DNA of 64,000 nt, from contig NW_013657635.1 of assembly GCF_000142905.1 (NCBI RefSeq), positions 62,001 through 126,000 of the forward strand, given 5' to 3'. Shown piece after piece: positions 1 to 64,000 of this stretch (the first letter of the stretch is position 1; each line of letters opens with the position of its first letter). The position numbers and the translations under genes are program-made. Below the pieces are notes generated by a model. It was not told the DNA's origin and did no database searches. It worked only from the letters and a program-made list of their open reading frames with translations. Source of the stretch: Thecamonas trahens ATCC 50062 (Eukaryota; Protista; Apusomonadida).

Positions 1-1660
1 CGCAGTCGCCGGCTCGGCCCTTGCCACCAACTTTCAGTCCGAGCTCAACTTTAAGGACGAGAAGGCCAAGGCCAAGGCCCACCGCGCCCGGTCCACCTCG
101 CTGCGCTCTCTGGCGGGTCCGCTGGAGACAGCCTCTGTGGCCGATACTACTGCAGCTACTGGAGATGCCGCAGGTGCCGGCACGTCGCGAGTGGACGATG
201 CCGCCCAGCCTCCGTCGGCCAAGCCGTCGCGTCCGTCGACCGACCGCCAGGTGCACCACGACGGGCCAGCGGTCGAGGCTAGCGAGCCCGGTTCGCCGGC
301 CGTGCCCGAAGCTGACTATGCCTGTGAATCGGAGCTCTCGGCAGGCTCGGCGAGCTCGATCGCGCTGCGTGAGACTGTGGAGGAGCTCGGTGGCGATTCA
401 GCGAGCTCCGATGTCGCGCCGCCAAGGCCGACAGTCACACCGCCGCCGCAGGTGCCCGCAGAGCCGCAAGCAGACACCGTCAGTACCAGCTCTGTGCCGC
501 GGTTTGGCCGCCGCCGCCGCCACCGCCGCAGGCAGCGGTCGGCTGAACCAGCGCCGGCCGAGCCGGCGGTCTCTCCTCACGCAGCCGCGCCGCCGGCTCC
601 CGCGGCAATCGAGCCCAGTCCGCCGCCCATTCTACGAGCACAGACCAAGGCCGACTACGCGCTCCGGCTGCTGCACCAAGCCTCGCAGTCCCATGATGGC
701 GTCCACGTTCTCCTCTCCCTGGCGGTGGTGGCGGACAAGGTGTTCTTTGGCTTTGCACACGACGCGCGGGTTCGAACGCTGGCGCTCGCGCCGGGCCAGT
801 GGGCGCCGATGCAGGAGAGGCCGGTTAAGGTTCGCAAGCTTGCCTCTCACGAGCGGACGGGAAACAACGCGGTGCCGACGATTGCGGCACTGGGCCAGCC
901 GGAGCCGCTGGTGGTCACGGGCGCCTTTGACGGCTCGGTCCTCGCCTTTGGCCTCCGCTCGCGAACCAAGCGTCGGCTTGATGGCGCGACCGATGCCGTG
1001 CTGACGGTTGCGGTGGGCGCTGAGCTCATCGCCTCGGGTTCGGCCGACATGGGCGTCAACGTTTACACTGCGTCGTCAGGCGCGCCGCTCTGTCGGCTCA
1101 AGTCGCACACCTCGTACGTGCGGTCAGTAGCCATCGTCCACTCGCGGGTGATCTCGGTCTCGGACGAGTCGGGCGCTCAGCTGTGGGACGTGAGCACGCC
1201 GACGGCACCGTGGCTGGTGGCAGTCCTCCATGAGGACGGCTTTCCGCGCGCAGTCCAGGCCGTGGCGCTCGAGTCAGCCGAAATGGTCGCCCTTGTCTAC
1301 GCCAACGGCTCGGTCCGGATCTGGACGGTCGACACGCAGCTGGTAGTCCTCACGCTCCACCACACCGCACCGGTGGCCGACATGGCGTGGGACGCGGTCA
1401 CCGCGGCTGTCCTCACCACCGACGGCTCGCTGGTGCTGTGGGACGTTGCCGACGCCGTCGCCTCGCGGGCCTCCGAGTCGCCGTGGGCCACCAACAAGTA
1501 CTCGGGCGTGCTCGGGACGCTCACACTCCCGACTGGAACCGGCAAGCCGCAGGCTGTTGCTCTCGACGAGACCAGGTTTGTTGTCGCCACCGCCGAAGGC
1601 GCGCTGCTCATTGCGCCACGCCTCCGGGTCCCGCCATCAAGCCCGCCGCGCCCCGTCTAG
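1..1660 (+). CDS. WD40-repeat protein, 5'-truncated by window edge
   Basis: Frame is open from position 2. Pro/Ala-rich N-terminus followed by WD40-like repeats (VVTGAFDGSV, IASGSADMGVNVY, LKSHTSYVRSV, AQLWDV, SVRIW, LVLWDV). Confidence 0.75.
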   Translation, partial: AVAGSALATNFQSELNFKDEKAKAKAHRARSTSLRSLAGPLETASVADTTAATGDAAGAGTSRVDDAAQPPSAKPSRPSTDRQVHHDGPAVEASEPGSPAVPEADYACESELSAGSASSIALRETVEELGGDSASSDVAPPRPTVTPPPQVPAEPQADTVSTSSVPRFGRRRRHRRRQRSAEPAPAEPAVSPHAAAPPAPAAIEPSPPPILRAQTKADYALRLLHQASQSHDGVHVLLSLAVVADKVFFGFAHDARVRTLALAPGQWAPMQERPVKVRKLASHERTGNNAVPTIAALGQPEPLVVTGAFDGSVLAFGLRSRTKRRLDGATDAVLTVAVGAELIASGSADMGVNVYTASSGAPLCRLKSHTSYVRSVAIVHSRVISVSDESGAQLWDVSTPTAPWLVAVLHEDGFPRAVQAVALESAEMVALVYANGSVRIWTVDTQLVVLTLHHTAPVADMAWDAVTAAVLTTDGSLVLWDVADAVASRASESPWATNKYSGVLGTLTLPTGTGKPQAVALDETRFVVATAEGALLIAPRLRVPPSSPPRPV

Positions 1661-3130
1661 TATCGCGAGGAGTAGACCCGGGTGGTGGTGCCCGGCGCGA
1701 GCGACGACCGCGAGAACTTGAGCAGAATCGACTCGAGCTTGGTCCCCTCGGGCGTGATCGGCTGGAGGTACGGCTCGAGCTGGGCACGAGTCCAGTGCTG
1801 CTGGGCGGTAAAGAGAGCATCGAACCGCGGCAGCGCCGCCTCGGGCAGGGTGTGCTCTTCAAACAGCCGGATCCGCGAGTTGCCTGCCGGCTTCAGCGCG
1901 TTTGTCATCGACACCGCCTCGCCGGGGCGGTCACCACCGCCGTGCCGTACAGCGTGGCGAGGTCGACCGCAGCATGAAAGTCGACCGGCACCGTGCTACG
2001 CCATGCCGCGAGAAACTCGGAGAGGACCCAGTCCGAGGTCGCCAGCCGCAGCAGCTCCACGCCCTTGAATCGCGCCACCTTGCCCGCCGACAACACTAGC
2101 GACCCGTCATCGCGCTCATCGGTAAAGAGAAGACAAACGTGCTCGAGCGCAACCGGGTTGTACTCGGGTGCCGCAGCAAGGACGGTTCGGATGTCCAGCG
2201 GGTCGATGGTGAGCTCGGTGCCCAGCTCGTCGGCCACCGTGATAACCAGGTCGAGGAGGGTGGCGGTGTACTCGGGCGCAAGCGTTCGCCACTTGCCGTC
2301 CATCTCAACAGCGCCAAGCTCCGCGAGAGCCACAAACAGCTCGGCCTCGGAAGCTTGCACAGCATCGAGGAGCTGTTCGGTGGAGAAGAGAGCGTCGACG
2401 TCGCCGATGCCGCCGCTGCCGGCGGTCGCCTCTTCCAGCTCGGCGCCTGCGTACGCCGCAGCCTTGAGCAGCTCCCTCAGTCGGCGGGTCTTGGGCGTTG
2501 TTCTTGTCAGTTCGTAGTACTCGAACAGCGTGTTGGTGATGTACCGCGCCAATCGCGCATCGCCATCGTTGCCGACGTCTTCGCCAACCGCCTCCACCTC
2601 GCCTTCGGGGAGGAGCTCGCTCCCGGCCTCGGGCACGATCAGCATCGAGTTGGTCGTCTCGGCAATGCGGACAGAGTACGACTCGCTCTCAGTCGTCAGA
2701 ACGACATGATCAGACTCGTTGCCCACAAAGGTGAGCCTTTGATCATTCCAATGGTGTGTGTTGCGTAAGGATTCTACCGGGTGAGTGGCGGAAAAGGGCG
2801 TGAACATGGGGAGGCTTCGGGGAGAGGGGCTCCCAGACGAGCAGCGTGACGGAAAGAGAGAACAAAACAAGAGACAGATGTGGACATAGTAGTATATGAG
2901 GTGCAGGTGTGGGTGGCGAGGTAAAAATATGTAATGGCTGTGGGTGGGGAGAGGAAACAGGCGAGAGCGGGCAGCAAAAGGTCGTCAAAGGAAAACACGA
3001 CATTGGCGACGTACTTGGTCTCCTCCCTCAGCACAGCCTCTAGCAACTCTTCTGGAAGCTGCATGAGATGGATACCCTCCATACTTGCCCTCCCATACAA
3101 CGAAGAGTACGTCAGGTCCACACACGACAT
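1657..3130 (-). CDS. DCC1: Sister chromatid cohesion protein DCC1 (intron 2737-3014; one-base frameshift near 1925)
   Basis: Exon 1 LMQLPEELLEAVL splices via GTACGT...AAG to KLTFVGNESDHVVLTT. Contains ETTNSMLIV and LLDAVQASEAEL. C-terminal RFDALF..W....LEPYL lies in the adjacent frame (1657-1914). Confidence 0.85.
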
Positions 3131-3505
3131 GTCGAGCTTCTAAGTAGAGTGGTGTGCCGCTGTTGCTACCGAGAGCCGCTGCCGCTGCCGAGAGCCCCAC
3201 GCCGTGCGCCGTGGCCTCGGCTGGCTACAGAGCTGCCAATCACTTGCGCTCGTCGACCGACACTTGGGCCGGACAAGACGAAGGCGAACTGCAGCGTCTC
3301 CTTACTTTAGCGAGCCACCTACTTTAGCGAGCCACCGAGGAGAGTGGAGGAGGAGGATGGTGTGTATAAGCCGCGGACAAGTTTGCGTCATCATGGTCGT
3401 CGGCAACCGTCTCTGAGGCCGAGGCGGTCGCGGAGAAGATCGGGGCGGGGAGCTGGCCTCGACTGGGCTGAGGAGATGAGGCCCAGAGGAGGCGTGGTGG
3501 TGGGC

Positions 3506-4992
3506 ATGGCTGATGGCATCTTTGAACGCATGCAGCAGATTCTGCGGAAGAGAGCGGCGGCTGGTGATGGCCCTACTGTCGTGGCAGGGGCTGGGGCTGG
3601 GGCAGCTGGGGCTGGACTCGGGACTGATCGTCAGGCTGTCGTGGCAGGAGCTGAGGCTGGGGCTGAGGCTGGAGCTGGGGCAGCTGGGGCTGGACTCGGG
3701 ACTGATCGTCAGGCTGTCGTGGCAGGAGCTGAGGCAGGGGCTGAGGCTGGGGCTGGGACAGCTGGGGCTGGACCCGGGACTGATCGTCAGGCTGTCGTGG
3801 CAGGAGCTGAGGCAGGGGCTGAGGCTGGGGCTGGGACAGCTGGGGCTGGACCCGGGACTGATCGTCAGGCTGTCGTGGCAGAGGCTGGGGCTGAGGCTGG
3901 GGCTGGGACAGCTGGGGCTGGACCCGGGACTGATCGTCAGGCTGTCGTGGCAGGAGCTGAGGCTGGGGCTGAGGCTGGGGCTGGACCCGGGACTGATCGT
4001 CAGGCTGTCGTGGCAGGGCTGAGGCCGATCCTAGTGAGGCTGTGTCTGCGGCTACGGCTGGGGCTAACCCTGGTCACCCCGCCCAAACAGAGACTGGCAC
4101 GACTGGGGCTGCCAAGCGCCGCCGCACGGCAGACAACGATGACAAGTCAGCTCCACGGCGCAAGAAGCCTGTGCCGCTGCGTTCCAAGATCTCCACATCG
4201 AACGGCAAGCGGGTGATCACTTTAGGCGAGGGCGGGCTGTGGGGTGCTCTTGCCCGCGAAGACCGTGCCGACGAACGAGCCGCCAAGCAGGCGCTTGCTT
4301 CGGTCTTCCCGGACCTCTCACCGTTTGAGCTCGCCGAGATTGCTCGCTTTGCCACCAACATGTCTACATCCTCCGCTCCGCCGCCGACCGACGACGCCAT
4401 CGACGCCCGGCTCCGCGCCCTCCGCCGCGCCGAGCCGGCCGTTCGCAAGCGCGAGAACCACAAGTGGCGGACTGTCCGTGGCCGCTTCCAGTCGCGCATT
4501 CCCAGGACGGCCCGGAATCCGGACGGCTTTCTCCCACCAAGCGCGTGGAAGGCCTTTATCGGCATCGCCGCCCAGTACGAGGCTCAGTTCTTCGACTTTT
4601 TCACCTCCAAGTTTACCTGCCGTGGCTCGTTCTTTGCCCCCGGCGCGCCGTGCCCGGCCAACGCCGCAGTCGACTTTCTCTACGCCACGCCGGCCCAGCG
4701 CGCGTCGTTCACGCTCGACCATACCGTCGAAGTCCACCTGATCCTCAAGCACTGGCGCCATCGCGTCGAGGCCGAGGCTTGGCTCGATCTTCCGCCGCGC
4801 CACCGCGACTGGGACATGCGCTTCTATGCCTTTCTCCTCCTTGGCCTCCGCCCTCAGTCGTTTGCGGGCGTTACCTACGAGCCCAACCTCGTCGGCCGCT
4901 GCTCGTTTTGCGACTCGACAAAGGCCCACGGCCTGCTACTCCCGCCGTTCCCACCGCTCCCATCGCTCCATCCGCAAGATCCGTCGCTTTGA
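3506..4992 (+). CDS. Repeat-containing protein with C-terminal DFF40/CAD-like (beta-beta-alpha-Me/HNH) nuclease domain; frameshift near 4017
   Basis: Gly/Ala repeat ORF joins ORF 4042-4992 if one G is added at 4016-4018. C-terminus reads FTCRGSF...PC...TLDHTVE...FYAFLL...NLVGRCSFCDSTKAH. Start codon uncertain (3476 or 3506). Confidence 0.55.
3575..4025 (+). repeat. Coding tandem repeat, ~78-bp unit, ~6 copies (GTDRQAVVAGAEAGAEAGAGTAGAGP)
   Basis: GGGACTGATCGTCAGGCTGTCGTGGCAG recurs directly in the sequence. Confidence 0.95.
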
Positions 4993-5068
4993 TGTGGGGG
5001 AAAACGGCTACGATCAAAATGCCAGCGACAAGACCTTGGTGGTGCTAAACGTGGTGCGCTACTGTGTC

Positions 5069-6244
5069 TTACGCAGCCACGTCACCGGCCCACACGTCCG
5101 ACTCAATGCCGCACTCGTTCGAGCCACGCTTGATCTTGAACATGCCCTGCAGGTCCGACGAGGCACCCGACGGCCACGACGTGCCCCACGAGTTCTGGAT
5201 GAGCCAGTACGGGACGCCGTTCTCCTCACCAAAGCCGATAGCCATCACTGCGTGCCCGCCAAGCATCGAACCAGTCTTGTGCTGGTACACGCCGCCGGTG
5301 TAGTGCATAAAGTCCTCGTACACCTTGAACGCAACCTGGACCGGGCCGTTGTTGACAATCTCCTCCGCGATAGCGTCGTCGCGCCCAAAGAGCTCGTTGA
5401 TGTGACGCGCATGAACAGCCTTGACCCGCTTGATGGGCGAGCCGTCAGCGCAGTGCGACGGGCAAGAGCCGGTCGTCCCGTTGCCCGACGTGTACGGGAG
5501 GCACTCCCACGACGTCACGCCCTGCTTCTCCACGAAGCTCCACGCCCGGTTGAGGATCCCACCCTGGCATCCGTAGTTGGTGTAGTCGCATGAGACCAGG
5601 TCCTGAGGCGAGAGCACCTCATCCTTGAGGCCCTGGATGCACATCCGGTTCTGTCCTCGCAACAATCGTCGTATGAGAGCGTGGTGAGTGGCGCTACGCA
5701 GGGGGGGGGGGGGAGGGGGGAGTTGGAAGCGGGGCGCGGAAAAAAAGGCAAGTGCCTTGTCACGGTACTTACCGTCATGACCTCGGTGAGCGAGAACGCC
5801 CAGCACGAGCCGCACTGCGCCTGGTTGAGGACCGGGTGCATGCACTTGGGCCACTTCTTGCGAGCGTCAAACGAGGTCGGGAGCTTGGCCTTGCGCGCCG
5901 CAGCCTTCTGCGCCATTGCAGCAGCTGCGTCGGGGCCGATCATGGAGAGCGGCTCGGGCGTAAACTCCGAGACACCGAGGAGGCCCTTGACCTCATCGAT
6001 CGTCTTGCCCTCGAAGAACGAGTTGACACCGGCCGTCCACGTCGACGCAGGGTCGTTGTTCACTGCCGAAATAATGTCCTGCTCACCGAAACGCGCCTCT
6101 TGTCGTCTGTGAGTCTCGCTCGCTCCCCGCCCCATCTACCAACTCTTGCGCGTCTTGCTGCCAACGTACATGGTTGATCGCAGACCGCGATGCGAGCGTC
6201 GCAGTGGCAAGCAAGGCCAGCAGAACCAAAACCTTGAGCTCCAT
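5069..6244 (-). CDS. Cathepsin B-like papain-family cysteine protease (introns 6079-6169 and 5651-5772)
   Basis: Signal peptide MELKVLVLLALL, LPTSFDARKKWP, QAQCGSCWAF, GGHAV, YWLIQNSWG. Both GT-AG introns restore the frame. Confidence 0.93.
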
Positions 6245-6666
6245 CACTGAGGTGTGGAGTACTTGAGTGTATTGACGACGGAAGAGGCTCAATTGTGCTT
6301 CAATATCGCCGGCTTTTTGTGGCGAACGGACATGACAAAGTCACGCGACGATGTTTTCATTGGCAACACCACCGGCAAGTCACACGCAGTCCCGCCCACA
6401 GCCTTGTACAAGGCTTCTCCGCGCTGACAGGGCATCTAGGATGTATTCCGCGTGGCATCGGAATAGCAAGCAGTTGCCCGCACCCATCTCGCGCCACACA
6501 GCTGCTTGCGCTTCCTTTGCAAGCATTGATCATGGAGTACACGTTGTGGCGCACGGTCAACGTGGCGCAGAAAATTGGCTGGCGGGCGCGGCCCATGTGA
6601 CCCGGGCAGAGAGGGTTGGTGAGAGCACGTGACAAGGGTACCGGTGGTTTATCGTGGGACAAAACC

Positions 6667-8061
6667 TCAGATCGGGTCGGCCCAGAGGGCGATGGTGGCG
6701 GCAAAGCCACGGGCGGTGACCTCAAAGTGCTCGGGCTCAAGAGCGGACGGTAGGTCCTTAGAGGTGTGGTAGTAGGGGTAGGCCGAGGCAGTGACGGCCG
6801 ACTCAAAGAAGCCGACAGCGGGGTAGCCCTCGTTGTAGAAGGAGATGTAGTCGGAGCAGCACGAGTTGGAGAAGGCGGTGGTGGTGCCAGGGACGTAGAG
6901 GGTGGTGATGGTCTGAGCGAGCGAGACGGCCCACGGCGTGACCGACTTGTCCTTGAAGCCGACAACATGGGTGTCGCCCTCGGGTGCCCAGCCGAGCATG
7001 TCTGCGTTGACGGCCATGACAACATTGTCGCCGCGGGCCTTGATGGCCTTGGCGTAGGCCTCGGAGCCGAGGAGGCCCTGCTCCTCGCCAGACACCGAGA
7101 CAAGGCGGATGGTGCAAGCATAGCCCGCAGCGTGGCTGGTGAGCGCGCGTGCCATGTTGAGCAGGGCAGCGGTGCCGGAGCCGTTGTCGTCGGCGCCGGG
7201 CGCGCGGGTCGAGTCGTCGGCCCGCGAGTCGTAATGCGCGACGGCGACGACGATGGCTTCCGGATCGGTCTTGCCCGGAAGCTCGGCAATGACGTTGTCC
7301 GAGTAGCCCTCCTTGTACGGCTGGCGGGTGACGGTCCAGCCGGCCTGGGTGTACCACAGCTCGAGCAAGTCGGCAGCGTCCAACGCGCCCGGGCTAGTCG
7401 AGACTCGCGAGTAGATGGCCGAGAGCGCTTCAACGTTGGCCATCAGCTCGTCTGCGGTCATGGCGGCCACAACCTCTGCCACCTTCGGGTTGATCTCGGA
7501 CGCGCCAGCTGCAAAGCTCTTGATCCACTCGGGCGCCGAGTCCGGCACGACCGAGCCCTGCGCAGAGACCGGAACCGGCACATCCCTCACCTTGCGCATG
7601 CCGACCTCAACAGCACCCGAGTTCAACTCCAACACAAGCTCGGCATTGTTCTCTTTGACCAGCTCGACACAGTCCGCGAGGCGAGGTCCGATCACAGCAA
7701 CCACGTGGGGCGAGAGAACGGTGACATCGAGCGATGAACGATGACGATCATGGCGATGATGATCAGACGGAGAAGAATGGCGACGAGTCGAGCAGAGCGA
7801 ATGGAGCGAGTCGAGAATGATGGACGAGTTATCGATGGGAATGGAGGAGAGCGAGTCGAGGATGATGAGGTCGTCGGCCGAGACCGGGAGAGGGCTGAGG
7901 AGAGCAGTGTGGTGGCCATGAGGGCCATACACGCCAAGAAGATCCTCATTGACGACGGTAGAGGACGAGAGTGTGTGGAACATGTGTCCCTCGGCACAGG
8001 CAATGGCCATAAGCGCCAAAATGGTGATGCCTACCGCTCCCACTGACGCCACAGTCATCAT
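6667..8061 (-). CDS. Secreted M28 family metallo-aminopeptidase
   Basis: Signal peptide; AHYDSR, PGADDNGSG, GEEQGLLGS, NADM, SDY and YHTSKD motifs. Confidence 0.9.
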   Translation of the reverse strand: MMTVASVGAVGITILALMAIACAEGHMFHTLSSSTVVNEDLLGVYGPHGHHTALLSPLPVSADDLIILDSLSSIPIDNSSIILDSLHSLCSTRRHSSPSDHHRHDRHRSSLDVTVLSPHVVAVIGPRLADCVELVKENNAELVLELNSGAVEVGMRKVRDVPVPVSAQGSVVPDSAPEWIKSFAAGASEINPKVAEVVAAMTADELMANVEALSAIYSRVSTSPGALDAADLLELWYTQAGWTVTRQPYKEGYSDNVIAELPGKTDPEAIVVAVAHYDSRADDSTRAPGADDNGSGTAALLNMARALTSHAAGYACTIRLVSVSGEEQGLLGSEAYAKAIKARGDNVVMAVNADMLGWAPEGDTHVVGFKDKSVTPWAVSLAQTITTLYVPGTTTAFSNSCCSDYISFYNEGYPAVGFFESAVTASAYPYYHTSKDLPSALEPEHFEVTARGFAATIALWADPI

Positions 8062-8131
8062 GGCTTCAAGTCACGTGATGCCGTCGGTCGCCGGTCGTCG
8101 GTCGTCGGTCGTCGGTACGCCCAGCAGGCGG

Positions 8132-8592
8132 TCTCCCTCCCACCACCCGATAACGACGAACAACGTGTTCTCCCTCCCACCACCCGATAACGATGAATCT
8201 ACGTGTTCTCCCTCCTACCACCCGATAACGATGAATCTACGTGTTCTCCCTCCCACCACCCGATAACGATGAATCTACGTGTTCTCCCTCCCACCACCCG
8301 ATAACGATGAATCTACGTGTTCTCCCTCCCACCACCCGATAACGATGAATCTACGTGTTCTCCCTCCTACCACCCGATAACGATGAATCTACGTGTTCTC
8401 CCTCCCACCACCCGATAACGATGAATCTACGTGTTCTCCCTCCCACCACCCGATAACGATGAATCTACGTGTTCTCCCTCCCACCACCCGATAACGATAA
8501 ATCTACGTGTTCTCCCTCCTACCACCCGATAACGATGAATCTACGTGTTCTCCCTCCTACCACCCGATAACGATGAATCTACGTGTTCTCCC
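8132..8592 (+). repeat. 38-bp minisatellite, ~12 copies
   Basis: Unit CCACCCGATAACGATGAATCTACGTGTTCTCCCTCC(C/T)A repeated head-to-tail with no spacers. Confidence 0.95.
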
Positions 8593-8824
8593 ATCGATTC
8601 CCGGACCTGGAGATTCTACACTATTTCTCCCTCTCTCTGCTAGTGCAGTCACAGGGATGCGATAAACAAGTTCGACACCTCTGCCCATCCCCTGTCGTCT
8701 CTCCACACCATCGCTTCATCGTCCGAGATGAGCATCGCACACCAGCGATGAGGCAAGTGAGTCAGCCGTCGGGTGGGCCGGCGGCTCTGCGGCGGGCACG
8801 ACTTGACTCGACTCAGACGCAGCC

Positions 8825-10117
8825 ATGTCGGGGATGGGCAGCTGTGTGAGAACGACGATGCTCCTGCTTGCCATGCTCGGCATGGTGGTTTATGGGCATG
8901 TAGTGGACAAGAATATCGTATCGAGAGTGCCTGGCTCGGCTCGGCTCGCCCTCGGCTCATGCTCAAAGCACAGTGAGCCCGCGGTGGCCATGGCTCATTT
9001 GGCTCGAATGGCGCCCGATGCCTTTGTTTGGCTCGGCGATGCTGTTTATGGCGACCACAATCCGCTTCCCTTTCTCTGGTTGCCGGCAGACGGCAAGGCT
9101 CTCGCTGCCAAGTACTCTGCCTACAAGGCGAATGCCAACTATTCAGCCCTTGTTCGATCGGCTGGTGCTGTCATCGGTGTGTGGGATGATCATGACTACG
9201 GCGCAAACGATGGCGATCGCTTCCATCCCTACAGGGACGAGGCAAAGGACGCGTTTCTCGACTTTCTTGACGTTCCGCTCACATCGCCTCGTCGTGCTCG
9301 CCAGGGCGTGTACAACGCAGCTCTTGTCCGCCTCAACAACGCCGGCGACTACGTTCTCATCGTCCTGCTCGACGTCCGCTACAACGCGCATCCTTCTGTC
9401 GGTCACTACCTCGGCGACGAGCAGTGGGCCTGGCTCGAGGCGCTGCTCCTTGGCGATGGCCTCGCAGCGGTGCTCGGGCCCGATGCCACCCGTGTCCTCA
9501 CCGTAGTCGGCTCTGGCACCCAGATCCTTGCCATGGAGAAGCCGCTCGCCGAAGGCTGGCATCACGTGCCGGGCGAGCGCCAGCGGCTGCTGGACCTGCT
9601 CGTCGCCGCAGGCTCGCCCACCCTTCTCTTCTCGGGCGACATCCACATGGCCGAGGTCATCGGCCCGGTCCATCACTGCACCGACTCGGCTGTGGGCCAC
9701 TTTCACGACATCACCACCTCGGGCCTCACCCACTCTTGGGGCTCGGCCTTCTGGCTCAAGAAGAGCCTCATCCCCATCGGTCTCCCAGCCTCCAATCGTC
9801 TCGGCGGCCACGTGCCCATCCTCCGCCGCAACTACGCCGTGCTTGATTTGGCCATCGACGGCCCAGGCGAGCCCTCTGTCTCGGTCGCCATCCACGACGC
9901 TGACTCGGCAGAGACCCTCCTCTCCCTCACCTGGTCCCTCGCCGAGCTCATTCCCACCCCGCGGACGGATGCCTCGGTCTGTGACTCCCCTGTCCCCATC
10001 TTCTCCCTCCTTCGCATGGTCTCTGGTATCCAGGCTGCAGGAACCGTCGTCTACTCGCTTTTAGGCCTCGTCATCGCCGCCATGGTCCTCGCCATCGCCA
10101 AGCTCTGCCGCTGGTGA
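8825..10117 (+). CDS. PhoD-like alkaline phosphatase with signal peptide and C-terminal TM
   Basis: LGSCS, WLGDAVYGD, GVWDDHDYGANDG, LLDVRY, LGDEQWAWLE, SGDIHMAE, TSGLTH. Confidence 0.9.
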   Translation: MSGMGSCVRTTMLLLAMLGMVVYGHVVDKNIVSRVPGSARLALGSCSKHSEPAVAMAHLARMAPDAFVWLGDAVYGDHNPLPFLWLPADGKALAAKYSAYKANANYSALVRSAGAVIGVWDDHDYGANDGDRFHPYRDEAKDAFLDFLDVPLTSPRRARQGVYNAALVRLNNAGDYVLIVLLDVRYNAHPSVGHYLGDEQWAWLEALLLGDGLAAVLGPDATRVLTVVGSGTQILAMEKPLAEGWHHVPGERQRLLDLLVAAGSPTLLFSGDIHMAEVIGPVHHCTDSAVGHFHDITTSGLTHSWGSAFWLKKSLIPIGLPASNRLGGHVPILRRNYAVLDLAIDGPGEPSVSVAIHDADSAETLLSLTWSLAELIPTPRTDASVCDSPVPIFSLLRMVSGIQAAGTVVYSLLGLVIAAMVLAIAKLCRW

Positions 10118-10286
10118 TAGTTCCCGGGAAATCGGGCCGTGCCCGCTTCTCGCCGCGAGTGCGATCTCGCCAGAACGGAACCGCCTGCTCTCCGCCGCCA
10201 CCTCTGGCCAACTGTGGTTATTGTTGCTCGCACCGCTACGCATCTCAGCCGCAGTATCGCCGCTATCCCCGCGTCATCTCTCTGGC

Positions 10287-11951
10287 ATGTCCGGTCCGCG
10301 GCGCGCCTTTGCCGTTCACCTCGGTTTTGGCTCTCGCTCCGACGACCAAACCTCGGCGCTCTCGACCGCCCACCCGCCGCCAACCGCCTCGTCCCCACTT
10401 GCTCTTGTCCTTGATCCACGCCTTGCCCAGAGTGCGAGTGCCCCTAGTGGAGGTGGCCCGTCCATCTCGCCCAATGCGAACCCCGCTTTGATGACCTCGG
10501 AGCCGTGGTGGGACTCGTTTCGCGAGAAGGACGGCCATGACGGCGCGTCGGCTGTGCCCAACGGCGCTGATGCCTCGTTCCCGTCTGAGCGGCTCCGCTC
10601 GGGCTTCCTCGGCACGCACCTGTCGTCCTCGCCGCAGTCGGGCGGCGGCTCTGGGCGCTCTAACAGCTCCAGCGGATCCGGCGCGGACATCAAGCTCGGA
10701 AGGCTGCTCGGATCGGGTGCCTTTGGCTCGGTCTACCAAGGCCTCAACATCCGGACAGGCATCCAGGTGGCAGTCAAAGTTCTCAACAAGCCTGCCGTCG
10801 GCGGTGGGCGACGGACGGAGCGCGATGCCGAGCGAGGAAAGGAGCTCGCCAAGCTCAAGAAAGAAGTCGATCTCCTCCGCGAGCTTAATCACGTCAACAT
10901 CGTCTCATACTTTGGGACGTGGGAGGACGATGTTGCGCTGTACATCATGCTCGACTACGTCGAGGGCGGATCGCTGGCGGCCAAGATCAAGGAGTTTGGC
11001 ACGCTTCCCGAGCCGCTTGTCGCCTTTTTTATCGCGCAAGTCGTCGAGGGCCTCGCCTTTCTTCACGCCGTCGGCGTCCTCCATCGCGACATCAAGGGTG
11101 CCAACATCCTGCTGACCAAGGAAGGTGTGGTCAAGCTCACCGACTTTGGCATCGCCTCGTCGGCCGCACTCGACGCCTCGATGCACTCGGACGTTCTTCG
11201 CCAGATGGTCGGTACCCCGTGCTACATCGCACCCGAGGTCATTGCCGGTGAGGGCGCGACGCCCGCGTCGGACGTCTACTCCCTCGCGTGTACCATCGTC
11301 GAGATGGTCGCCGGCAAGCCGCCGTTTGCCGACGCCAAGAACCTCCTCCGCATCTGCTACCTCACCGCCACTGCCCCCACCCCCATCCCGGACTCGCTCT
11401 CACCGCTCCTGCAAGATCTCCTACGCCAGGCGTTTGTCAAGGACCCTGCACAGCGACTGACGGTGGCAGGGATCCGCGCCCATCCTTGGATGCGCGCCGT
11501 CTCGTCCGCGCACACCGCCGCACATGCCGATGCTCCGTCGCAGAAGCCACTTATTGTCGCTGAGGATGCATCCGGAGATGATCCGTGCCACTTACAGCCG
11601 AGCCTTGCTGCCCTCGACTCGACCGTCACCACCGCCATCGGCTCTGACCTCGACGCCTACCTTCGATCGCTTGTCATTGCTCGGCCGCACGCGGCAGAGG
11701 CTCGCTCGAGCAGCGGAAGCTTCGACGAGGAGAAGACGCTTACCATGAGCATGGCGCTCGGTGAATCGCTTGGTCCGTTGGATCCGTCGGCAGTCTGCCT
11801 CGAGGTCAGCTTTCCGGAATCAGAGGTCTCGGCTGCGTCGCAGGCGTCGGCCGCCGCGGCATCGGCTGCTAGCTCCGAGCCCATTCCGCCGGACACCATG
11901 TACGCCACCGCGTTTGACGACTCGCTGTCATGGTCGTCAGACGAAGAGTGA
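10287..11951 (+). CDS. STE11/Cdc15-like Ser/Thr protein kinase (MAP3K type)
   Basis: LGSGAFGSVY, VAVK, HRDIKGANIL, DFG, GTPCYIAPE. Start codon uncertain. Confidence 0.88.
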   Translation: MSGPRRAFAVHLGFGSRSDDQTSALSTAHPPPTASSPLALVLDPRLAQSASAPSGGGPSISPNANPALMTSEPWWDSFREKDGHDGASAVPNGADASFPSERLRSGFLGTHLSSSPQSGGGSGRSNSSSGSGADIKLGRLLGSGAFGSVYQGLNIRTGIQVAVKVLNKPAVGGGRRTERDAERGKELAKLKKEVDLLRELNHVNIVSYFGTWEDDVALYIMLDYVEGGSLAAKIKEFGTLPEPLVAFFIAQVVEGLAFLHAVGVLHRDIKGANILLTKEGVVKLTDFGIASSAALDASMHSDVLRQMVGTPCYIAPEVIAGEGATPASDVYSLACTIVEMVAGKPPFADAKNLLRICYLTATAPTPIPDSLSPLLQDLLRQAFVKDPAQRLTVAGIRAHPWMRAVSSAHTAAHADAPSQKPLIVAEDASGDDPCHLQPSLAALDSTVTTAIGSDLDAYLRSLVIARPHAAEARSSSGSFDEEKTLTMSMALGESLGPLDPSAVCLEVSFPESEVSAASQASAAAASAASSEPIPPDTMYATAFDDSLSWSSDEE

Positions 11952-11955
11952 CATC

Positions 11956-12013
11956 CATTTATAGTCGGCCCTCCTCGGCTAGCCCATTTATAGTCGGCCC
12001 TCCTCGGCTAGCC
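11956..12013 (+). repeat. 29-bp direct duplication between convergent genes
   Basis: CATTTATAGTCGGCCCTCCTCGGCTAGCC occurs twice in tandem. Confidence 0.85.
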
Positions 12014-12050
12014 GCGCCGCAAGTCGGTGTAAACCCGTGCGGCATCACGG

Positions 12051-14415
12051 CTACTCTAGCATGCCAAAGATGTCCTCGTCGTCGCCGTCGTCGCGTCGCC
12101 GTCGTCGGCAGGCGCCTCGGGCGCTGGTGCAGGCACTTCATCGCTGTCGCCAGCGAGAAAGGCGGCAGCGTCGGCAGCTGAGACGGTGGCCTCGGCGCAC
12201 TCGTCGGAGGAGATGAGCGTGACACGTGCGTCGACAACCGACGCCCACCACTCGGCCTTGCGCCCTGTCGCGTACTTGGCGCGGAGCTTGGGCAGCAGCG
12301 CGTTGAACGCGCCGGGCTCCTCCTGGAGAATGCTCATAGCCCGGAGAGCGACGAGGCACTCGAGGGCCTTGGGGTAGTAGGCGGCGCGGAACGAGGTGTC
12401 GACAAGGCTCTCGATCATGGCTGCCAACTGGGCAATGGCGGTGTTGACAAGATCCTCGTCGCGGCGCGCGCACATGGCCTCAAAGTCGGCGACCGGATTA
12501 ACCGAGGTGATTTGCGAGACGGCCTGTGCCAGGATCGAGTCAACCGAGACATCCGCAGCTCCAGTGACACGCGGGCGTTTGGCGAGCGTGCCGTCGCCGG
12601 TGAGCAGAGCCGACGAGGCAGCCGCCGAGGAGGCGCCGGATGTGGCGCCGGGAACAGTCGACGATGGACCTGCAACGTCGCTTCCACCGACGCCGACATC
12701 GCCGTCAACAGCCCAGAACCGCGCCCGTCGCTTCTTGGTCTTCTCGGCCGGCACGAGCGGGAAGAGCTCCTTGAAGGCGGCCATGGCCGGTGCAGCAGCG
12801 GCAAAGAGATTGGCGTCCGGCTGCATGTAGGCCGATATGATCGGGTCGACTGGCGGGAGCGCCGTGTCGTCCGGATGCAGCGCTCGATGTTGAACAACCT
12901 GGTAAAAGTACTGCATGACCGGGTTGTAGGTGTTCTCCGGTTTGAGCGCCTCTACAGCCTCGCCGTCCTCGTCCACTTGCGCGGTCATGAGGTCGAGCGA
13001 GTCGATGAGCGCCTCAGCGGCGTCGAGCTGCGCCTTGTTGGGCACGTTGCCCTGGATGAGTGAGAGCGAGGCAAAGTCATAGTTGCGCACATCGTCCATG
13101 AACGGCAAGTGCGAGTAGTAGAGGCAGAGCCCATCTTCCTCCACCGACGGCCAGCAGAAGCCGAGCCGCGGCGCAGAGTTGTTACGGGCCACAAAGCGAA
13201 CAAGCATGATGCGGTCGGTCTCGTACAGCGCCATGATCAGCGAGTGGAGCGCCGTCGCCGACTCGGGCGAGTTGGGCGTCGGCACCAGACACGTGATGTT
13301 GGACATGTACTGATGGCGGAAGACTTGCTTGGCTGGTGCAAAGCCGAGCACCTTGAGCGCCTTGGGCGCGCAGTACTTGAGCACGCTCTCGTCGATGGCC
13401 GAAAACGGCACGATCGACTGGCCGAGACGGAAGCCCTTGCAGATTTTGTCCTTTTCCAGCTCTGTCAAGTCGTCGTCGCTACGACGGTACGAGGTCTGCA
13501 TCTCGACCTTGCCTTGCGAGTCAGCGCCGGCTTCCAGCGACCGCTTGGTCGCCGATGGGAGTGTGACCCGCATGGTCTTGGTGTACCCATACACGCCGAT
13601 AGCCATGCCCGGCCCGACGTCGAGCGTGCCAGTGTACGACGGGCGCTGAAGTGTGTCCTTGGACCGGAACGCCGACATGTGGGCAAGTGCTGACTTGAGA
13701 TTGACAAAGGTGGCGTCGACAGAGGCGCACACGTCGCGGTAGAGCGCCTCGTTGGCGAGCAGCAGCGGCGGCTTGTCGGTCCGAGCCGCCTGGCGGGCCT
13801 CAAAGCCCGGTACGGCCATCTCGTCGTCGTCAAACTCGTCAAAGCCGATGCCAATGAGCGAGAGCGAGGCGCCGACTTCTTCAAAGCGCATAGCAAGCGT
13901 AGGCAGGTTGGACGGATCCAGCGAGGAGAGACCGTTTGTAATGAGCATGACGCGCTTTGCCCACTTGCGCTTGCCACAAAACCCGTCGATCAAGTCCAAC
14001 GCCACCAGAACACCATGCAGGGCATCACCCTTTGACTGAGCCACCGATATGTGAGGGACAGCAAGGAGGAGATCGACTGTCGGCTTGCTCACATCAGTGC
14101 GCAGAGTCACATCACTAAAGTACGACAAAGCCGGATGACCGCCACCACTACCACCGCCGCCGGTGCGACCGACTTCAACAATGCCCACCACATCATTCTT
14201 CCGATGCATGAGCTTGGCCTTGAGAAAGAGATCAATGAGAGTCTTGGCCGATGAGAGATGCGAGTGACCATTGGTGCCGACCGTGGCCATACCTGCAGAC
14301 ACGTCCAGCACCACCACACATGCTTCCTGTGGATGGGGGTGGGTGAGTGAAAGGGGAAGGGAGGGGAGGAGGGGAGGAGGGGTATATGGGAGGGGGGAGG
14401 GCGTACCTTGGACAT
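12051..14415 (-). CDS. XRCC5: Ku80 (intron 14327-14406; frameshift near 12093)
   Basis: MSK|EACVVVLDVS vWA start; Ku core (KGFRLGQSIVPFS, LKVLGF, LPFMDDVR, YNPVMQ); C-terminal helical domain (KALECLVALR). The shifted frame ends DDEDIFGMLE*. Confidence 0.92.
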
Positions 14416-15243
14416 GGTGGGCAGTGGGAGTGAAGTGGTGGAGTGGGAGGGGTGTCGGGGGTGGGGGTGGGGTGGGGGCGGGAGGTGGACTTCTGCGACT
14501 CGGGGGGATTAGGGGCCGAGGACGGAAAAAGGTCGTGGAAGGGGGATATGTGATGGGGAGCTGTACGGCTAGAGAGGAAGGGGACGGATAGAGGAAGAGG
14601 GAAGGATGAAGGAGAGAAGGAAGGGCATGGTTGAGGTTGGGAAGAAGGGTAGGAGGTGGGAGGAGGAAGGATTGGGAGGCTGGGAGGAGGGAAAGCTGGG
14701 AAAGGGCGAGAGAAAAAGATGGGGGCGGGGGATGGTGCAATGCAGGGCGATAGGGTGCGGATAAGGATGTTGGAGAGGTGGTTAGAGGGCACACAAGAAA
14801 GAAGGGCTGTTTATATGGTTGGCATGGGGTTGATGGTGGTTTCAGGACGGATGATGGGTAAATTGTCGAGAGCGAGGGTTTTAGACGGTTGCGGGGTGAG
14901 AAAAAGGATTTCTGCTACTGCATGAGGTAGAGTAGCTGCTGAGGCCAGCAATCAAGAGCTTACTACGCCTCTGCATGCACAACATGCGGATGGCAATGTG
15001 GTGCGACATATGTTCAAGATGGTGTGCGATTGTGGCCATCGATGGCAGTACGCTTTCCCCAGAAAGATTAGGATTCTTCCCGCGGATTTAGCAGCAAAAC
15101 GATTGTGTGACGTCGAGGCGGAGGGCACACAACCACAGGCAAGGGAAGAGCACGTCGACGACAGCAGCCACACACCTCTCGCACACTCACCGTGTAGGAG
15201 TGGGTGACTTATATCCGAACCCGGAGTTTTGTGCGCGTGCGAC

Positions 15244-15825
15244 ATGGCAGGAGAGAGAACGAGCCCGGAAGGGGACAGCGCAGGCGGAGATGCGTGCAAT
15301 GGTCGAGCGGTCGGCGCCGACGGAGCGGAAGGATGCGACGGGCGGGATGAATCGGGTCAAAGTGGTGGTGATGCCGGCGCGAGTGGCGACGAGCTGGGAT
15401 CGAGTAGCTCGAGTGGGAGTGGGACGGAGGGTGGATCTCTCAAGCCGGCTCCGCCCGAGGTTGTCGCTCTTGACGAGGTGGTGCAGATCGAGCTGAGGCA
15501 AAGATCGCGGCCGTTTGTGGCGGCGACGATCCGGAAGCCCGGTGAGACTGAGGGTCTGGTGATCAAGATGCTTGTGGACACGGGGGCGTCGAGGACAGCC
15601 ATTCCACGGAAGGTGTTTGAGTCGCTCGGGGCACAGATTGTCGGCACCCGGACGTTTACCCTGGGCTCAGGAGCCAAGCATGAGCGGCCGATTGCACGGG
15701 TGGAGATCGAGATCCGAGGCTCGGTGGTCAAGGCAGACGTTGGGGTGCGCGAGGGCATGTCGCATGGACTGGTAGGCATAGATTGGATCATGGCTGTCTG
15801 TCCGGAGTTTGTGTATCGCACCTAG
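15244..15825 (+). CDS. Single-domain clan AA (retropepsin-like) aspartyl protease
   Basis: MLVDTGASRTAI catalytic motif and GLVGIDWI C-terminal motif. Confidence 0.75.
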   Translation: MAGERTSPEGDSAGGDACNGRAVGADGAEGCDGRDESGQSGGDAGASGDELGSSSSSGSGTEGGSLKPAPPEVVALDEVVQIELRQRSRPFVAATIRKPGETEGLVIKMLVDTGASRTAIPRKVFESLGAQIVGTRTFTLGSGAKHERPIARVEIEIRGSVVKADVGVREGMSHGLVGIDWIMAVCPEFVYRT

Positions 15826-16025
15826 CCGCAGCCCAGTTCGGCTGCCGCCCGCTCGCCCCACCACACCACACCCGCACCCCATACACCACACACTACACAC
15901 CATATCCCATCCATCCCCCCACAAATCGCCCCCTTCCCCGTCCCGGATCCCCCCCCCAACCGAGTCCGCTCCGCAGCCCACCGCTCGCTCCCCGCCGGCC
16001 ACCCGCCGCCCACTCGACTCCAACC

Positions 16026-16603
16026 ATGCTCCGGGCGGTGAGCAGCCAGGTGACGCGAGGGCTCGCGCGAGCTGTCCACGCAACCCAGCTCGTCCGTGAC
16101 ACCTCTGACCTTCCGAAGGAGCTTACCATGCATACAGGGGATGCCGGTACGTCTTGCCCAACCCCCAACCTCTCCCGTCTCGCTGTCGGTGAGGCGACGC
16201 GTTGGATGAGCCGCCGCCGTCCTGGTCCTCGGCCAGCCGGCCGCCCGCAGTGCAGACAGAGCAGCCAAGAGTGGTGGGCACAACGACGGAGTCTGTCTTT
16301 TTTTTTGTGATCGATGGAATTTTGGGTAGAGTCGGAACTCACTGGAACAATGATCGCTACTGATGTGGTGATGGGTGGACGACAGATCCGCATCCGATGG
16401 AGCGGACTATGGAGGGACTCAATGTAGTGGCCGGTCAGCCTGATCCTCCACTCAAGCCCGACTCGGAGTACCCGGACTGGCTGTGGGAGCTGTCGACAGA
16501 GAAGGCCGAGTTCTCGCCTGAGGATGGCGGAAAGTACTTCCGCCAGCAGCGCCGGAGAGGCATCAAGCAGCACAACGTCGACCAGCAGTACGCCAAGGTC
16601 TGA
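16026..16603 (+). CDS. MRPL54: Mitochondrial ribosomal protein mL54 (intron 16147-16385)
   Basis: Mitochondrial presequence-like MLRAVSSQVTRGLARA; GLNV...DPPLKPDSEYPDWLWEL...IKQHN. Confidence 0.85.
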
Positions 16604-16833
16604 TCGCCCTGTGCTGAACTTGTGGGCGCCATCACTCTGCGCTCTCGCCGTCTTGCCTTTGGCAGCTAACGCTGAGCGCAAACCCATCGTCCGTGACAAC
16701 CTCGAGCGGCACCGACGGCGCATCATCGCGGGCTGAACGACAAGCAGCCGAGCTCGTGGCAGAGCTCGGGAGCCGCGACCCGCGCGGCGCGCGAACAGAT
16801 GGTAAAATCCATGCCGAGAGGAGCCCTCTGCAG

Positions 16834-17451
16834 CTACCGCTGCAGCTGTTTGATCTGGGCCTTGAGGAACTTGATCTGGGCCTTGAGCTCAATTCGCTCC
16901 TCGCACTCGGCGCGGACGGTCTCCTCCAGCAAAGCCATGTGCTTGAGCGCCTCGGCCCACTCATCCGGTGATGGCAAGCCCGGGGCAGCCGATTCAGCGT
17001 GCGATGGTGACCCAGGTGCGGCAGCTGTGGCAGCTGCTTCTGCTGCAGCAAGCTTAGCCTCTGCCAGCTCTTCCTCCAGTATGGCATTCTTCTTGAGCGC
17101 CTTGTCCAAGGCGCGCGAGGTGGCGATCAGCTCGCGCTCGAGCTTGGCCATGTCAGCCTTCACCGCCGCACCAGCGCTATCGCTCGCACGACCCAATTGA
17201 GCCTCAAGCGCCAAACGATCCTCCTTCTCTTTGCCCAGCAGCATCTCCGTCATGGCCAGCTCCTCCTGCAGCGCCTTTCGCTCCGCCTCCCACGACGATC
17301 GCTCCGCAGCGTGTGTCGCCGCCAGTCGCTCGCCGGCTTGAGCAGACTCGGCCGACATGGCCGAGAACGAGGCCTGCAGCTCACGGATGCGCTCGCGGTG
17401 CGAGGCAACGAGCGCGTCAACTTCTGCGTGTAGCTCGCGGTCTCCCGACAT
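16834..17451 (-). CDS. Coiled-coil protein of unknown function (5' end uncertain)
   Basis: E/L/A/K-rich heptad sequence with GC3-biased codons. Confidence 0.6.
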   Translation of the reverse strand: MSGDRELHAEVDALVASHRERIRELQASFSAMSAESAQAGERLAATHAAERSSWEAERKALQEELAMTEMLLGKEKEDRLALEAQLGRASDSAGAAVKADMAKLERELIATSRALDKALKKNAILEEELAEAKLAAAEAAATAAAPGSPSHAESAAPGLPSPDEWAEALKHMALLEETVRAECEERIELKAQIKFLKAQIKQLQR

Positions 17452-17969
17452 GGCCAAACTTGCCTCGAGTTGTCGGTAGTCGCGTGGTGGGCCTCGGCCT
17501 CGGCCTGGCCAGAGCCGCCTGGCGAGACTGGTGGCCGTATGGCGGGTGCGGTGGAGGGATGCCGGTGCTACCGCTCGGCGCGCGCAACCGCCTGGTCAGG
17601 CAGGGAGGGAGGGAAGGACAAAGGGATGGGTTTACGGTACGCAGGATTGTCATGCGGTATTGGATCGACCAAGTGGGGGGGGGGGAGGAAGAGGGTGCGG
17701 ATGGGTCATCGCCAGCCAGGACGCTATCTGGCCTCTATCACTGCGCTGCGCTGGACACTGTAGCCTGGACATGGCAGGCTCTCTGTCAACCACAGCCGGG
17801 ATCCTTCTCCGCAACACTGCCGAGCAGAAGCCAGCTTAGATCCCTTGTGTAGCCCCACACGCGACAGATCGGCCTCAATGCCAGCCAGAGCCCTTTCGGT
17901 GGCGCAGGGCAACAGCAAGCGCTTCACACACGCCAGATTCCACGGAGAGCCACAGGTTGTAGCTGATAG

Positions 17970-18209
17970 TCAACGCGGCGTCGGCGCCTGCGCAGCATCA
18001 AAGTCGATCGAGGAATAGATGGCGGTGAGGCCCGCAACAAGGCCGCCGAGCGCCAGGACGGCTGCCACAGGATGCCGGGTGGCGTGGAAGGCCTTGGCTG
18101 AGGTACCAAACAGCATCCCCGAACACGCTACCACAACCCCCGTCCCTACAGGTAGCCGTCCCATCCCTACAGCCGCCACCTCGCCCACGCTCTCGCCTTC
18201 CTTTGCCAT
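17970..18209 (-). CDS. Possible small two-TM membrane protein
   Basis: MAKEGESVGEV followed by two hydrophobic segments. No recognised family. Confidence 0.3.
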   Translation of the reverse strand: MAKEGESVGEVAAVGMGRLPVGTGVVVACSGMLFGTSAKAFHATRHPVAAVLALGGLVAGLTAIYSSIDFDAAQAPTPR

Positions 18210-18720
18210 GCTGGGACGGGTATGCCGCGCTGAGGGAGTCTCACTGCCAGACGCGATCATCGCCACGATCACGATCACACACCACGCCATCACCGCACTC
18301 TCCTCACCCCCAACAGAGACATCGCCTCCGCCACAGCAACACCCAACACCCGCATGCTTCACCAACAGACTCTACCTCCCCATACAGTCATCGATCCCGT
18401 TCCCACTCTTGCTTCAGCTGATGATGTCGTCGCCTTCTCCGCCGAGGGGATAATTACCCCCCTTTCACCGATCTCAGAAAAAAGGTCGCAAACCTGAAGC
18501 CGCCCTTTCTGATGAGCCTGCCCCTCCCTCCTCCCCCCCCCCCCACCCACATACACCAAGGCGCTATCTCTCTCCCTCCCCCTATATCTCCCCACATCAT
18601 CCTAGCCTGCTCCGTCTTTTCCTTCTCGCCACACACTATGATGATGATGGCATCCTCATGCCGTCACACTCGCAGTCGATCGGGCTAGGCGGAATGATGT
18701 CCGCAGAAAGGTCGTGGTTC

Positions 18721-18762
18721 CAGCCACAGCCACAGCCACAGCCACAGCCACAGCCACAGCCA
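18721..18762 (+). repeat. (CAGCCA)n microsatellite
   Basis: About 7 copies visible. Confidence 0.9.
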
Positions 18763-18792
18763 AGAACACACTTCTCGCTCGGCCGGTGGGGC

Positions 18793-20544
18793 ATGTCGAG
18801 TGGGTCGGAGCTGTGCGAGCTCATCTCGCAGAAGCGTGGTGACGAGGCGCTGCGGCTTGTGCAGTCCAAGGCGTTGGGCCTTGCAGCGGTGAATGGAAGC
18901 AAGGACGGGTGGACAGCGCTGCACTCTGCGGTCTTTGTGGGCCATACCACACTCGTGTCTGCCCTCATTGCTGCCGGTGCGGATGTGACCGCCGTCAATC
19001 CGCGTGGCGAGACAGCGCTTCATCTGGCGGCAGCAGAGAACAAGGTGGCCATTGTCAAGATGCTCCTACGGGCGCTCGCAGACCGCTCGCCGCCGCCGCC
19101 GCCCACCGCCACTACCGTCACAGCAAAGGGCCACAATCCGCTGTATGCTGCCGTTGCTGGGCGCGCCACAGACGCAGCTATGATCCTGCTCGATCCTGCG
19201 GCTCACAGCCTGCGGCTGGTCGGCGGACGGCTCGGACTCGATGTCGTCGATCGCCACGGCCGCACGGCGCTCATGGCCGCTGCCCGCATCGGCGACGCTA
19301 GCCTCTGCCATGCCATTATTCAAGCTGCAGCTGACGAGGCTGACATGATGGGCAAGCGCGTCGGCGTTGGGTTGGACCTCGTCGACAGCAACGGCCGTAC
19401 CGCCCTGCACTGGGGCGTCAAGTCCAAGGTTGTCGCCTCCATCGCCGGCGCCTTTGCTGCCGCCAATGGCCCGCTCGATGCAGCAGATGACAAGTCTGCC
19501 ACGGTTCTGATGTATGTGTGCGTGGTCGGCGACGTGGTGGCGGCCACTGCCCTGCTCAACGCCGGCGCCTCGACCGCGCCGCGCAACGCGACCGGCAACA
19601 CCGCCCTGCATCTGGCGGCCAAGCACAATCAAGCCGCCGTCGTCGAGGCTCTCCTTGCTGCAGGCGCTGATCCTCTGGTCGAGAACACAGCTGGCAAGCG
19701 TCCTGGCGCCCTCACCGCAGACAGTGCGGTCGAGCGCGCGCTCCGGGACGCCGCCCAGGCTGCTGCCGATGCTGCTGCCGCCGCTGCCGCCGCCGAGGCT
19801 GCCTCGGCCTCTTGCGCTGATCCGTCGCCCAGCCTCACGCTCGGCACGCTCAGCACGCTGCCTTCGTCGAGTTCGCTCTCGCTCTCGGGCGATCCGTCGC
19901 TCGACGTGCTCGGCGGCTCGAGCCGGCCGGCCAAGCGCCAAAAGATTGACCACGTGCCGGCCTCGCCGTCGGTCGCCTCGACCTCGCTCACCTTTTCCCA
20001 GGCTCTGGAGCTGACGACCGCCACCGTGCCGCGCCCACCACCACCGGCGGCTCCAGCACCAGCCCCCCCGCCTCAGCAGCACCACCACCAGATGCTCGGC
20101 GTTGCTGCCACCATCTCGGACGCTTCAATCGCCACCATAAGCTCGATGCCGCCGTCGCGCAAGCGGGCGCGCTCGCCCGACAACGTCCAACTGCCAGCCG
20201 TCCCGAGTTCGGCGACAGGCGTGAGTGTGAGCCCAGCTCCGAGCTCCTCCAACTCAAGCATCCCAGCGCAGCTCTCGATGGGCTTGAGCATGATGTCGCT
20301 CCCGTCCGACTCATCCCCGCCCCGCTCACCCGAGCCCGCCGCATCATCGCTCGCCGCCATCCTTGACACACTTGGCGTCTCCCACGTTCTCCCACTCCTT
20401 CGCGCCGAAGAAGTTGATCTCGCTGCGCTCTCCCTCCTCAACGAGTCTGATCTCAAAGAGCTTGGGATCGCCATGGGCACGCGCAAGAAGCTCCTCGCTT
20501 ACATCCGCGCCAACCCATCATCACTCGCCATGCAGCAGCCGTAA
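18793..20544 (+). CDS. Ankyrin-repeat protein with C-terminal SAM domain
   Basis: Multiple G.TALH.A ankyrin repeats; C-terminal EEVDLAALSLLNESDLKELGIAMGTRKKLL (SAM). Confidence 0.88.
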   Translation: MSSGSELCELISQKRGDEALRLVQSKALGLAAVNGSKDGWTALHSAVFVGHTTLVSALIAAGADVTAVNPRGETALHLAAAENKVAIVKMLLRALADRSPPPPPTATTVTAKGHNPLYAAVAGRATDAAMILLDPAAHSLRLVGGRLGLDVVDRHGRTALMAAARIGDASLCHAIIQAAADEADMMGKRVGVGLDLVDSNGRTALHWGVKSKVVASIAGAFAAANGPLDAADDKSATVLMYVCVVGDVVAATALLNAGASTAPRNATGNTALHLAAKHNQAAVVEALLAAGADPLVENTAGKRPGALTADSAVERALRDAAQAAADAAAAAAAAEAASASCADPSPSLTLGTLSTLPSSSSLSLSGDPSLDVLGGSSRPAKRQKIDHVPASPSVASTSLTFSQALELTTATVPRPPPPAAPAPAPPPQQHHHQMLGVAATISDASIATISSMPPSRKRARSPDNVQLPAVPSSATGVSVSPAPSSSNSSIPAQLSMGLSMMSLPSDSSPPRSPEPAASSLAAILDTLGVSHVLPLLRAEEVDLAALSLLNESDLKELGIAMGTRKKLLAYIRANPSSLAMQQP

Positions 20545-20768
20545 TTGTATACCCCCCCTCCCTTGCCCTGCCTTCCTTGCGGCCATGAGTGCGTGCTGTG
20601 CTCACTCCTTCCTGCGCCCTGCTCACTCCTTCTTGCACCCTGCTCACTGCCCGGCGCAAGTCGACTCAACCGCAAGTGCGGAGCGGAAGCAGCAAAAGGC
20701 ACGACTCAACTGCGCTCTCGGCCAACGGCTCGAGGAGCTACAAGACAACCACCACAGACTCACTCATC

Positions 20769-22082
20769 ATGTCGGCACTCCGTGAGCACTTTCTCCTCTC
20801 GGCTGACCATGTCCATCTCAACCACGGCTCGTTTGGCGCTACGCCCAAGGCGGTGTTGGCGGCTCAGAGTGCTGCACGCGAGGCCATCGAGCTTCATCCG
20901 GACGCTTACTATCGATCGACGTCTCGGGCTGCCTTTGCTGATGCTGGAGGTGGTGAGCTGGCCTCTGGCCGGGCCTCGCGGGTGGCGGCACGTCAGCTCG
21001 CGGCAGAGCTGTTTGACGGCGAGGCCGATCGGCTGGCCTTTGTGGTCAACGCGACGACAGCGGCCAACGCGGCGGTCATCTCGCTGCCTGATCTCAAGCC
21101 GGACGAGTGTGTGGTCGAGTTCTCGCCGCTCATCTACGGCGGCTGCCACGCTGCCTTTGCCCGCCAGGCCGAGCGCTGCGGCGCCGAGCTGGTTTCGATC
21201 AAGGTCTCAACGCTCGCCCCGAGCGTTGATGAGTTTGTGACGCCCATCCAGGAGATTCTGGCATCGCCGGACGCGCCGCGCATCCGCATGGTTCTTCTCG
21301 ACCACATTGTATCGACAACTGCCGAGGTTCTGCCTGTGGCCGACATTGTGCCTGCCCTGGCGGCAGCCAGGCTTGCTTCCGGCGGCGACTTTCACATTGT
21401 GGTCGACGGGGCCCACGTGCCTGGCCAGCTCCCGCTCTCACTGCGGGAGATGACGAAGCTCGGCGTCGACGTGTACATCGGCAACCTGCACAAGTGGATG
21501 TTTGCGCCCAAGGGCGCGGCCTTTGTCTACGCCGCGTCGGACGCCGGTAAGGCGCTGATGCGCCCGCCTATCGCCTCGCACGCCACCGGCGCCCGCCTCG
21601 GCTTTGTGCCCGAGTTTGACGACCAGGGCACTCGTGACGACACCGCGTGGCTCGTCCTCCCCGCCGCGCTGGCCTTTATCGATACAGTCTGCGGCGGGCT
21701 GGAGGCCATGCGCGCGAGCCAGGCGGCCATCCTCGCTGCAGGCGTCGACATGCTGACCACCGCGTGGGGCACGTCGTCGCCTACCTCGCTCGATCCCGCC
21801 GCAGGCGCCCTCGCCATCGTCCCCCTGCCGCCGCCGCCGGCCTTCCTTTCCCCGCCGTCGAACCACCACGCGTGGGCGCTCTCTGCCCACCTCCATCGGA
21901 CCGCCGGCATCACTGCCTTCACCGTCGTCCTCGACGGCGCGTACTACGTTCGCATCTCTGCACAGATCTACAACACGCCATCCGACTACCGCACCCTCGC
22001 CGACGCCATCACCGCCGTCTTCTCGGCCGCCTCACCCGAGGCCATCGGCTACGAGGACATGATCCCCTACTCGGACTGGTAG
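20769..22082 (+). CDS. PLP-dependent class V aminotransferase (L-cysteine desulfhydrase / isopenicillin N epimerase / Egt2-like)
   Basis: HLNHGSFGATP, VNATTA, VDGAHVPGQ, GNLHKWMFAPKG, GTRD, VRISAQIYN. Confidence 0.88.
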   Translation: MSALREHFLLSADHVHLNHGSFGATPKAVLAAQSAAREAIELHPDAYYRSTSRAAFADAGGGELASGRASRVAARQLAAELFDGEADRLAFVVNATTAANAAVISLPDLKPDECVVEFSPLIYGGCHAAFARQAERCGAELVSIKVSTLAPSVDEFVTPIQEILASPDAPRIRMVLLDHIVSTTAEVLPVADIVPALAAARLASGGDFHIVVDGAHVPGQLPLSLREMTKLGVDVYIGNLHKWMFAPKGAAFVYAASDAGKALMRPPIASHATGARLGFVPEFDDQGTRDDTAWLVLPAALAFIDTVCGGLEAMRASQAAILAAGVDMLTTAWGTSSPTSLDPAAGALAIVPLPPPPAFLSPPSNHHAWALSAHLHRTAGITAFTVVLDGAYYVRISAQIYNTPSDYRTLADAITAVFSAASPEAIGYEDMIPYSDW

Positions 22083-22470
22083 CCTGCCACCATGCACCGC
22101 TGCCGCACTCATCGACACGACACGATGCCGACCACATGAGATGTGGTCGATCACACCCAACCTGCACGTACGCCTTGCCAATCATGGCACACATCCCCGA
22201 TATTGTCAACCCCCCCCGCCCGCCCCCTTTCCCGGCACAACGTCCTGCCAGATACCTGTGACGTCATCCGCGACACGTATGGGCAACGATTAATCCAACA
22301 ACAAATTCTCGATTACTGGTCGGGAGTGGCTATCTTGCGGAAGCAACGACCGAGTCAGCGCAGCAGGAGTCGGGCGAGACAGCCGGTAGGCCACGGAGGG
22401 GGGGGGGGGGAAGGGGGTGGGAGTGGGATAGACATCTCTTCCGAACGAACAGCCTGTGTAAACCGCAAGT

Positions 22471-25400
22471 ATGAAGGTCTGCATGATAGAGTTGGGGCTC
22501 TGCCTGGTGGCGATGACGGTGGCGGTGGCAGCAGCGAGCCGTGATACAAGTGGCAGCGGAGAAGGTGACATGACTCCAATGTGGCATCGTGAACAATCGG
22601 CCCGTACTCATGGCGCCATCGACCAAAGTGGCAACGCCATCGATCACAAGCATGGACACGGCATCGATCATAAGCATGGACACGGCATCGATCACAACGC
22701 CGACGACAAGGCCATCGATGATAACGCTGACACGTTGGCCATCGATCACAGAGCTGATGACAAGGCCACAAACATGCTCCACTCGGTCGCCATCGAGTCG
22801 CCGCCGTCGCTCTTCTCCTTTGCTGCCCATCGCATGTCAGAGGCAGAGGCTGCTGCAGGCTGGCTACCGTCGACGTTTGACGCCGTTCTTGGCCCACGGC
22901 TGGGTAGCGACCTCGACATCGTGCCCGGCACTGCGCTCGAGCTGCTGCCGGCGCAGCTGGCACCCGGGGCAACGGCTCCGGTTGTGGGGGTGGTCGAGGC
23001 AGCTGTCCGCGGCAAGGACGGGAGTTTGCAAGCTCGCGGCGTGCTTCGCGGCGAGCGCGGCTCGTTCACCATCCACATCTCGCACGAGGCTGTGCTTGGG
23101 GACATTGTCCGGCTTGATGCTGGGCACGCCTTTCGGTGGGCGGCGTCTGGGAGCGAGGCAGCGGCGCACTTTGACGGCGACTACACCCAACAGACCGCGC
23201 GCCCGCTCAGTGTCCAGCGGGTGAGTCTCAACGACCACATCTGCACCCCTTTCCCGCTGCCCGACGGCGAGCGCAAAGCCGGGGCGATCGGACGACTGCC
23301 TGGCGGGCGCGACAGCGCACTCTCTGTTCGGGCGCCGTCTGTCCCGATCTACAACTCCAAGCCGGACTCGGCTTTTGTCATCTACCTGGACTTTGACGGG
23401 CACACCACGTCGGCGACGTCATCGTGGGGCGCGGTGAACGCAGAGCCGTACGACATCGACGGTGACGTGACCACGTTCTCGGCCGCGGAGCGCGACCGCA
23501 TCCGCATCATCTACGAGCTCATTGCCGAAGACTATCGTCCCTTTGACATCACGGTCACCACCGATGTGTCCGTGTACAACGGCGTGCTCGAGACCAGGCG
23601 GACGCGGTGCGTCTTTACCATCACCGACTCGTCGTCCCACGCCGGCGGCGTGGCCTACGTGGGCGTCTTCTCGTACCCGACCAACACCTTCCAGCCAGCA
23701 TGGGTCTTCACCAACCGGCTCGGCGGCGGCAACGCCAAGTTTTGCGGCGAGGCCGGCTCTCACGAGATCGGCCACAACATGGGACTCTCGCACGATGGCA
23801 CCTCGTCCGATGCTTACTACTCCGGCCACGCCGGATGGGCGCCGATCATGGGCGTCGGCTACTACCAAGACCTGGTCCAGTGGTCGCAGGGCGAGTACGC
23901 CGGCGCCAACGAGGGTCAGGACGACCTGTCGATCATCGGCTCGGCCTCCAACGGCTTTGGCTTCCGCTCCGACGACCACGCCGACATACAGCTGACCGCC
24001 ACGGAGCTGGATGCGTCGGCAACGCCGGCAGGCACTGGCGTCATCTCCAAGCGCGGCGACATCGACTGGTTCTCCATCTCCATTGGCTCGGCCGGGCCCA
24101 TGACCTTTGCCATCGACCCGGCTGTCACCTCGCCAAACCTCGACATCCGCGCGGCGCTGTTTGTGGGAGGCGCGCAGGTGGCGGTGTCGGAGCCGTCTGA
24201 CTCGCTCTCGGCGCGGCTGACCCACGTCGGCACGGCGTCCACCACGTATCACCTCTCGGTGGAGGGCGTGGGCAAGGGCTCGCCGACGGCATCCGGCTAC
24301 TCGGACTACGCCTCGCTCGGCGAGTACTCGATCGCGTACACCGGCCCGCCTCCGACAACAGGCCCGTCGTGCGGCAACTCGGTGGTCGAGGTCGGCGAGC
24401 AGTGCGATCCACCGGGCGGGTGCTGCTCGTCGACGTGCTCGTACAAGCCCATCACCTCGCCATGCTCAACAGGCCGCACGTGCGACGACCCAGACTCGTG
24501 CAACGCCGTCGGCGAGTGTGTCGGCGCCAACGCCGGCTCGTGCACTCCGGTCTGTGGCGACGGTTTTCGCGAGGGCAGCGAGGAGTGCGACGACGGCAAC
24601 ACCAGCGATGGTGACTGCTGCTCGTCGACGTGTACCCGCGACGCTGCCGGCACATCATGCGCGACTGAGACATGCAACGGCGAGTGTTCGGCGCTTGGCG
24701 AGTGCCAGACCCAGGAGTTCTGCTGCAAGACCGATGCGCAGTGCGACGACGGCAACTCGTGCACCATCGACAGCTGCGGGTCGGACACGATCTGCCACAA
24801 CGACCCAGCCGCCGCCGGTGCCGCCTGCGACGACGGCCTGCCGTGCACCGGCAACGACGTGTGCGACGGCGCGGGCGTGTGCGCAGGCTCCAACGAGTGC
24901 TCGCCTTCATGCGATGCGCGCGCCGAGTGCTGCCAGTCAACCTGCCAGTGCGAGTTTGGCTGGCACACCTCTGAGTCGTGCTCGGTCGGCCCGGCCGTGC
25001 TTGTCGAAAACGTTTCGGTCCGCGGCTCGCTATCCGATAACCTCGACGGTCTTGCCTACCGCCACAACCTGGCAGCCGGTGCCTCCATCACCATCCGTGT
25101 CCTCAGCTACTCGCCGGGCCAAGTCTATGTCTACGGCGCCTTTGGCGACGTCCCCGAGCGTCCGCGTGGCCTGGTCGCTCATGAGTACTCATCCGAGAAC
25201 ATGACTCTCTCCCGCCACGCCTTTACCGCCGCCGCTCCGCGCTCAGGCGACCTCTTCATCTCGGTCTTCCGTGCGCCCAACGTGACCACGACCTCATTCG
25301 AGATCGTCGCTTACCCCAACGGTTCCGAGCCACCGGCGCTCGGCATCGGCAAGTCCTCAGCATCAGCCACTCCGTCATCGGCCGTCATCATCGGCGTCGC

Positions 25401-25515
25401 CGCCGCCGGCATCCTCCTCGTCATTGCCGCCATCGTTACCACCATCGTCTACTGTAACCGCTCTACTCCCGTCGGCGCATCCACCTCGGACGTTCCCATG
25501 CCGTCGTACAAGTAG
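22471..25515 (+). CDS. Type I membrane zinc metalloprotease (metzincin) with Cys-rich repeats
   Basis: Signal peptide; IYLDFDGH; HEIGHNMGLSH; PIMG Met-turn; PPC-like domain; CGDG..E..EECDDGN and CDDGNSCTIDSC repeats; C-terminal TM. No introns. Confidence 0.85.
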   Translation: MKVCMIELGLCLVAMTVAVAAASRDTSGSGEGDMTPMWHREQSARTHGAIDQSGNAIDHKHGHGIDHKHGHGIDHNADDKAIDDNADTLAIDHRADDKATNMLHSVAIESPPSLFSFAAHRMSEAEAAAGWLPSTFDAVLGPRLGSDLDIVPGTALELLPAQLAPGATAPVVGVVEAAVRGKDGSLQARGVLRGERGSFTIHISHEAVLGDIVRLDAGHAFRWAASGSEAAAHFDGDYTQQTARPLSVQRVSLNDHICTPFPLPDGERKAGAIGRLPGGRDSALSVRAPSVPIYNSKPDSAFVIYLDFDGHTTSATSSWGAVNAEPYDIDGDVTTFSAAERDRIRIIYELIAEDYRPFDITVTTDVSVYNGVLETRRTRCVFTITDSSSHAGGVAYVGVFSYPTNTFQPAWVFTNRLGGGNAKFCGEAGSHEIGHNMGLSHDGTSSDAYYSGHAGWAPIMGVGYYQDLVQWSQGEYAGANEGQDDLSIIGSASNGFGFRSDDHADIQLTATELDASATPAGTGVISKRGDIDWFSISIGSAGPMTFAIDPAVTSPNLDIRAALFVGGAQVAVSEPSDSLSARLTHVGTASTTYHLSVEGVGKGSPTASGYSDYASLGEYSIAYTGPPPTTGPSCGNSVVEVGEQCDPPGGCCSSTCSYKPITSPCSTGRTCDDPDSCNAVGECVGANAGSCTPVCGDGFREGSEECDDGNTSDGDCCSSTCTRDAAGTSCATETCNGECSALGECQTQEFCCKTDAQCDDGNSCTIDSCGSDTICHNDPAAAGAACDDGLPCTGNDVCDGAGVCAGSNECSPSCDARAECCQSTCQCEFGWHTSESCSVGPAVLVENVSVRGSLSDNLDGLAYRHNLAAGASITIRVLSYSPGQVYVYGAFGDVPERPRGLVAHEYSSENMTLSRHAFTAAAPRSGDLFISVFRAPNVTTTSFEIVAYPNGSEPPALGIGKSSASATPSSAVIIGVAAAGILLVIAAIVTTIVYCNRSTPVGASTSDVPMPSYK

Positions 25516-25814
25516 CCGTTCACGATACCATCGTTCGGGTGCGTGGTCACCAGCCTCAAACAGTGAACAACAACTCCTTCCCCCCTTCGTCAATTTTTTT
25601 TCACTCCACCCCCCACCCCCCTCATGTCATGCCCTCCCCCATGTCGTCATGTCGTGTCGCCATGTCGCCCTCCCCCTCCCCCCCCCGCTCTGCCCCCTCC
25701 CCCCCCCCCTCCCCCCCCTACACATACACATACCACCACCAACCACTTCACCCCTCCTCACCCCCTCACCCCCTCACCCCCTCACCCCACCCTCCCCTTT
25801 CCCCTCCCCAGTGC

Positions 25815-27152
25815 ATGCTCCGAGTGGTCCCTCTTCGGTCACTCCGGGCTGCCGCCATGTCGCTCTCCCGCTTCGCCTCTGCGCCCGTCCTCCCGTACGC
25901 GGCTCGCTCGCCGACGTCATCGTCACCGTCATCATCATCGTCACCGTCATCATTCCCGGCAGCATTCTCCTCTGCTGCATCGCAGGCATCAGGCGGAGGC
26001 GCAGTGGCAGCGGCGGCAGCAGTCGCAGCTGAAGGCGTCGAGGATGCTGTGGGCTGGAGCCCGCCGTCGCTCGGTCGTGTTCCCTCGTTTGTCCGCATTG
26101 TGGAGGTCGCTCCGCGTGATGGTCTCCAGGCACTGCAGACAGACGCAGAGATCACGGTCGATACCAAGATCTCGCTCATCCAGCAGTTGGCTCACGCCGG
26201 CCTGCGCAGTATCGAGGCTGGTTCGTTTGTCTCGGCAGAGTGGGTCCCGCTCATGAAGGGTTCGGACGAGGTCCTCCGTGCCGTCCTGGCCGATCCGGAC
26301 ATGACCGATGTGGCCTTCCCTGTCCTTGTCCCCAACACGTACGGCTTCAAGCAAGCGCTCGAGGCGGGTGCCCGCGAGATTGCCGTCTTTACCGCAGCCT
26401 CCGAGTCGTTCTGCCAGGAGAACACCAACTGCTCCATCGCCCAGTCGCTCGCCCGCTGCGAAAAGGTCATCGGCCTGGCACAGGAGCACGACATCAAGGT
26501 CCGCGGCTACGTCTCGTGCGTCCTCGGCTGCCCGTACGAGGGCGAAATCGACTCGGCCATGGTGGCCTACGTCACCGAGCGCCTCTTCCAGATGGGCTGC
26601 TACGAGGTCTCACTCGGCGACACTATTGGCGTCGGCACGCCCGGCGCCACCGCCGCCCTCCTCTCCACCGTTCTCTCGGCCATGCCCGACGCCGTCGACA
26701 AGCTCGCCGTCCACTTCCACGATACCTACGGCCAGGCGCTCGCCAACATCACCATTGCTCTCCAGTACGGCATCTCGGTCGTCGACGCCTCAGTCGGCGG
26801 CCTCGGCGGCTGCCCGTACGCCCGCGGCGCCTCGGGCAACGTCGCCACCGAGGACGTCGTCTACCTCCTGCAGGGCCTTGGCGTCGAGTGCGGCGTTGAC
26901 CTCTCACGCCTCTGTGCCATCGGCCACTTTATCACATCGGAGCTCGGCGCTCCGTACATGTCGCGCGTCGGCCGCGCTGCCGGCAAACGCTCGGGCTTCC
27001 GCCGCTCGCGCACCTTTTCCGTCGCCGAGGGCACCGTCCGCACTCGCTACCTCCCGCCCACCGTCCCGCGCAAGCGTGTCTCGGACGAGGAGGAGGCCCG
27101 CATTCGCGCCCTATACGAGGATCAGGACAGCGGCGACCTCGAGTTCAAGTAA
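25815..27152 (+). CDS. HMGCL: Hydroxymethylglutaryl-CoA lyase, mitochondrial
   Basis: EVAPRDGLQ, SLGDTIGVGTP, HFHDTYGQALAN, GGLGGCPYA.GASGNVATED. Confidence 0.93.
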   Translation: MLRVVPLRSLRAAAMSLSRFASAPVLPYAARSPTSSSPSSSSSPSSFPAAFSSAASQASGGGAVAAAAAVAAEGVEDAVGWSPPSLGRVPSFVRIVEVAPRDGLQALQTDAEITVDTKISLIQQLAHAGLRSIEAGSFVSAEWVPLMKGSDEVLRAVLADPDMTDVAFPVLVPNTYGFKQALEAGAREIAVFTAASESFCQENTNCSIAQSLARCEKVIGLAQEHDIKVRGYVSCVLGCPYEGEIDSAMVAYVTERLFQMGCYEVSLGDTIGVGTPGATAALLSTVLSAMPDAVDKLAVHFHDTYGQALANITIALQYGISVVDASVGGLGGCPYARGASGNVATEDVVYLLQGLGVECGVDLSRLCAIGHFITSELGAPYMSRVGRAAGKRSGFRRSRTFSVAEGTVRTRYLPPTVPRKRVSDEEEARIRALYEDQDSGDLEFK

Positions 27153-27909
27153 AAGCAATGCACGCCGCACCAGCTGCCCTCGCCTGCTCGTTGCTCACTG
27201 CTGGCTTGCCTGTCGCCTTGTCGTCAGTCTCCTGCAGCGCGTTGGCCAGCGCGTCGGCCGCAGCCTTGGCACTCGGCTGAGCGGCCAGCGCATCGGCAAG
27301 CTGAAAGGCCATGCCATTGGCGTCTGCATCCGGATCAAGCTCACCGTTGTTGTCGATCCGCACGGCGGCGAGCTCAAGCACTGCCGCCAGCTGCTGACCG
27401 TTGGGGTCGGGATGAGCGAGCTCGAGGGCCTCGGTCTGAGCAAACTCCTCGAAGGAGGTGATCGAGTCGCCAAGGCGCCCGCGGGCCCGCATGCGATGGT
27501 AGCGGACGCTTGGCTCGGCATCGACAGCCACTAGGACAAACGGCACGCCAGTCGGACCGTCGCCCACAGCAGCAGCCAGCTCGCGGACCTCATCAGGATG
27601 GCGGAACGAGTCGACGACCCATCGAGGAGCATCGCCCGCAGCCACGCTGGCGGCGATGGAGGCGCCGACCCTTGCACCAAGCACGCCCGCCCCGCCTTCG
27701 TTCCGCAGCTCGTTTCCGCGAGCAATCAGTGCCGCCCGGCTCGGATCGATGCCGTCGCCCGCCAGCGACGACCGGATGGCATCCGAGAGAGAGACGACCC
27801 GGCAACCGGCAGCCGCCGCCAGCGCCGCGCAGAGGACCGACTTGCCCGACCCGTTCAGCCCACACACCCCGACCACCAGCCCGCGCCCGCTCATGCCCGC
27901 GAATTCCAT
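27145..27909 (-). CDS. P-loop nucleotide kinase (dephospho-CoA kinase / UPF0200-like)
   Basis: GLNGSGKS Walker A, SLSDAIR, GNELR, VVDSFRHPDEV, VDAEPSVRYHRMRARGR. Confidence 0.75.
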   Translation of the reverse strand: MEFAGMSGRGLVVGVCGLNGSGKSVLCAALAAAAGCRVVSLSDAIRSSLAGDGIDPSRAALIARGNELRNEGGAGVLGARVGASIAASVAAGDAPRWVVDSFRHPDEVRELAAAVGDGPTGVPFVLVAVDAEPSVRYHRMRARGRLGDSITSFEEFAQTEALELAHPDPNGQQLAAVLELAAVRIDNNGELDPDADANGMAFQLADALAAQPSAKAAADALANALQETDDKATGKPAVSNEQARAAGAACIAFT

Positions 27910-28002
27910 CTGTTTGAAGGTGCTGTTGCTTGGAGTTGCGTGGTGCCGCAAGGGGGGCGGGGGGGGGGGGGGGGGGGAAGCTAGGCCAGGCGGGGCGAGG
28001 AG

Positions 28003-28219
28003 GTGAGTCGCGGCGACGGGGCGAGTCGGGGCGATGGGATGAGTCGGGGTGATGGGATGAGTCGGGGTGATGGGATGAGTCGGGGTGATGGGATGAGTCG
28101 GGGTGATGGGATGAGTCGGGGTGATGGGATGAGTCGGGGTGATGGGATGAGTCGGGGTGATGGGATGAGTCGGGGTGATGGGATGAGTCGGGGTGATGGG
28201 ATGAGTCGGGGCGATGGGG
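28003..28219 (+). repeat. 18-bp minisatellite (GATGGGATGAGTCGGGGT), ~12 copies
   Basis: Directly visible, with degenerate terminal copies. Confidence 0.95.
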
Positions 28220-28495
28220 CCAAGCGGGACGCGTCGGTTGTGCTCACGTGCACTGGACTTTGTTTCATGCGGGGACGATTAGTGATGCAGTGCTGTGGCA
28301 CACAGGCATTGTGGTCGGGATTTGTAGTCAATCTCGCGGCAATCTGCAGGTCGACAGCGTGATGAGCGGTGCGAGCTTGCCGACGCAAGACGACATGCTG
28401 TTGGCTGGCGCGTCCGAGAGCTCCAGTTCGTCGAGCTCGTCGAGCTTGGTAAGCTCATCAAGCTTTGAGCAGTTGTCGACGACGCAGTCACCGAC

Positions 28496-30055
28496 TCACT
28501 CACCGAGGACGGCGCGCGGCGTGCCGCACTCGCCGCAGAACTTTTGCGAGGAGGACGAGAAGCGGACGCCGCACTCGCCGCAGAACTTTGCGCGGCGAGC
28601 GGCGGTGGACGGCCGCGCGGCAGTGGACGGCCGCGAGGGCTCGCGCTCGCGCGGGCGAATGTTTCTGTGGCGACCGCGGGATCTTGCCTGAGCACCGACC
28701 TTGGCAGGCATGGTCGAGGCGAGGCGTCCACCGCCGTACCCGCTCTGCCGGCCGTGGCCGTCGTCGTCGTCGAGGGAGTCGGGTTCGGAGGCTTCGAGCT
28801 CATAGTCTGAGGGCGGATGGCGCGGCGAGCGGTTGGGTCGCGCATGCTGGCGCGGCTGGTCGGACGGTGAGGCACGAGGCCGGCGGCGCTGGCGGGGCGG
28901 CGAGTCCCGCGCGACGGCACCGCCGGTCTTGACGCCGCGCGCGCCGGCCTTGTGGCGCTCGCCGCCGCGGGCATAGCGGTTGTGTGTGGGCGGCGGCTTG
29001 GGGCGCGCCTCTGTGGTGGCGCAGCGGGGGATGTGGCGCGCGGCGACGGTCTCGTTGAAGCGGCGTGAGCAGTGCGGGCACTGGATATAGTCGTCGTGGG
29101 CATCGTACTCGGGCGGCGGGAGCTCGTCGAGGCGACCGGCCTTCTGGTACGCGGTGACCTTGCGGGCGTTGCGGACAGCGCGGATGAACGACTCGTGCTT
29201 TGCCCGCCAGTTGTTGACCGGCTTGGGCGAAGCCTTCTTGTGAACACCGGCCTTGACGTATTTGGCGGCTTCGGTGCCTGCAACCCGGGCCTTGGTCGAG
29301 TTGAACACCTTACGTTTCTTGCCCGGCGAGGCGGTGCAGACCCGGGCGTGCTTGTCGACGCGGTCGGGCGCAAACTTGCGGCCGCAGTGCGGGCACGGCG
29401 TGAGATTTTCCGGTGGCGGGGCGATGGCCTCGTCCGGATCAAAATCGTAGCTGGCTGACGGCGGGAGCGGGGCGTCATCGCCAGCATAGTCGTCGAGGAT
29501 GTCGGACGAGGCCGAGCCGTGGGACGGCGAGCGCGAGGCTGGCGAGCGGCGGTTGCGGGAGCTGTGGCGCGGGCGCGGCGATCGCGAGTGCGACGCGGCG
29601 GACGCCGGGCTGCGCGACTCGCCGCGGAGGCGGGCGCGGGCGCGGGCCTGAGCTCTGCGAGCCTCATCGGACGGCGGGGCCGAGGCGTGGGTCGACTTGC
29701 GTGACGGTGGGCCACCGCGGTTGAGATCGATCTTTTTTGCGCCGGGCTTGCACGAGCGCAGGTGGACCTCGAGGCGATCCGGGTTAAAGGTGCGGGCGCA
29801 GTGCGGGCATGCGGCGAGGGAGGACTTCCAGGCCTTGAAGGCGGCGTCGTTGACCTCGTCCTGGCTTGCACCCTGCGGCGGCGGCGTCGGCATCTTCTGA
29901 CGCAGGTGCTTGGGCAGACGGGCCTGCTGCTGCTTGAATTTCTTGAGGCACTGCTTCTGGTGGATGGCGAGCGAGCGCGTGCCGAACTGTCGCCCGCAGA
30001 TGTAGCAGGTGAGGCCCGGCATCGACTTGACCGGCCCGCGGTTGCCGGGGAACAT
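28496..30055 (-). CDS. C2HC zinc-finger protein (ZNF474/ZC2HC1-like) with C-terminal double zinc ribbon
   Basis: CYICGRQFGTRSLAIHQKQC, three CPHC.R.F......H...C fingers, and two FCGECG motifs. Confidence 0.85.
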   Translation of the reverse strand: MFPGNRGPVKSMPGLTCYICGRQFGTRSLAIHQKQCLKKFKQQQARLPKHLRQKMPTPPPQGASQDEVNDAAFKAWKSSLAACPHCARTFNPDRLEVHLRSCKPGAKKIDLNRGGPPSRKSTHASAPPSDEARRAQARARARLRGESRSPASAASHSRSPRPRHSSRNRRSPASRSPSHGSASSDILDDYAGDDAPLPPSASYDFDPDEAIAPPPENLTPCPHCGRKFAPDRVDKHARVCTASPGKKRKVFNSTKARVAGTEAAKYVKAGVHKKASPKPVNNWRAKHESFIRAVRNARKVTAYQKAGRLDELPPPEYDAHDDYIQCPHCSRRFNETVAARHIPRCATTEARPKPPPTHNRYARGGERHKAGARGVKTGGAVARDSPPRQRRRPRASPSDQPRQHARPNRSPRHPPSDYELEASEPDSLDDDDGHGRQSGYGGGRLASTMPAKVGAQARSRGRHRNIRPREREPSRPSTAARPSTAARRAKFCGECGVRFSSSSQKFCGECGTPRAVLGE

Positions 30056-30484
30056 GGCGGCGGGGGTGGGAGGGGGAGGGGGGAGGGGGAGGGGGGAGTG
30101 GGGGAGGGGACAGTCTACTGGGGATGTGGCTGCCTGCGGTGGGTGGGTGGGTGGGTGGTGGGCGGTGGGGGAGGTGGGTGGTGGCCTGTGTGACCTGTCG
30201 GCGGTCGTGGTGTGGTGGCCTGTCGGCGGTGTGGGTGGGCGGGCGGGAGTGGTGGACGGGTGACCGAACGAATTGTTCGATGAAATGAGTGTGGTTGTTT
30301 CGGGCGAGCCACAAGGAGGTGAACTCGCTTGGGATGGGGATTCTGGTTAATCAGAGTCGTGCGTTTGATGCTCCACAGTGGGCTCCAAGGTCTGGGTCTG
30401 AATCAGTGGTTGGGCAACTGGTTAGGTGAGATTGCGGTGTATGTAGGAGGGGGAGGGGGGGGGGGGGGGGGGCAGAGGCAAGAA

Positions 30485-31902
30485 TCAATAGTTCTTGGTC
30501 GGCGGGCGCCACTTGGTGAGGTCGAGGTTGGCAAAGTACTCGATGGTCTTGACAAGGCCCTCCTCGAGCTGAATGGTCGGCTCCCAGCCGCCGAGCTTCT
30601 CCTTGGCGAGGGTGATATCCGGGCGGCGCATGACCGGGTCGTCGACAGGCGCGGGCATGTGCACGATCTTGGACTCCGAGTTGGTCAGCCGGATCACAAT
30701 GTCGGCCAGCTCACGGATGGTAAACTCGTGCGGGTTGCCAGTGTTGACCGGGCCGGTAAAGTCGTCCTCGTTGTTCACCATACGGATCATGGCCTCGATG
30801 AGATCGTCCACATACTGGAACGACCGGGTCTGCTGCCCATCGCCGTAGATGGTGATGTCCTCGCCGGCGAGAGCCTGACGGATAAAGTTGGAGACCACGC
30901 GACCGTCGTACCTAAATATCGTTCGTTGCAAATGGATGCACATGCGTGAGTGAGGAGGTGGAGGAAGGGAGGGGGGGAAGGGTGCCAGTTGCCAAGAAAG
31001 GGTTGGCAGCGCAAGGCGCGCAAGGCGTTGATCAGAGAGAGAAACCGTTAAGTAGTTAAGTATCATCAGGAGATTAGGTTCAGACCTGTAGTAAAACAAT
31101 CATCACATCAACAGCGCAGCGGGTGCAGCCAGGGGGGGGAGGGGGGGAGGAGGGAAAGAATCGAGTACGTACGGGTGGAGGTTGGGGCCATAGGTGTTGA
31201 AGATGCGAACAATGCGGATCTTGGTGCCATGCATGCGGTTGTGGTCAAAGAAGAGGGTCTCAGCGGCACGCTTGCCCTCGTCGTAGCAGGCGCGCGGGCC
31301 GGTGCACGAGACGTTGCCGCGATAGTCCTCGGTCTGCGGGTGGACGAGCGGGTCGCCGTAGCACTCCGAGGTGGAGGCCTGCAGGATGGTGGCGCCGTTG
31401 TACTTGGCGAGGTCAAGCATGTTGATGGCGCCAAGGATGCAGGTCTTCATGGTCCCGATGGGATCCCACTGATAGTGGCCGGGCGCCGCCGGGCAGGCCA
31501 GGTTGTAGATCTGGTCGAGACCCTCGAGCTGGAGCGGCTCGCGGATGTCGTGACGGATAAACTCAAAGTTGTCCTTGTCCATCAGGTGGGCCACGTTCGA
31601 CTTTTGCCCGGTGAACAGGTTGTCCACGCCTGCAGCAGCCATTGGTTGCAAAACGGGCGGTGGCGGGAGAGAGGGTGGGGAGGGAGGGTGAGTCGGTGAC
31701 GATAAGTTGAAAATATTCTTGCAAAAGGCGACGGCAGTAATCCACGCCTCGGCCACCCCCCACCCCCTGGTCGCGCTCATGGCGCTGCAGCTTGCGTACA
31801 GATAACATCATGCCCCTCGCCGACAAGGCGGGTGCAGAGGTGCGAGCCAAGGAAGCCGGCGCCACCGGTAACAAGAATGCGCTTGAACTGGATGTCCGCC
31901 AT
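30485..31902 (-). CDS. UXS1: UDP-glucuronate decarboxylase (introns 31630-31799 and 30912-31172)
   Basis: [61 protein letters not shown]. Confidence 0.93.
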
Positions 31903-33209
31903 GGTGGGGTGTGTGGGGTGAGAGCGGTGTGCGAGAAACGGAGGAAAGAGTATGAAAACAGACGCGACAGAGGCAAAACTCGCGAGCACACAAAGGACCA
32001 GATGCATCAGCCGTCGGAACGTCACACAACCAAGCCAACCACCGATGGTCGGCACACATCCCATCGGCACACAGCCACACACGATCGGTACCGCGATGAA
32101 TGAATGGCTGGAACGGGCACCGGTGGCGCGCAACGCGCCACAGAGAAGAGACGCGCTCGTCTAGGCTCTGCCTCTCTACCTTGAGCTCCATCACCCACCC
32201 GCATACGCAGCTAGCTGCTCAACGCCCGCCCGGCTGCAGATTGAGATCAAGATCCCCTTCTTCTCGCCAAAGCCACGGTTGTGGTCTGCAAGCCAGTTCC
32301 AACTGCAGCAGCAGAACATCAGGCATCGTGTTGCCCCTCGCCCCGCCCTCCTTCCCATCTTCTCCTCCTTGCAGGCACAATCGAACAAAATTGACTATTG
32401 TCTGACATGACCAACGATGACGTGAGCGGAGCGGCCGAAAAGGCAGCATTTTGTTCGGTGGAGCCGTTCTTTCCAACCACTCGACATTGGCATTGGCCAC
32501 CAGCTCGCAGTGGCCACCACAACCTCGCCCAACGCAGCCGGCACGACTCGTCGCCGAGGTACGTAACCAGAACGAGGATTAGCAGCGGGCAGAGTGTGCG
32601 CATAGCGGAAAGTCTATGCAACCATAGAGCCCAAGGGTGATACGAGGAGCGTTCACAGAGGATCCTCCGGTGCTTCCCCCCTTCCCCCCCCCCCCCCCTT
32701 CCCGGCACCTTCCCGGTTGGTTGGTGGTGGTGCTTGGCTGGCTGCGGTTGGACGGTTTTTTGCCTGTGCCCCTTGATCGATCGGTCACCCGCAGCTCCCC
32801 TGGGCGGGGTGGCGAGTGGGGGGAGCAAATGCCAGGGGCTGGCAGCGACATGACCACGCGGTGTAGAGCATGTGCAGAACCGGGAGCGCAGATGGTATGC
32901 GCGGGAAGGATGCGGGGAAAGCAAGGCGGAAAGCGTCGTTGTCGGCGTCGCTCAGACAGCAGCGGCTTTGGCAGCGGACGGTTGAGCCGCAAAACGTTGG
33001 TGGCGAGAGAGAGGGAGGACGGGTGAAGGATGTCGCGGCAGGAGGGGGGGGGGGGGGAGGCAGATGCGGCGGACACGGCAGCGACTCACGCAGGGAGGGG
33101 TCGGTGACTGATTGCGGCAGTAGTAGTTGTGCTACGGCTGTCCCCCGGAACAAAGCCCGGCCAACGAGGGTAGGCACGGCGCATTCCGCGGCGAGAGGCA
33201 GTTGCTAGC

Positions 33210-34534
33210 ATGGCAGATGCAACGGTGAAGCTTGTGCTGGGGATGGAGGGGACGGATGAGAAGTTTGAAGTTGTGGTGGGCTCGTACGATGAGCTCTCGA
33301 GCGAGGCCAAGAAGCAGTGGCGCGAGCTGTACGGCAAGGCGCTGTCACACCGGATGGTTGTGGGCGGGAACAAAGTGACGCGCGACGACTTTGGGGCGCT
33401 CAAGCCCGGGACGCTGGTCATGCTTGAGGCCAAGGAAGAGAAAAAGTCCAAGTCCAAGTCCAAGTCCAAGTCCAAGTCGAAATCCAAGTCCAAGTCCAAG
33501 TCCAAGTTGCGCGGGTCGATGGGCTCGCGGGCGTCATCGTCTGTGGAGATTTCCGACATCGACGCAAGGGACATGAAGCTGGCCGACTTTGACATCATCA
33601 AGACGGTGGGCACGGGCACGTTTGGGCGCGTCCTGCTTGCCAACTTTTCCAAGAATGGCTCTGTCTACGCCATCAAGTGTCTCCGCAAGGCAGACATTCT
33701 GCGGCAGAAGCAGCTGCGGCACGTCAAGTCTGAGACCGAGATCCTTGCGCGGATCTCGCACCCTTTATTGTTAACATGAGGTGGTGCTTCCAGGACCTCC
33801 GCAATGTGTACATGGTGCTCGACTATGTCGTCGGCGGTGAGCTCTTTACCTACCTCGGCAACCTCGGACAGTTCACCAAGCGTATGACCGTCTTCTTTGC
33901 CGCCGAAATCGTCCTCGTCCTCGAGTACCTGCACTCACTCGGCATTGTCTACCGCGATCTCAAGCCCGAAAACGTGCTCATCGACCGCGATGGCCACATC
34001 CGCATCACCGACTTTGGTTTTGCCAAGTACCTCGACGACTCCACCTTTACCGTCTGCGGCACCGTCGACTACCTTGCGCCCGAAATCATTAAGAAGCAGG
34101 GCCACGGGTTCGGCGTCGACATTTGGGCCGTCGGCGTCCTCATCTACGAGATGCTCGCCGGCGTCCCGCCCTTTGACGACGACTGCCAGATCGCAGTCTG
34201 CACTCGAATCCTCGACGTTGACCTCGACTTTCCACCCGAGTTTGACGATGACACCATCGACATTGTCGAGGGCCTCTGCACCGAGGAGGAGGAGGATCGC
34301 CTTGGCTGTGGCCCGCGCGGCTTTGCAGAGATCAAGGAGCATCCGTTCTTTTCCACTGTCGACTGGGACGCCGCTCTCAAGCGCAAGATGATGCCACCCT
34401 TTGTCCCGGCCGTCGACGAGGAAGACGACACCTCGTGCTTCCCCGACTACGACGAGGTCGATGTCACAGCCCTCGAAGCCGAGGACTACGATGTTGACCA
34501 GGAGCTGTTCAGCGAGTTTTGCAAGCGGGAATGA
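33210..34534 (+). CDS. PKA catalytic subunit/PRKX-like AGC kinase (frameshift at 33761-33767)
   Basis: GTGTFGRV, YAIK, HPFIV (only after a -1 shift), YRDLKPEN, DFGFAK, CGT.DYLAPE, AGC tail. The N-terminus has a (KS)n tract. Confidence 0.88.
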
Positions 34535-34687
34535 CTGCCGAAAACAACACCTTGTGTCCAGTGGAGGGGGTGGGGGGGTTGGGGTTGGGGTTGGGGAGGG
34601 AGGAGGGGGGGGGGGGGGGGGGCGCCAACTCGGTTGGCTGGCTGGCTGCGGGCCGTCAGTCTGACAGCTCTCTCTCGACTCGATTGC

Positions 34688-36035
34688 ATGGCCGACGCTA
34701 CCGAGGAGGATGCCCAGCCGGGCGGAGCGGGCGAAAGCCTAGTGATAATGACCTTTAACATGCTTGCACCGTGCTACAAGCGGGTGTCGTCAGCGGCTGT
34801 GCCTGGCGGGCGTGAGTCTGGGGGCTCGGTACGTGAGGGGTGGAGGGCGTCCGTGCGCGGCCGGGCGCGGCACGGCGTGCGGGTGAGGGCAGCAGCGCAC
34901 TGGGCGATGGCAGGCGTGGTGACAGGGGGAAGGAGAGAGGAAGGGAGGAAGAGAGTGTGGGCGAGTGGGTGGCTGTATGTGTGGTGTGGTGGGTGGGTTG
35001 AGCGGGGACGACTTGGACGGCGCTCGGCGGGTGGGACGGGCAGGGGGCTGGGGCTGGAGGGCAGGCGATGGCGGGCGGTTGAGGGCGAGCGAGACTCACG
35101 CTTGTGGGGCACTGTTGGGACGGTACTGTGTGGGGCGTGGTGGGGCCGTGCGATCGATGGGGCGGCGGGGTGGCGACGGGCGGGGCGGCGGTGCGCGGGC
35201 GCAGGCGTGGCGGGCGCGGATGGAGGGTCAGCTAGAGTACATCGGCGAGGAGCTGGACGCAGTGGATGAAGCAGCGTACGCGGTCGTCTGTCTGCAGGAG
35301 GTGTGGCTGGAGTCGCCCGAGGCGATGGAGATGGTGGAGGGTTTTGCGGCTGAGCGCGGGCTGGTGACGCACGCGTGGAAGCGGCCGCGGAAGAAGAAAG
35401 ACGGCGTGGCGATCCTGGTTGATGGCCGGCTGGCCATCGACGTCGCCGACGCACTCTGCTTCAAGGATCACGGAAACCGGGTGGTCGGCGCTGTTGCCGT
35501 CACCCTCCCGCTGCCCACTCTGGTCACGGTTGTTGTCGCCAATGTCCACCTCACCTACCCGCACCACGCTGGCGATCTGCGAATGCGCGAGGCGCAGGCC
35601 AAGGCCTCCCTCGCGTGGCTGGACCAGACGTTTGGCGCAGAGGTGCCTGTTGTCTGGTGCGGCGACTTTAATGGCGAGGCCACGCAGGACGCCGTCGTCT
35701 CCACCATTGTTGACGCCGGCTTCCTCTCGGCCTACCACGCCATCCACGGCTCTGGCGAGTCTGCCGGCACCGACCTCGCCCGCCTCGACTTTGTTTCGCA
35801 TCATACCCACGCCGGCACCGATGTCGGCGTTGACTACATCTGGACCCGCGGTCCGAGCCTCGCCCCGATCTCGGCCGAGCTCCTCCCGACCCATCTGCCG
35901 TCCACGGTCTGGCCATCGACCGACGACTGGCCCCACTCGGATCATCGCCCAGTTTTGGCCATCCTCTCCGTGACGGAGACCACACAACCAGCCGCGGCAG
36001 CTGCAGTCGCGAGTGCGCCGTCTGCCGTAAAGTAG
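34688..36035 (+). CDS. Endonuclease/exonuclease/phosphatase (CCR4/nocturnin/Angel-like) protein (intron 34829-35204)
   Basis: MTFNMLAPCYKR, CLQEVW, DGVAIL, NVHL, CGDFN, VDYIW, SDHRP. Confidence 0.85.
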
Positions 36036-36427
36036 GGAATGCAGCCTCAAGCCAGCGACCGTCGCTGTCGGACACGGCATCAGGCCGCAGCCAGGACCAG
36101 CCGGGCGCAGTGCCAGGACCAGCGAGCTGAGCTATCTGAGGCGAAATCGGCCCGGGTCTTGCCTTGCCAAGTTGCCCGCCAACTCGCTGAGAACGGGTCA
36201 GATCGGGTGGGCAAGGCGGGCGGCGGGCAGCGAGGCACAGTCGACTCGCGCGGGGACGGACAGCGCGCGATGGTCAAGCGGGAATTGAAGAACGGGTAGG
36301 TGGATGGGAGGAGGAGGGGAGGGGGGGGGGGGGGGGGGGGCAACGGAGCGCACCGGGCACTGGTGCACCCGCATGCCGGTGAGCCTATGCACATGCTGAG
36401 AGCAGGGCGAGTGCCTGCGGGAGGTGC

Positions 36428-38254
36428 TTGCCCATGCCCCTGCCGCCCAGCCGCCGCCTGTGGGACATTCGTCGATGCTACAAAATTACAACCAAATGGC
36501 CGGTGGCGCGAGGTGGGGGCACGCGGCAGGGGCAGCGGGCAGCGGCGTGCGGCGGATGGCAGACGGCGGCGGTAGGGCGCAGACTAACGCGGCGCGCGGG
36601 ATGCGGTGATGGCGGCAGGACGGTGCGGATTCAGACCAAGCGGCAGCGGCTGCTGGCGCGCCCGGCCAAGTGCGCGCAGGACGTCGCAGAGGCGCAGGGT
36701 GTGCTGCGACCGGCGCAGGCGCAGGCGCGGAGAAGGGCGACGGGCAAGGCGGCAGGTAGGACTGTGAGCAAGGCCAAGGCTGATGTTCCGGCCGGAGCTG
36801 AGGCTGAGGCTGAGGCCTCGACCTCGGCCTCGGCCTCGCAGTCGCAGAGTCGCGGGCGGCGGCTTGGCAGCTCGGCCGAGGCAATCGCCGGGAGCAACGG
36901 CTCGCTCAAGGCCGTGTTTAAGGCCACCAAAGCGATGCAGATCTCGTCGGACGATGACTACGATCCGTGGGACGACAGCAATGCATTTGAGTCGGAGAAC
37001 TCGCCGGCATTGGTGCCGGCGCCTGTCGCGTCGGCGTTCAAGAAGGTCAAGGCCAAGCGCGGAAAGGGCAGCAAGAGCGCCAAGAGTGCCAAGAGTGCCA
37101 AGCGCGCCAAGAGCGCCACGAGCGCCAAGGGCGCCAAGACAAAGAGTAGCGAGGTCGTGGACCGCAACACGCGGACTGCTGATGGCCTTCTAGCCAAGGA
37201 CGCGCGGCTGGAGAGCGTGGCGTGTGCCGCATGCTCAAAGTGCTCGAGGGTCAAGGTTGGGCTTGCTTGCGCAGGATGTGGTGACTACTTTCACCTCGAG
37301 TGCCTGGGCGAGGCACGGACGGCGCGGATGGAGACTTCGCTCGACGGCAAGGGCGGCTCGCTGATGAGCTACCACTCGTCGTCGGCCGGGTACGTGGCGG
37401 CCAAGGTGCCCGCCATTCCTCAGTGGCTCTGCCTCGGGTGCCGGGCGCCAGTCTTCACGCCCATTGTGGGCATCGACGACGCAGCCGGGCGCACCGCGCA
37501 GTTCAACGAGTACGGGCTCGCCATGCTGCCGCCGAGCGCCGGACTTGGGCGCGATGTCGTGGACAAGCTCTACCGGCTTGTCCTCTCTCGGTTCGAGGAG
37601 AATATGGAGACGCTGCGGGCGCGCGACATGCTGGACATGCTGCCGACCGGCTTTACCACGTTCAAGATGCGTGCGGCCGGACGGTTTGACCTCATGCTCG
37701 ACGAGCTGACGGACCCGAGCATCTTCCCGTTGCTCACCACCGAGGCGCCGTGGCTCCCGCTTGTCCGCGAGCTGCTTGGCGACGATGCACAGTGCATCCA
37801 CACCGGATGCATGCTCTCGATGCCTGGCTCGACGACGCAGCCGTACCATTCAGACGGCGACCACGAGTCGACCAAGCGGCACCGCCCGGTCCACTGCCTC
37901 AACGTCTTCATTCCACTCGTCGACCTGACCATGGCGCGCGGGCCAACCGAGTTCATTCCCACCTCGCACCGGCTTGGCTACTACGAGGTCGACGAGCAGC
38001 CCATGTGCCTCACGCCGCCGGCCGGCTCGGTCCTCCTCTTTGACTACCGCCTCAAGCACCGCGGACGCGGCAACGAGTCGGCTGACGAGCGCCCGGTCAT
38101 CTACATCACCTACGCCCGCCCGGCCTTTGCCAAGAAGTCGGTCGCCAACGCAAACTTTTCCTCCGCCCGTTACCACAAGATGCCTGAGCTGCTGAGCACA
38201 AGCCGGTGGCGGTCGCGCGCTGACCGCGCCGCCGCCCGCCAGGCCCGATTCTGA
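36428..38254 (+). CDS. PHD-finger plus PhyH-like 2OG-Fe(II) dioxygenase (5' exon structure uncertain, possible ATG ~36270)
   Basis: CAAC...CAGCGDYFHLECL...WLCLGC PHD finger; QPYHSDG, VFIPLVD, GPTEF.P.SH, LFDYRLKHRG.GN.S..RP dioxygenase motifs. Confidence 0.8.
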   Translation: MPMPLPPSRRLWDIRRCYKITTKWPVARGGGTRQGQRAAACGGWQTAAVGRRLTRRAGCGDGGRTVRIQTKRQRLLARPAKCAQDVAEAQGVLRPAQAQARRRATGKAAGRTVSKAKADVPAGAEAEAEASTSASASQSQSRGRRLGSSAEAIAGSNGSLKAVFKATKAMQISSDDDYDPWDDSNAFESENSPALVPAPVASAFKKVKAKRGKGSKSAKSAKSAKRAKSATSAKGAKTKSSEVVDRNTRTADGLLAKDARLESVACAACSKCSRVKVGLACAGCGDYFHLECLGEARTARMETSLDGKGGSLMSYHSSSAGYVAAKVPAIPQWLCLGCRAPVFTPIVGIDDAAGRTAQFNEYGLAMLPPSAGLGRDVVDKLYRLVLSRFEENMETLRARDMLDMLPTGFTTFKMRAAGRFDLMLDELTDPSIFPLLTTEAPWLPLVRELLGDDAQCIHTGCMLSMPGSTTQPYHSDGDHESTKRHRPVHCLNVFIPLVDLTMARGPTEFIPTSHRLGYYEVDEQPMCLTPPAGSVLLFDYRLKHRGRGNESADERPVIYITYARPAFAKKSVANANFSSARYHKMPELLSTSRWRSRADRAAARQARF

Positions 38255-38312
38255 TCGACGATGGTGGTAAACACAGCTTGTAACTAAACTACCTGCTCCG
38301 TCGGGGGACTAT

Positions 38313-39548
38313 TCATTCCACAGGCTCAACTGCACACGCTCCACGCTCTGTCTTCGCCTCGGCCTCGGCCTCGGCATCCAGGACGCCGACCAAGGCCTCG
38401 AGCAGAGTGAATGAGGTGTACCAGTGCGAGGCGTAGTCCATGTCGTACCACCAGTTGAGGGCAATCATGAGGCCAGTAGTCGGGTCCGGCTCCTGGGCAA
38501 CCTGGTGGAACCAGAGCGACGGCAGATAGAGGACGTCACCGGCTTCGAGAGTGACGTGAAGCGGGGCGATGTGCGCAGCGCGCGGAAAGGCAGTGAGGTC
38601 GAGCGCGTCCGGGTCGAGCGCGATCCAGGTCGTCGAGGGCACGCCCGGCTCGGGCACCAGGCGCCAGGTGCCATTGACGCCGGTCGACACGTAGCGGGCC
38701 GCCGGGTAGTCGGCCTGGTGCAAGAACGGGGCGTCGGTGGGAGGGAGAAGGGTGAAGTGCTTGCGCCCGGCTACAACGAGGTACAGGTTCTCGTAGTGGT
38801 CCTTGTGTAGCGAGGTCACCGACCGGGCGCCACCCATCCACACGTTGACGGCATCGGGCGCGCCGCCAGTGCCTGGGAAGAGCGCCGCGCCGACCGGTGG
38901 CGCGGCGGCAACGTCTGCGTGCAGCGGCGCAAACTCCGAAGTAAAGTTAGAGTTCTGGTTCTGCAGGTACAGCACCTCGGCGCCGCCGGTAAAGTCGACG
39001 TCGATGGGACGGCCGGTGGCGAGGGTGGCGGCGGTGGTGGAACGATCGAGCGGGGCGCAAAGGGCTCCGGTACCGCCCTCGGCCTCAGTGGCACGCAGGG
39101 CGGCGAGAAAGGCCGCAAAGGTCATGGTCCGCTCCTCGGGCATGACAAAGGCTGCGCCGCCAAGCACCGCGTCGGCCCGCCCGGTCGGCGTGGCGTCGAC
39201 CGTCAGTGCCGCATCGCCCAAAGCCGCATCCAGGTACTCGGGCGTCCACTTTGCTAGGCCGTCGCCCCATCCGGCTCCGCCTGCGCCGCGCAGTACACAC
39301 GGCGTGTGCGTCGCCACGTGCGGCGCGAGCGCACGCGCCGCCGCCGCCGCAGGCTCGGCTGCCGCCGACACGTCGGCCTCGGCCACCGCCCGTGGCAGCC
39401 ACAGCGCACGCGCCTCGTTGGCATGGGCCACGGCGGCAGCAAGCAGCATTAGTCTGTGTGTGGGTTGGGGGGGGGGGGGGTAAGGGGGGTGAGGGTGGGT
39501 GGGGGGGGGGGGGGGGAGGAGGGGAGGGGAAGGGAGGATGCGCTCCAT
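38313..39548 (-). CDS. JMJD7: JmjC-domain hydroxylase JMJD7-like (start uncertain)
   Basis: TPTGRADA, YLQNQNSN, WMGGARSVTSLHKDHYENLY, GDVLYLPSLWFHQV, ALNWWYDM. Confidence 0.88.
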   Translation of the reverse strand: MERILPSPPLLPPPPPTHPHPPYPPPPQPTHRLMLLAAAVAHANEARALWLPRAVAEADVSAAAEPAAAAARALAPHVATHTPCVLRGAGGAGWGDGLAKWTPEYLDAALGDAALTVDATPTGRADAVLGGAAFVMPEERTMTFAAFLAALRATEAEGGTGALCAPLDRSTTAATLATGRPIDVDFTGGAEVLYLQNQNSNFTSEFAPLHADVAAAPPVGAALFPGTGGAPDAVNVWMGGARSVTSLHKDHYENLYLVVAGRKHFTLLPPTDAPFLHQADYPAARYVSTGVNGTWRLVPEPGVPSTTWIALDPDALDLTAFPRAAHIAPLHVTLEAGDVLYLPSLWFHQVAQEPDPTTGLMIALNWWYDMDYASHWYTSFTLLEALVGVLDAEAEAEAKTERGACAVEPVE

Positions 39549-39692
39549 GGCACACACACACACAAGGCGATGCCACCTCCGCAGGCGACGACACTCGGAT
39601 CCTTCAATTCCACAGTCCGTGACATGGCGCGCAATCTCTCTACCGCGCACACGCATACGCACCGCACTGTGCGTGGCACAGACGGGGGCCAA

Positions 39693-41162
39693 TCACGATC
39701 GCCCAAGGAGGGAAACGTCGAGCGGAGTCGGGGCGGGGGGGACAGACAACGCGGGCGCATACACCACGTGGATAGTCTGGCACTCGGCATGGGTGTCCTC
39801 GGCGAGGGTAAAGTACCAGCTGCCGGTCGATGCGCCGCCTTTGCCGGCAACAATGCCTTGGACTTGCAGCTTGTCGATGATGACTCGCGGCGGGACGGCA
39901 ACTGTGAGGGCCGAGGAGGCGGCGATGCCGCGGAGGACGACGGGGAGCGAGACTCGCTTGCTTGCCTGTCGCGCCATCCAGGCCTCGACCCGGGCAAAGA
40001 GAGCAAGAATAAGGCGTGCAAACGGGGCCGACGGCGGCAACATGGCAGGATTGTCGGTCGAGGGATTTCCCGAGCCCAGCGCGGTGAGCGCCGAAGACCG
40101 CACCAGCGGTAGCATAGAGGAGCCCGGCGAGTTTGCCAGCGAGCCGCACTGCTCGCAAAAGTCAACGACACCAGCGTGAACCATCTGCAGCGCCAGATAC
40201 TCGGGCGGAAAGAGCGACGGGATCTGGACCCGCATCATCGGCTCGAGTGCGTTGCAAAGCGCCTCATAGCTCTTGGGTAGCGACGCCCGCTGGTGCACCA
40301 TCATATTCGAGAGCCAGATCTTGGCCCGGTTCATCGCCACCTTGAACGCGTTGGTCGGCGGCGGCGCAGCGTCGGTCGCCTCGCCTACAGTCACCAGCTC
40401 ACTGAGCACCTGCGTCAGCTCGCGCCACCCGCCGTTGCCGTCGCGGAGCCAGTCGACTGCGTCGGGCGCAAACGAGTCGAGCGAGGCCGAGAGTACCGCT
40501 GCCACCACATCAGCCGTCAGGCGGCTTGGTAGCGGAATCTGCTTCCGCGGCGACGCCCGTGTCGCCCGCGTCTTGGACTCGGCCTGCCGCGACCGCAGAT
40601 ACGCCGCAGACTGCGAGCTGCGCCGCGCCGCCGTCGCCGGCGGCACCGCGCCAACCGTCACCCGCGCCCCGAGCGAGCTCAGCGCCGTCGTCACCGCTGT
40701 ACCGCCCGGCACAAGCTCCGGGGCCGGCGAGAAGAGCCCGATGCCCGGCGAGCCCGCATCGGCAAAGACCGTCGATGCAACAAGGGCGCACATGGCGAGG
40801 CTTGCCGCTGCGGCGCTGCCCGGCGGTGCGTCGAGCGGCACCCCACCGACGCCGACGTAAGCCACGGCGTGCCCGCGTGCCGTGCGCTGGCTCGGATTCA
40901 GGCGCAGAGCCGCCGGGCAGCACGGGCACTGCACCTGCATCGCCGCAGGCTGTCCGCGCATCAGCACCACGCCCAGCTCGCGTCCGGACTTTGCCGCCAG
41001 CAGCCAGGCGATGACCGCCGCCGCCACCTCGGGCGACTGCGGCTCTGTTGCGAGGTCGAAGACCAGCACGTTCTTGGGCGGTCGCGGTCCAGCAAGCTTC
41101 TGCCGCAGCTGCGCGAGGCCGTCGACCACTGGGCCGCTGTAGGGAGCGCTCTGGGTGGCCAT
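39693..41162 (-). CDS. Unknown protein; possible degenerate PIN/NYN-like N-terminal domain plus duplicated helical domain
   Basis: Long GC-rich ORF, probably starting at MATQSAPY. Spacing is weakly PIN-like but the acidic residues are missing. Confidence 0.55.
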   Translation of the reverse strand: MATQSAPYSGPVVDGLAQLRQKLAGPRPPKNVLVFDLATEPQSPEVAAAVIAWLLAAKSGRELGVVLMRGQPAAMQVQCPCCPAALRLNPSQRTARGHAVAYVGVGGVPLDAPPGSAAAASLAMCALVASTVFADAGSPGIGLFSPAPELVPGGTAVTTALSSLGARVTVGAVPPATAARRSSQSAAYLRSRQAESKTRATRASPRKQIPLPSRLTADVVAAVLSASLDSFAPDAVDWLRDGNGGWRELTQVLSELVTVGEATDAAPPPTNAFKVAMNRAKIWLSNMMVHQRASLPKSYEALCNALEPMMRVQIPSLFPPEYLALQMVHAGVVDFCEQCGSLANSPGSSMLPLVRSSALTALGSGNPSTDNPAMLPPSAPFARLILALFARVEAWMARQASKRVSLPVVLRGIAASSALTVAVPPRVIIDKLQVQGIVAGKGGASTGSWYFTLAEDTHAECQTIHVVYAPALSVPPAPTPLDVSLLGRS

Positions 41163-41269
41163 GTAAGAGGTGTGGCCGGTGGAAGTTTCCACCAATGTCC
41201 ACCATTGCCAACGGCGCAAGTCAGCGGCCTTGTCGGTTGACAGCAAAGGCGGGTCCTTTGCCGTGACGA

Positions 41270-41465
41270 ATGTCAATTTTTTTGTGTGGTATAAATATTT
41301 TCGCGATAGTGCGGGCAATGTGATTCTTTGTATAAACATATATATTTCGTACGATTATTATATATATATTTTTACTATTGTACAAGAACATTGTATATTA
41401 TTGTTTGTTATCTATATTTTCATATAAAAATCCCAACACATTAAAGTTTTAGCTTTTACTGTACT
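41270..41465. other. AT-rich island between divergent genes
   Basis: Runs such as TATATATTT and ATTATTATATATATATTTT in an otherwise GC-rich window. Confidence 0.9.
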
Positions 41466-41714
41466 CTTGCCTGGCCTCCTCCACACACAGCCTCATTCAT
41501 GCCCCTGTACCTACAAAACTGCCTGCTATATGTAGCTCGTGTTGTACGCTCTCGGAACGTGTTTTCTAATCTGCTCTAGCCTCGGTATATCGCGTACCAT
41601 CGATCGAAACACATCCCTGTCCGAGCCGCTAACTTGGCGGCTGCCGGCCGCAAGACCTCATTGCCGCGCTCAAAGCCCGACAGGAGCTATACCTCACGCC
41701 AGCGAGCCGTCTAC

Positions 41715-44701
41715 ATGGCGAGCATCCTCCCCACTACCACGTCGTCTGTGGCGGTGGGCGCGAGCGGAGGAGACGACGGCGAGACGTTCGCCAGCAAGGT
41801 CCTCTTCTGCAACGCATGCCTCGTGTTCCACAAGCTCTCGCAGACGCGCAAGACCAAAGCGAAGCGGCAGCAGCTGCAGGCGCTCTTCGAACGGTGGGGC
41901 GACACGCGGTACTTTGACATTCTGCGATTGATGCTGCCGCAGATGGACAAAGAGCGGGCGACGTACGGTATGAAGGAGGCGAACCTCGGCAAGCTCTATG
42001 TCGAGCTGCTCGGCGTCGACGCCTCGTCGGCGGCGGCGCAGTCGCTCATCCACTGGCGGATCCCAACCGGGCTTGGTGCTGGCGCGGACGCAGGCGACTT
42101 TGCCGAGGTTGCCGAGCGAGTCCTTCGCTCACGGTGCCATGACAAACCTACGCTCTCGATCAAGCAGGTCAACGATGCCCTCGACGCCCTCGCCCGCGCC
42201 GTCGAGCGCTCGGCGCGCCTGGAGATTCTGCGCAGCCTACAACGGCAAACGACAGCAGTCGAGCAAAAGTGGATCATCCGCATCATTCTCAAAGACATGA
42301 AGATGCATGTCTCCGAGACTACCGTCCTCAAGTACTTTCACCCCGACGCGCTCGAGGCTTACAACGTTTGCTCGTCGCTCAAGCAAGTCGCGCTCGAGTT
42401 TGCCGACCGCAACGTCCGCCCCGTGGCAAGCAGCGCAGCGGCAATCACGCTCTTCAAACCGATCAAGCCCATGCTTGCTGTCCGGTGCAACACCGTTGAA
42501 AAGGCGCTCGAGGAGATGGGCTCGGCGCCCTGGGTGATCGAGACCAAGTACGACGGCGAGCGGCTGCAGGTTCACTACTCAAAAGACCGCATTGCGCTCT
42601 TCTCGCGGTCGGGCAAAGACTACACCCGCGAGTACTTGGCATCGGTTCAGCCGCTGCTCGAGAAAGCCATCCCGTCGTCGGTTCACACGCTCATTCTCGA
42701 CGGCGAGCTCGTGGTGTGGAACGAGACCAAGCAAAACTACTCGGTATTTGGCAATCTCAAGACCATCGCCCGTCGAGACCTCGAGAAGAAAATCGAGAAT
42801 GATCGTGCAAACGGGTGCGTCGACCCGGAGCAGCTCGCTGCGCTCGATGCCATGAGGTCGTCGCGCCACTCGCGCGGGCCGAGCGGCAATCTGCAGGCCG
42901 ACCCGGGCGACAAGCAGTCTGTCTTTTACGTCGTCTTTGACCTGTTGCTGTTCAACGGAGTCTCGACCGTCAACCTGCCGCTCTCGCAGCGCATCGAGAT
43001 TCTCGAGCGCGACGTCGGGCTCGTCGCGGATCCCAAGCGCATTGAGATCGCGCCGCAAACCATTGGCAAGTCCGGCGATGATATCTACGATGCGCTCGAG
43101 GAGGCTATGGCCAACCAGGAAGAAGGCATCATGGTCAAGTCTCTCAACTCGGTGTGGAAGGCTGGCGACCGTTCGCACGGCTGGCTCAAGATCAAGCCCG
43201 AGTACGGCGACCGGACTGCCGATGACCTCGACGTCCTCATTGTCGGCGGCTACTACGGCACAGGCCACCGCTCGGGCCTCATCGCCAAGTTCATGCTCGG
43301 AGTCATTGTCCCGCCTGCGGTGCCCGGGGGCAAGCCCTCGGTCTTTTACTCGTTCACCAAGGTCGGGACAGGGTACTCGGTCGACACGCTGCGCAATCTC
43401 GACGCCGCACTCGGTGATCGCTGGATTCCGTACTCGACCGACTCGCCGCCGCCGCACCTCATTCTCGCCGACGGCTTCAAGGAAAAGCCCGACGTGTGGA
43501 TCCCGCCCGAAAAGTCGCTCATCATGGTTGTCGTCACGCCGCAAATCATCAAGACCGAAAAGTTCAAGGCCGGCTACACCATCCGCTTTCCACGCTGTCG
43601 AGCCTTTCGCCACGACAAGCCCTGGAGCTCGGGCCTCTCACTCCCAGAACTGCAGCAGCAGTTCCATGTCAACGCCGGTCGACCTCTCGGTGATCGCGCT
43701 CTGAGAAAGCGGAAGGCACCCGGATCGGCGCCCGGCTCGCGCGCGGCCGCAAGCTCGACCCGCCATTCGCCGCGGAAGCGCAAGAAAAAGAAGACAATCT
43801 TGAGCAAAGGAAGCGGTCGTGGTCGCACGCGCACCGTCCTCGCTGCCTATGCTGGTATCAATGTGGCGGGGTGACCAAGGTCGGCTCGCTCTTCAACGGA
43901 CTTGCGCTGTGTGTCATCGGCGGCGATCGCAACGCAGGTGTGACCAAGGCCGAGCTCGAGAAGGCTCTCGTCGAGCACGGAGCAAGCATCTCGCAGAACC
44001 CGGCCGTTGACGGCTCTATGTTTGCTGTAGTCGCCCGCGGTCTTGTTCTCAAGGTTCGCAACATCATCACCGCACATCCGACCTCGCTCGATGTCATCCA
44101 CTACTCCTGGATCACCGACTGCGTAGCGGCCGGCAAGCGGCTCCCGCTCGAGCCGCGTTACATGATCCACACCACGCCGACAACGGCCGAACACTTTGCC
44201 AAACGCTCCGACATTTACGGCGACTCGTACGCCGACGACGCTACCACCGACTCGCTTCGTCTTGCCTTTGCGCAAATCACCAAGCAGTGCGGGCGGCTTG
44301 TCGAGCCGAGTGAGGCTCGCATCGCGCCGGCCGCGCTGCGCAGCCTTGAGGACCGCTACGGCCTCCACACACGTTGGTCGACCTTCCGCGCCGCCGTCGT
44401 CTACCTTGACATCAACGCGTCGCCAATTGACCCGGCATCTCGGCTAGCCGTCACTCCGCTCGACCTCCTCGACGTCGTCATCCGCCACCACGGCGGTACC
44501 GTTGCACCCGCGCTTGACAACACGGTCACCCACGTTGTTGTCTCCCGCCAGGCACCCGACCGCATCCCGGCCATCCGCAACCAGCTCCGTCAGCTCCGGC
44601 CCATGTACCTCGTCGACGATGACTGGATCACCGCCTGCGTTGAGGCCGGTACCCACCTCGACGAAACACCGTACAAAGTTGTCGGGCTTGGCTCCCGATG
44701 A
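41715..44701 (+). CDS. LIG4: DNA ligase IV with two BRCT domains (frameshift at 43868-43871)
   Basis: ERATYGMKE, EQKWIIRIILKDMK, ETKYDGERLQVH, LDGEL, VFDLL, EEGIMVK, WLKIKPEY, KVGTG, IRFPR. BRCT domains (HYSWITDC; DDDWITAC) lie in ORF 43871-44701. Confidence 0.93.
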
Positions 44702-44796
44702 CCTGTCGCCGAGTCAGCGGCCCAAATTGCAGTAACACCGGCGCCCAACCCCTCTCTCCCCACCCCCACCCCCACCCCCTCGACACACGCACAGTC

Positions 44797-45651
44797 ATGG
44801 GCAAGCGAGGCGCAGGTACAGGCGGGTACGCCTCCGAGGTCCGCGCCCGCCAGCGCGACGAGGAGAACCGACGCCGCCGCAAGGCCAAGGTCAAGGCCAA
44901 GCAGGCCGCCGAGGACGCTCTGGTGGCCACCGACCCAGCCGCCGCCCTCGCCCGCCTGCGCTACCTCGAGCATGCCCTCACCCAAGGCTTTCTGGCTGGC
45001 TCTGCCAAGCGCCGGGTCGCCTCGGATGTCGGCTTCCTCCGCTCCAAGATTCAGGCTTCCCACAAGTCGCCTGAGGCCCTTGCTGCCGCCCTCGCCGCCG
45101 CTGGCACCGCCGTCCCGGGCTACACCCCACTCCCGCACGAGCTGCCCAAGCCTGCAGGCGCAGACACAGACGCAGGCGCAGACGCAGACGCAGATGCCGT
45201 CGGGGAGGCCACTGTTGCCGAAGACAGCAGCAATGATGGCCAGCCGCCTCCCTCCATCGACCTCGCCTCCATTCCGCTGCCTCCCGGCCCGGTCCCGGGG
45301 TGGGAGACCCTGCCGCTGCGGCGGGCTCCGCCCTGTCCGACTCCCCCGCGCCCGATGCACATGCATCCGGCCCCGCACCACATGCACCCGGCCCCGCATC
45401 ACATGCATCCGGCCCCACACCGCATGCATCCGGCCCCGCACCGCATGCATCCGGCCCCGCACCACATGCACCCGGCCCCGCAAGCCAAGCGCCAGAAGAC
45501 TCTTGTCGCGACGGACACTCCGCCGCTGGCTGTGGCGGCTGTGCCTCCCCCTCCTACTGCGGCGGCAGCGGCTCCGCCACCTGTGAGTGTTGATCCTGTG
45601 GTGCTTTCACTGCTGCCAACTGCCGTGGCGCTCAAGAAGACCCGCAAGTAG
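44797..45651 (+). CDS. Proline-rich protein, WBP11-like
   Basis: Basic MGKR N-terminus with coiled coil, IPLPPGP, C-terminal LLPTAVALKK, and MHPAPH(H/R) 21-bp repeats at 45355-45480. Confidence 0.5.
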   Translation: MGKRGAGTGGYASEVRARQRDEENRRRRKAKVKAKQAAEDALVATDPAAALARLRYLEHALTQGFLAGSAKRRVASDVGFLRSKIQASHKSPEALAAALAAAGTAVPGYTPLPHELPKPAGADTDAGADADADAVGEATVAEDSSNDGQPPPSIDLASIPLPPGPVPGWETLPLRRAPPCPTPPRPMHMHPAPHHMHPAPHHMHPAPHRMHPAPHRMHPAPHHMHPAPQAKRQKTLVATDTPPLAVAAVPPPPTAAAAAPPPVSVDPVVLSLLPTAVALKKTRK

Positions 45652-45657
45652 GCAAGA

Positions 45658-48585
45658 CTAGAACGGCGGCGGCGCTGCGCCGGTCGACGACGCCGCCGCA
45701 CCGTACGCGGCCGGCTTGCCGTACGGGTTGGCCGCCGCTGTTGGTGTGGCCCGAGCCGGCTGGTAGCCCGATGCTGCCGATGCCGGCTGCTGTGCGGCAG
45801 ATGGGTCGAGCGCGTACGGGTTGGCCGAGGCGGCTGCAGGTGCGCCGTAGACGGCAGGCTGGCCGCCGGGAGCGGCAACGGGCGCGCCGTAGGGGTTGCC
45901 GACGAGTGGCGAGACGACGGGCGTGTTGGGCTGCTGGTAGGGGTTGAAATGGGCCCGCGGCGGCGGTGGCGTGGCAGCTGCAGCCGGCGGCGTGACGCCC
46001 GGCGGCGGCGTCCACTGCGATTGCTTGGTGTTGTGGTCGACGTAAAAGGTGCGGCCCGACGCCGGATCAATCTTGGCCTCCCAGCCCGGCGGGAGCGCCG
46101 GCGTTGCCGGCGCGGCCGACGACGACGCCGGCGGTGCCGGCGGCGCGTGCCACTGGGTTTGGTGCGTCCGGGTGTTGATGTAGTACCGGCGGCCAGTGTT
46201 GGCGTCGACATCCGAGGTCCACCCGTCGGGGAGGGCCGGGACAGGCGTCGATGCCGCGGGATGAGCCGACGAGTGAGACGAGGCAGCCATGATCGGCGCG
46301 CCACCAGCGCTGGTTGTCGGGCGGTCCCAGGTTGTTGTCTTGGTGTGATGGTTGACGTAGTACATCTTACCCGAGCCCGGATCGACCTTGGCCTCCCAGC
46401 CGGGCGGGAGTGCCGAGCCAGTGCCTTGCGCTGGGCGTGCGGCCGACTCGCCGCAACCGGACGACGACGAGGACGACACCATGCTCAGCTGTGCAGCGTT
46501 GGCCGAGTGAGCCTGTCCGGGCGCGTAGCGGACCATAATGACAACGTCCGACTTTGTGGACGTCACCGGCTCCTCCCGACGGGTCTGCGCGTTGTACCGC
46601 AGGATCTGGGCAGCGTGCTTGGTGTTGTGAACGGCCTCGACGCGGAAGCCCTCTGCGCGGAGAGTGTTGACGACGGCCAGCTCCGAGACGATAAGCTGGT
46701 ACTTGTGCGAGAAGGTGTTGCTGGCGTAAAACTGGGTGGCGTGATGGGCAAATGGGTCGTTAGCGACGCGAGCCGCCGGCGGCCGCCCGGCCGAAATGCC
46801 AAACTGGCCGAGCGCGGTGCGGATGGCGGCGAAGAGCCGCGGGTCGTCGGGGAGGACTCGGAACTGCTCGTGGGTGAGGTTGACCATGGTTACGCCGCCG
46901 CCGCGGCCGACGCCAGAGTCGTGGGTTCCGTCGAGCGGGGCAAGGACGGCAAAATAGTCAGAGTCGCCGACGGCAATGACTGTCTGCGAGACGTACCGGT
47001 GAATGGCCTCCAGCAGGAGCTTGGCTGTCCGGGTAAAGCCCTTCCACATGACAAACGGAAAGCCGCGGATCTTGCACTCGTAGTTGCCTGCAGCGTCGGC
47101 CGCCATCGGCTTCTGCAGGCCAAACATCGAGCCGAGCTGTGAGTCGAGCTCGCGGATGAGTCCCTGAGGAGCATTGGCCGAGGCGTAGGCACGGTCGCTG
47201 GAGCCAGCCACACCGACAAACTTGAAGAGCGGTGGGTCGACACCCGGCGTGTGGTGGCGAAAGACAAAGATGTACTCGCCGGCCACAGAGAGGAGCGTGA
47301 GGCCGATCTGGACAATGGCATTGGCGACACGGACGACCGAGTGCAGGGCGGTGTTTCGCCGCTCAAACGAGGCCACCACCGAGGTGGCAAACGTGCCATT
47401 CTTCTCAGGTGCAAACTTGGCCTTGACCTGCAAACCTTCGGCGGCCATGGCGGCGCCGAGCGCGTCGACCATGCTAGGGTCGGCGTTCGACGAGATCTTG
47501 AGGTTGTTGTTGTAGCCGGTAGCTACGACAATGGGCGGGAGCGAAGCCGGCGAGACATGGCTGCTACCGGCGGCAACAAGCGGTGCAAAGTAAAAGTGGA
47601 CTCGCGACCCAAAGTGCGCGCCGTTGGCTACCATGTAGCCGGCGTGTGAGATGGCGGTGAGGATGGGAGCCAGCGTGTTGGCAAGGAACGACTTGCGGAA
47701 CGGATACCCCTTGAGCTTGGCTCCCCAGCGCGCGCGGTTGAGTGCCCACGCCCGCTGCAGGCGGTATCCGCTCGCCTCGAGCGCTCCCTTGATGGCCTCC
47801 AGTACCTCGCGAGGCGTGTTCTGCGACGCCATCATCTCGTCATCGTCGTCGACCCACCAAGCCCAGGTCGGCGGCGCGCTTTGTGGCTGCCCGCTTCCGT
47901 ACGCCGAGCTCGGGCCTCCGCCACCCACACCCAGGCCACCGCCAACCGAAACGGACGGATGCGGCCCAGCCATGTGCGGCTGGCCTGCTCCGCCGGTCGA
48001 GTATGCCGATCCGTAGGCTCCGCCCGAGTGGCCGCTGCCGTACCCGCCGCCACCGCCGTATCCGCCGCCGCCGTATCCGCCACCACTGCCGTAGCCCGAG
48101 CGGCCGCGACCCTGGTTGTTGTTGTAGCCGCCACCTCCGAGGATCGCCGCCCCGATCGTGCCGATCATGCGCGACCGCTGCTCGCGGCGGCGGCGGATGT
48201 CGGAGCGGCGGCGGCGGATGCGGCGGCGGTGGCGCGAGCTGTGGCCGGCGGACGAGTACGAGTACGAGTCGTATGAGTACGAGTCATGCCCCGAATAGCC
48301 TGAGTTGTAGCCGCGGTTCGGGCGCATGCGACCATCGGCGCGGCCGTGGACTCCGCCCTGATGCGAGCCGAAGAGGCGCATGCGCTCCTGGCGGCGGCGA
48401 CGGATGTCGGAGCGGCGGCGGCGCCTACGGCGGCGGTGGCGCGAGTTGTGGCCGGCGGACGAGTACGAGTACGAGTCGTACGAGTATGAGTCCGAGTACG
48501 AGTACGACGAGTACGACGAGCGCCCGGGCCGCCGCCGACGCCGGCGCCGCCGGTTGTTGTTGCGCCCACCTCCAGAGATGAACAT
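45658..48585 (-). CDS. Protein with three C-terminal WW domains and duplicated Arg/Ser-Tyr-rich N-terminus
   Basis: LPPGWEAK.DP.SG..YY.NH.TK.T.W..P occurs three times. Central globular repeats contain K(L/I)(K/R)G(Y/F)PF. Confidence 0.82.
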   Translation of the reverse strand: MFISGGGRNNNRRRRRRRRPGRSSYSSYSYSDSYSYDSYSYSSAGHNSRHRRRRRRRRSDIRRRRQERMRLFGSHQGGVHGRADGRMRPNRGYNSGYSGHDSYSYDSYSYSSAGHSSRHRRRIRRRRSDIRRRREQRSRMIGTIGAAILGGGGYNNNQGRGRSGYGSGGGYGGGGYGGGGGYGSGHSGGAYGSAYSTGGAGQPHMAGPHPSVSVGGGLGVGGGGPSSAYGSGQPQSAPPTWAWWVDDDDEMMASQNTPREVLEAIKGALEASGYRLQRAWALNRARWGAKLKGYPFRKSFLANTLAPILTAISHAGYMVANGAHFGSRVHFYFAPLVAAGSSHVSPASLPPIVVATGYNNNLKISSNADPSMVDALGAAMAAEGLQVKAKFAPEKNGTFATSVVASFERRNTALHSVVRVANAIVQIGLTLLSVAGEYIFVFRHHTPGVDPPLFKFVGVAGSSDRAYASANAPQGLIRELDSQLGSMFGLQKPMAADAAGNYECKIRGFPFVMWKGFTRTAKLLLEAIHRYVSQTVIAVGDSDYFAVLAPLDGTHDSGVGRGGGVTMVNLTHEQFRVLPDDPRLFAAIRTALGQFGISAGRPPAARVANDPFAHHATQFYASNTFSHKYQLIVSELAVVNTLRAEGFRVEAVHNTKHAAQILRYNAQTRREEPVTSTKSDVVIMVRYAPGQAHSANAAQLSMVSSSSSSGCGESAARPAQGTGSALPPGWEAKVDPGSGKMYYVNHHTKTTTWDRPTTSAGGAPIMAASSHSSAHPAASTPVPALPDGWTSDVDANTGRRYYINTRTHQTQWHAPPAPPASSSAAPATPALPPGWEAKIDPASGRTFYVDHNTKQSQWTPPPGVTPPAAAATPPPPRAHFNPYQQPNTPVVSPLVGNPYGAPVAAPGGQPAVYGAPAAASANPYALDPSAAQQPASAASGYQPARATPTAAANPYGKPAAYGAAASSTGAAPPPF

Positions 48586-48814
48586 AGCGAGAAGGAAAGG
48601 CTAGTGGGTAGGTTTGCTGGTGAGGTTGGTTCTGGCTCTTCGCACTGGCGTGTGCAGAGAAGTGTGCGGTGTGTCTGTGTCTGTGTCTGCGGACCATTGC
48701 TGCCGCAGAGGTGGTGTGCGTGACGGCGTGGTGGTGGAGCCTCCGTTACGGAATTGGGGGGGGGGGGGGGGGGCTTTTATGAACTTTGCTACGGTACAAC
48801 AAGCATGGTCAGCT

Positions 48815-51787
48815 TCATGCTCCGGCATCAGAGGGTGTTGGTGGTGATCCGGTGCCGCGTGTGGTTGCCCCGCTAGGCACAACGCCGCGCCGTTGCAGGG
48901 CAAATGACTCCGGCCATGCAGTGGGGAGGCTCCCGGAGAGCTTGCCGGCCGAGTCACTGGCCATCATGGCGTCCACCAGACGACTCCAAGTCGTCTGGTG
49001 GGTGGCGTCGGCGGCCTGGTACAAGTCCATGACGGCTCCGAGCGAAAACACATCGTGGACAGTCTCCATGGGTAAGCGCCGCCCATGGCCTGGGTCGACA
49101 AGCCCGGGCGCGCGCTTACCGTCGGCCACGTGGCGGAGTGATGCCGGGTAGAGCTCGCGGATCGGCCGCGCAAGGTCAAAGTCGATGAGAAAGCCGTTGC
49201 CGTCGTTGTCAAACACCATGTTGTTGCGGCGAATGTCGCCGTGAACCATGCCGATGCCATGGAGTGCGGCAAGACGGCGTGCGACGTCTTGAAAGTGAGA
49301 CAAGGTGACCATGGAAGCGTCCGGATGCTCGTCCGACGACTCGTCCTCAATGTCGGTCTTGAAATGGGTGACAAGGACGGCAGTCGTACCAAGCGACGCG
49401 TTGATGGTGCGCTCGCAGCGGCGGACGTCAAACGGAGTCTTGACGACCAGAGCACAGGCACACAGCTCAGGTGACGCGACCCTCCATGCGTGCGCGTTGG
49501 GCATGCGCGACGTTGATCCCAAGAACCACTTGAAGGCGTAGCCGTCGACCACCGCCACGTTGGGGCCGAAACTGCGCGGTGCACGCAGCGGCTCATGCAG
49601 CCGGCGGACCATGATGGCGGTGACTTCGGACATGGCCACGGCAAAGCCGACCACGACCGTCACGTACTCGTCGAGGCTGGTGCAGGTCATGCTCGCCACA
49701 TCCACCGTCAGGATGTGATCGCTTCGGACAAGGTGTGCCGCGAGCTGGAGAGAAGGGTGGGTCGGCGATCCTCTGGCCATGTTGGCTGCGGTGGGAAACT
49801 GGCCAGAGAGCGAAAGTACCGATGGGCCGAGCGGGAGGCCAGCCAGAGCCAGAGCCAAAGCGTGCGCGTACGCCTCTACCTGGCCGTTCTTGTGAGACAC
49901 GCCTGGTTCGTACACGCCGAAGCCAAGGGTCATCTCGGTGGACCGGACGCCAAACAGCACGTCAGCGACAGCGTTCGGCAGGATCGGACGCTCGTGCCAC
50001 ATGCGCCTTGTGAGTCTCTCTGCAACACCTGCAGCGTCGTCAGCTGACCGGGCACCAGAAGTACTCGGGTCGTTCGAGGCACTCCGTGTGCTCCTGACCT
50101 CGCGCACACGTGCTGACAAATTTGAATTGGGCTTGACCGCGCGCGACGAGAGCAGCTCGGCTTGGGCTTGCCACTCGTGAGCCTGGGAGAGGAGCCTGTT
50201 CTTCAGCCGCTCGCTGTATGCGGTACCAGCCTGGGCGGCGGCAACACTCGCCTCCAGCTCTGCATCTGCGAGCCGTGCCTTGTGCTCGGCGATGGCAGCT
50301 GCACTACCCACCGCCGCATCAAGAGCAGCGGCGTGGTCGTGGCAAAAGGCTGCAGCGCGCTCGCACCGCAATCGGATGGCATCAAGCGGCAGAGGCAACT
50401 CTGCGTTGGCAGTAGGAACATGGACCGAGAGCGAGGCATAGAGCTCCGCAACAAAAGCCTTTTCCAGATGGAAGGTCCGCATAGCGTCGGTGTCTAGGCC
50501 AACAAGGGGACGAGAGCTCGAGGAAAAGACAAGCGTCCAAAGGTCGTGTGTCACGGAATGCCGCACAGTCTCCATCTCGGCCCGCATGGTAAAAGCTTTG
50601 CGGAAAAGTGGAGGTGCAAGCTTGGCATCGAGGGCAGGGGCCAAGTCCAAGTCCTGCAACGCAAGACTGCCATCATCGCTGGAAGAGCTGTTCCCAGGCC
50701 AAACCACCAGCTCAAGATGGCCCGACACAACCAGAGGAAGAAGGGCAGCAGGATCCGAGACAGGTGATTCCGTCTCGGCGAAACCACCAAACATTGATCG
50801 CGAGGCAGGGCCCTTGGGTTGGACAATCCCAATGTGATCGCGAGAAGAGCTGGCAGGTGCACCATTGGCATTCCCCGTGTGCAGACTGGCGAGTTTGCGC
50901 ATGTTGCTGCGCAGAAAGTCGGCGTAGGCAGAGAGCGACGCAATGTCTTCCTCGGAATCGCCGCGACTCTTTCCGTGAGCAATCTTGGCCTCGGCCACTC
51001 CGACCTTGGCCTCGGCCACGTCAACAGGATCAGCCTCGCCAGCCTCCAGCTTGGCCTTGGCCACACTCACCTTGGCCTCGGCCACACTCACCTTGGCTCC
51101 GGCCACTCCGACCTTGGCCTCGGCCACTCCGGCCTTAGCCTCGGCCACGTCAACAGGATCAGCCTCGCCGGCCTCCAACTTGGCCTCGGCCACACTCACC
51201 TTGGCCTCGGCCACTCCGACTGTAGCCTCGGCCACTTCGGCCTTGGCCTCGGCCACGTCAACCAAATCGGCCTCGCCGGCCTCCAGCATGGCCTCGGCCA
51301 CACTCACCTTGGCCTCGGCCACTCCGACCGTAGCCTCGGCTACTCCGACCTTGGCCTCGGCCACACTCACCTTGGCTCCGACCACTCCGACCTTGGCCTC
51401 GGCCACTCCGGCCTTAGCCTCGGCCACGTCAACAGGATCAGCCTCGCCGGCCTCCAACTTGGCCTCGGCCACACTCACCTTGGCCTCGGCCACTCCGACT
51501 GTAGCCTCGGCTACTCCGACCTTGGCCTCGGCCACACTCGCCTTGGCCTCGGCCACTTCGACCTTGGCCTCGGCCACGTCAACCAAATCGGCCTCGCCGG
51601 CCTCCAGCATGGCCTCGGCCACACTCACCTTGGCCTCGGCCACTCCGACCTTAGCCTTGACCACTTCGACCTTGACATCGGCAGCGACAACCTCCAACTG
51701 GGCTTTGCTAAGTTGAGCACCAGCCACCTCTTCCGATGTCACTTCACCTAAGCCATGCCCAATGCGTGCCTTCATCCACCTCTGCAC
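48815..51787 (-). CDS. Crinkler/CR-effector-like protein: heptad repeats, REase-like region, atypical protein kinase
   Basis: Intronless 990-aa ORF; AEAKV(S/G)V repeats; ADVLF...GQVEAYA; LHGIGMVHGDIRRNNMVF, LIDFDLAR, HDVFSLG. Confidence 0.7.
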   Translation of the reverse strand: MQRWMKARIGHGLGEVTSEEVAGAQLSKAQLEVVAADVKVEVVKAKVGVAEAKVSVAEAMLEAGEADLVDVAEAKVEVAEAKASVAEAKVGVAEATVGVAEAKVSVAEAKLEAGEADPVDVAEAKAGVAEAKVGVVGAKVSVAEAKVGVAEATVGVAEAKVSVAEAMLEAGEADLVDVAEAKAEVAEATVGVAEAKVSVAEAKLEAGEADPVDVAEAKAGVAEAKVGVAGAKVSVAEAKVSVAKAKLEAGEADPVDVAEAKVGVAEAKIAHGKSRGDSEEDIASLSAYADFLRSNMRKLASLHTGNANGAPASSSRDHIGIVQPKGPASRSMFGGFAETESPVSDPAALLPLVVSGHLELVVWPGNSSSSDDGSLALQDLDLAPALDAKLAPPLFRKAFTMRAEMETVRHSVTHDLWTLVFSSSSRPLVGLDTDAMRTFHLEKAFVAELYASLSVHVPTANAELPLPLDAIRLRCERAAAFCHDHAAALDAAVGSAAAIAEHKARLADAELEASVAAAQAGTAYSERLKNRLLSQAHEWQAQAELLSSRAVKPNSNLSARVREVRSTRSASNDPSTSGARSADDAAGVAERLTRRMWHERPILPNAVADVLFGVRSTEMTLGFGVYEPGVSHKNGQVEAYAHALALALAGLPLGPSVLSLSGQFPTAANMARGSPTHPSLQLAAHLVRSDHILTVDVASMTCTSLDEYVTVVVGFAVAMSEVTAIMVRRLHEPLRAPRSFGPNVAVVDGYAFKWFLGSTSRMPNAHAWRVASPELCACALVVKTPFDVRRCERTINASLGTTAVLVTHFKTDIEDESSDEHPDASMVTLSHFQDVARRLAALHGIGMVHGDIRRNNMVFDNDGNGFLIDFDLARPIRELYPASLRHVADGKRAPGLVDPGHGRRLPMETVHDVFSLGAVMDLYQAADATHQTTWSRLVDAMMASDSAGKLSGSLPTAWPESFALQRRGVVPSGATTRGTGSPPTPSDAGA
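50985..51670 (-). repeat. Coding 21-bp heptad repeat array with higher-order blocks
   Basis: CCTTGGCCTCGGCCAC recurs throughout, punctuated by LEAGEAD(L/P)VDV spacers. Confidence 0.95.
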
Positions 51788-52423
51788 TGCAGCTGTTAAT
51801 GCAGCCTTCGTCTCCTCTCTGATCTCGACATTGTCGTCCGCACAAGTGAGTGACCGAGGCCTTTACGACCTTTTTCCTGACAGCCCTTCCTGTTCCCCCC
51901 TCCCCAACTCATGACCTGGAGCAGCGCGTCCATGCCCCCACAACCACTCAAAGCCATCACGTACAACATGGTGTCCATAACATTTACCACGCTCATGGCG
52001 TGACCAATGGTCAGAGACGAGCTACTGGGCTCCAACACCTCTGCAACCTGTTGGGGCTTGCCAGCTGATGATGTCCGTCGCACGCGATCGCGATCGCGTT
52101 GGCAACTGCGGTCGCGACGGGCGAACACGCTCGCACCCCGTCGGTAGGCATCCTGGTAGTACAGCTGATCAGACGCGCGACTGGGCATAGAAGGGCTGTG
52201 TACACACAAACGCACGCACACAAAAGCACATACACATACACATACACATTTGAATGTGCCTTTGCACTCCCACAAACCTGTAGCCGCGCCATAGAAATCT
52301 TCTTGGTGGCGTGGCACGAAAGGAAGGCGGCGGGGACAGGCAGGCGATGCACGGCGGCGGCGAGAGGTAGAGGCCGAAGCGGGACATACTCGCCTTCGCC
52401 CCACCACGCCACCCGGCCCGGCC

Positions 52424-53455
52424 ATGGGCATGCACCACTCCACCTCGGGTAAGTCCGGGTACCACTACTCGTACGCAAAGACGGACATGGTGTTCTCGGA
52501 AGAGCAGGTGGCCGCCCTTTGGGCCGCCGAGAACGCCGCCCGCACCGATCCGGCTGTCCTCGCAGAGTACGCCCAGCACGACACTGACGCCTGGCGCGCA
52601 CGGGTCACCCTGCGCATTCAGACTCGCGTTCTTCGTGATGTTCTCGCCATCGCCGATCGCGACATGCCCTCGGCCCTCAAGGCCCTCAACAACGCCCGCT
52701 ACGACATGCGCTTCAACCACAACATCGACCGCCCCGTCTACATCCGCTTCGACCGCTCACAGCAGGGAGGCCTCGTCGTCCGCGATACGCCGCCGCCGGC
52801 CACTGTCTTTTCGCTTGCCGCGCTCACGTCGTCTGCTCCCTCCGCGGCCGGCAGCACGTGCATCACCGCCCTCGCCGCAGACGCCACCGCCCGCGGCCGC
52901 GCCCTCGTCGTCGTCGCCGGCTCGCGGTCGTGACCGCCGTCGCGGAGAGGCGTGCCCATCTTCAACGCCCTTGCCGCAGACTACGCCCACGTGGCGGACT
53001 TTGTCTTTCTGTACATCGTCGAGGCCCACGCCTCCGATGAGTGGCCAATGCCGGTCGGCGGCGGCCGTGAGCCGTACCCTCAACCGAAAAGCCTGCCCGA
53101 GCGCGCCGCGCGCGCAGCCGAGTACGTCGCTGACTACGGTTTGGAACTTCCGGTCTACGTCGACTGCATGAGCAACGCGTTCGAGTCGGCCTACGCCGCC
53201 TGGCCCGAACGCTTCTTTGTCATCGACGCCGGCGTCACCGCCTTTATCTCGCAGCCAGTCCCGGACAAGGGCCACGATCCAGCCGAAGTCGAGGCGTGGC
53301 TCCAGGCCAGGGCCGCTCTTGACGGCCCTGGTCCGTTTGTCGTCGATAGCGGATGCGTTGACGGCCCGACAGATTCGGGCGTCGAGTGCACGCCTGCCGA
53401 CGCGGCTCCGCCCGCCCCGACTGTTGAGACCAGCGCCAGCCCAGCCTCAGAGTAG
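52424..53455 (+). CDS. Iodothyronine deiodinase-like selenoprotein (Sec UGA at 52931-52933)
   Basis: ORFs 52424-52933 and 52952-53455 share a frame. Read-through gives LVVVAGSRS-U-PP...FVFLYIVEAHASDEW...YVDCMSNAFESAYAAWPERFFVI. Confidence 0.9.
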
Positions 53456-53480
53456 GCTCACACCTGCGAGTGCCGCCGCT

Positions 53481-53567
53481 GCAGACGACGTCATGACGGC
53501 GCGATGCCCCAACTGATGGACCACACACGTCCCAGCGGCACCGCGCCCGAGCCACATAAGCGTCTGC
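53481..53567 (+). promoter_or_regulatory. SECIS element (type 2)
   Basis: Helix I GCAGACG/CGTCTGC; core ATGAC (53493)/CGAG; helix II GGCGCGATGCC/GGCACCGCGCC; unpaired AA at 53511-53512; apical mini-stem CTG-GGAC/GTCC-CAG. Confidence 0.88.
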
Positions 53568-53590
53568 TGCGCCGTAAAGTTCTTCCCAGC

Positions 53591-54244
53591 CTACACGCCG
53601 GTGATGTCGAGCGAGAGCTGGACGGTGGCTCCGGTGACTGCGGCCTTGTGGGCCAGCATTTCGTCCTTGAACGCCTCAAAGTCGCCGCAGGCCATCAGAA
53701 GCTCAAAGACCTCGCCCTGCAGCTCGTTCTCGTCGCGGGTGGCGAGGATCGACATGAACTCGGCCATCGACGAGCCGGCGGCGGCAAGCGCCTCGGCGAC
53801 CATGCCCTCGACCATGGCCTGCCACTCGGAGAAGAGCGGCATATATTCGAGCTTGTTCTCCTCACCGTCATCAAACATCTCACAGTGCGCGTCGCGGAAC
53901 TGCTCCAGCGCCTCACCAAACGCCGGATCCATGATGGCGTCCTCCAGCTCGCCTACCAGCGCATCAAACCGCGCTGTCTCGGCGTCAACCTCGCCTGCAC
54001 TTTCGCCGGCACACTCGCCAAAGCCCAGATCCAGATCGATTTCCGTACCTTCGCCAACCACATCCGCCGCTGCTGCCGATTCTCCTGTCACCGTCGCCGT
54101 CGTCGTCGTCGCTGCGTTTGGCGCGCGACACGTTGCATGAGTCGTCCGCTCGCCACGCTCTCTTCCCCTCCCCCCCCCACACCCCCCGGCGCCCCGCACC
54201 CACGTACCCGCACCCTGCACCGCACCCTCTGTGACTGCGCTCAT
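53591..54244 (-). CDS. ARL2BP: ARL2-binding protein (BART domain) (intron 54112-54207)
   Basis: FDALVGELEDAIMDPAF, FDDGEENKLEY, F..L....DFEAFKDEML. Confidence 0.82.
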   Translation of the reverse strand: MSAVTEGAVQGAGTWVRGAGGCGGGRGRERGERTTHATCRAPNAATTTTATVTGESAAAADVVGEGTEIDLDLGFGECAGESAGEVDAETARFDALVGELEDAIMDPAFGEALEQFRDAHCEMFDDGEENKLEYMPLFSEWQAMVEGMVAEALAAAGSSMAEFMSILATRDENELQGEVFELLMACGDFEAFKDEMLAHKAAVTGATVQLSLDITGV

Positions 54245-54476
54245 GTCTTTGTTGCTTGTGGTTCGTGCTCGCTGGCGCCGTGTGTTGTCTGCTGCTGCGA
54301 GACTTCTGTCGGCCCAACTGCGCCGCACTCGGCCACTTGCGCTTCCACGCTTGACCGACCGACCGGCTTCGACCGACCGACCCAAGCTGGTCGACTCCGC
54401 AGCTGACACGTACAGACCGGAATGCTCCGATAGCTTGCGCTTGGATCGGCCAGCATCCGAGAGGCGACCGGCCAGG

Positions 54477-55412
54477 TCACTGGGACATGTTGGTGTAGCC
54501 CGGAAAGGTAGCGCGGATGACCTTGCCGGCACGTGGCGGCAGGGCGCCGGCGCACTGGCCGGAGTCCGGGTGATCCTTGGCCCACTGCTCGGGGGGAACA
54601 AAGCGGGCGACGGGCGAACGCTTGTCGGCGACGTAGCGAATGGTACCGTGCGGAAGGTAGCCCTTGGGCGGGTCGCGGGCGAGCTCGATCGGGCCCTGTG
54701 AGGTTGGTGTGGAGCGGACAGCCAGGATGGAGCCTGCGTTGGTCGCTCCCGGCCCGGCAGAGCGAATGGGCGACGAGACGTAGCGCGGGCGGGCCGGCGA
54801 GGCGAGGCCGCCTGCGGCAGCATCGGCAGCGAGCTGGGCAGACGAGGCCACAACCTTTGTGTAGCCCTGACAAGTGGCGACAATGCGGCCCGAGCCTGTC
54901 TTGCGTGGGACGCCGATGCCGTCCGAGCCCGGCTCGCCGTTGTCTCCTCTGGTGGAGATCGCCCCGGAGCGGCGCGGGATGGCGCCAGGCACACCGCGTT
55001 CGCCGTCGTACAGCGGCGACGCCGTCGATCCGCCGTCGCCTGAGGCGCGGATGGGGTGGCGGGCCGGCGGCGGCGGTGTGGCCGCAGGCTCGGCTGGCCC
55101 GTGGGCCGCGCCCGACTGGATGTCCTTGAGTGGCGTGACGACGTTGTAGCCCTGCGAGCGAGCGTGGATGACGCCCGAGGCGTACGGCTGCGAGGCGCGC
55201 GGCGGCGTTGCTGACACAGCTGCTTCCTTGCTCGGCGACGGCACGACCCGGGTCGCACCCGGCGCACCGGCCTTGATAATGCCCGAGTGATGGACGTGCC
55301 TCGACGGTGTCTCGCCGCCGGCCAGCGCCGCCTGCACATGCGCCGGCGACGGCACAATACGCGTCGTCCCCGCAGGCCCGGCCTTGATCGTCCCGGTGTA
55401 GTACCCGTCCAT
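54477..55412 (-). CDS. Low-complexity protein with dispersed G.I.A...G....V motif repeats
   Basis: GTIKAGPAGTTRIVPSP, GIIKAGAPGATRVVPSP, GVIHARSQGYNVV, GRIVATCQGYTKVV, KVIRATFPGYTNM. Confidence 0.6.
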   Translation of the reverse strand: MDGYYTGTIKAGPAGTTRIVPSPAHVQAALAGGETPSRHVHHSGIIKAGAPGATRVVPSPSKEAAVSATPPRASQPYASGVIHARSQGYNVVTPLKDIQSGAAHGPAEPAATPPPPARHPIRASGDGGSTASPLYDGERGVPGAIPRRSGAISTRGDNGEPGSDGIGVPRKTGSGRIVATCQGYTKVVASSAQLAADAAAGGLASPARPRYVSSPIRSAGPGATNAGSILAVRSTPTSQGPIELARDPPKGYLPHGTIRYVADKRSPVARFVPPEQWAKDHPDSGQCAGALPPRAGKVIRATFPGYTNMSQ

Positions 55413-55949
55413 GCCGTTGCTACCTTACCGCTGTCGTGTCTCAAAGTGCGGTGTTATACCTGCGCGATGTGCTCCCACGACAAGCCCCCCCCCCCCCAAG
55501 GTCTCTGTTGCCCGTCTAACGGTCGTTCCGTCCGCCGGCATCTCGCCGAGCAGCGGAATTCGATCGAATACGCCAACGTGGCATAATCGATGGCGGTCGC
55601 AATGGGCCAGCACAAGACAGGGCGGTGGCGAAGCGAGGACTGATGGACCATGCTGGACTTGAATCAGGTCAGAACTATGTGAGGGTGTGGCGGGATGAAG
55701 CTGATGTGACCGAGATCTCGCACCCAAGCCCTCGCCTATGGGCGGAATGGTAGAGGCTGTGGCACCAGTGGCAGGGGCAGTCGAGCCAACCATGACACAA
55801 GCACTGACACGGACCTGCGCACACCTCACCCAACCACCCACACCACCACCACACCACACCACACCACTCATACCCTCACCCACATCCTCACCCACCCACC
55901 ACCCCCGCCCCCCCCTCCTTCCCCTCCCCGTCACCCTCCCTCTCCAACC

Positions 55950-57592
55950 ATGTCAATCGACACCGACAACATCGCAGGCAACACCGTGGCCCAGCTGCGC
56001 GCCTTTCTCGCCACCCATGAGGTAAGCAGTCTGCCCTTGCCCACCCCCCCCACCCCCCCCCCTTGCCCCCCCCCCTCCCTCACCCTCCACCCCCCGCACT
56101 CCAGGTCGACCTTCCGCCCAGCAGATCCCGCAAGGCCGTCTACGTCGCCCTCGTTGAGCAACACCTCGCTGGCACCGCCTCTACTGCTGCCCCCACCACC
56201 ATCACCACCATGACCACCTCCTCCACCGACTCCACCTCCTCCACCGACTCCACCTCTTCCTCCTCCACCAACACCATCATCTCCACCGACTCTACCACCA
56301 CCGCCGCCGCTTCTTCGATGTCAGACTTTGCCGCCGCTCACGCTTCGTCGCGGTCGTTTGTGATGGCCACGGCAGCGCTGCTCTCCGTGGTTGTCGGCGT
56401 GGCGTCGTGGCTGCTGATGGCGCCCGCCGGCGACGTGGATATGCCTGTTGAGATGCGACGGATGCTCGGCACGACACTTGCTGCCTCGGCCATGGCGTAT
56501 GCGCTGGCATGGACGCTTATTCCCAAGCTTGCGCCGTCGCTGCGCGACAACGGGCTGTTTGGTATCGACATCAACAAGTTTGACGCCGCCGGGACGCCGC
56601 GGACGCAGTGGGGCAGCCGGACCAAGGTGCCCGAGTCGCTCGGCCTCGTCTGCGGTGTCATCTACCTGGCCACGGTCGTGGTTTTCCGCTTTGGCGAGCC
56701 TGCGGTCCGCAACGCGCTTGCGGATGCCGGCACCGACCGGGCCATCGACCTCGGTGAGTACAACGCGGCTCTGCACTCGATCTGCTTCATGCTCCTCCTC
56801 GGCTTTGCCGACGATGTGCTTGAGCTGCGTTGGCGGTACAAACTCGTTCTTCCGACGGTGGCGACGCTACCGCTGCTGGCGGCGTACTCGGGCGGGACGT
56901 CGGTGGTCGTGCCCAACATGCTCCGCCCGTGGCTCGGCCCGTTCTTCGACCTCGGCCTCTTTTACATCGGATACATGGGCTGCGTCGCCATTTTTTGCAC
57001 CAACGCCATCAACATCTACGCTGGCATCAACGGCCTTGAGGCCGGCCAGTCGTTTGTCATTGCCCTCGCCGTCGTTGTCCACAACCTGGTGGAGATGCTC
57101 GCGCCATCGGCGTCGTCAGAGCCCGACTTGCACCAGTTCTCGCTCTCTCTCATGCTCCCATTTGTCGGCGTCACCCTTGCTCTCCTCCACTACAACTGGT
57201 ACCCGTCGTCGGTCTTTGTCGGCGACACCTTTACCTACTTTGCCGGCATGTCCTTTGCCGTCGTCGCCATCCTCGGCCACTTTTCCAAGACCCTCATGCT
57301 TTTCTTCCTCCCGCAGATCCTCAACTTTGTCCTCTCGCTCTACCAAATCCTCATCGGGCCCATGCTGTTCAAGGTCAAGTGCCCACGCCACAGGCTTGCC
57401 CGCTACGATCCTGACACCGGCCTCCTCCACGCCGTCCCGGCCCACCACAACCTGCTCAACCTCTACCTCTACTTCGCCGGCCCGCTCCCCGAATCGACCC
57501 TCAACCTCCATCTCATGGCCCTCCAGGCCGTCTCCTGCCTCTTTGCCTTTGTCATCCGCTACTACGTCTCGACCTTTTTCTACGATGCGTAG
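55950..57592 (+). CDS. DPAGT1: UDP-GlcNAc:dolichyl-phosphate GlcNAc-1-P transferase with N-terminal LEM-like domain (intron 56022-56104)
   Basis: GIDINK, VPESLG, LGFADDVLELRWRYK, FCTNAINIYAGINGLE, NWYPSSVFVGDT, GHFSKT, CPRHRL. Confidence 0.93.
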
Positions 57593-57889
57593 AGCTGCGG
57601 CCAAGACCCCAGTCAAGACTACAACCAGGACAAAGTCGATGATACTGACGTCGTCGTTGGCGCCGCCGCCATGCGATGCGCGTCTGTATGGCGTGTATGC
57701 TGTATAAAATAGCCTCCGTGCCTCTCTGCACCCCGCCGGCCGATGCCCTCACAGCCGTGACCGCTGCTACGAGTACTGACTGGGACATTCGTCGAGTTCC
57801 GTCCGCTGCGACCCCAAACTACGACCTTCCTGGACCACACACTGCCACAGCCACGCACACGCACACATAAAGCACACACACCACCACCA

Positions 57890-57935
<46 letters not shown>

Positions 57936-57964
57936 TACACACACACATACACATCTCCCCCCGC

Positions 57965-60664
57965 ATGTTGTTGTGCAAAGAGTGCAAGCGGCGGCTCTCG
58001 CAGCGCGACTTCAACAAGCGCCAGCTGAACAAGCGCAAGAACAAGCAGCAGCCGACGTGCATCGAGTGCCTGGAGCAACTGAAGAACGGCGGGAGCACGG
58101 CCAACAATGGCGATACCGCCGCACCGGCAAGTAGTGCCGCCGCTGCCGAACCCGTTGCAGCCTCATCGTCCAAGAAAAGCTCGTCCGGCTCGGCCGCAAA
58201 GGCATCGACAAAAGCGAGGGCACTCAAGCCGAGCCGAGCCAGGCCGGGCCGCGGCGTAGCCAACAAGGTCGATGCCTTTGTGCATGCGACGTTGACAAAG
58301 CTCGCGAGGGCACATGCGACCTGGCACAGCCTCCTCGCCAACCACCAGTTTGCGGCCTTTGAGCGGTGCGCCGTCCGCTACGGCCCGCTCACCTTCCGCT
58401 TCCCGCTCATCCTCATGCACGCCTTCTCGCTGCTGGGCGAGGCGACTTCGCCGGAGGAGATCGACCAGCTGAACCGGGATTCATGGAAGGCGCTCGTTGC
58501 AGCGCTCAAGAACATCCATGCGTGGTGCCCGTCGTACACTGACGCCATCGACGAGCTCCAAGCCTCGCTCGACAAGCTGGCCTCGGACGAAGACGTTTAC
58601 GCCATGTTTCCCCAGCTTGACACGCTGCCCACCAAGTCGCATGTCATGAATGTGCTCAACAACTGGGGCTTTAGTGTCTCGCGAGGCCATGCGCTCTCGG
58701 GCATCCGGGTTTTCTTCTCCCTCGCGCTTGTCTTCTCGCGCGTCATCCCGTCAGAGGCCTGGGCCAGCCTGTCATGGCCGGGCGAGGTGGGCGAAGCAAG
58801 CGATGGCACTGTTGATCCTCTCGTTCACGCTGAACTGGTTGCCATCCGTGTTTCCGTCGAGGCCGAGGCCGAGGCGCAGGCCCGGGCTGCGCAGGAGAAG
58901 GCTGTCAGGCTGGCCGCCGAGGCCGAGGCCGCCCGCATTGCTCGCATCGAGGCCGAAGCCAAGGCGGCCACAGAGAACGACGCCAAGGCTGCGGCCCGCG
59001 ACGCTGCTGCTGCCGAAGCCAAGGCCGTCACCCGAGCGAAGGCCGCCGCTGCCGCCGCCGAGGAGGCCGTCACTGCGGATATGAAGGCCAAGGCCGAGGC
59101 CGAGGCAAGGGCCGCGGCCGAGGCCGACGCAAGGGCCAAGGCCGAGGCCGAAGCGAGGGCCAAGGCCGAGGCCGAGGCCGCTGAAGCCAAGGCTGCTGCC
59201 TCTGCCGCTGAAGCCAAGGCTGCCGCCGCTGCCGCCGAGGCCGAGGCCAAGGCTGCGGCCAAGATGCAGGCCGAACTCGAGGTCGAGGCCCAGTCCGCCG
59301 CTGAGGCCAAGGCTGCTGCGGAGGCCGAGGCCAAGGCCAAGGATTTTGCGACCAAGAACAAGATGTGCACGGTGTGCAAGGAGGTGAAGCACAAGTCGAA
59401 GTTTTCGCGGTCACAGTGGAGCAAGTCGTCGCGCAAGTGCCTCGACTGCGTTGCGCAGGTGCAGCTCTACCTCAACGTGTTCAAGGGCGTCCGCCTCACC
59501 AACGCTATGAACATGTTCTCGAAGCTCTCGCTGGCTGACGCGGTGACGGCCGGAAAGGCTGCGCTCAAGGCAGCGGCGAACGAGAAGTCGCCGTTCACCA
59601 TCTACCAGCGCATCATCTCGAGCTCATGGGACATGTCGCAAGACTCTACGGTCCGCAGTGCGCGGACGGATAACGGGTACAACGCCATGCACGCGGCAGC
59701 GGTGAGCGGCAACGTCCGCTACGTCAAGGCGCTGGCCGACATGGGCGTCCGGCTCGACGTGGTCTCAAAGTCTGGCATCACTCCGCTTGTGCTTGCGTTC
59801 TTCAACGTGGTGACCGAGGCCGGCAACCGCGAGGCTGTCGACGTCTTGCTGACCATGCTCGAACTCGGGCCAAAGTGCGGTGGCGACATCCACACTGCGT
59901 GCATCGACTGCGGCGGCGCGAAAGTCTCGCTCGTCGAGCTGGCCTTTGCCTTGTTCCAGGCAAACCTCGCCTCAGTCCTCACCCAGTACGTCGTGGCGCC
60001 GCCGCTCTACACAGAGGAGCAGAGCAGCTCGCTCGCGACAACTGTCTTTACCACGCGGTGGGCGATCCAGCTCCGGATCTCGATCGCGGCTCTCCGGATC
60101 CCGGTTTCAAAACTCCTTGCCAAGATCCAAGTCCTGCCCGATTGGCAGACCGCGCTTGCCGATTGCGTGGCCCAGCACTACGAGCTCCTCTCTACCCTGC
60201 TCACCTCGGTCGAGTCGTCGCCGGCCGAGTTCCAGCCGCAGCCTGTGGCGCTCGCAGAAAGCGAATACGCGGTGGATCTGTTTGTCCTCGCCTTTAAGCT
60301 CACCGCCGCCCTCGCCTTTCCACATGCACAGCTCGGGCGGGCAGACCTGTTCTCGTCAGTGGTCTCTGCAGGCGAGGTGACGGCCGCTGAGGCCGTGGCC
60401 GTCGTCATGGCTGGGCTCGGGATTGCTGTTGAGACCATGACTGAGCTGCCGAACGGAGCGAACATGTCGATTGTGTCGCGGGCCGTCATCTCTGGCTCGC
60501 CCGACATGGTCAAGTACATCTTGGAGCTGCCTGGCGTGGATCTGTCGATGACAGATGCGTTTGGCTCGCCAGCTGCGTTTGCCAAGGGTGTGTCGATGGA
60601 AGCCGAGGTCAAGGACGCCATGTTGGCGGAGCTGAGCGCTGCGAGCGCTTCCGCCAGCACGTAG
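57965..60664 (+). CDS. Protein with two Stc1-like C4 zinc fingers, EAKA coiled coil and ankyrin repeats
   Basis: CKEC......DFNKRQL...CIEC and CTVC......KFSRSQW...CLDC fingers; AEAKA tract; GYNAMHAAA and GITPL ankyrin motifs. Confidence 0.7.
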   Translation: MLLCKECKRRLSQRDFNKRQLNKRKNKQQPTCIECLEQLKNGGSTANNGDTAAPASSAAAAEPVAASSSKKSSSGSAAKASTKARALKPSRARPGRGVANKVDAFVHATLTKLARAHATWHSLLANHQFAAFERCAVRYGPLTFRFPLILMHAFSLLGEATSPEEIDQLNRDSWKALVAALKNIHAWCPSYTDAIDELQASLDKLASDEDVYAMFPQLDTLPTKSHVMNVLNNWGFSVSRGHALSGIRVFFSLALVFSRVIPSEAWASLSWPGEVGEASDGTVDPLVHAELVAIRVSVEAEAEAQARAAQEKAVRLAAEAEAARIARIEAEAKAATENDAKAAARDAAAAEAKAVTRAKAAAAAAEEAVTADMKAKAEAEARAAAEADARAKAEAEARAKAEAEAAEAKAAASAAEAKAAAAAAEAEAKAAAKMQAELEVEAQSAAEAKAAAEAEAKAKDFATKNKMCTVCKEVKHKSKFSRSQWSKSSRKCLDCVAQVQLYLNVFKGVRLTNAMNMFSKLSLADAVTAGKAALKAAANEKSPFTIYQRIISSSWDMSQDSTVRSARTDNGYNAMHAAAVSGNVRYVKALADMGVRLDVVSKSGITPLVLAFFNVVTEAGNREAVDVLLTMLELGPKCGGDIHTACIDCGGAKVSLVELAFALFQANLASVLTQYVVAPPLYTEEQSSSLATTVFTTRWAIQLRISIAALRIPVSKLLAKIQVLPDWQTALADCVAQHYELLSTLLTSVESSPAEFQPQPVALAESEYAVDLFVLAFKLTAALAFPHAQLGRADLFSSVVSAGEVTAAEAVAVVMAGLGIAVETMTELPNGANMSIVSRAVISGSPDMVKYILELPGVDLSMTDAFGSPAAFAKGVSMEAEVKDAMLAELSAASASAST

Positions 60665-60733
60665 AAGCCAGAAGCCGTTTACTCTGGCTGGTTGGTTGAG
60701 AAAACAAACATAGCACGGCCCGTGGCAAGAGAG

Positions 60734-61627
60734 TCACAGTATGGTGCACGAGCCCTCGTCGACGGCCGGCACCTCGAGCGACTCGTCATACAGCCGCTCG
60801 TCAAGGATGACGCGAGAGAACGGCGTGGCTTCCAGGGCCTCACCGGACAGGTTCTTGCGCGGGATAACTTGGAGGAGGCGCGAGCGGAGCTTGGCAAGCT
60901 GGGCGTTGAACGCCATGTAGTCTGCACCGTCGGCATGCCACCGTTCCTCAAAGTAGACAAAGAGCGAGCAGAAGAACTCGCCGAGGTCGTCAAGCGAGGA
61001 GATCCACGAGGCGAGCTCGTCATAGATCGGAGTGCGGATGGCATAGCTGATGCCGATGCGAAGCTGAAGCACGTCGGCAACGAGGGCGGCGATGTTGAGG
61101 CCGGCGGCGGCGACAGGGTAGTGGATGTCATCGCGGGGGCGATGGGTATTGACCAGGTCGAGAAAGGCGTCGTGGTAGTTGGTAGCAAACCAATCAAGGA
61201 GCCAGAGGCCCAGAAGTCCCGACGCACGCAGATCCGACACGGGGTACTGCCGCTGGAAGCCCATCTCCTTCCACTTGCGGGTCACCAGGTCCGACGGCAG
61301 CCGATCGTCCGGGAACACGGCCGCAAAGAGCGAGCCGGCCAGCGCCACGTGCTCGGCATTGTCCAGGTCAAACGAGGCCGTGAGCAAGTCGCTCGCCGCC
61401 TGCATCGTCGCCGCAAACTCCTCCCGCACCTGCGCCCGGTACCCACTCCCGCCCGCCGTCGCTGTCGCTCCGTCCATCGTCGTCCCCGTGCCTCCCCCCG
61501 CCGTCCCCGTCACCTCCTCGTCGCCCAGCAGACGCCGCCTTCCACGCTCAGAGAGCTCAAAGTCGCGAGCCATCGACGCCTGCGCCCCGCCGGTCGCCAC
61601 CCGTCCGCCCAATCCGCAGCAGTCCAT
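60734..61627 (-). CDS. ELMO/CED-12 domain protein (ELMOD-type ARF-family GAP); start uncertain
   Basis: WKEMGFQRQYPVSDLRASGLLGL, YPVAAAGLNI, F...W......YMAFN. Confidence 0.85.
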   Translation of the reverse strand: MDCCGLGGRVATGGAQASMARDFELSERGRRRLLGDEEVTGTAGGGTGTTMDGATATAGGSGYRAQVREEFAATMQAASDLLTASFDLDNAEHVALAGSLFAAVFPDDRLPSDLVTRKWKEMGFQRQYPVSDLRASGLLGLWLLDWFATNYHDAFLDLVNTHRPRDDIHYPVAAAGLNIAALVADVLQLRIGISYAIRTPIYDELASWISSLDDLGEFFCSLFVYFEERWHADGADYMAFNAQLAKLRSRLLQVIPRKNLSGEALEATPFSRVILDERLYDESLEVPAVDEGSCTIL

Positions 61628-62369
61628 GTGTGTTGGGTGAAGTACAGGCGTGGGTGCGACAAGTGGTCTCTAGTGGTGGGGGTGGTGGGGGGGGGGGGGG
61701 GGGGGGGGGAAGGGGAGGGGAGGGGAGGGGGGCATTCGTCGTCGTCACACTGGCATGTGCGCCAAGGCCGCCACGCAGCCGATATTGATGGGATCCGAGC
61801 CGATGGGATCCGATCCGATGGGATCCGCACTTGGTATGAATGAGCTTGTCTAGCAGCATTCATGGGTATTGTAAAGCGGTTGAGATGGTGGTTGTGGTGC
61901 TATGAATGGTGCGCAGAGTGGGAGGAGGGGACGTCGGTATGGCTGTCTTGGTCGTGGTGCGATGATGATGGATGGGAGTCGCTGCCATCCCACCATCCCT
62001 CCTCAATTCGCCGTTACGCACCCCGATTGATCTGATGGATGCTACAGGTGGTGACGTGCTACAGACACCGCCGTCACCCCAACTACATCCGCTTCATCTA
62101 CAGACCGCGCTCCCTGAGCGGAAACACAGAGGAAACCTGTGATCACTTATTTCCCAACGACTGCTGGCCATCCAGCCATGCTCATTCCCTCTACCCCCGC
62201 ACCACGGACAGACGCACAATCGACACTCGACACTCTCTGCATTGTAAAACGCAACGAAAACGGACCATCCTCCTCAAAACCCACACATCGATCACAATAT
62301 CAAATGCGTCGGCAACCAAAGCCAGCGCCAAGGCTGAAACAGCCCATCTGCAGCAGCGCAGCGACAACC

Positions 62370-62542
62370 GGCGGCGACTGGCAGCAAATGGCGGCGACTG
62401 GCAGCAAATGGCGGCGACTGGCAGCAAATGGCGGCGACTGGCAGCAAATGGCGGCGACTGGCAGCAAATGGCGGCGACTGGCAGCAAATGGCGGCGACTG
62501 GCAGCAAATGGCGGCGACTGGCAGCAAAATGGCGGCGACTGG
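62370..62542 (+). repeat. 20-bp minisatellite (GGCGGCGACTGGCAGCAAAT), ~8.5 copies
   Basis: Directly visible upstream of the last gene. Confidence 0.95.
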
Positions 62543-62632
62543 CCGGCCTCCCCCCCCCCCCTCCCCCCCTCCCTCCCTCCCTCCCTCTCCACCACCACCT
62601 CACTCTCCCCCTCCCCACTCTCCCTGCGCAGC

Positions 62633-64000
62633 ATGGACTGGGACGCAGAGGACACACTTTCAGGCTCGAGCACGTCGGGCGAGTACGGGTCCGCCACGGG
62701 CGGCGCGGGTGGCTCTGGCGGCTCTTTGGCGGCGGCGGGTGGCGGCTACTCGGTCGGCCTCGGCCTCCCGCTCTACGCCACGGCCGTACTTGCTCCACGT
62801 GGCTCGGCATCCGCCCTGGAGGAGGCTGCTGCTGCGCTGCCGCACGCCCATGCCCATGCCCATGCCCATGGTCATGGTCATGGTCAAGCTCATGGTCATG
62901 GTCAAGCTCATGCCCATGCCCACTCGGCCCGCCCAAGCCTGCCCCCACACCCACGCCCGCCGCCTCGTCGCAGCCGCCGCCCTCGCCGCGCACGCTGCCC
63001 TCGCTGCATCGTACCTCGTCGACCGCCCGCGAGATGCAGGCTGCGGCGGCGCGGGCGGCGGCTGCGGCGGCTGCGGCGGCTGCAGCTGCGGCGCTCCCGC
63101 CGGAGGAGATGTTCTTGTCGGACGGCGGCAACGGCATCGATGACGCCGGCGCGACGGGCAAGGTCCGGCTGTCGACGGTGCCGAAAGCGCCGGTGCAACT
63201 GGCAGCGACGCACGCGGCGGCGGCAGCGGAGATGGCCAAGGCGGTCGAGAGTGGAGCGGCGCCTCGTGGTGCGCCGCACGTCCGCAGAGCGGTCGACGTC
63301 TCCAACAAGCCACTGGAGATGGTGCTGGCGGCCAAGAACGCGGCGGCTCGCGACCGGCCGGTCCGGTCGTGCATGCCCGGGGCCGCGGCGCAGTACGATG
63401 CGGTTGAGCTGGCGGGCTTTGAGGCGGGGCGGCTGGAGACGTTCCGCAGGGCGCGCAAGCGGCGGCGGACGTTGCACTCGTGGAAGGCGGTCCGTGACGG
63501 GCTTGCCTGGCGTTGGGCCTGGCTCCAGCTGCAGATCGAAGAGCTGAAGCGGACCCGCGAGTCGTACTCGCGCGGCCTGGACGAGTACCAGCAGGAGAAG
63601 CCCAAGGTGAGCCAGGTCCGCGACGCTGAAGCCGAGGCGCTCGGAGAAGTCGCAGCACGCTGCTGCCCCATCCAGCTCCCAGTCCCGCGGCGGAACATGT
63701 GCAAGCGCAACATGGCGCGAGTCCGCAAGAAGCTTGCCGCTGAGGACCCGCTCCTCGCCCTTGTCACGGCCAAGAAGCAGGCCGAGCGCGAGCGCCGCGC
63801 CTCACACCGCAAGCTGGCCCGCTCCGATCCGCACCCGCTCTTCCCGGACGCTGCCGCTCTGCAGCTGGCTGTGGTAGGCGAGCGAGCAGCGGCGGCGATG
63901 CCTGCGGGCGCTGGAGCAAGTGGAGGGAGTGTGCAGCCGCAAGCCGGGGTGGCGAGCGGCGGAGGTGCTACCGCGCCTTCTGCGCCGCGTCCGCCGATGC
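62633..64000 (+). CDS. Low-complexity nuclear protein, possibly KANSL1/NSL1-like; 3'-truncated; frameshift near 62944
   Basis: MDWDAED start and HA/HG tract. After a -1 shift it reads poly-Ala then LAWRWAWLQLQIEEL...AARCCPI...HPL, reminiscent of KANSL1 motifs. Confidence 0.5.

Follow-up and report, generated by a model that had tools for sequence, protein, structure and literature searches.

The gene at 3476-4992 on the forward strand of the window (the whole 64,000-nt stretch analysed here of DNA from Thecamonas trahens, a unicellular relative of animals) encodes a genuine homologue, outside animals, of the catalytic domain of the apoptotic DNase CAD (DFF40/DFFB); in terms of regulation the protein does not qualify as an orthologue of CAD. 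We regard the homology of the two domains as very probable. None of the scores is decisive by itself; the sequence profile, Pfam and the fold nevertheless agree on CAD. What is new here is the occurrence of the CAD catalytic domain outside animals, together with its unreported fusion to MutS in chlorarachniophyte algae: the literature searched, which lacks most subscription papers, holds no description of the Thecamonas CAD-like family or of the MutS fusion. Family terms are also absent from the available supplement text of PMC5714182 and PMC3482391, whose fuller listings may bear on novelty, and the accessible portions of PMC13522737 and PMC13408182 hold nothing further on the CAD-like family. 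Homologues of the whole CAD catalytic domain, now known from one apusomonad, one metamonad and two rhizarians, make the origin of CAD testable by tree. The features of the Thecamonas gene are as follows.

3476..4992, + strand: whole gene, probably one exon (database model AMSG_09103 = P0002, 475 aa), from the ORF with the base missing after 4015 counted
3589..3984, + strand: 78-bp tandem repeat, 5.2 copies, encoding a 26-residue Gly/Ala-rich unit with no Pfam family (repeat finding, Pfam)
4016..4018, + strand: GGG in the window and GGGG in independent contigs, likely an assembly error that splits the ORF (X1, X3, X5, X13 loose end)
4034..4092, + strand: 59-nt GT..AG "intron" of the database model, bridging the frame error, probably spurious (variants silent in the continuous frame)
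4111..4170, + strand: two basic clusters, putatively NLS-like (sequence)
4255..4386, + strand: small helical unit, conserved in the family, with a VFPxL motif at 4303 (alignment, predicted model)
4399..4944, + strand: CAD/DFF40-like catalytic domain, model residues 67-248 aligned to 1v0d residues 130-318 (profile, model, Foldseek, VIA-align)
4618..4653, + strand: zinc-knuckle Cys pair (4618, 4651), equivalents of mouse CAD Cys229 and Cys238 (profile alignment)
4717..4731, + strand: D-H-x-x-E, equivalents of Asp262, His263 and Glu266 (profile alignment; PMC5714182, PMC3482391)
4885..4929, + strand: Asn299 equivalent (4885), CxxC (4900, 4909), Asp (4912) and His313 equivalent (4927) (profile alignment)

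Taken alone, the window protein has no Pfam match, nor does any PDB sequence come up at E<=10; the word-index protein search returns 0 of 597 candidates, NCBIfam and the feature-based search of the ESM Atlas return nothing, and a structure search with a model of pLDDT 0.39 stays at TM<=0.32. Since a single sequence fails to reach Pfam DFF40 (PF09230, gathering cut-off 25 bits), the link to CAD needs the family profile together with the fold. Family profiles built on shallow alignments (10-13 rows) and compared with 177,635 PDB sequences place mouse CAD (1v0d) first in all three alignments, with E values of 0.026, 1.4e-4 and 0.036 against 0.079, 0.17 and 0.67 for the respective runners-up. The Pfam comparison suggested in the first-pass annotation gives a divided answer: DFF40 is the sole family matched by P0011 (one of 12 proteins, E 0.0045) and by P0029 (one of 4 proteins, E 0.0071), both below the cut-off with best scores among the relatives of 17.2 and 16.5 bits, while the window protein itself has no match. 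HNH families of Pfam are matched neither by the window protein nor by any relative.

The fold agrees with the profiles. An AlphaFold2 model covering 4201-4944 (pLDDT 86, from a 12-row alignment) finds 1v0d, a structure older than AlphaFold's training, as the top Foldseek match (E 7.9e-3, prob 0.99, TM 0.41; next E 3.4), with no match at E<=0.001. In VIA-align, 1v0d is the only one of 48,161 chains at Z>=5 (Z 10.1, rmsd 3.6, 153 residues; next 4.5), with model residues 67-248 lying on 1v0d residues 130-318 at an identity of 12%. The model of the Amorphochlora domain behaves similarly (Z 10.2, rmsd 4.5, 156 residues; next 3.6), but it is not a fully independent check because its alignment is shared with the Thecamonas model; the best non-CAD His-Me structure is PacI with a Z of 2.9 (Amorphochlora model). 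The annotation had recognised a CAD-like nuclease from the sequence and named a best match to generic HNH families, or to none, as the outcome that would speak against it. Instead CAD comes first by profiles, Foldseek and VIA-align, and the comparison of an AlphaFold model with CAD by Foldseek bears the proposal out.

The sequence motifs on which that proposal was based (FTCRGSF at 4612-4632, PGAPC at 4639-4653, FTLDHTVE at 4708-4731, WDMRFYAFLL at 4810-4839 and NLVGRCSFCDSTKAH at 4885-4929) are all found in frame 4042-4992 (+), at 4612-4929. Their alignment with named CAD residues also holds, as the family profile places them on mouse CAD, and the motifs are more than chance since the same positions are conserved across distant relatives. 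In the numbering of the profile alignment, the Thecamonas protein keeps counterparts of mouse CAD Cys229, Cys238, Asp262, His263, Glu266, Asn299, Cys307 and His313; His242 has no counterpart, the first Cys of the CxxC (4900) replaces His304, and the position of His308, the His after the last Cys, is held by Asp (4912), these last two changes being as the annotation stated. Conservation in the 13 aligned rows is 12 for Cys229, 9 for Cys238, 12 each for Asp262 and His263, 11 each for Glu266, Asn299 and Cys307, and 9 for His313 (replaced by Arg in 3), with Cys at the 304 position in 12 and Asp at the 308 position in 11; one of these rows, P0010, is an N-terminal exon only and lacks most sites, and another, P0008, seems to run into an intron at its end. 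Further likenesses to CAD are the fold over residues 130-318 (PDB 1v0d, PF09230; PMC5714182 group 35) and the helical insertion between the finger strands, which is also present in the Thecamonas domain. The differences, apart from the residues named, are the low identity, a score under the Pfam cut-off, the absence of CIDE-N, the unicellular hosts and a long Gly/Ala repeat arm. We do not class the protein as a member of CAD, because it falls short on the Pfam cut-off, on His308 and on CIDE-N.

The zinc site of CAD, which we take to be Cys229, Cys238, His242 and Cys307, thus has its three Cys retained and its His missing, with a new Cys at 304. The extra Cys could supply the lost zinc ligand; zinc may then be bound by four Cys, and the metal ion by a pair of Asp. 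His242 mutants of CAD are without DNase activity (PMC2172457). In the rules given for His-Me fingers, the His that ends strand 1 is the general base, while the preceding residue and a helix residue, His or Asn across the superfamily, bind the metal (PMC5714182); loss of the catalytic His is the mark of inactive groups (PMC5714182 section 12). The Thecamonas protein retains the catalytic His (the His263 equivalent, 4720) and has Asp in the helix, and by these rules its general base is intact and its helix ligand atypical. It also bears DHxxE on an HNH/EndoVII fold, the signature of the HNH-CIDE clade.

Outside the catalytic core there is little resemblance to CAD. CIDE-N has no Pfam match on either window reading frame or on P0002, in agreement with the annotation, and the Thecamonas N-terminus consists of the tandem repeat in its place. 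The copy number and length of this 78-bp coding repeat (3589-3984) vary between runs. The NLS-like stretch reported by the annotation is present in frame as two basic clusters, AKRRR at 4111-4125 and PRRKKP at 4153-4170, and the stand-alone relatives P0003, P0004 and P0010 likewise begin with a long low-complexity stretch that includes basic clusters. The helical unit at 4255-4386 sits where CAD has a linking segment between CIDE-N and its catalytic domain, and shows no significant match to that segment; an alignment of the family's N-terminal helices with CAD residues 98-166 is weak and not significant (score -2.6).

The database model AMSG_09103 is a real gene, and the window as given breaks its frame. 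The Gly/Ala repeats sit in ORF 3476-4216, and the catalytic domain in the different frame 4042-4992 (+), where the first ATG comes no earlier than 4360. One extra G after 4015 is seen in the contigs of three of four runs (X1, X3 and X5; that of X16 is short of the site) and as a loose end in X13 (one of four runs, the others being without coverage there), and the G run at 4016-4018 is likely a one-base assembly error. With this base both frames merge into a single ORF 3476-4992 (+) of 505 codons, or 495 counted from the second ATG at 3506. The one-exon ORF is graded as likely and not certain because the contigs that carry the extra G are shallow (depth <6) and start only ~20 letters upstream of 4015. 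The ORF start at 4042 given in the annotation is to be revised, and its N-terminal Gly/Ala repeats do form part of the joined protein, although they lie in another frame of the window as given. The 59-nt intron of the database model (4034-4092) is probably spurious and masks the assembly error, since the two single-letter variants inside it are both silent third positions in the continuous frame. Over 4016-4992 there are 8 single-letter variants, 6 of them silent and the other 2 outside the domain. The GC3 of the domain is 0.81, compared with 0.75-0.85 in 6 neighbouring genes. A single 190-nt contig at 4648-4837 in 1 RNA run is a weak sign of expression of the nuclease gene, as it may be DNA.

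An exhaustive phmmer search among 1.84 billion proteins gives 12 matches at E<=0.001, one of which is the gene's own model and 11 of which are non-self relatives. Anaeramoeba flamelloides and Bigelowiella natans are the named sources among them, and one other match is a EukProt model; searching with the Bigelowiella domain brought in a further cluster, which contains Amorphochlora amoebiformis. Every relative with a name is thus a eukaryote. P0010 and P0012 appear to be two exons of a single gene, united in P0029, and this gene is therefore probably eukaryotic as well. Word- or pattern-limited searches of viral contigs, phages, plasmids and GTDB genomes confirmed no prokaryotic or viral relative, which owing to that limitation does not show absence; the best match among BFVD folds has an E of 0.81 and confirms no viral relative, and the metagenome scans confirmed no locus of relatives. 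No PHROG or PADLOC family matches the window protein, and the only PADLOC match under E 0.001 among 8 proteins falls outside the domain. Within the 64-kb window the nuclease gene has no paralogue.

A tree of 12 of the 13 rows (omitting P0010, which is an N-terminal exon of the gene that P0029 completes), built on the alignment columns occupied by the window protein, separates only two clades and is mute on the direction of transfer because it includes no animal or bacterial sequence. One supported clade (99/99) comprises P0005, P0007, P0009, P0023 and P0024. P0006, P0008 and P0011 form a supported subclade, whose members have two adjacent Cys at the first zinc position and carry Arg in place of His313. 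The most divergent relative, P0013 (E 5e-4), has His right behind the last Cys, as in CAD, and an insertion within the CxxC, and may bridge to further families.

In three chlorarachniophyte proteins, P0007 of Bigelowiella and P0024 and P0023 of the Amorphochlora cluster, MutS_I and MutS_V are followed by the CAD-like domain in one chain. P0023 is a 1913-aa ORF on a 6533-nt JGI contig and falls in the same 90% cluster as P0024. GIY-YIG has no Pfam match in any of the three, and P0005 carries a weak MutS_V tail (E 0.015) ahead of its CAD-like domain. The fusion is known here from protein records and is provisional, because the transcriptome record P0028 and other fragments of the same gene carry the domain without MutS. 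P0007 begins with a hydrophobic stretch, a putative targeting signal. The MutS part of the fused proteins, domain I included, presumably resembles plant-type MSH1, and the fusions are possibly plant-type MSH1 with a swapped nuclease. They share MutS I and V, a linker and a C-terminal nuclease domain with plant-type MSH1, and differ in that the C-terminal domain is CAD-like, without detectable GIY-YIG; the Thecamonas protein has no MutS at all. HNH domains are carried by mtMutS/MutS7. In plant MSH1 the recognition of a mismatch is linked to DNA cleavage, for which the C-terminal nuclease is responsible (bioRxiv 10.64898/2026.06.11.731605). Surveys of MSH1, in the text available, cover stramenopiles, alveolates, haptophytes and cryptomonads with Rhizaria unmentioned, and chose matches that extend through GIY-YIG (bioRxiv 2020.02.13.947598; PMC12292046); according to the accessible part of the latter, all known plant-type MSH1 have GIY-YIG (PMC12292046). 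The fusion points to an undescribed design of mismatch sensor plus nuclease in algal genome maintenance.

The simplest reading of these arrangements is that the CAD-like domain is a portable DNA-cutting module. With moderate confidence, we propose that the Thecamonas protein is a zinc-stabilised His-Me finger DNA endonuclease that would help to maintain or process the cell's own DNA inside the nucleus. The four Cys (4618, 4651, 4900 and 4909) would bind Zn, Asp 4717 and Asp 4912 would hold one divalent ion, and His 4720 would activate the water that cleaves the backbone, while the basic clusters would carry the protein to the nucleus. Without CIDE-N, control would come from the attached part, which would be the MutS mismatch sensor in the algae and the conserved helical unit plus the long low-complexity arm in the stand-alone forms. 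The Thecamonas domain is probably catalytically active. For a maintenance or processing role as opposed to death or conflict we see roughly even chances; the protein is without the CAD regulatory domain and the same domain is fused to a mismatch-repair protein in algae, and DNA maintenance therefore seems a likelier role than cell death, though for the stand-alone Thecamonas protein this is an extrapolation from fused relatives of a separate clade. A caspase-gated apoptotic executioner is likely not the role to be expected, and the label "apoptotic" used in the annotation finds no support.

A related possibility is that the protein is a functional forerunner of CAD, a cell-death or antiviral suicide DNase gated not by ICAD but by a metacaspase cut in the N-terminal arm or by some other inhibitor. 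In its favour are the match over the entire CAD catalytic domain, the NLS-like clusters, a patchy spread over distant eukaryotes that is typical of conflict genes, and the fact that the related bacterial HNH-CIDE clade consists of toxins (PMC3482391). We consider it unlikely: CIDE-N is absent, MutS is the sole informative domain partner found, the gene is single-copy within the 64-kb window, and the window protein falls in none of the PADLOC/PHROG families. The conflict or selfish nuclease that the first-pass annotation left as an option finds no support in the housekeeping neighbours and host-like codon use; a selfish element is unlikely, since the only repeat is the coding one, GC3 is host-like and the neighbours are housekeeping genes. 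Another reading, which we regard as quite unlikely, is that of a DNA-binding or structural protein on the CAD fold with little or no nuclease activity, in which the Asp at 308 (11 of 13 rows) and the lost His242 mark a change of function. The Arg at His313 in 3 of 13 rows would fit it as well, and a non-specific DNase without a guard would be toxic. However, 12 of 13 rows keep the general-base His and the Asp before it, Asp binds Mg well, the extra Cys could replace the lost zinc ligand, and the most divergent P0013 has the His directly after the last Cys.

The question of ancestry overlaps these functional readings. It seems rather unlikely that the family is a separate His-Me finger lineage, derived for example from bacterial HNH-CIDE toxins or SphI-like restriction enzymes, that has no special eukaryotic ancestry with CAD and resembles it only because CAD is the clade's sole solved structure. 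While DHxxE defines the entire HNH-CIDE clade, bacteria included (PMC3482391), and the DFF40 scores lie under the cut-off, the match covers CAD residues 130-318, far beyond the finger, every named relative is eukaryotic, phages, plasmids, viral contigs and GTDB genomes gave no relative at the sensitivity used, and no other His-Me structure comes above Z 2.9 (PacI). Tox-HNH-CIDE toxins and SphI (PMC3482391; PMC5714182 group 28), compared here by description only, likewise have DHxxE and no CIDE-N; the Thecamonas family differs by its eukaryotic hosts and by being without secretion domains or an immunity gene. No secretion or immunity domain of a polymorphic-toxin context occurs in 12 proteins, and the neighbours in the window are housekeeping.

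In published accounts CAD is restricted to metazoans and descends from a bacterial toxin that was transferred to them close to the base of their lineage (PMC3482391, PMC3417536), a bacterial origin repeated in PMC8195603; the CAD group in the available text of PMC5714182 counts 399 eukaryotic and 0 bacterial sequences, and CIDE-N has been traced from cnidarians to mammals (PMC2426694). A protist CAD orthologue has been claimed before, in the "gCAD" of Giardia (PMC11991804). That claim differs from ours in resting on antibody cross-reaction and 22-24% identity, with CIDE-N claimed and no DNase assay in the accessible text, and its authors themselves note structural differences (PMC11991804). 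Our phmmer search with the Thecamonas protein (1.84 billion proteins, E<=0.001) gives no Giardia-named match. Tentatively, we suggest that the CAD nuclease domain predates animals as a eukaryotic genome-maintenance endonuclease, to which animals added CIDE-N to make an apoptotic DNase; on the same tentative footing, the domain would still be stand-alone in apusomonads and metamonads and would sit on an organellar MSH1 in chlorarachniophytes in place of GIY-YIG. If true, this pre-animal origin would supersede the published scenario, in which early animals received a bacterial toxin directly. A version free of CIDE-N and ICAD would also allow the enzyme to be studied in the absence of its chaperone-inhibitor, and it bears on the non-lethal roles of CAD.

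By Pfam, the neighbours of the nuclease gene are a WD40 protein, Dcc1, a papain-family protease, an M28 peptidase and PhoD. Just upstream of Dcc1 lies a 118-codon ORF at 2774-3130 (-), with a stretch that presumably resembles an F-box; it probably represents the initial exon of a gene whose transcription runs away from that of the nuclease. The upstream non-coding region at 3150-3340 differs from run to run: X1 and X5 have only one copy of the 17 bp that are duplicated in tandem at 3303-3336, and the X5 contig also contains a 30-letter insertion near 3266 and several small indels. On the other side, the papain-family (cathepsin B-like) protease gene, which has introns, occupies 5069-6250 (-) and ends ~80 bases past the stop codon of the nuclease gene; within its last ORF, related contigs diverge at an unusual stretch near 5150-5185.
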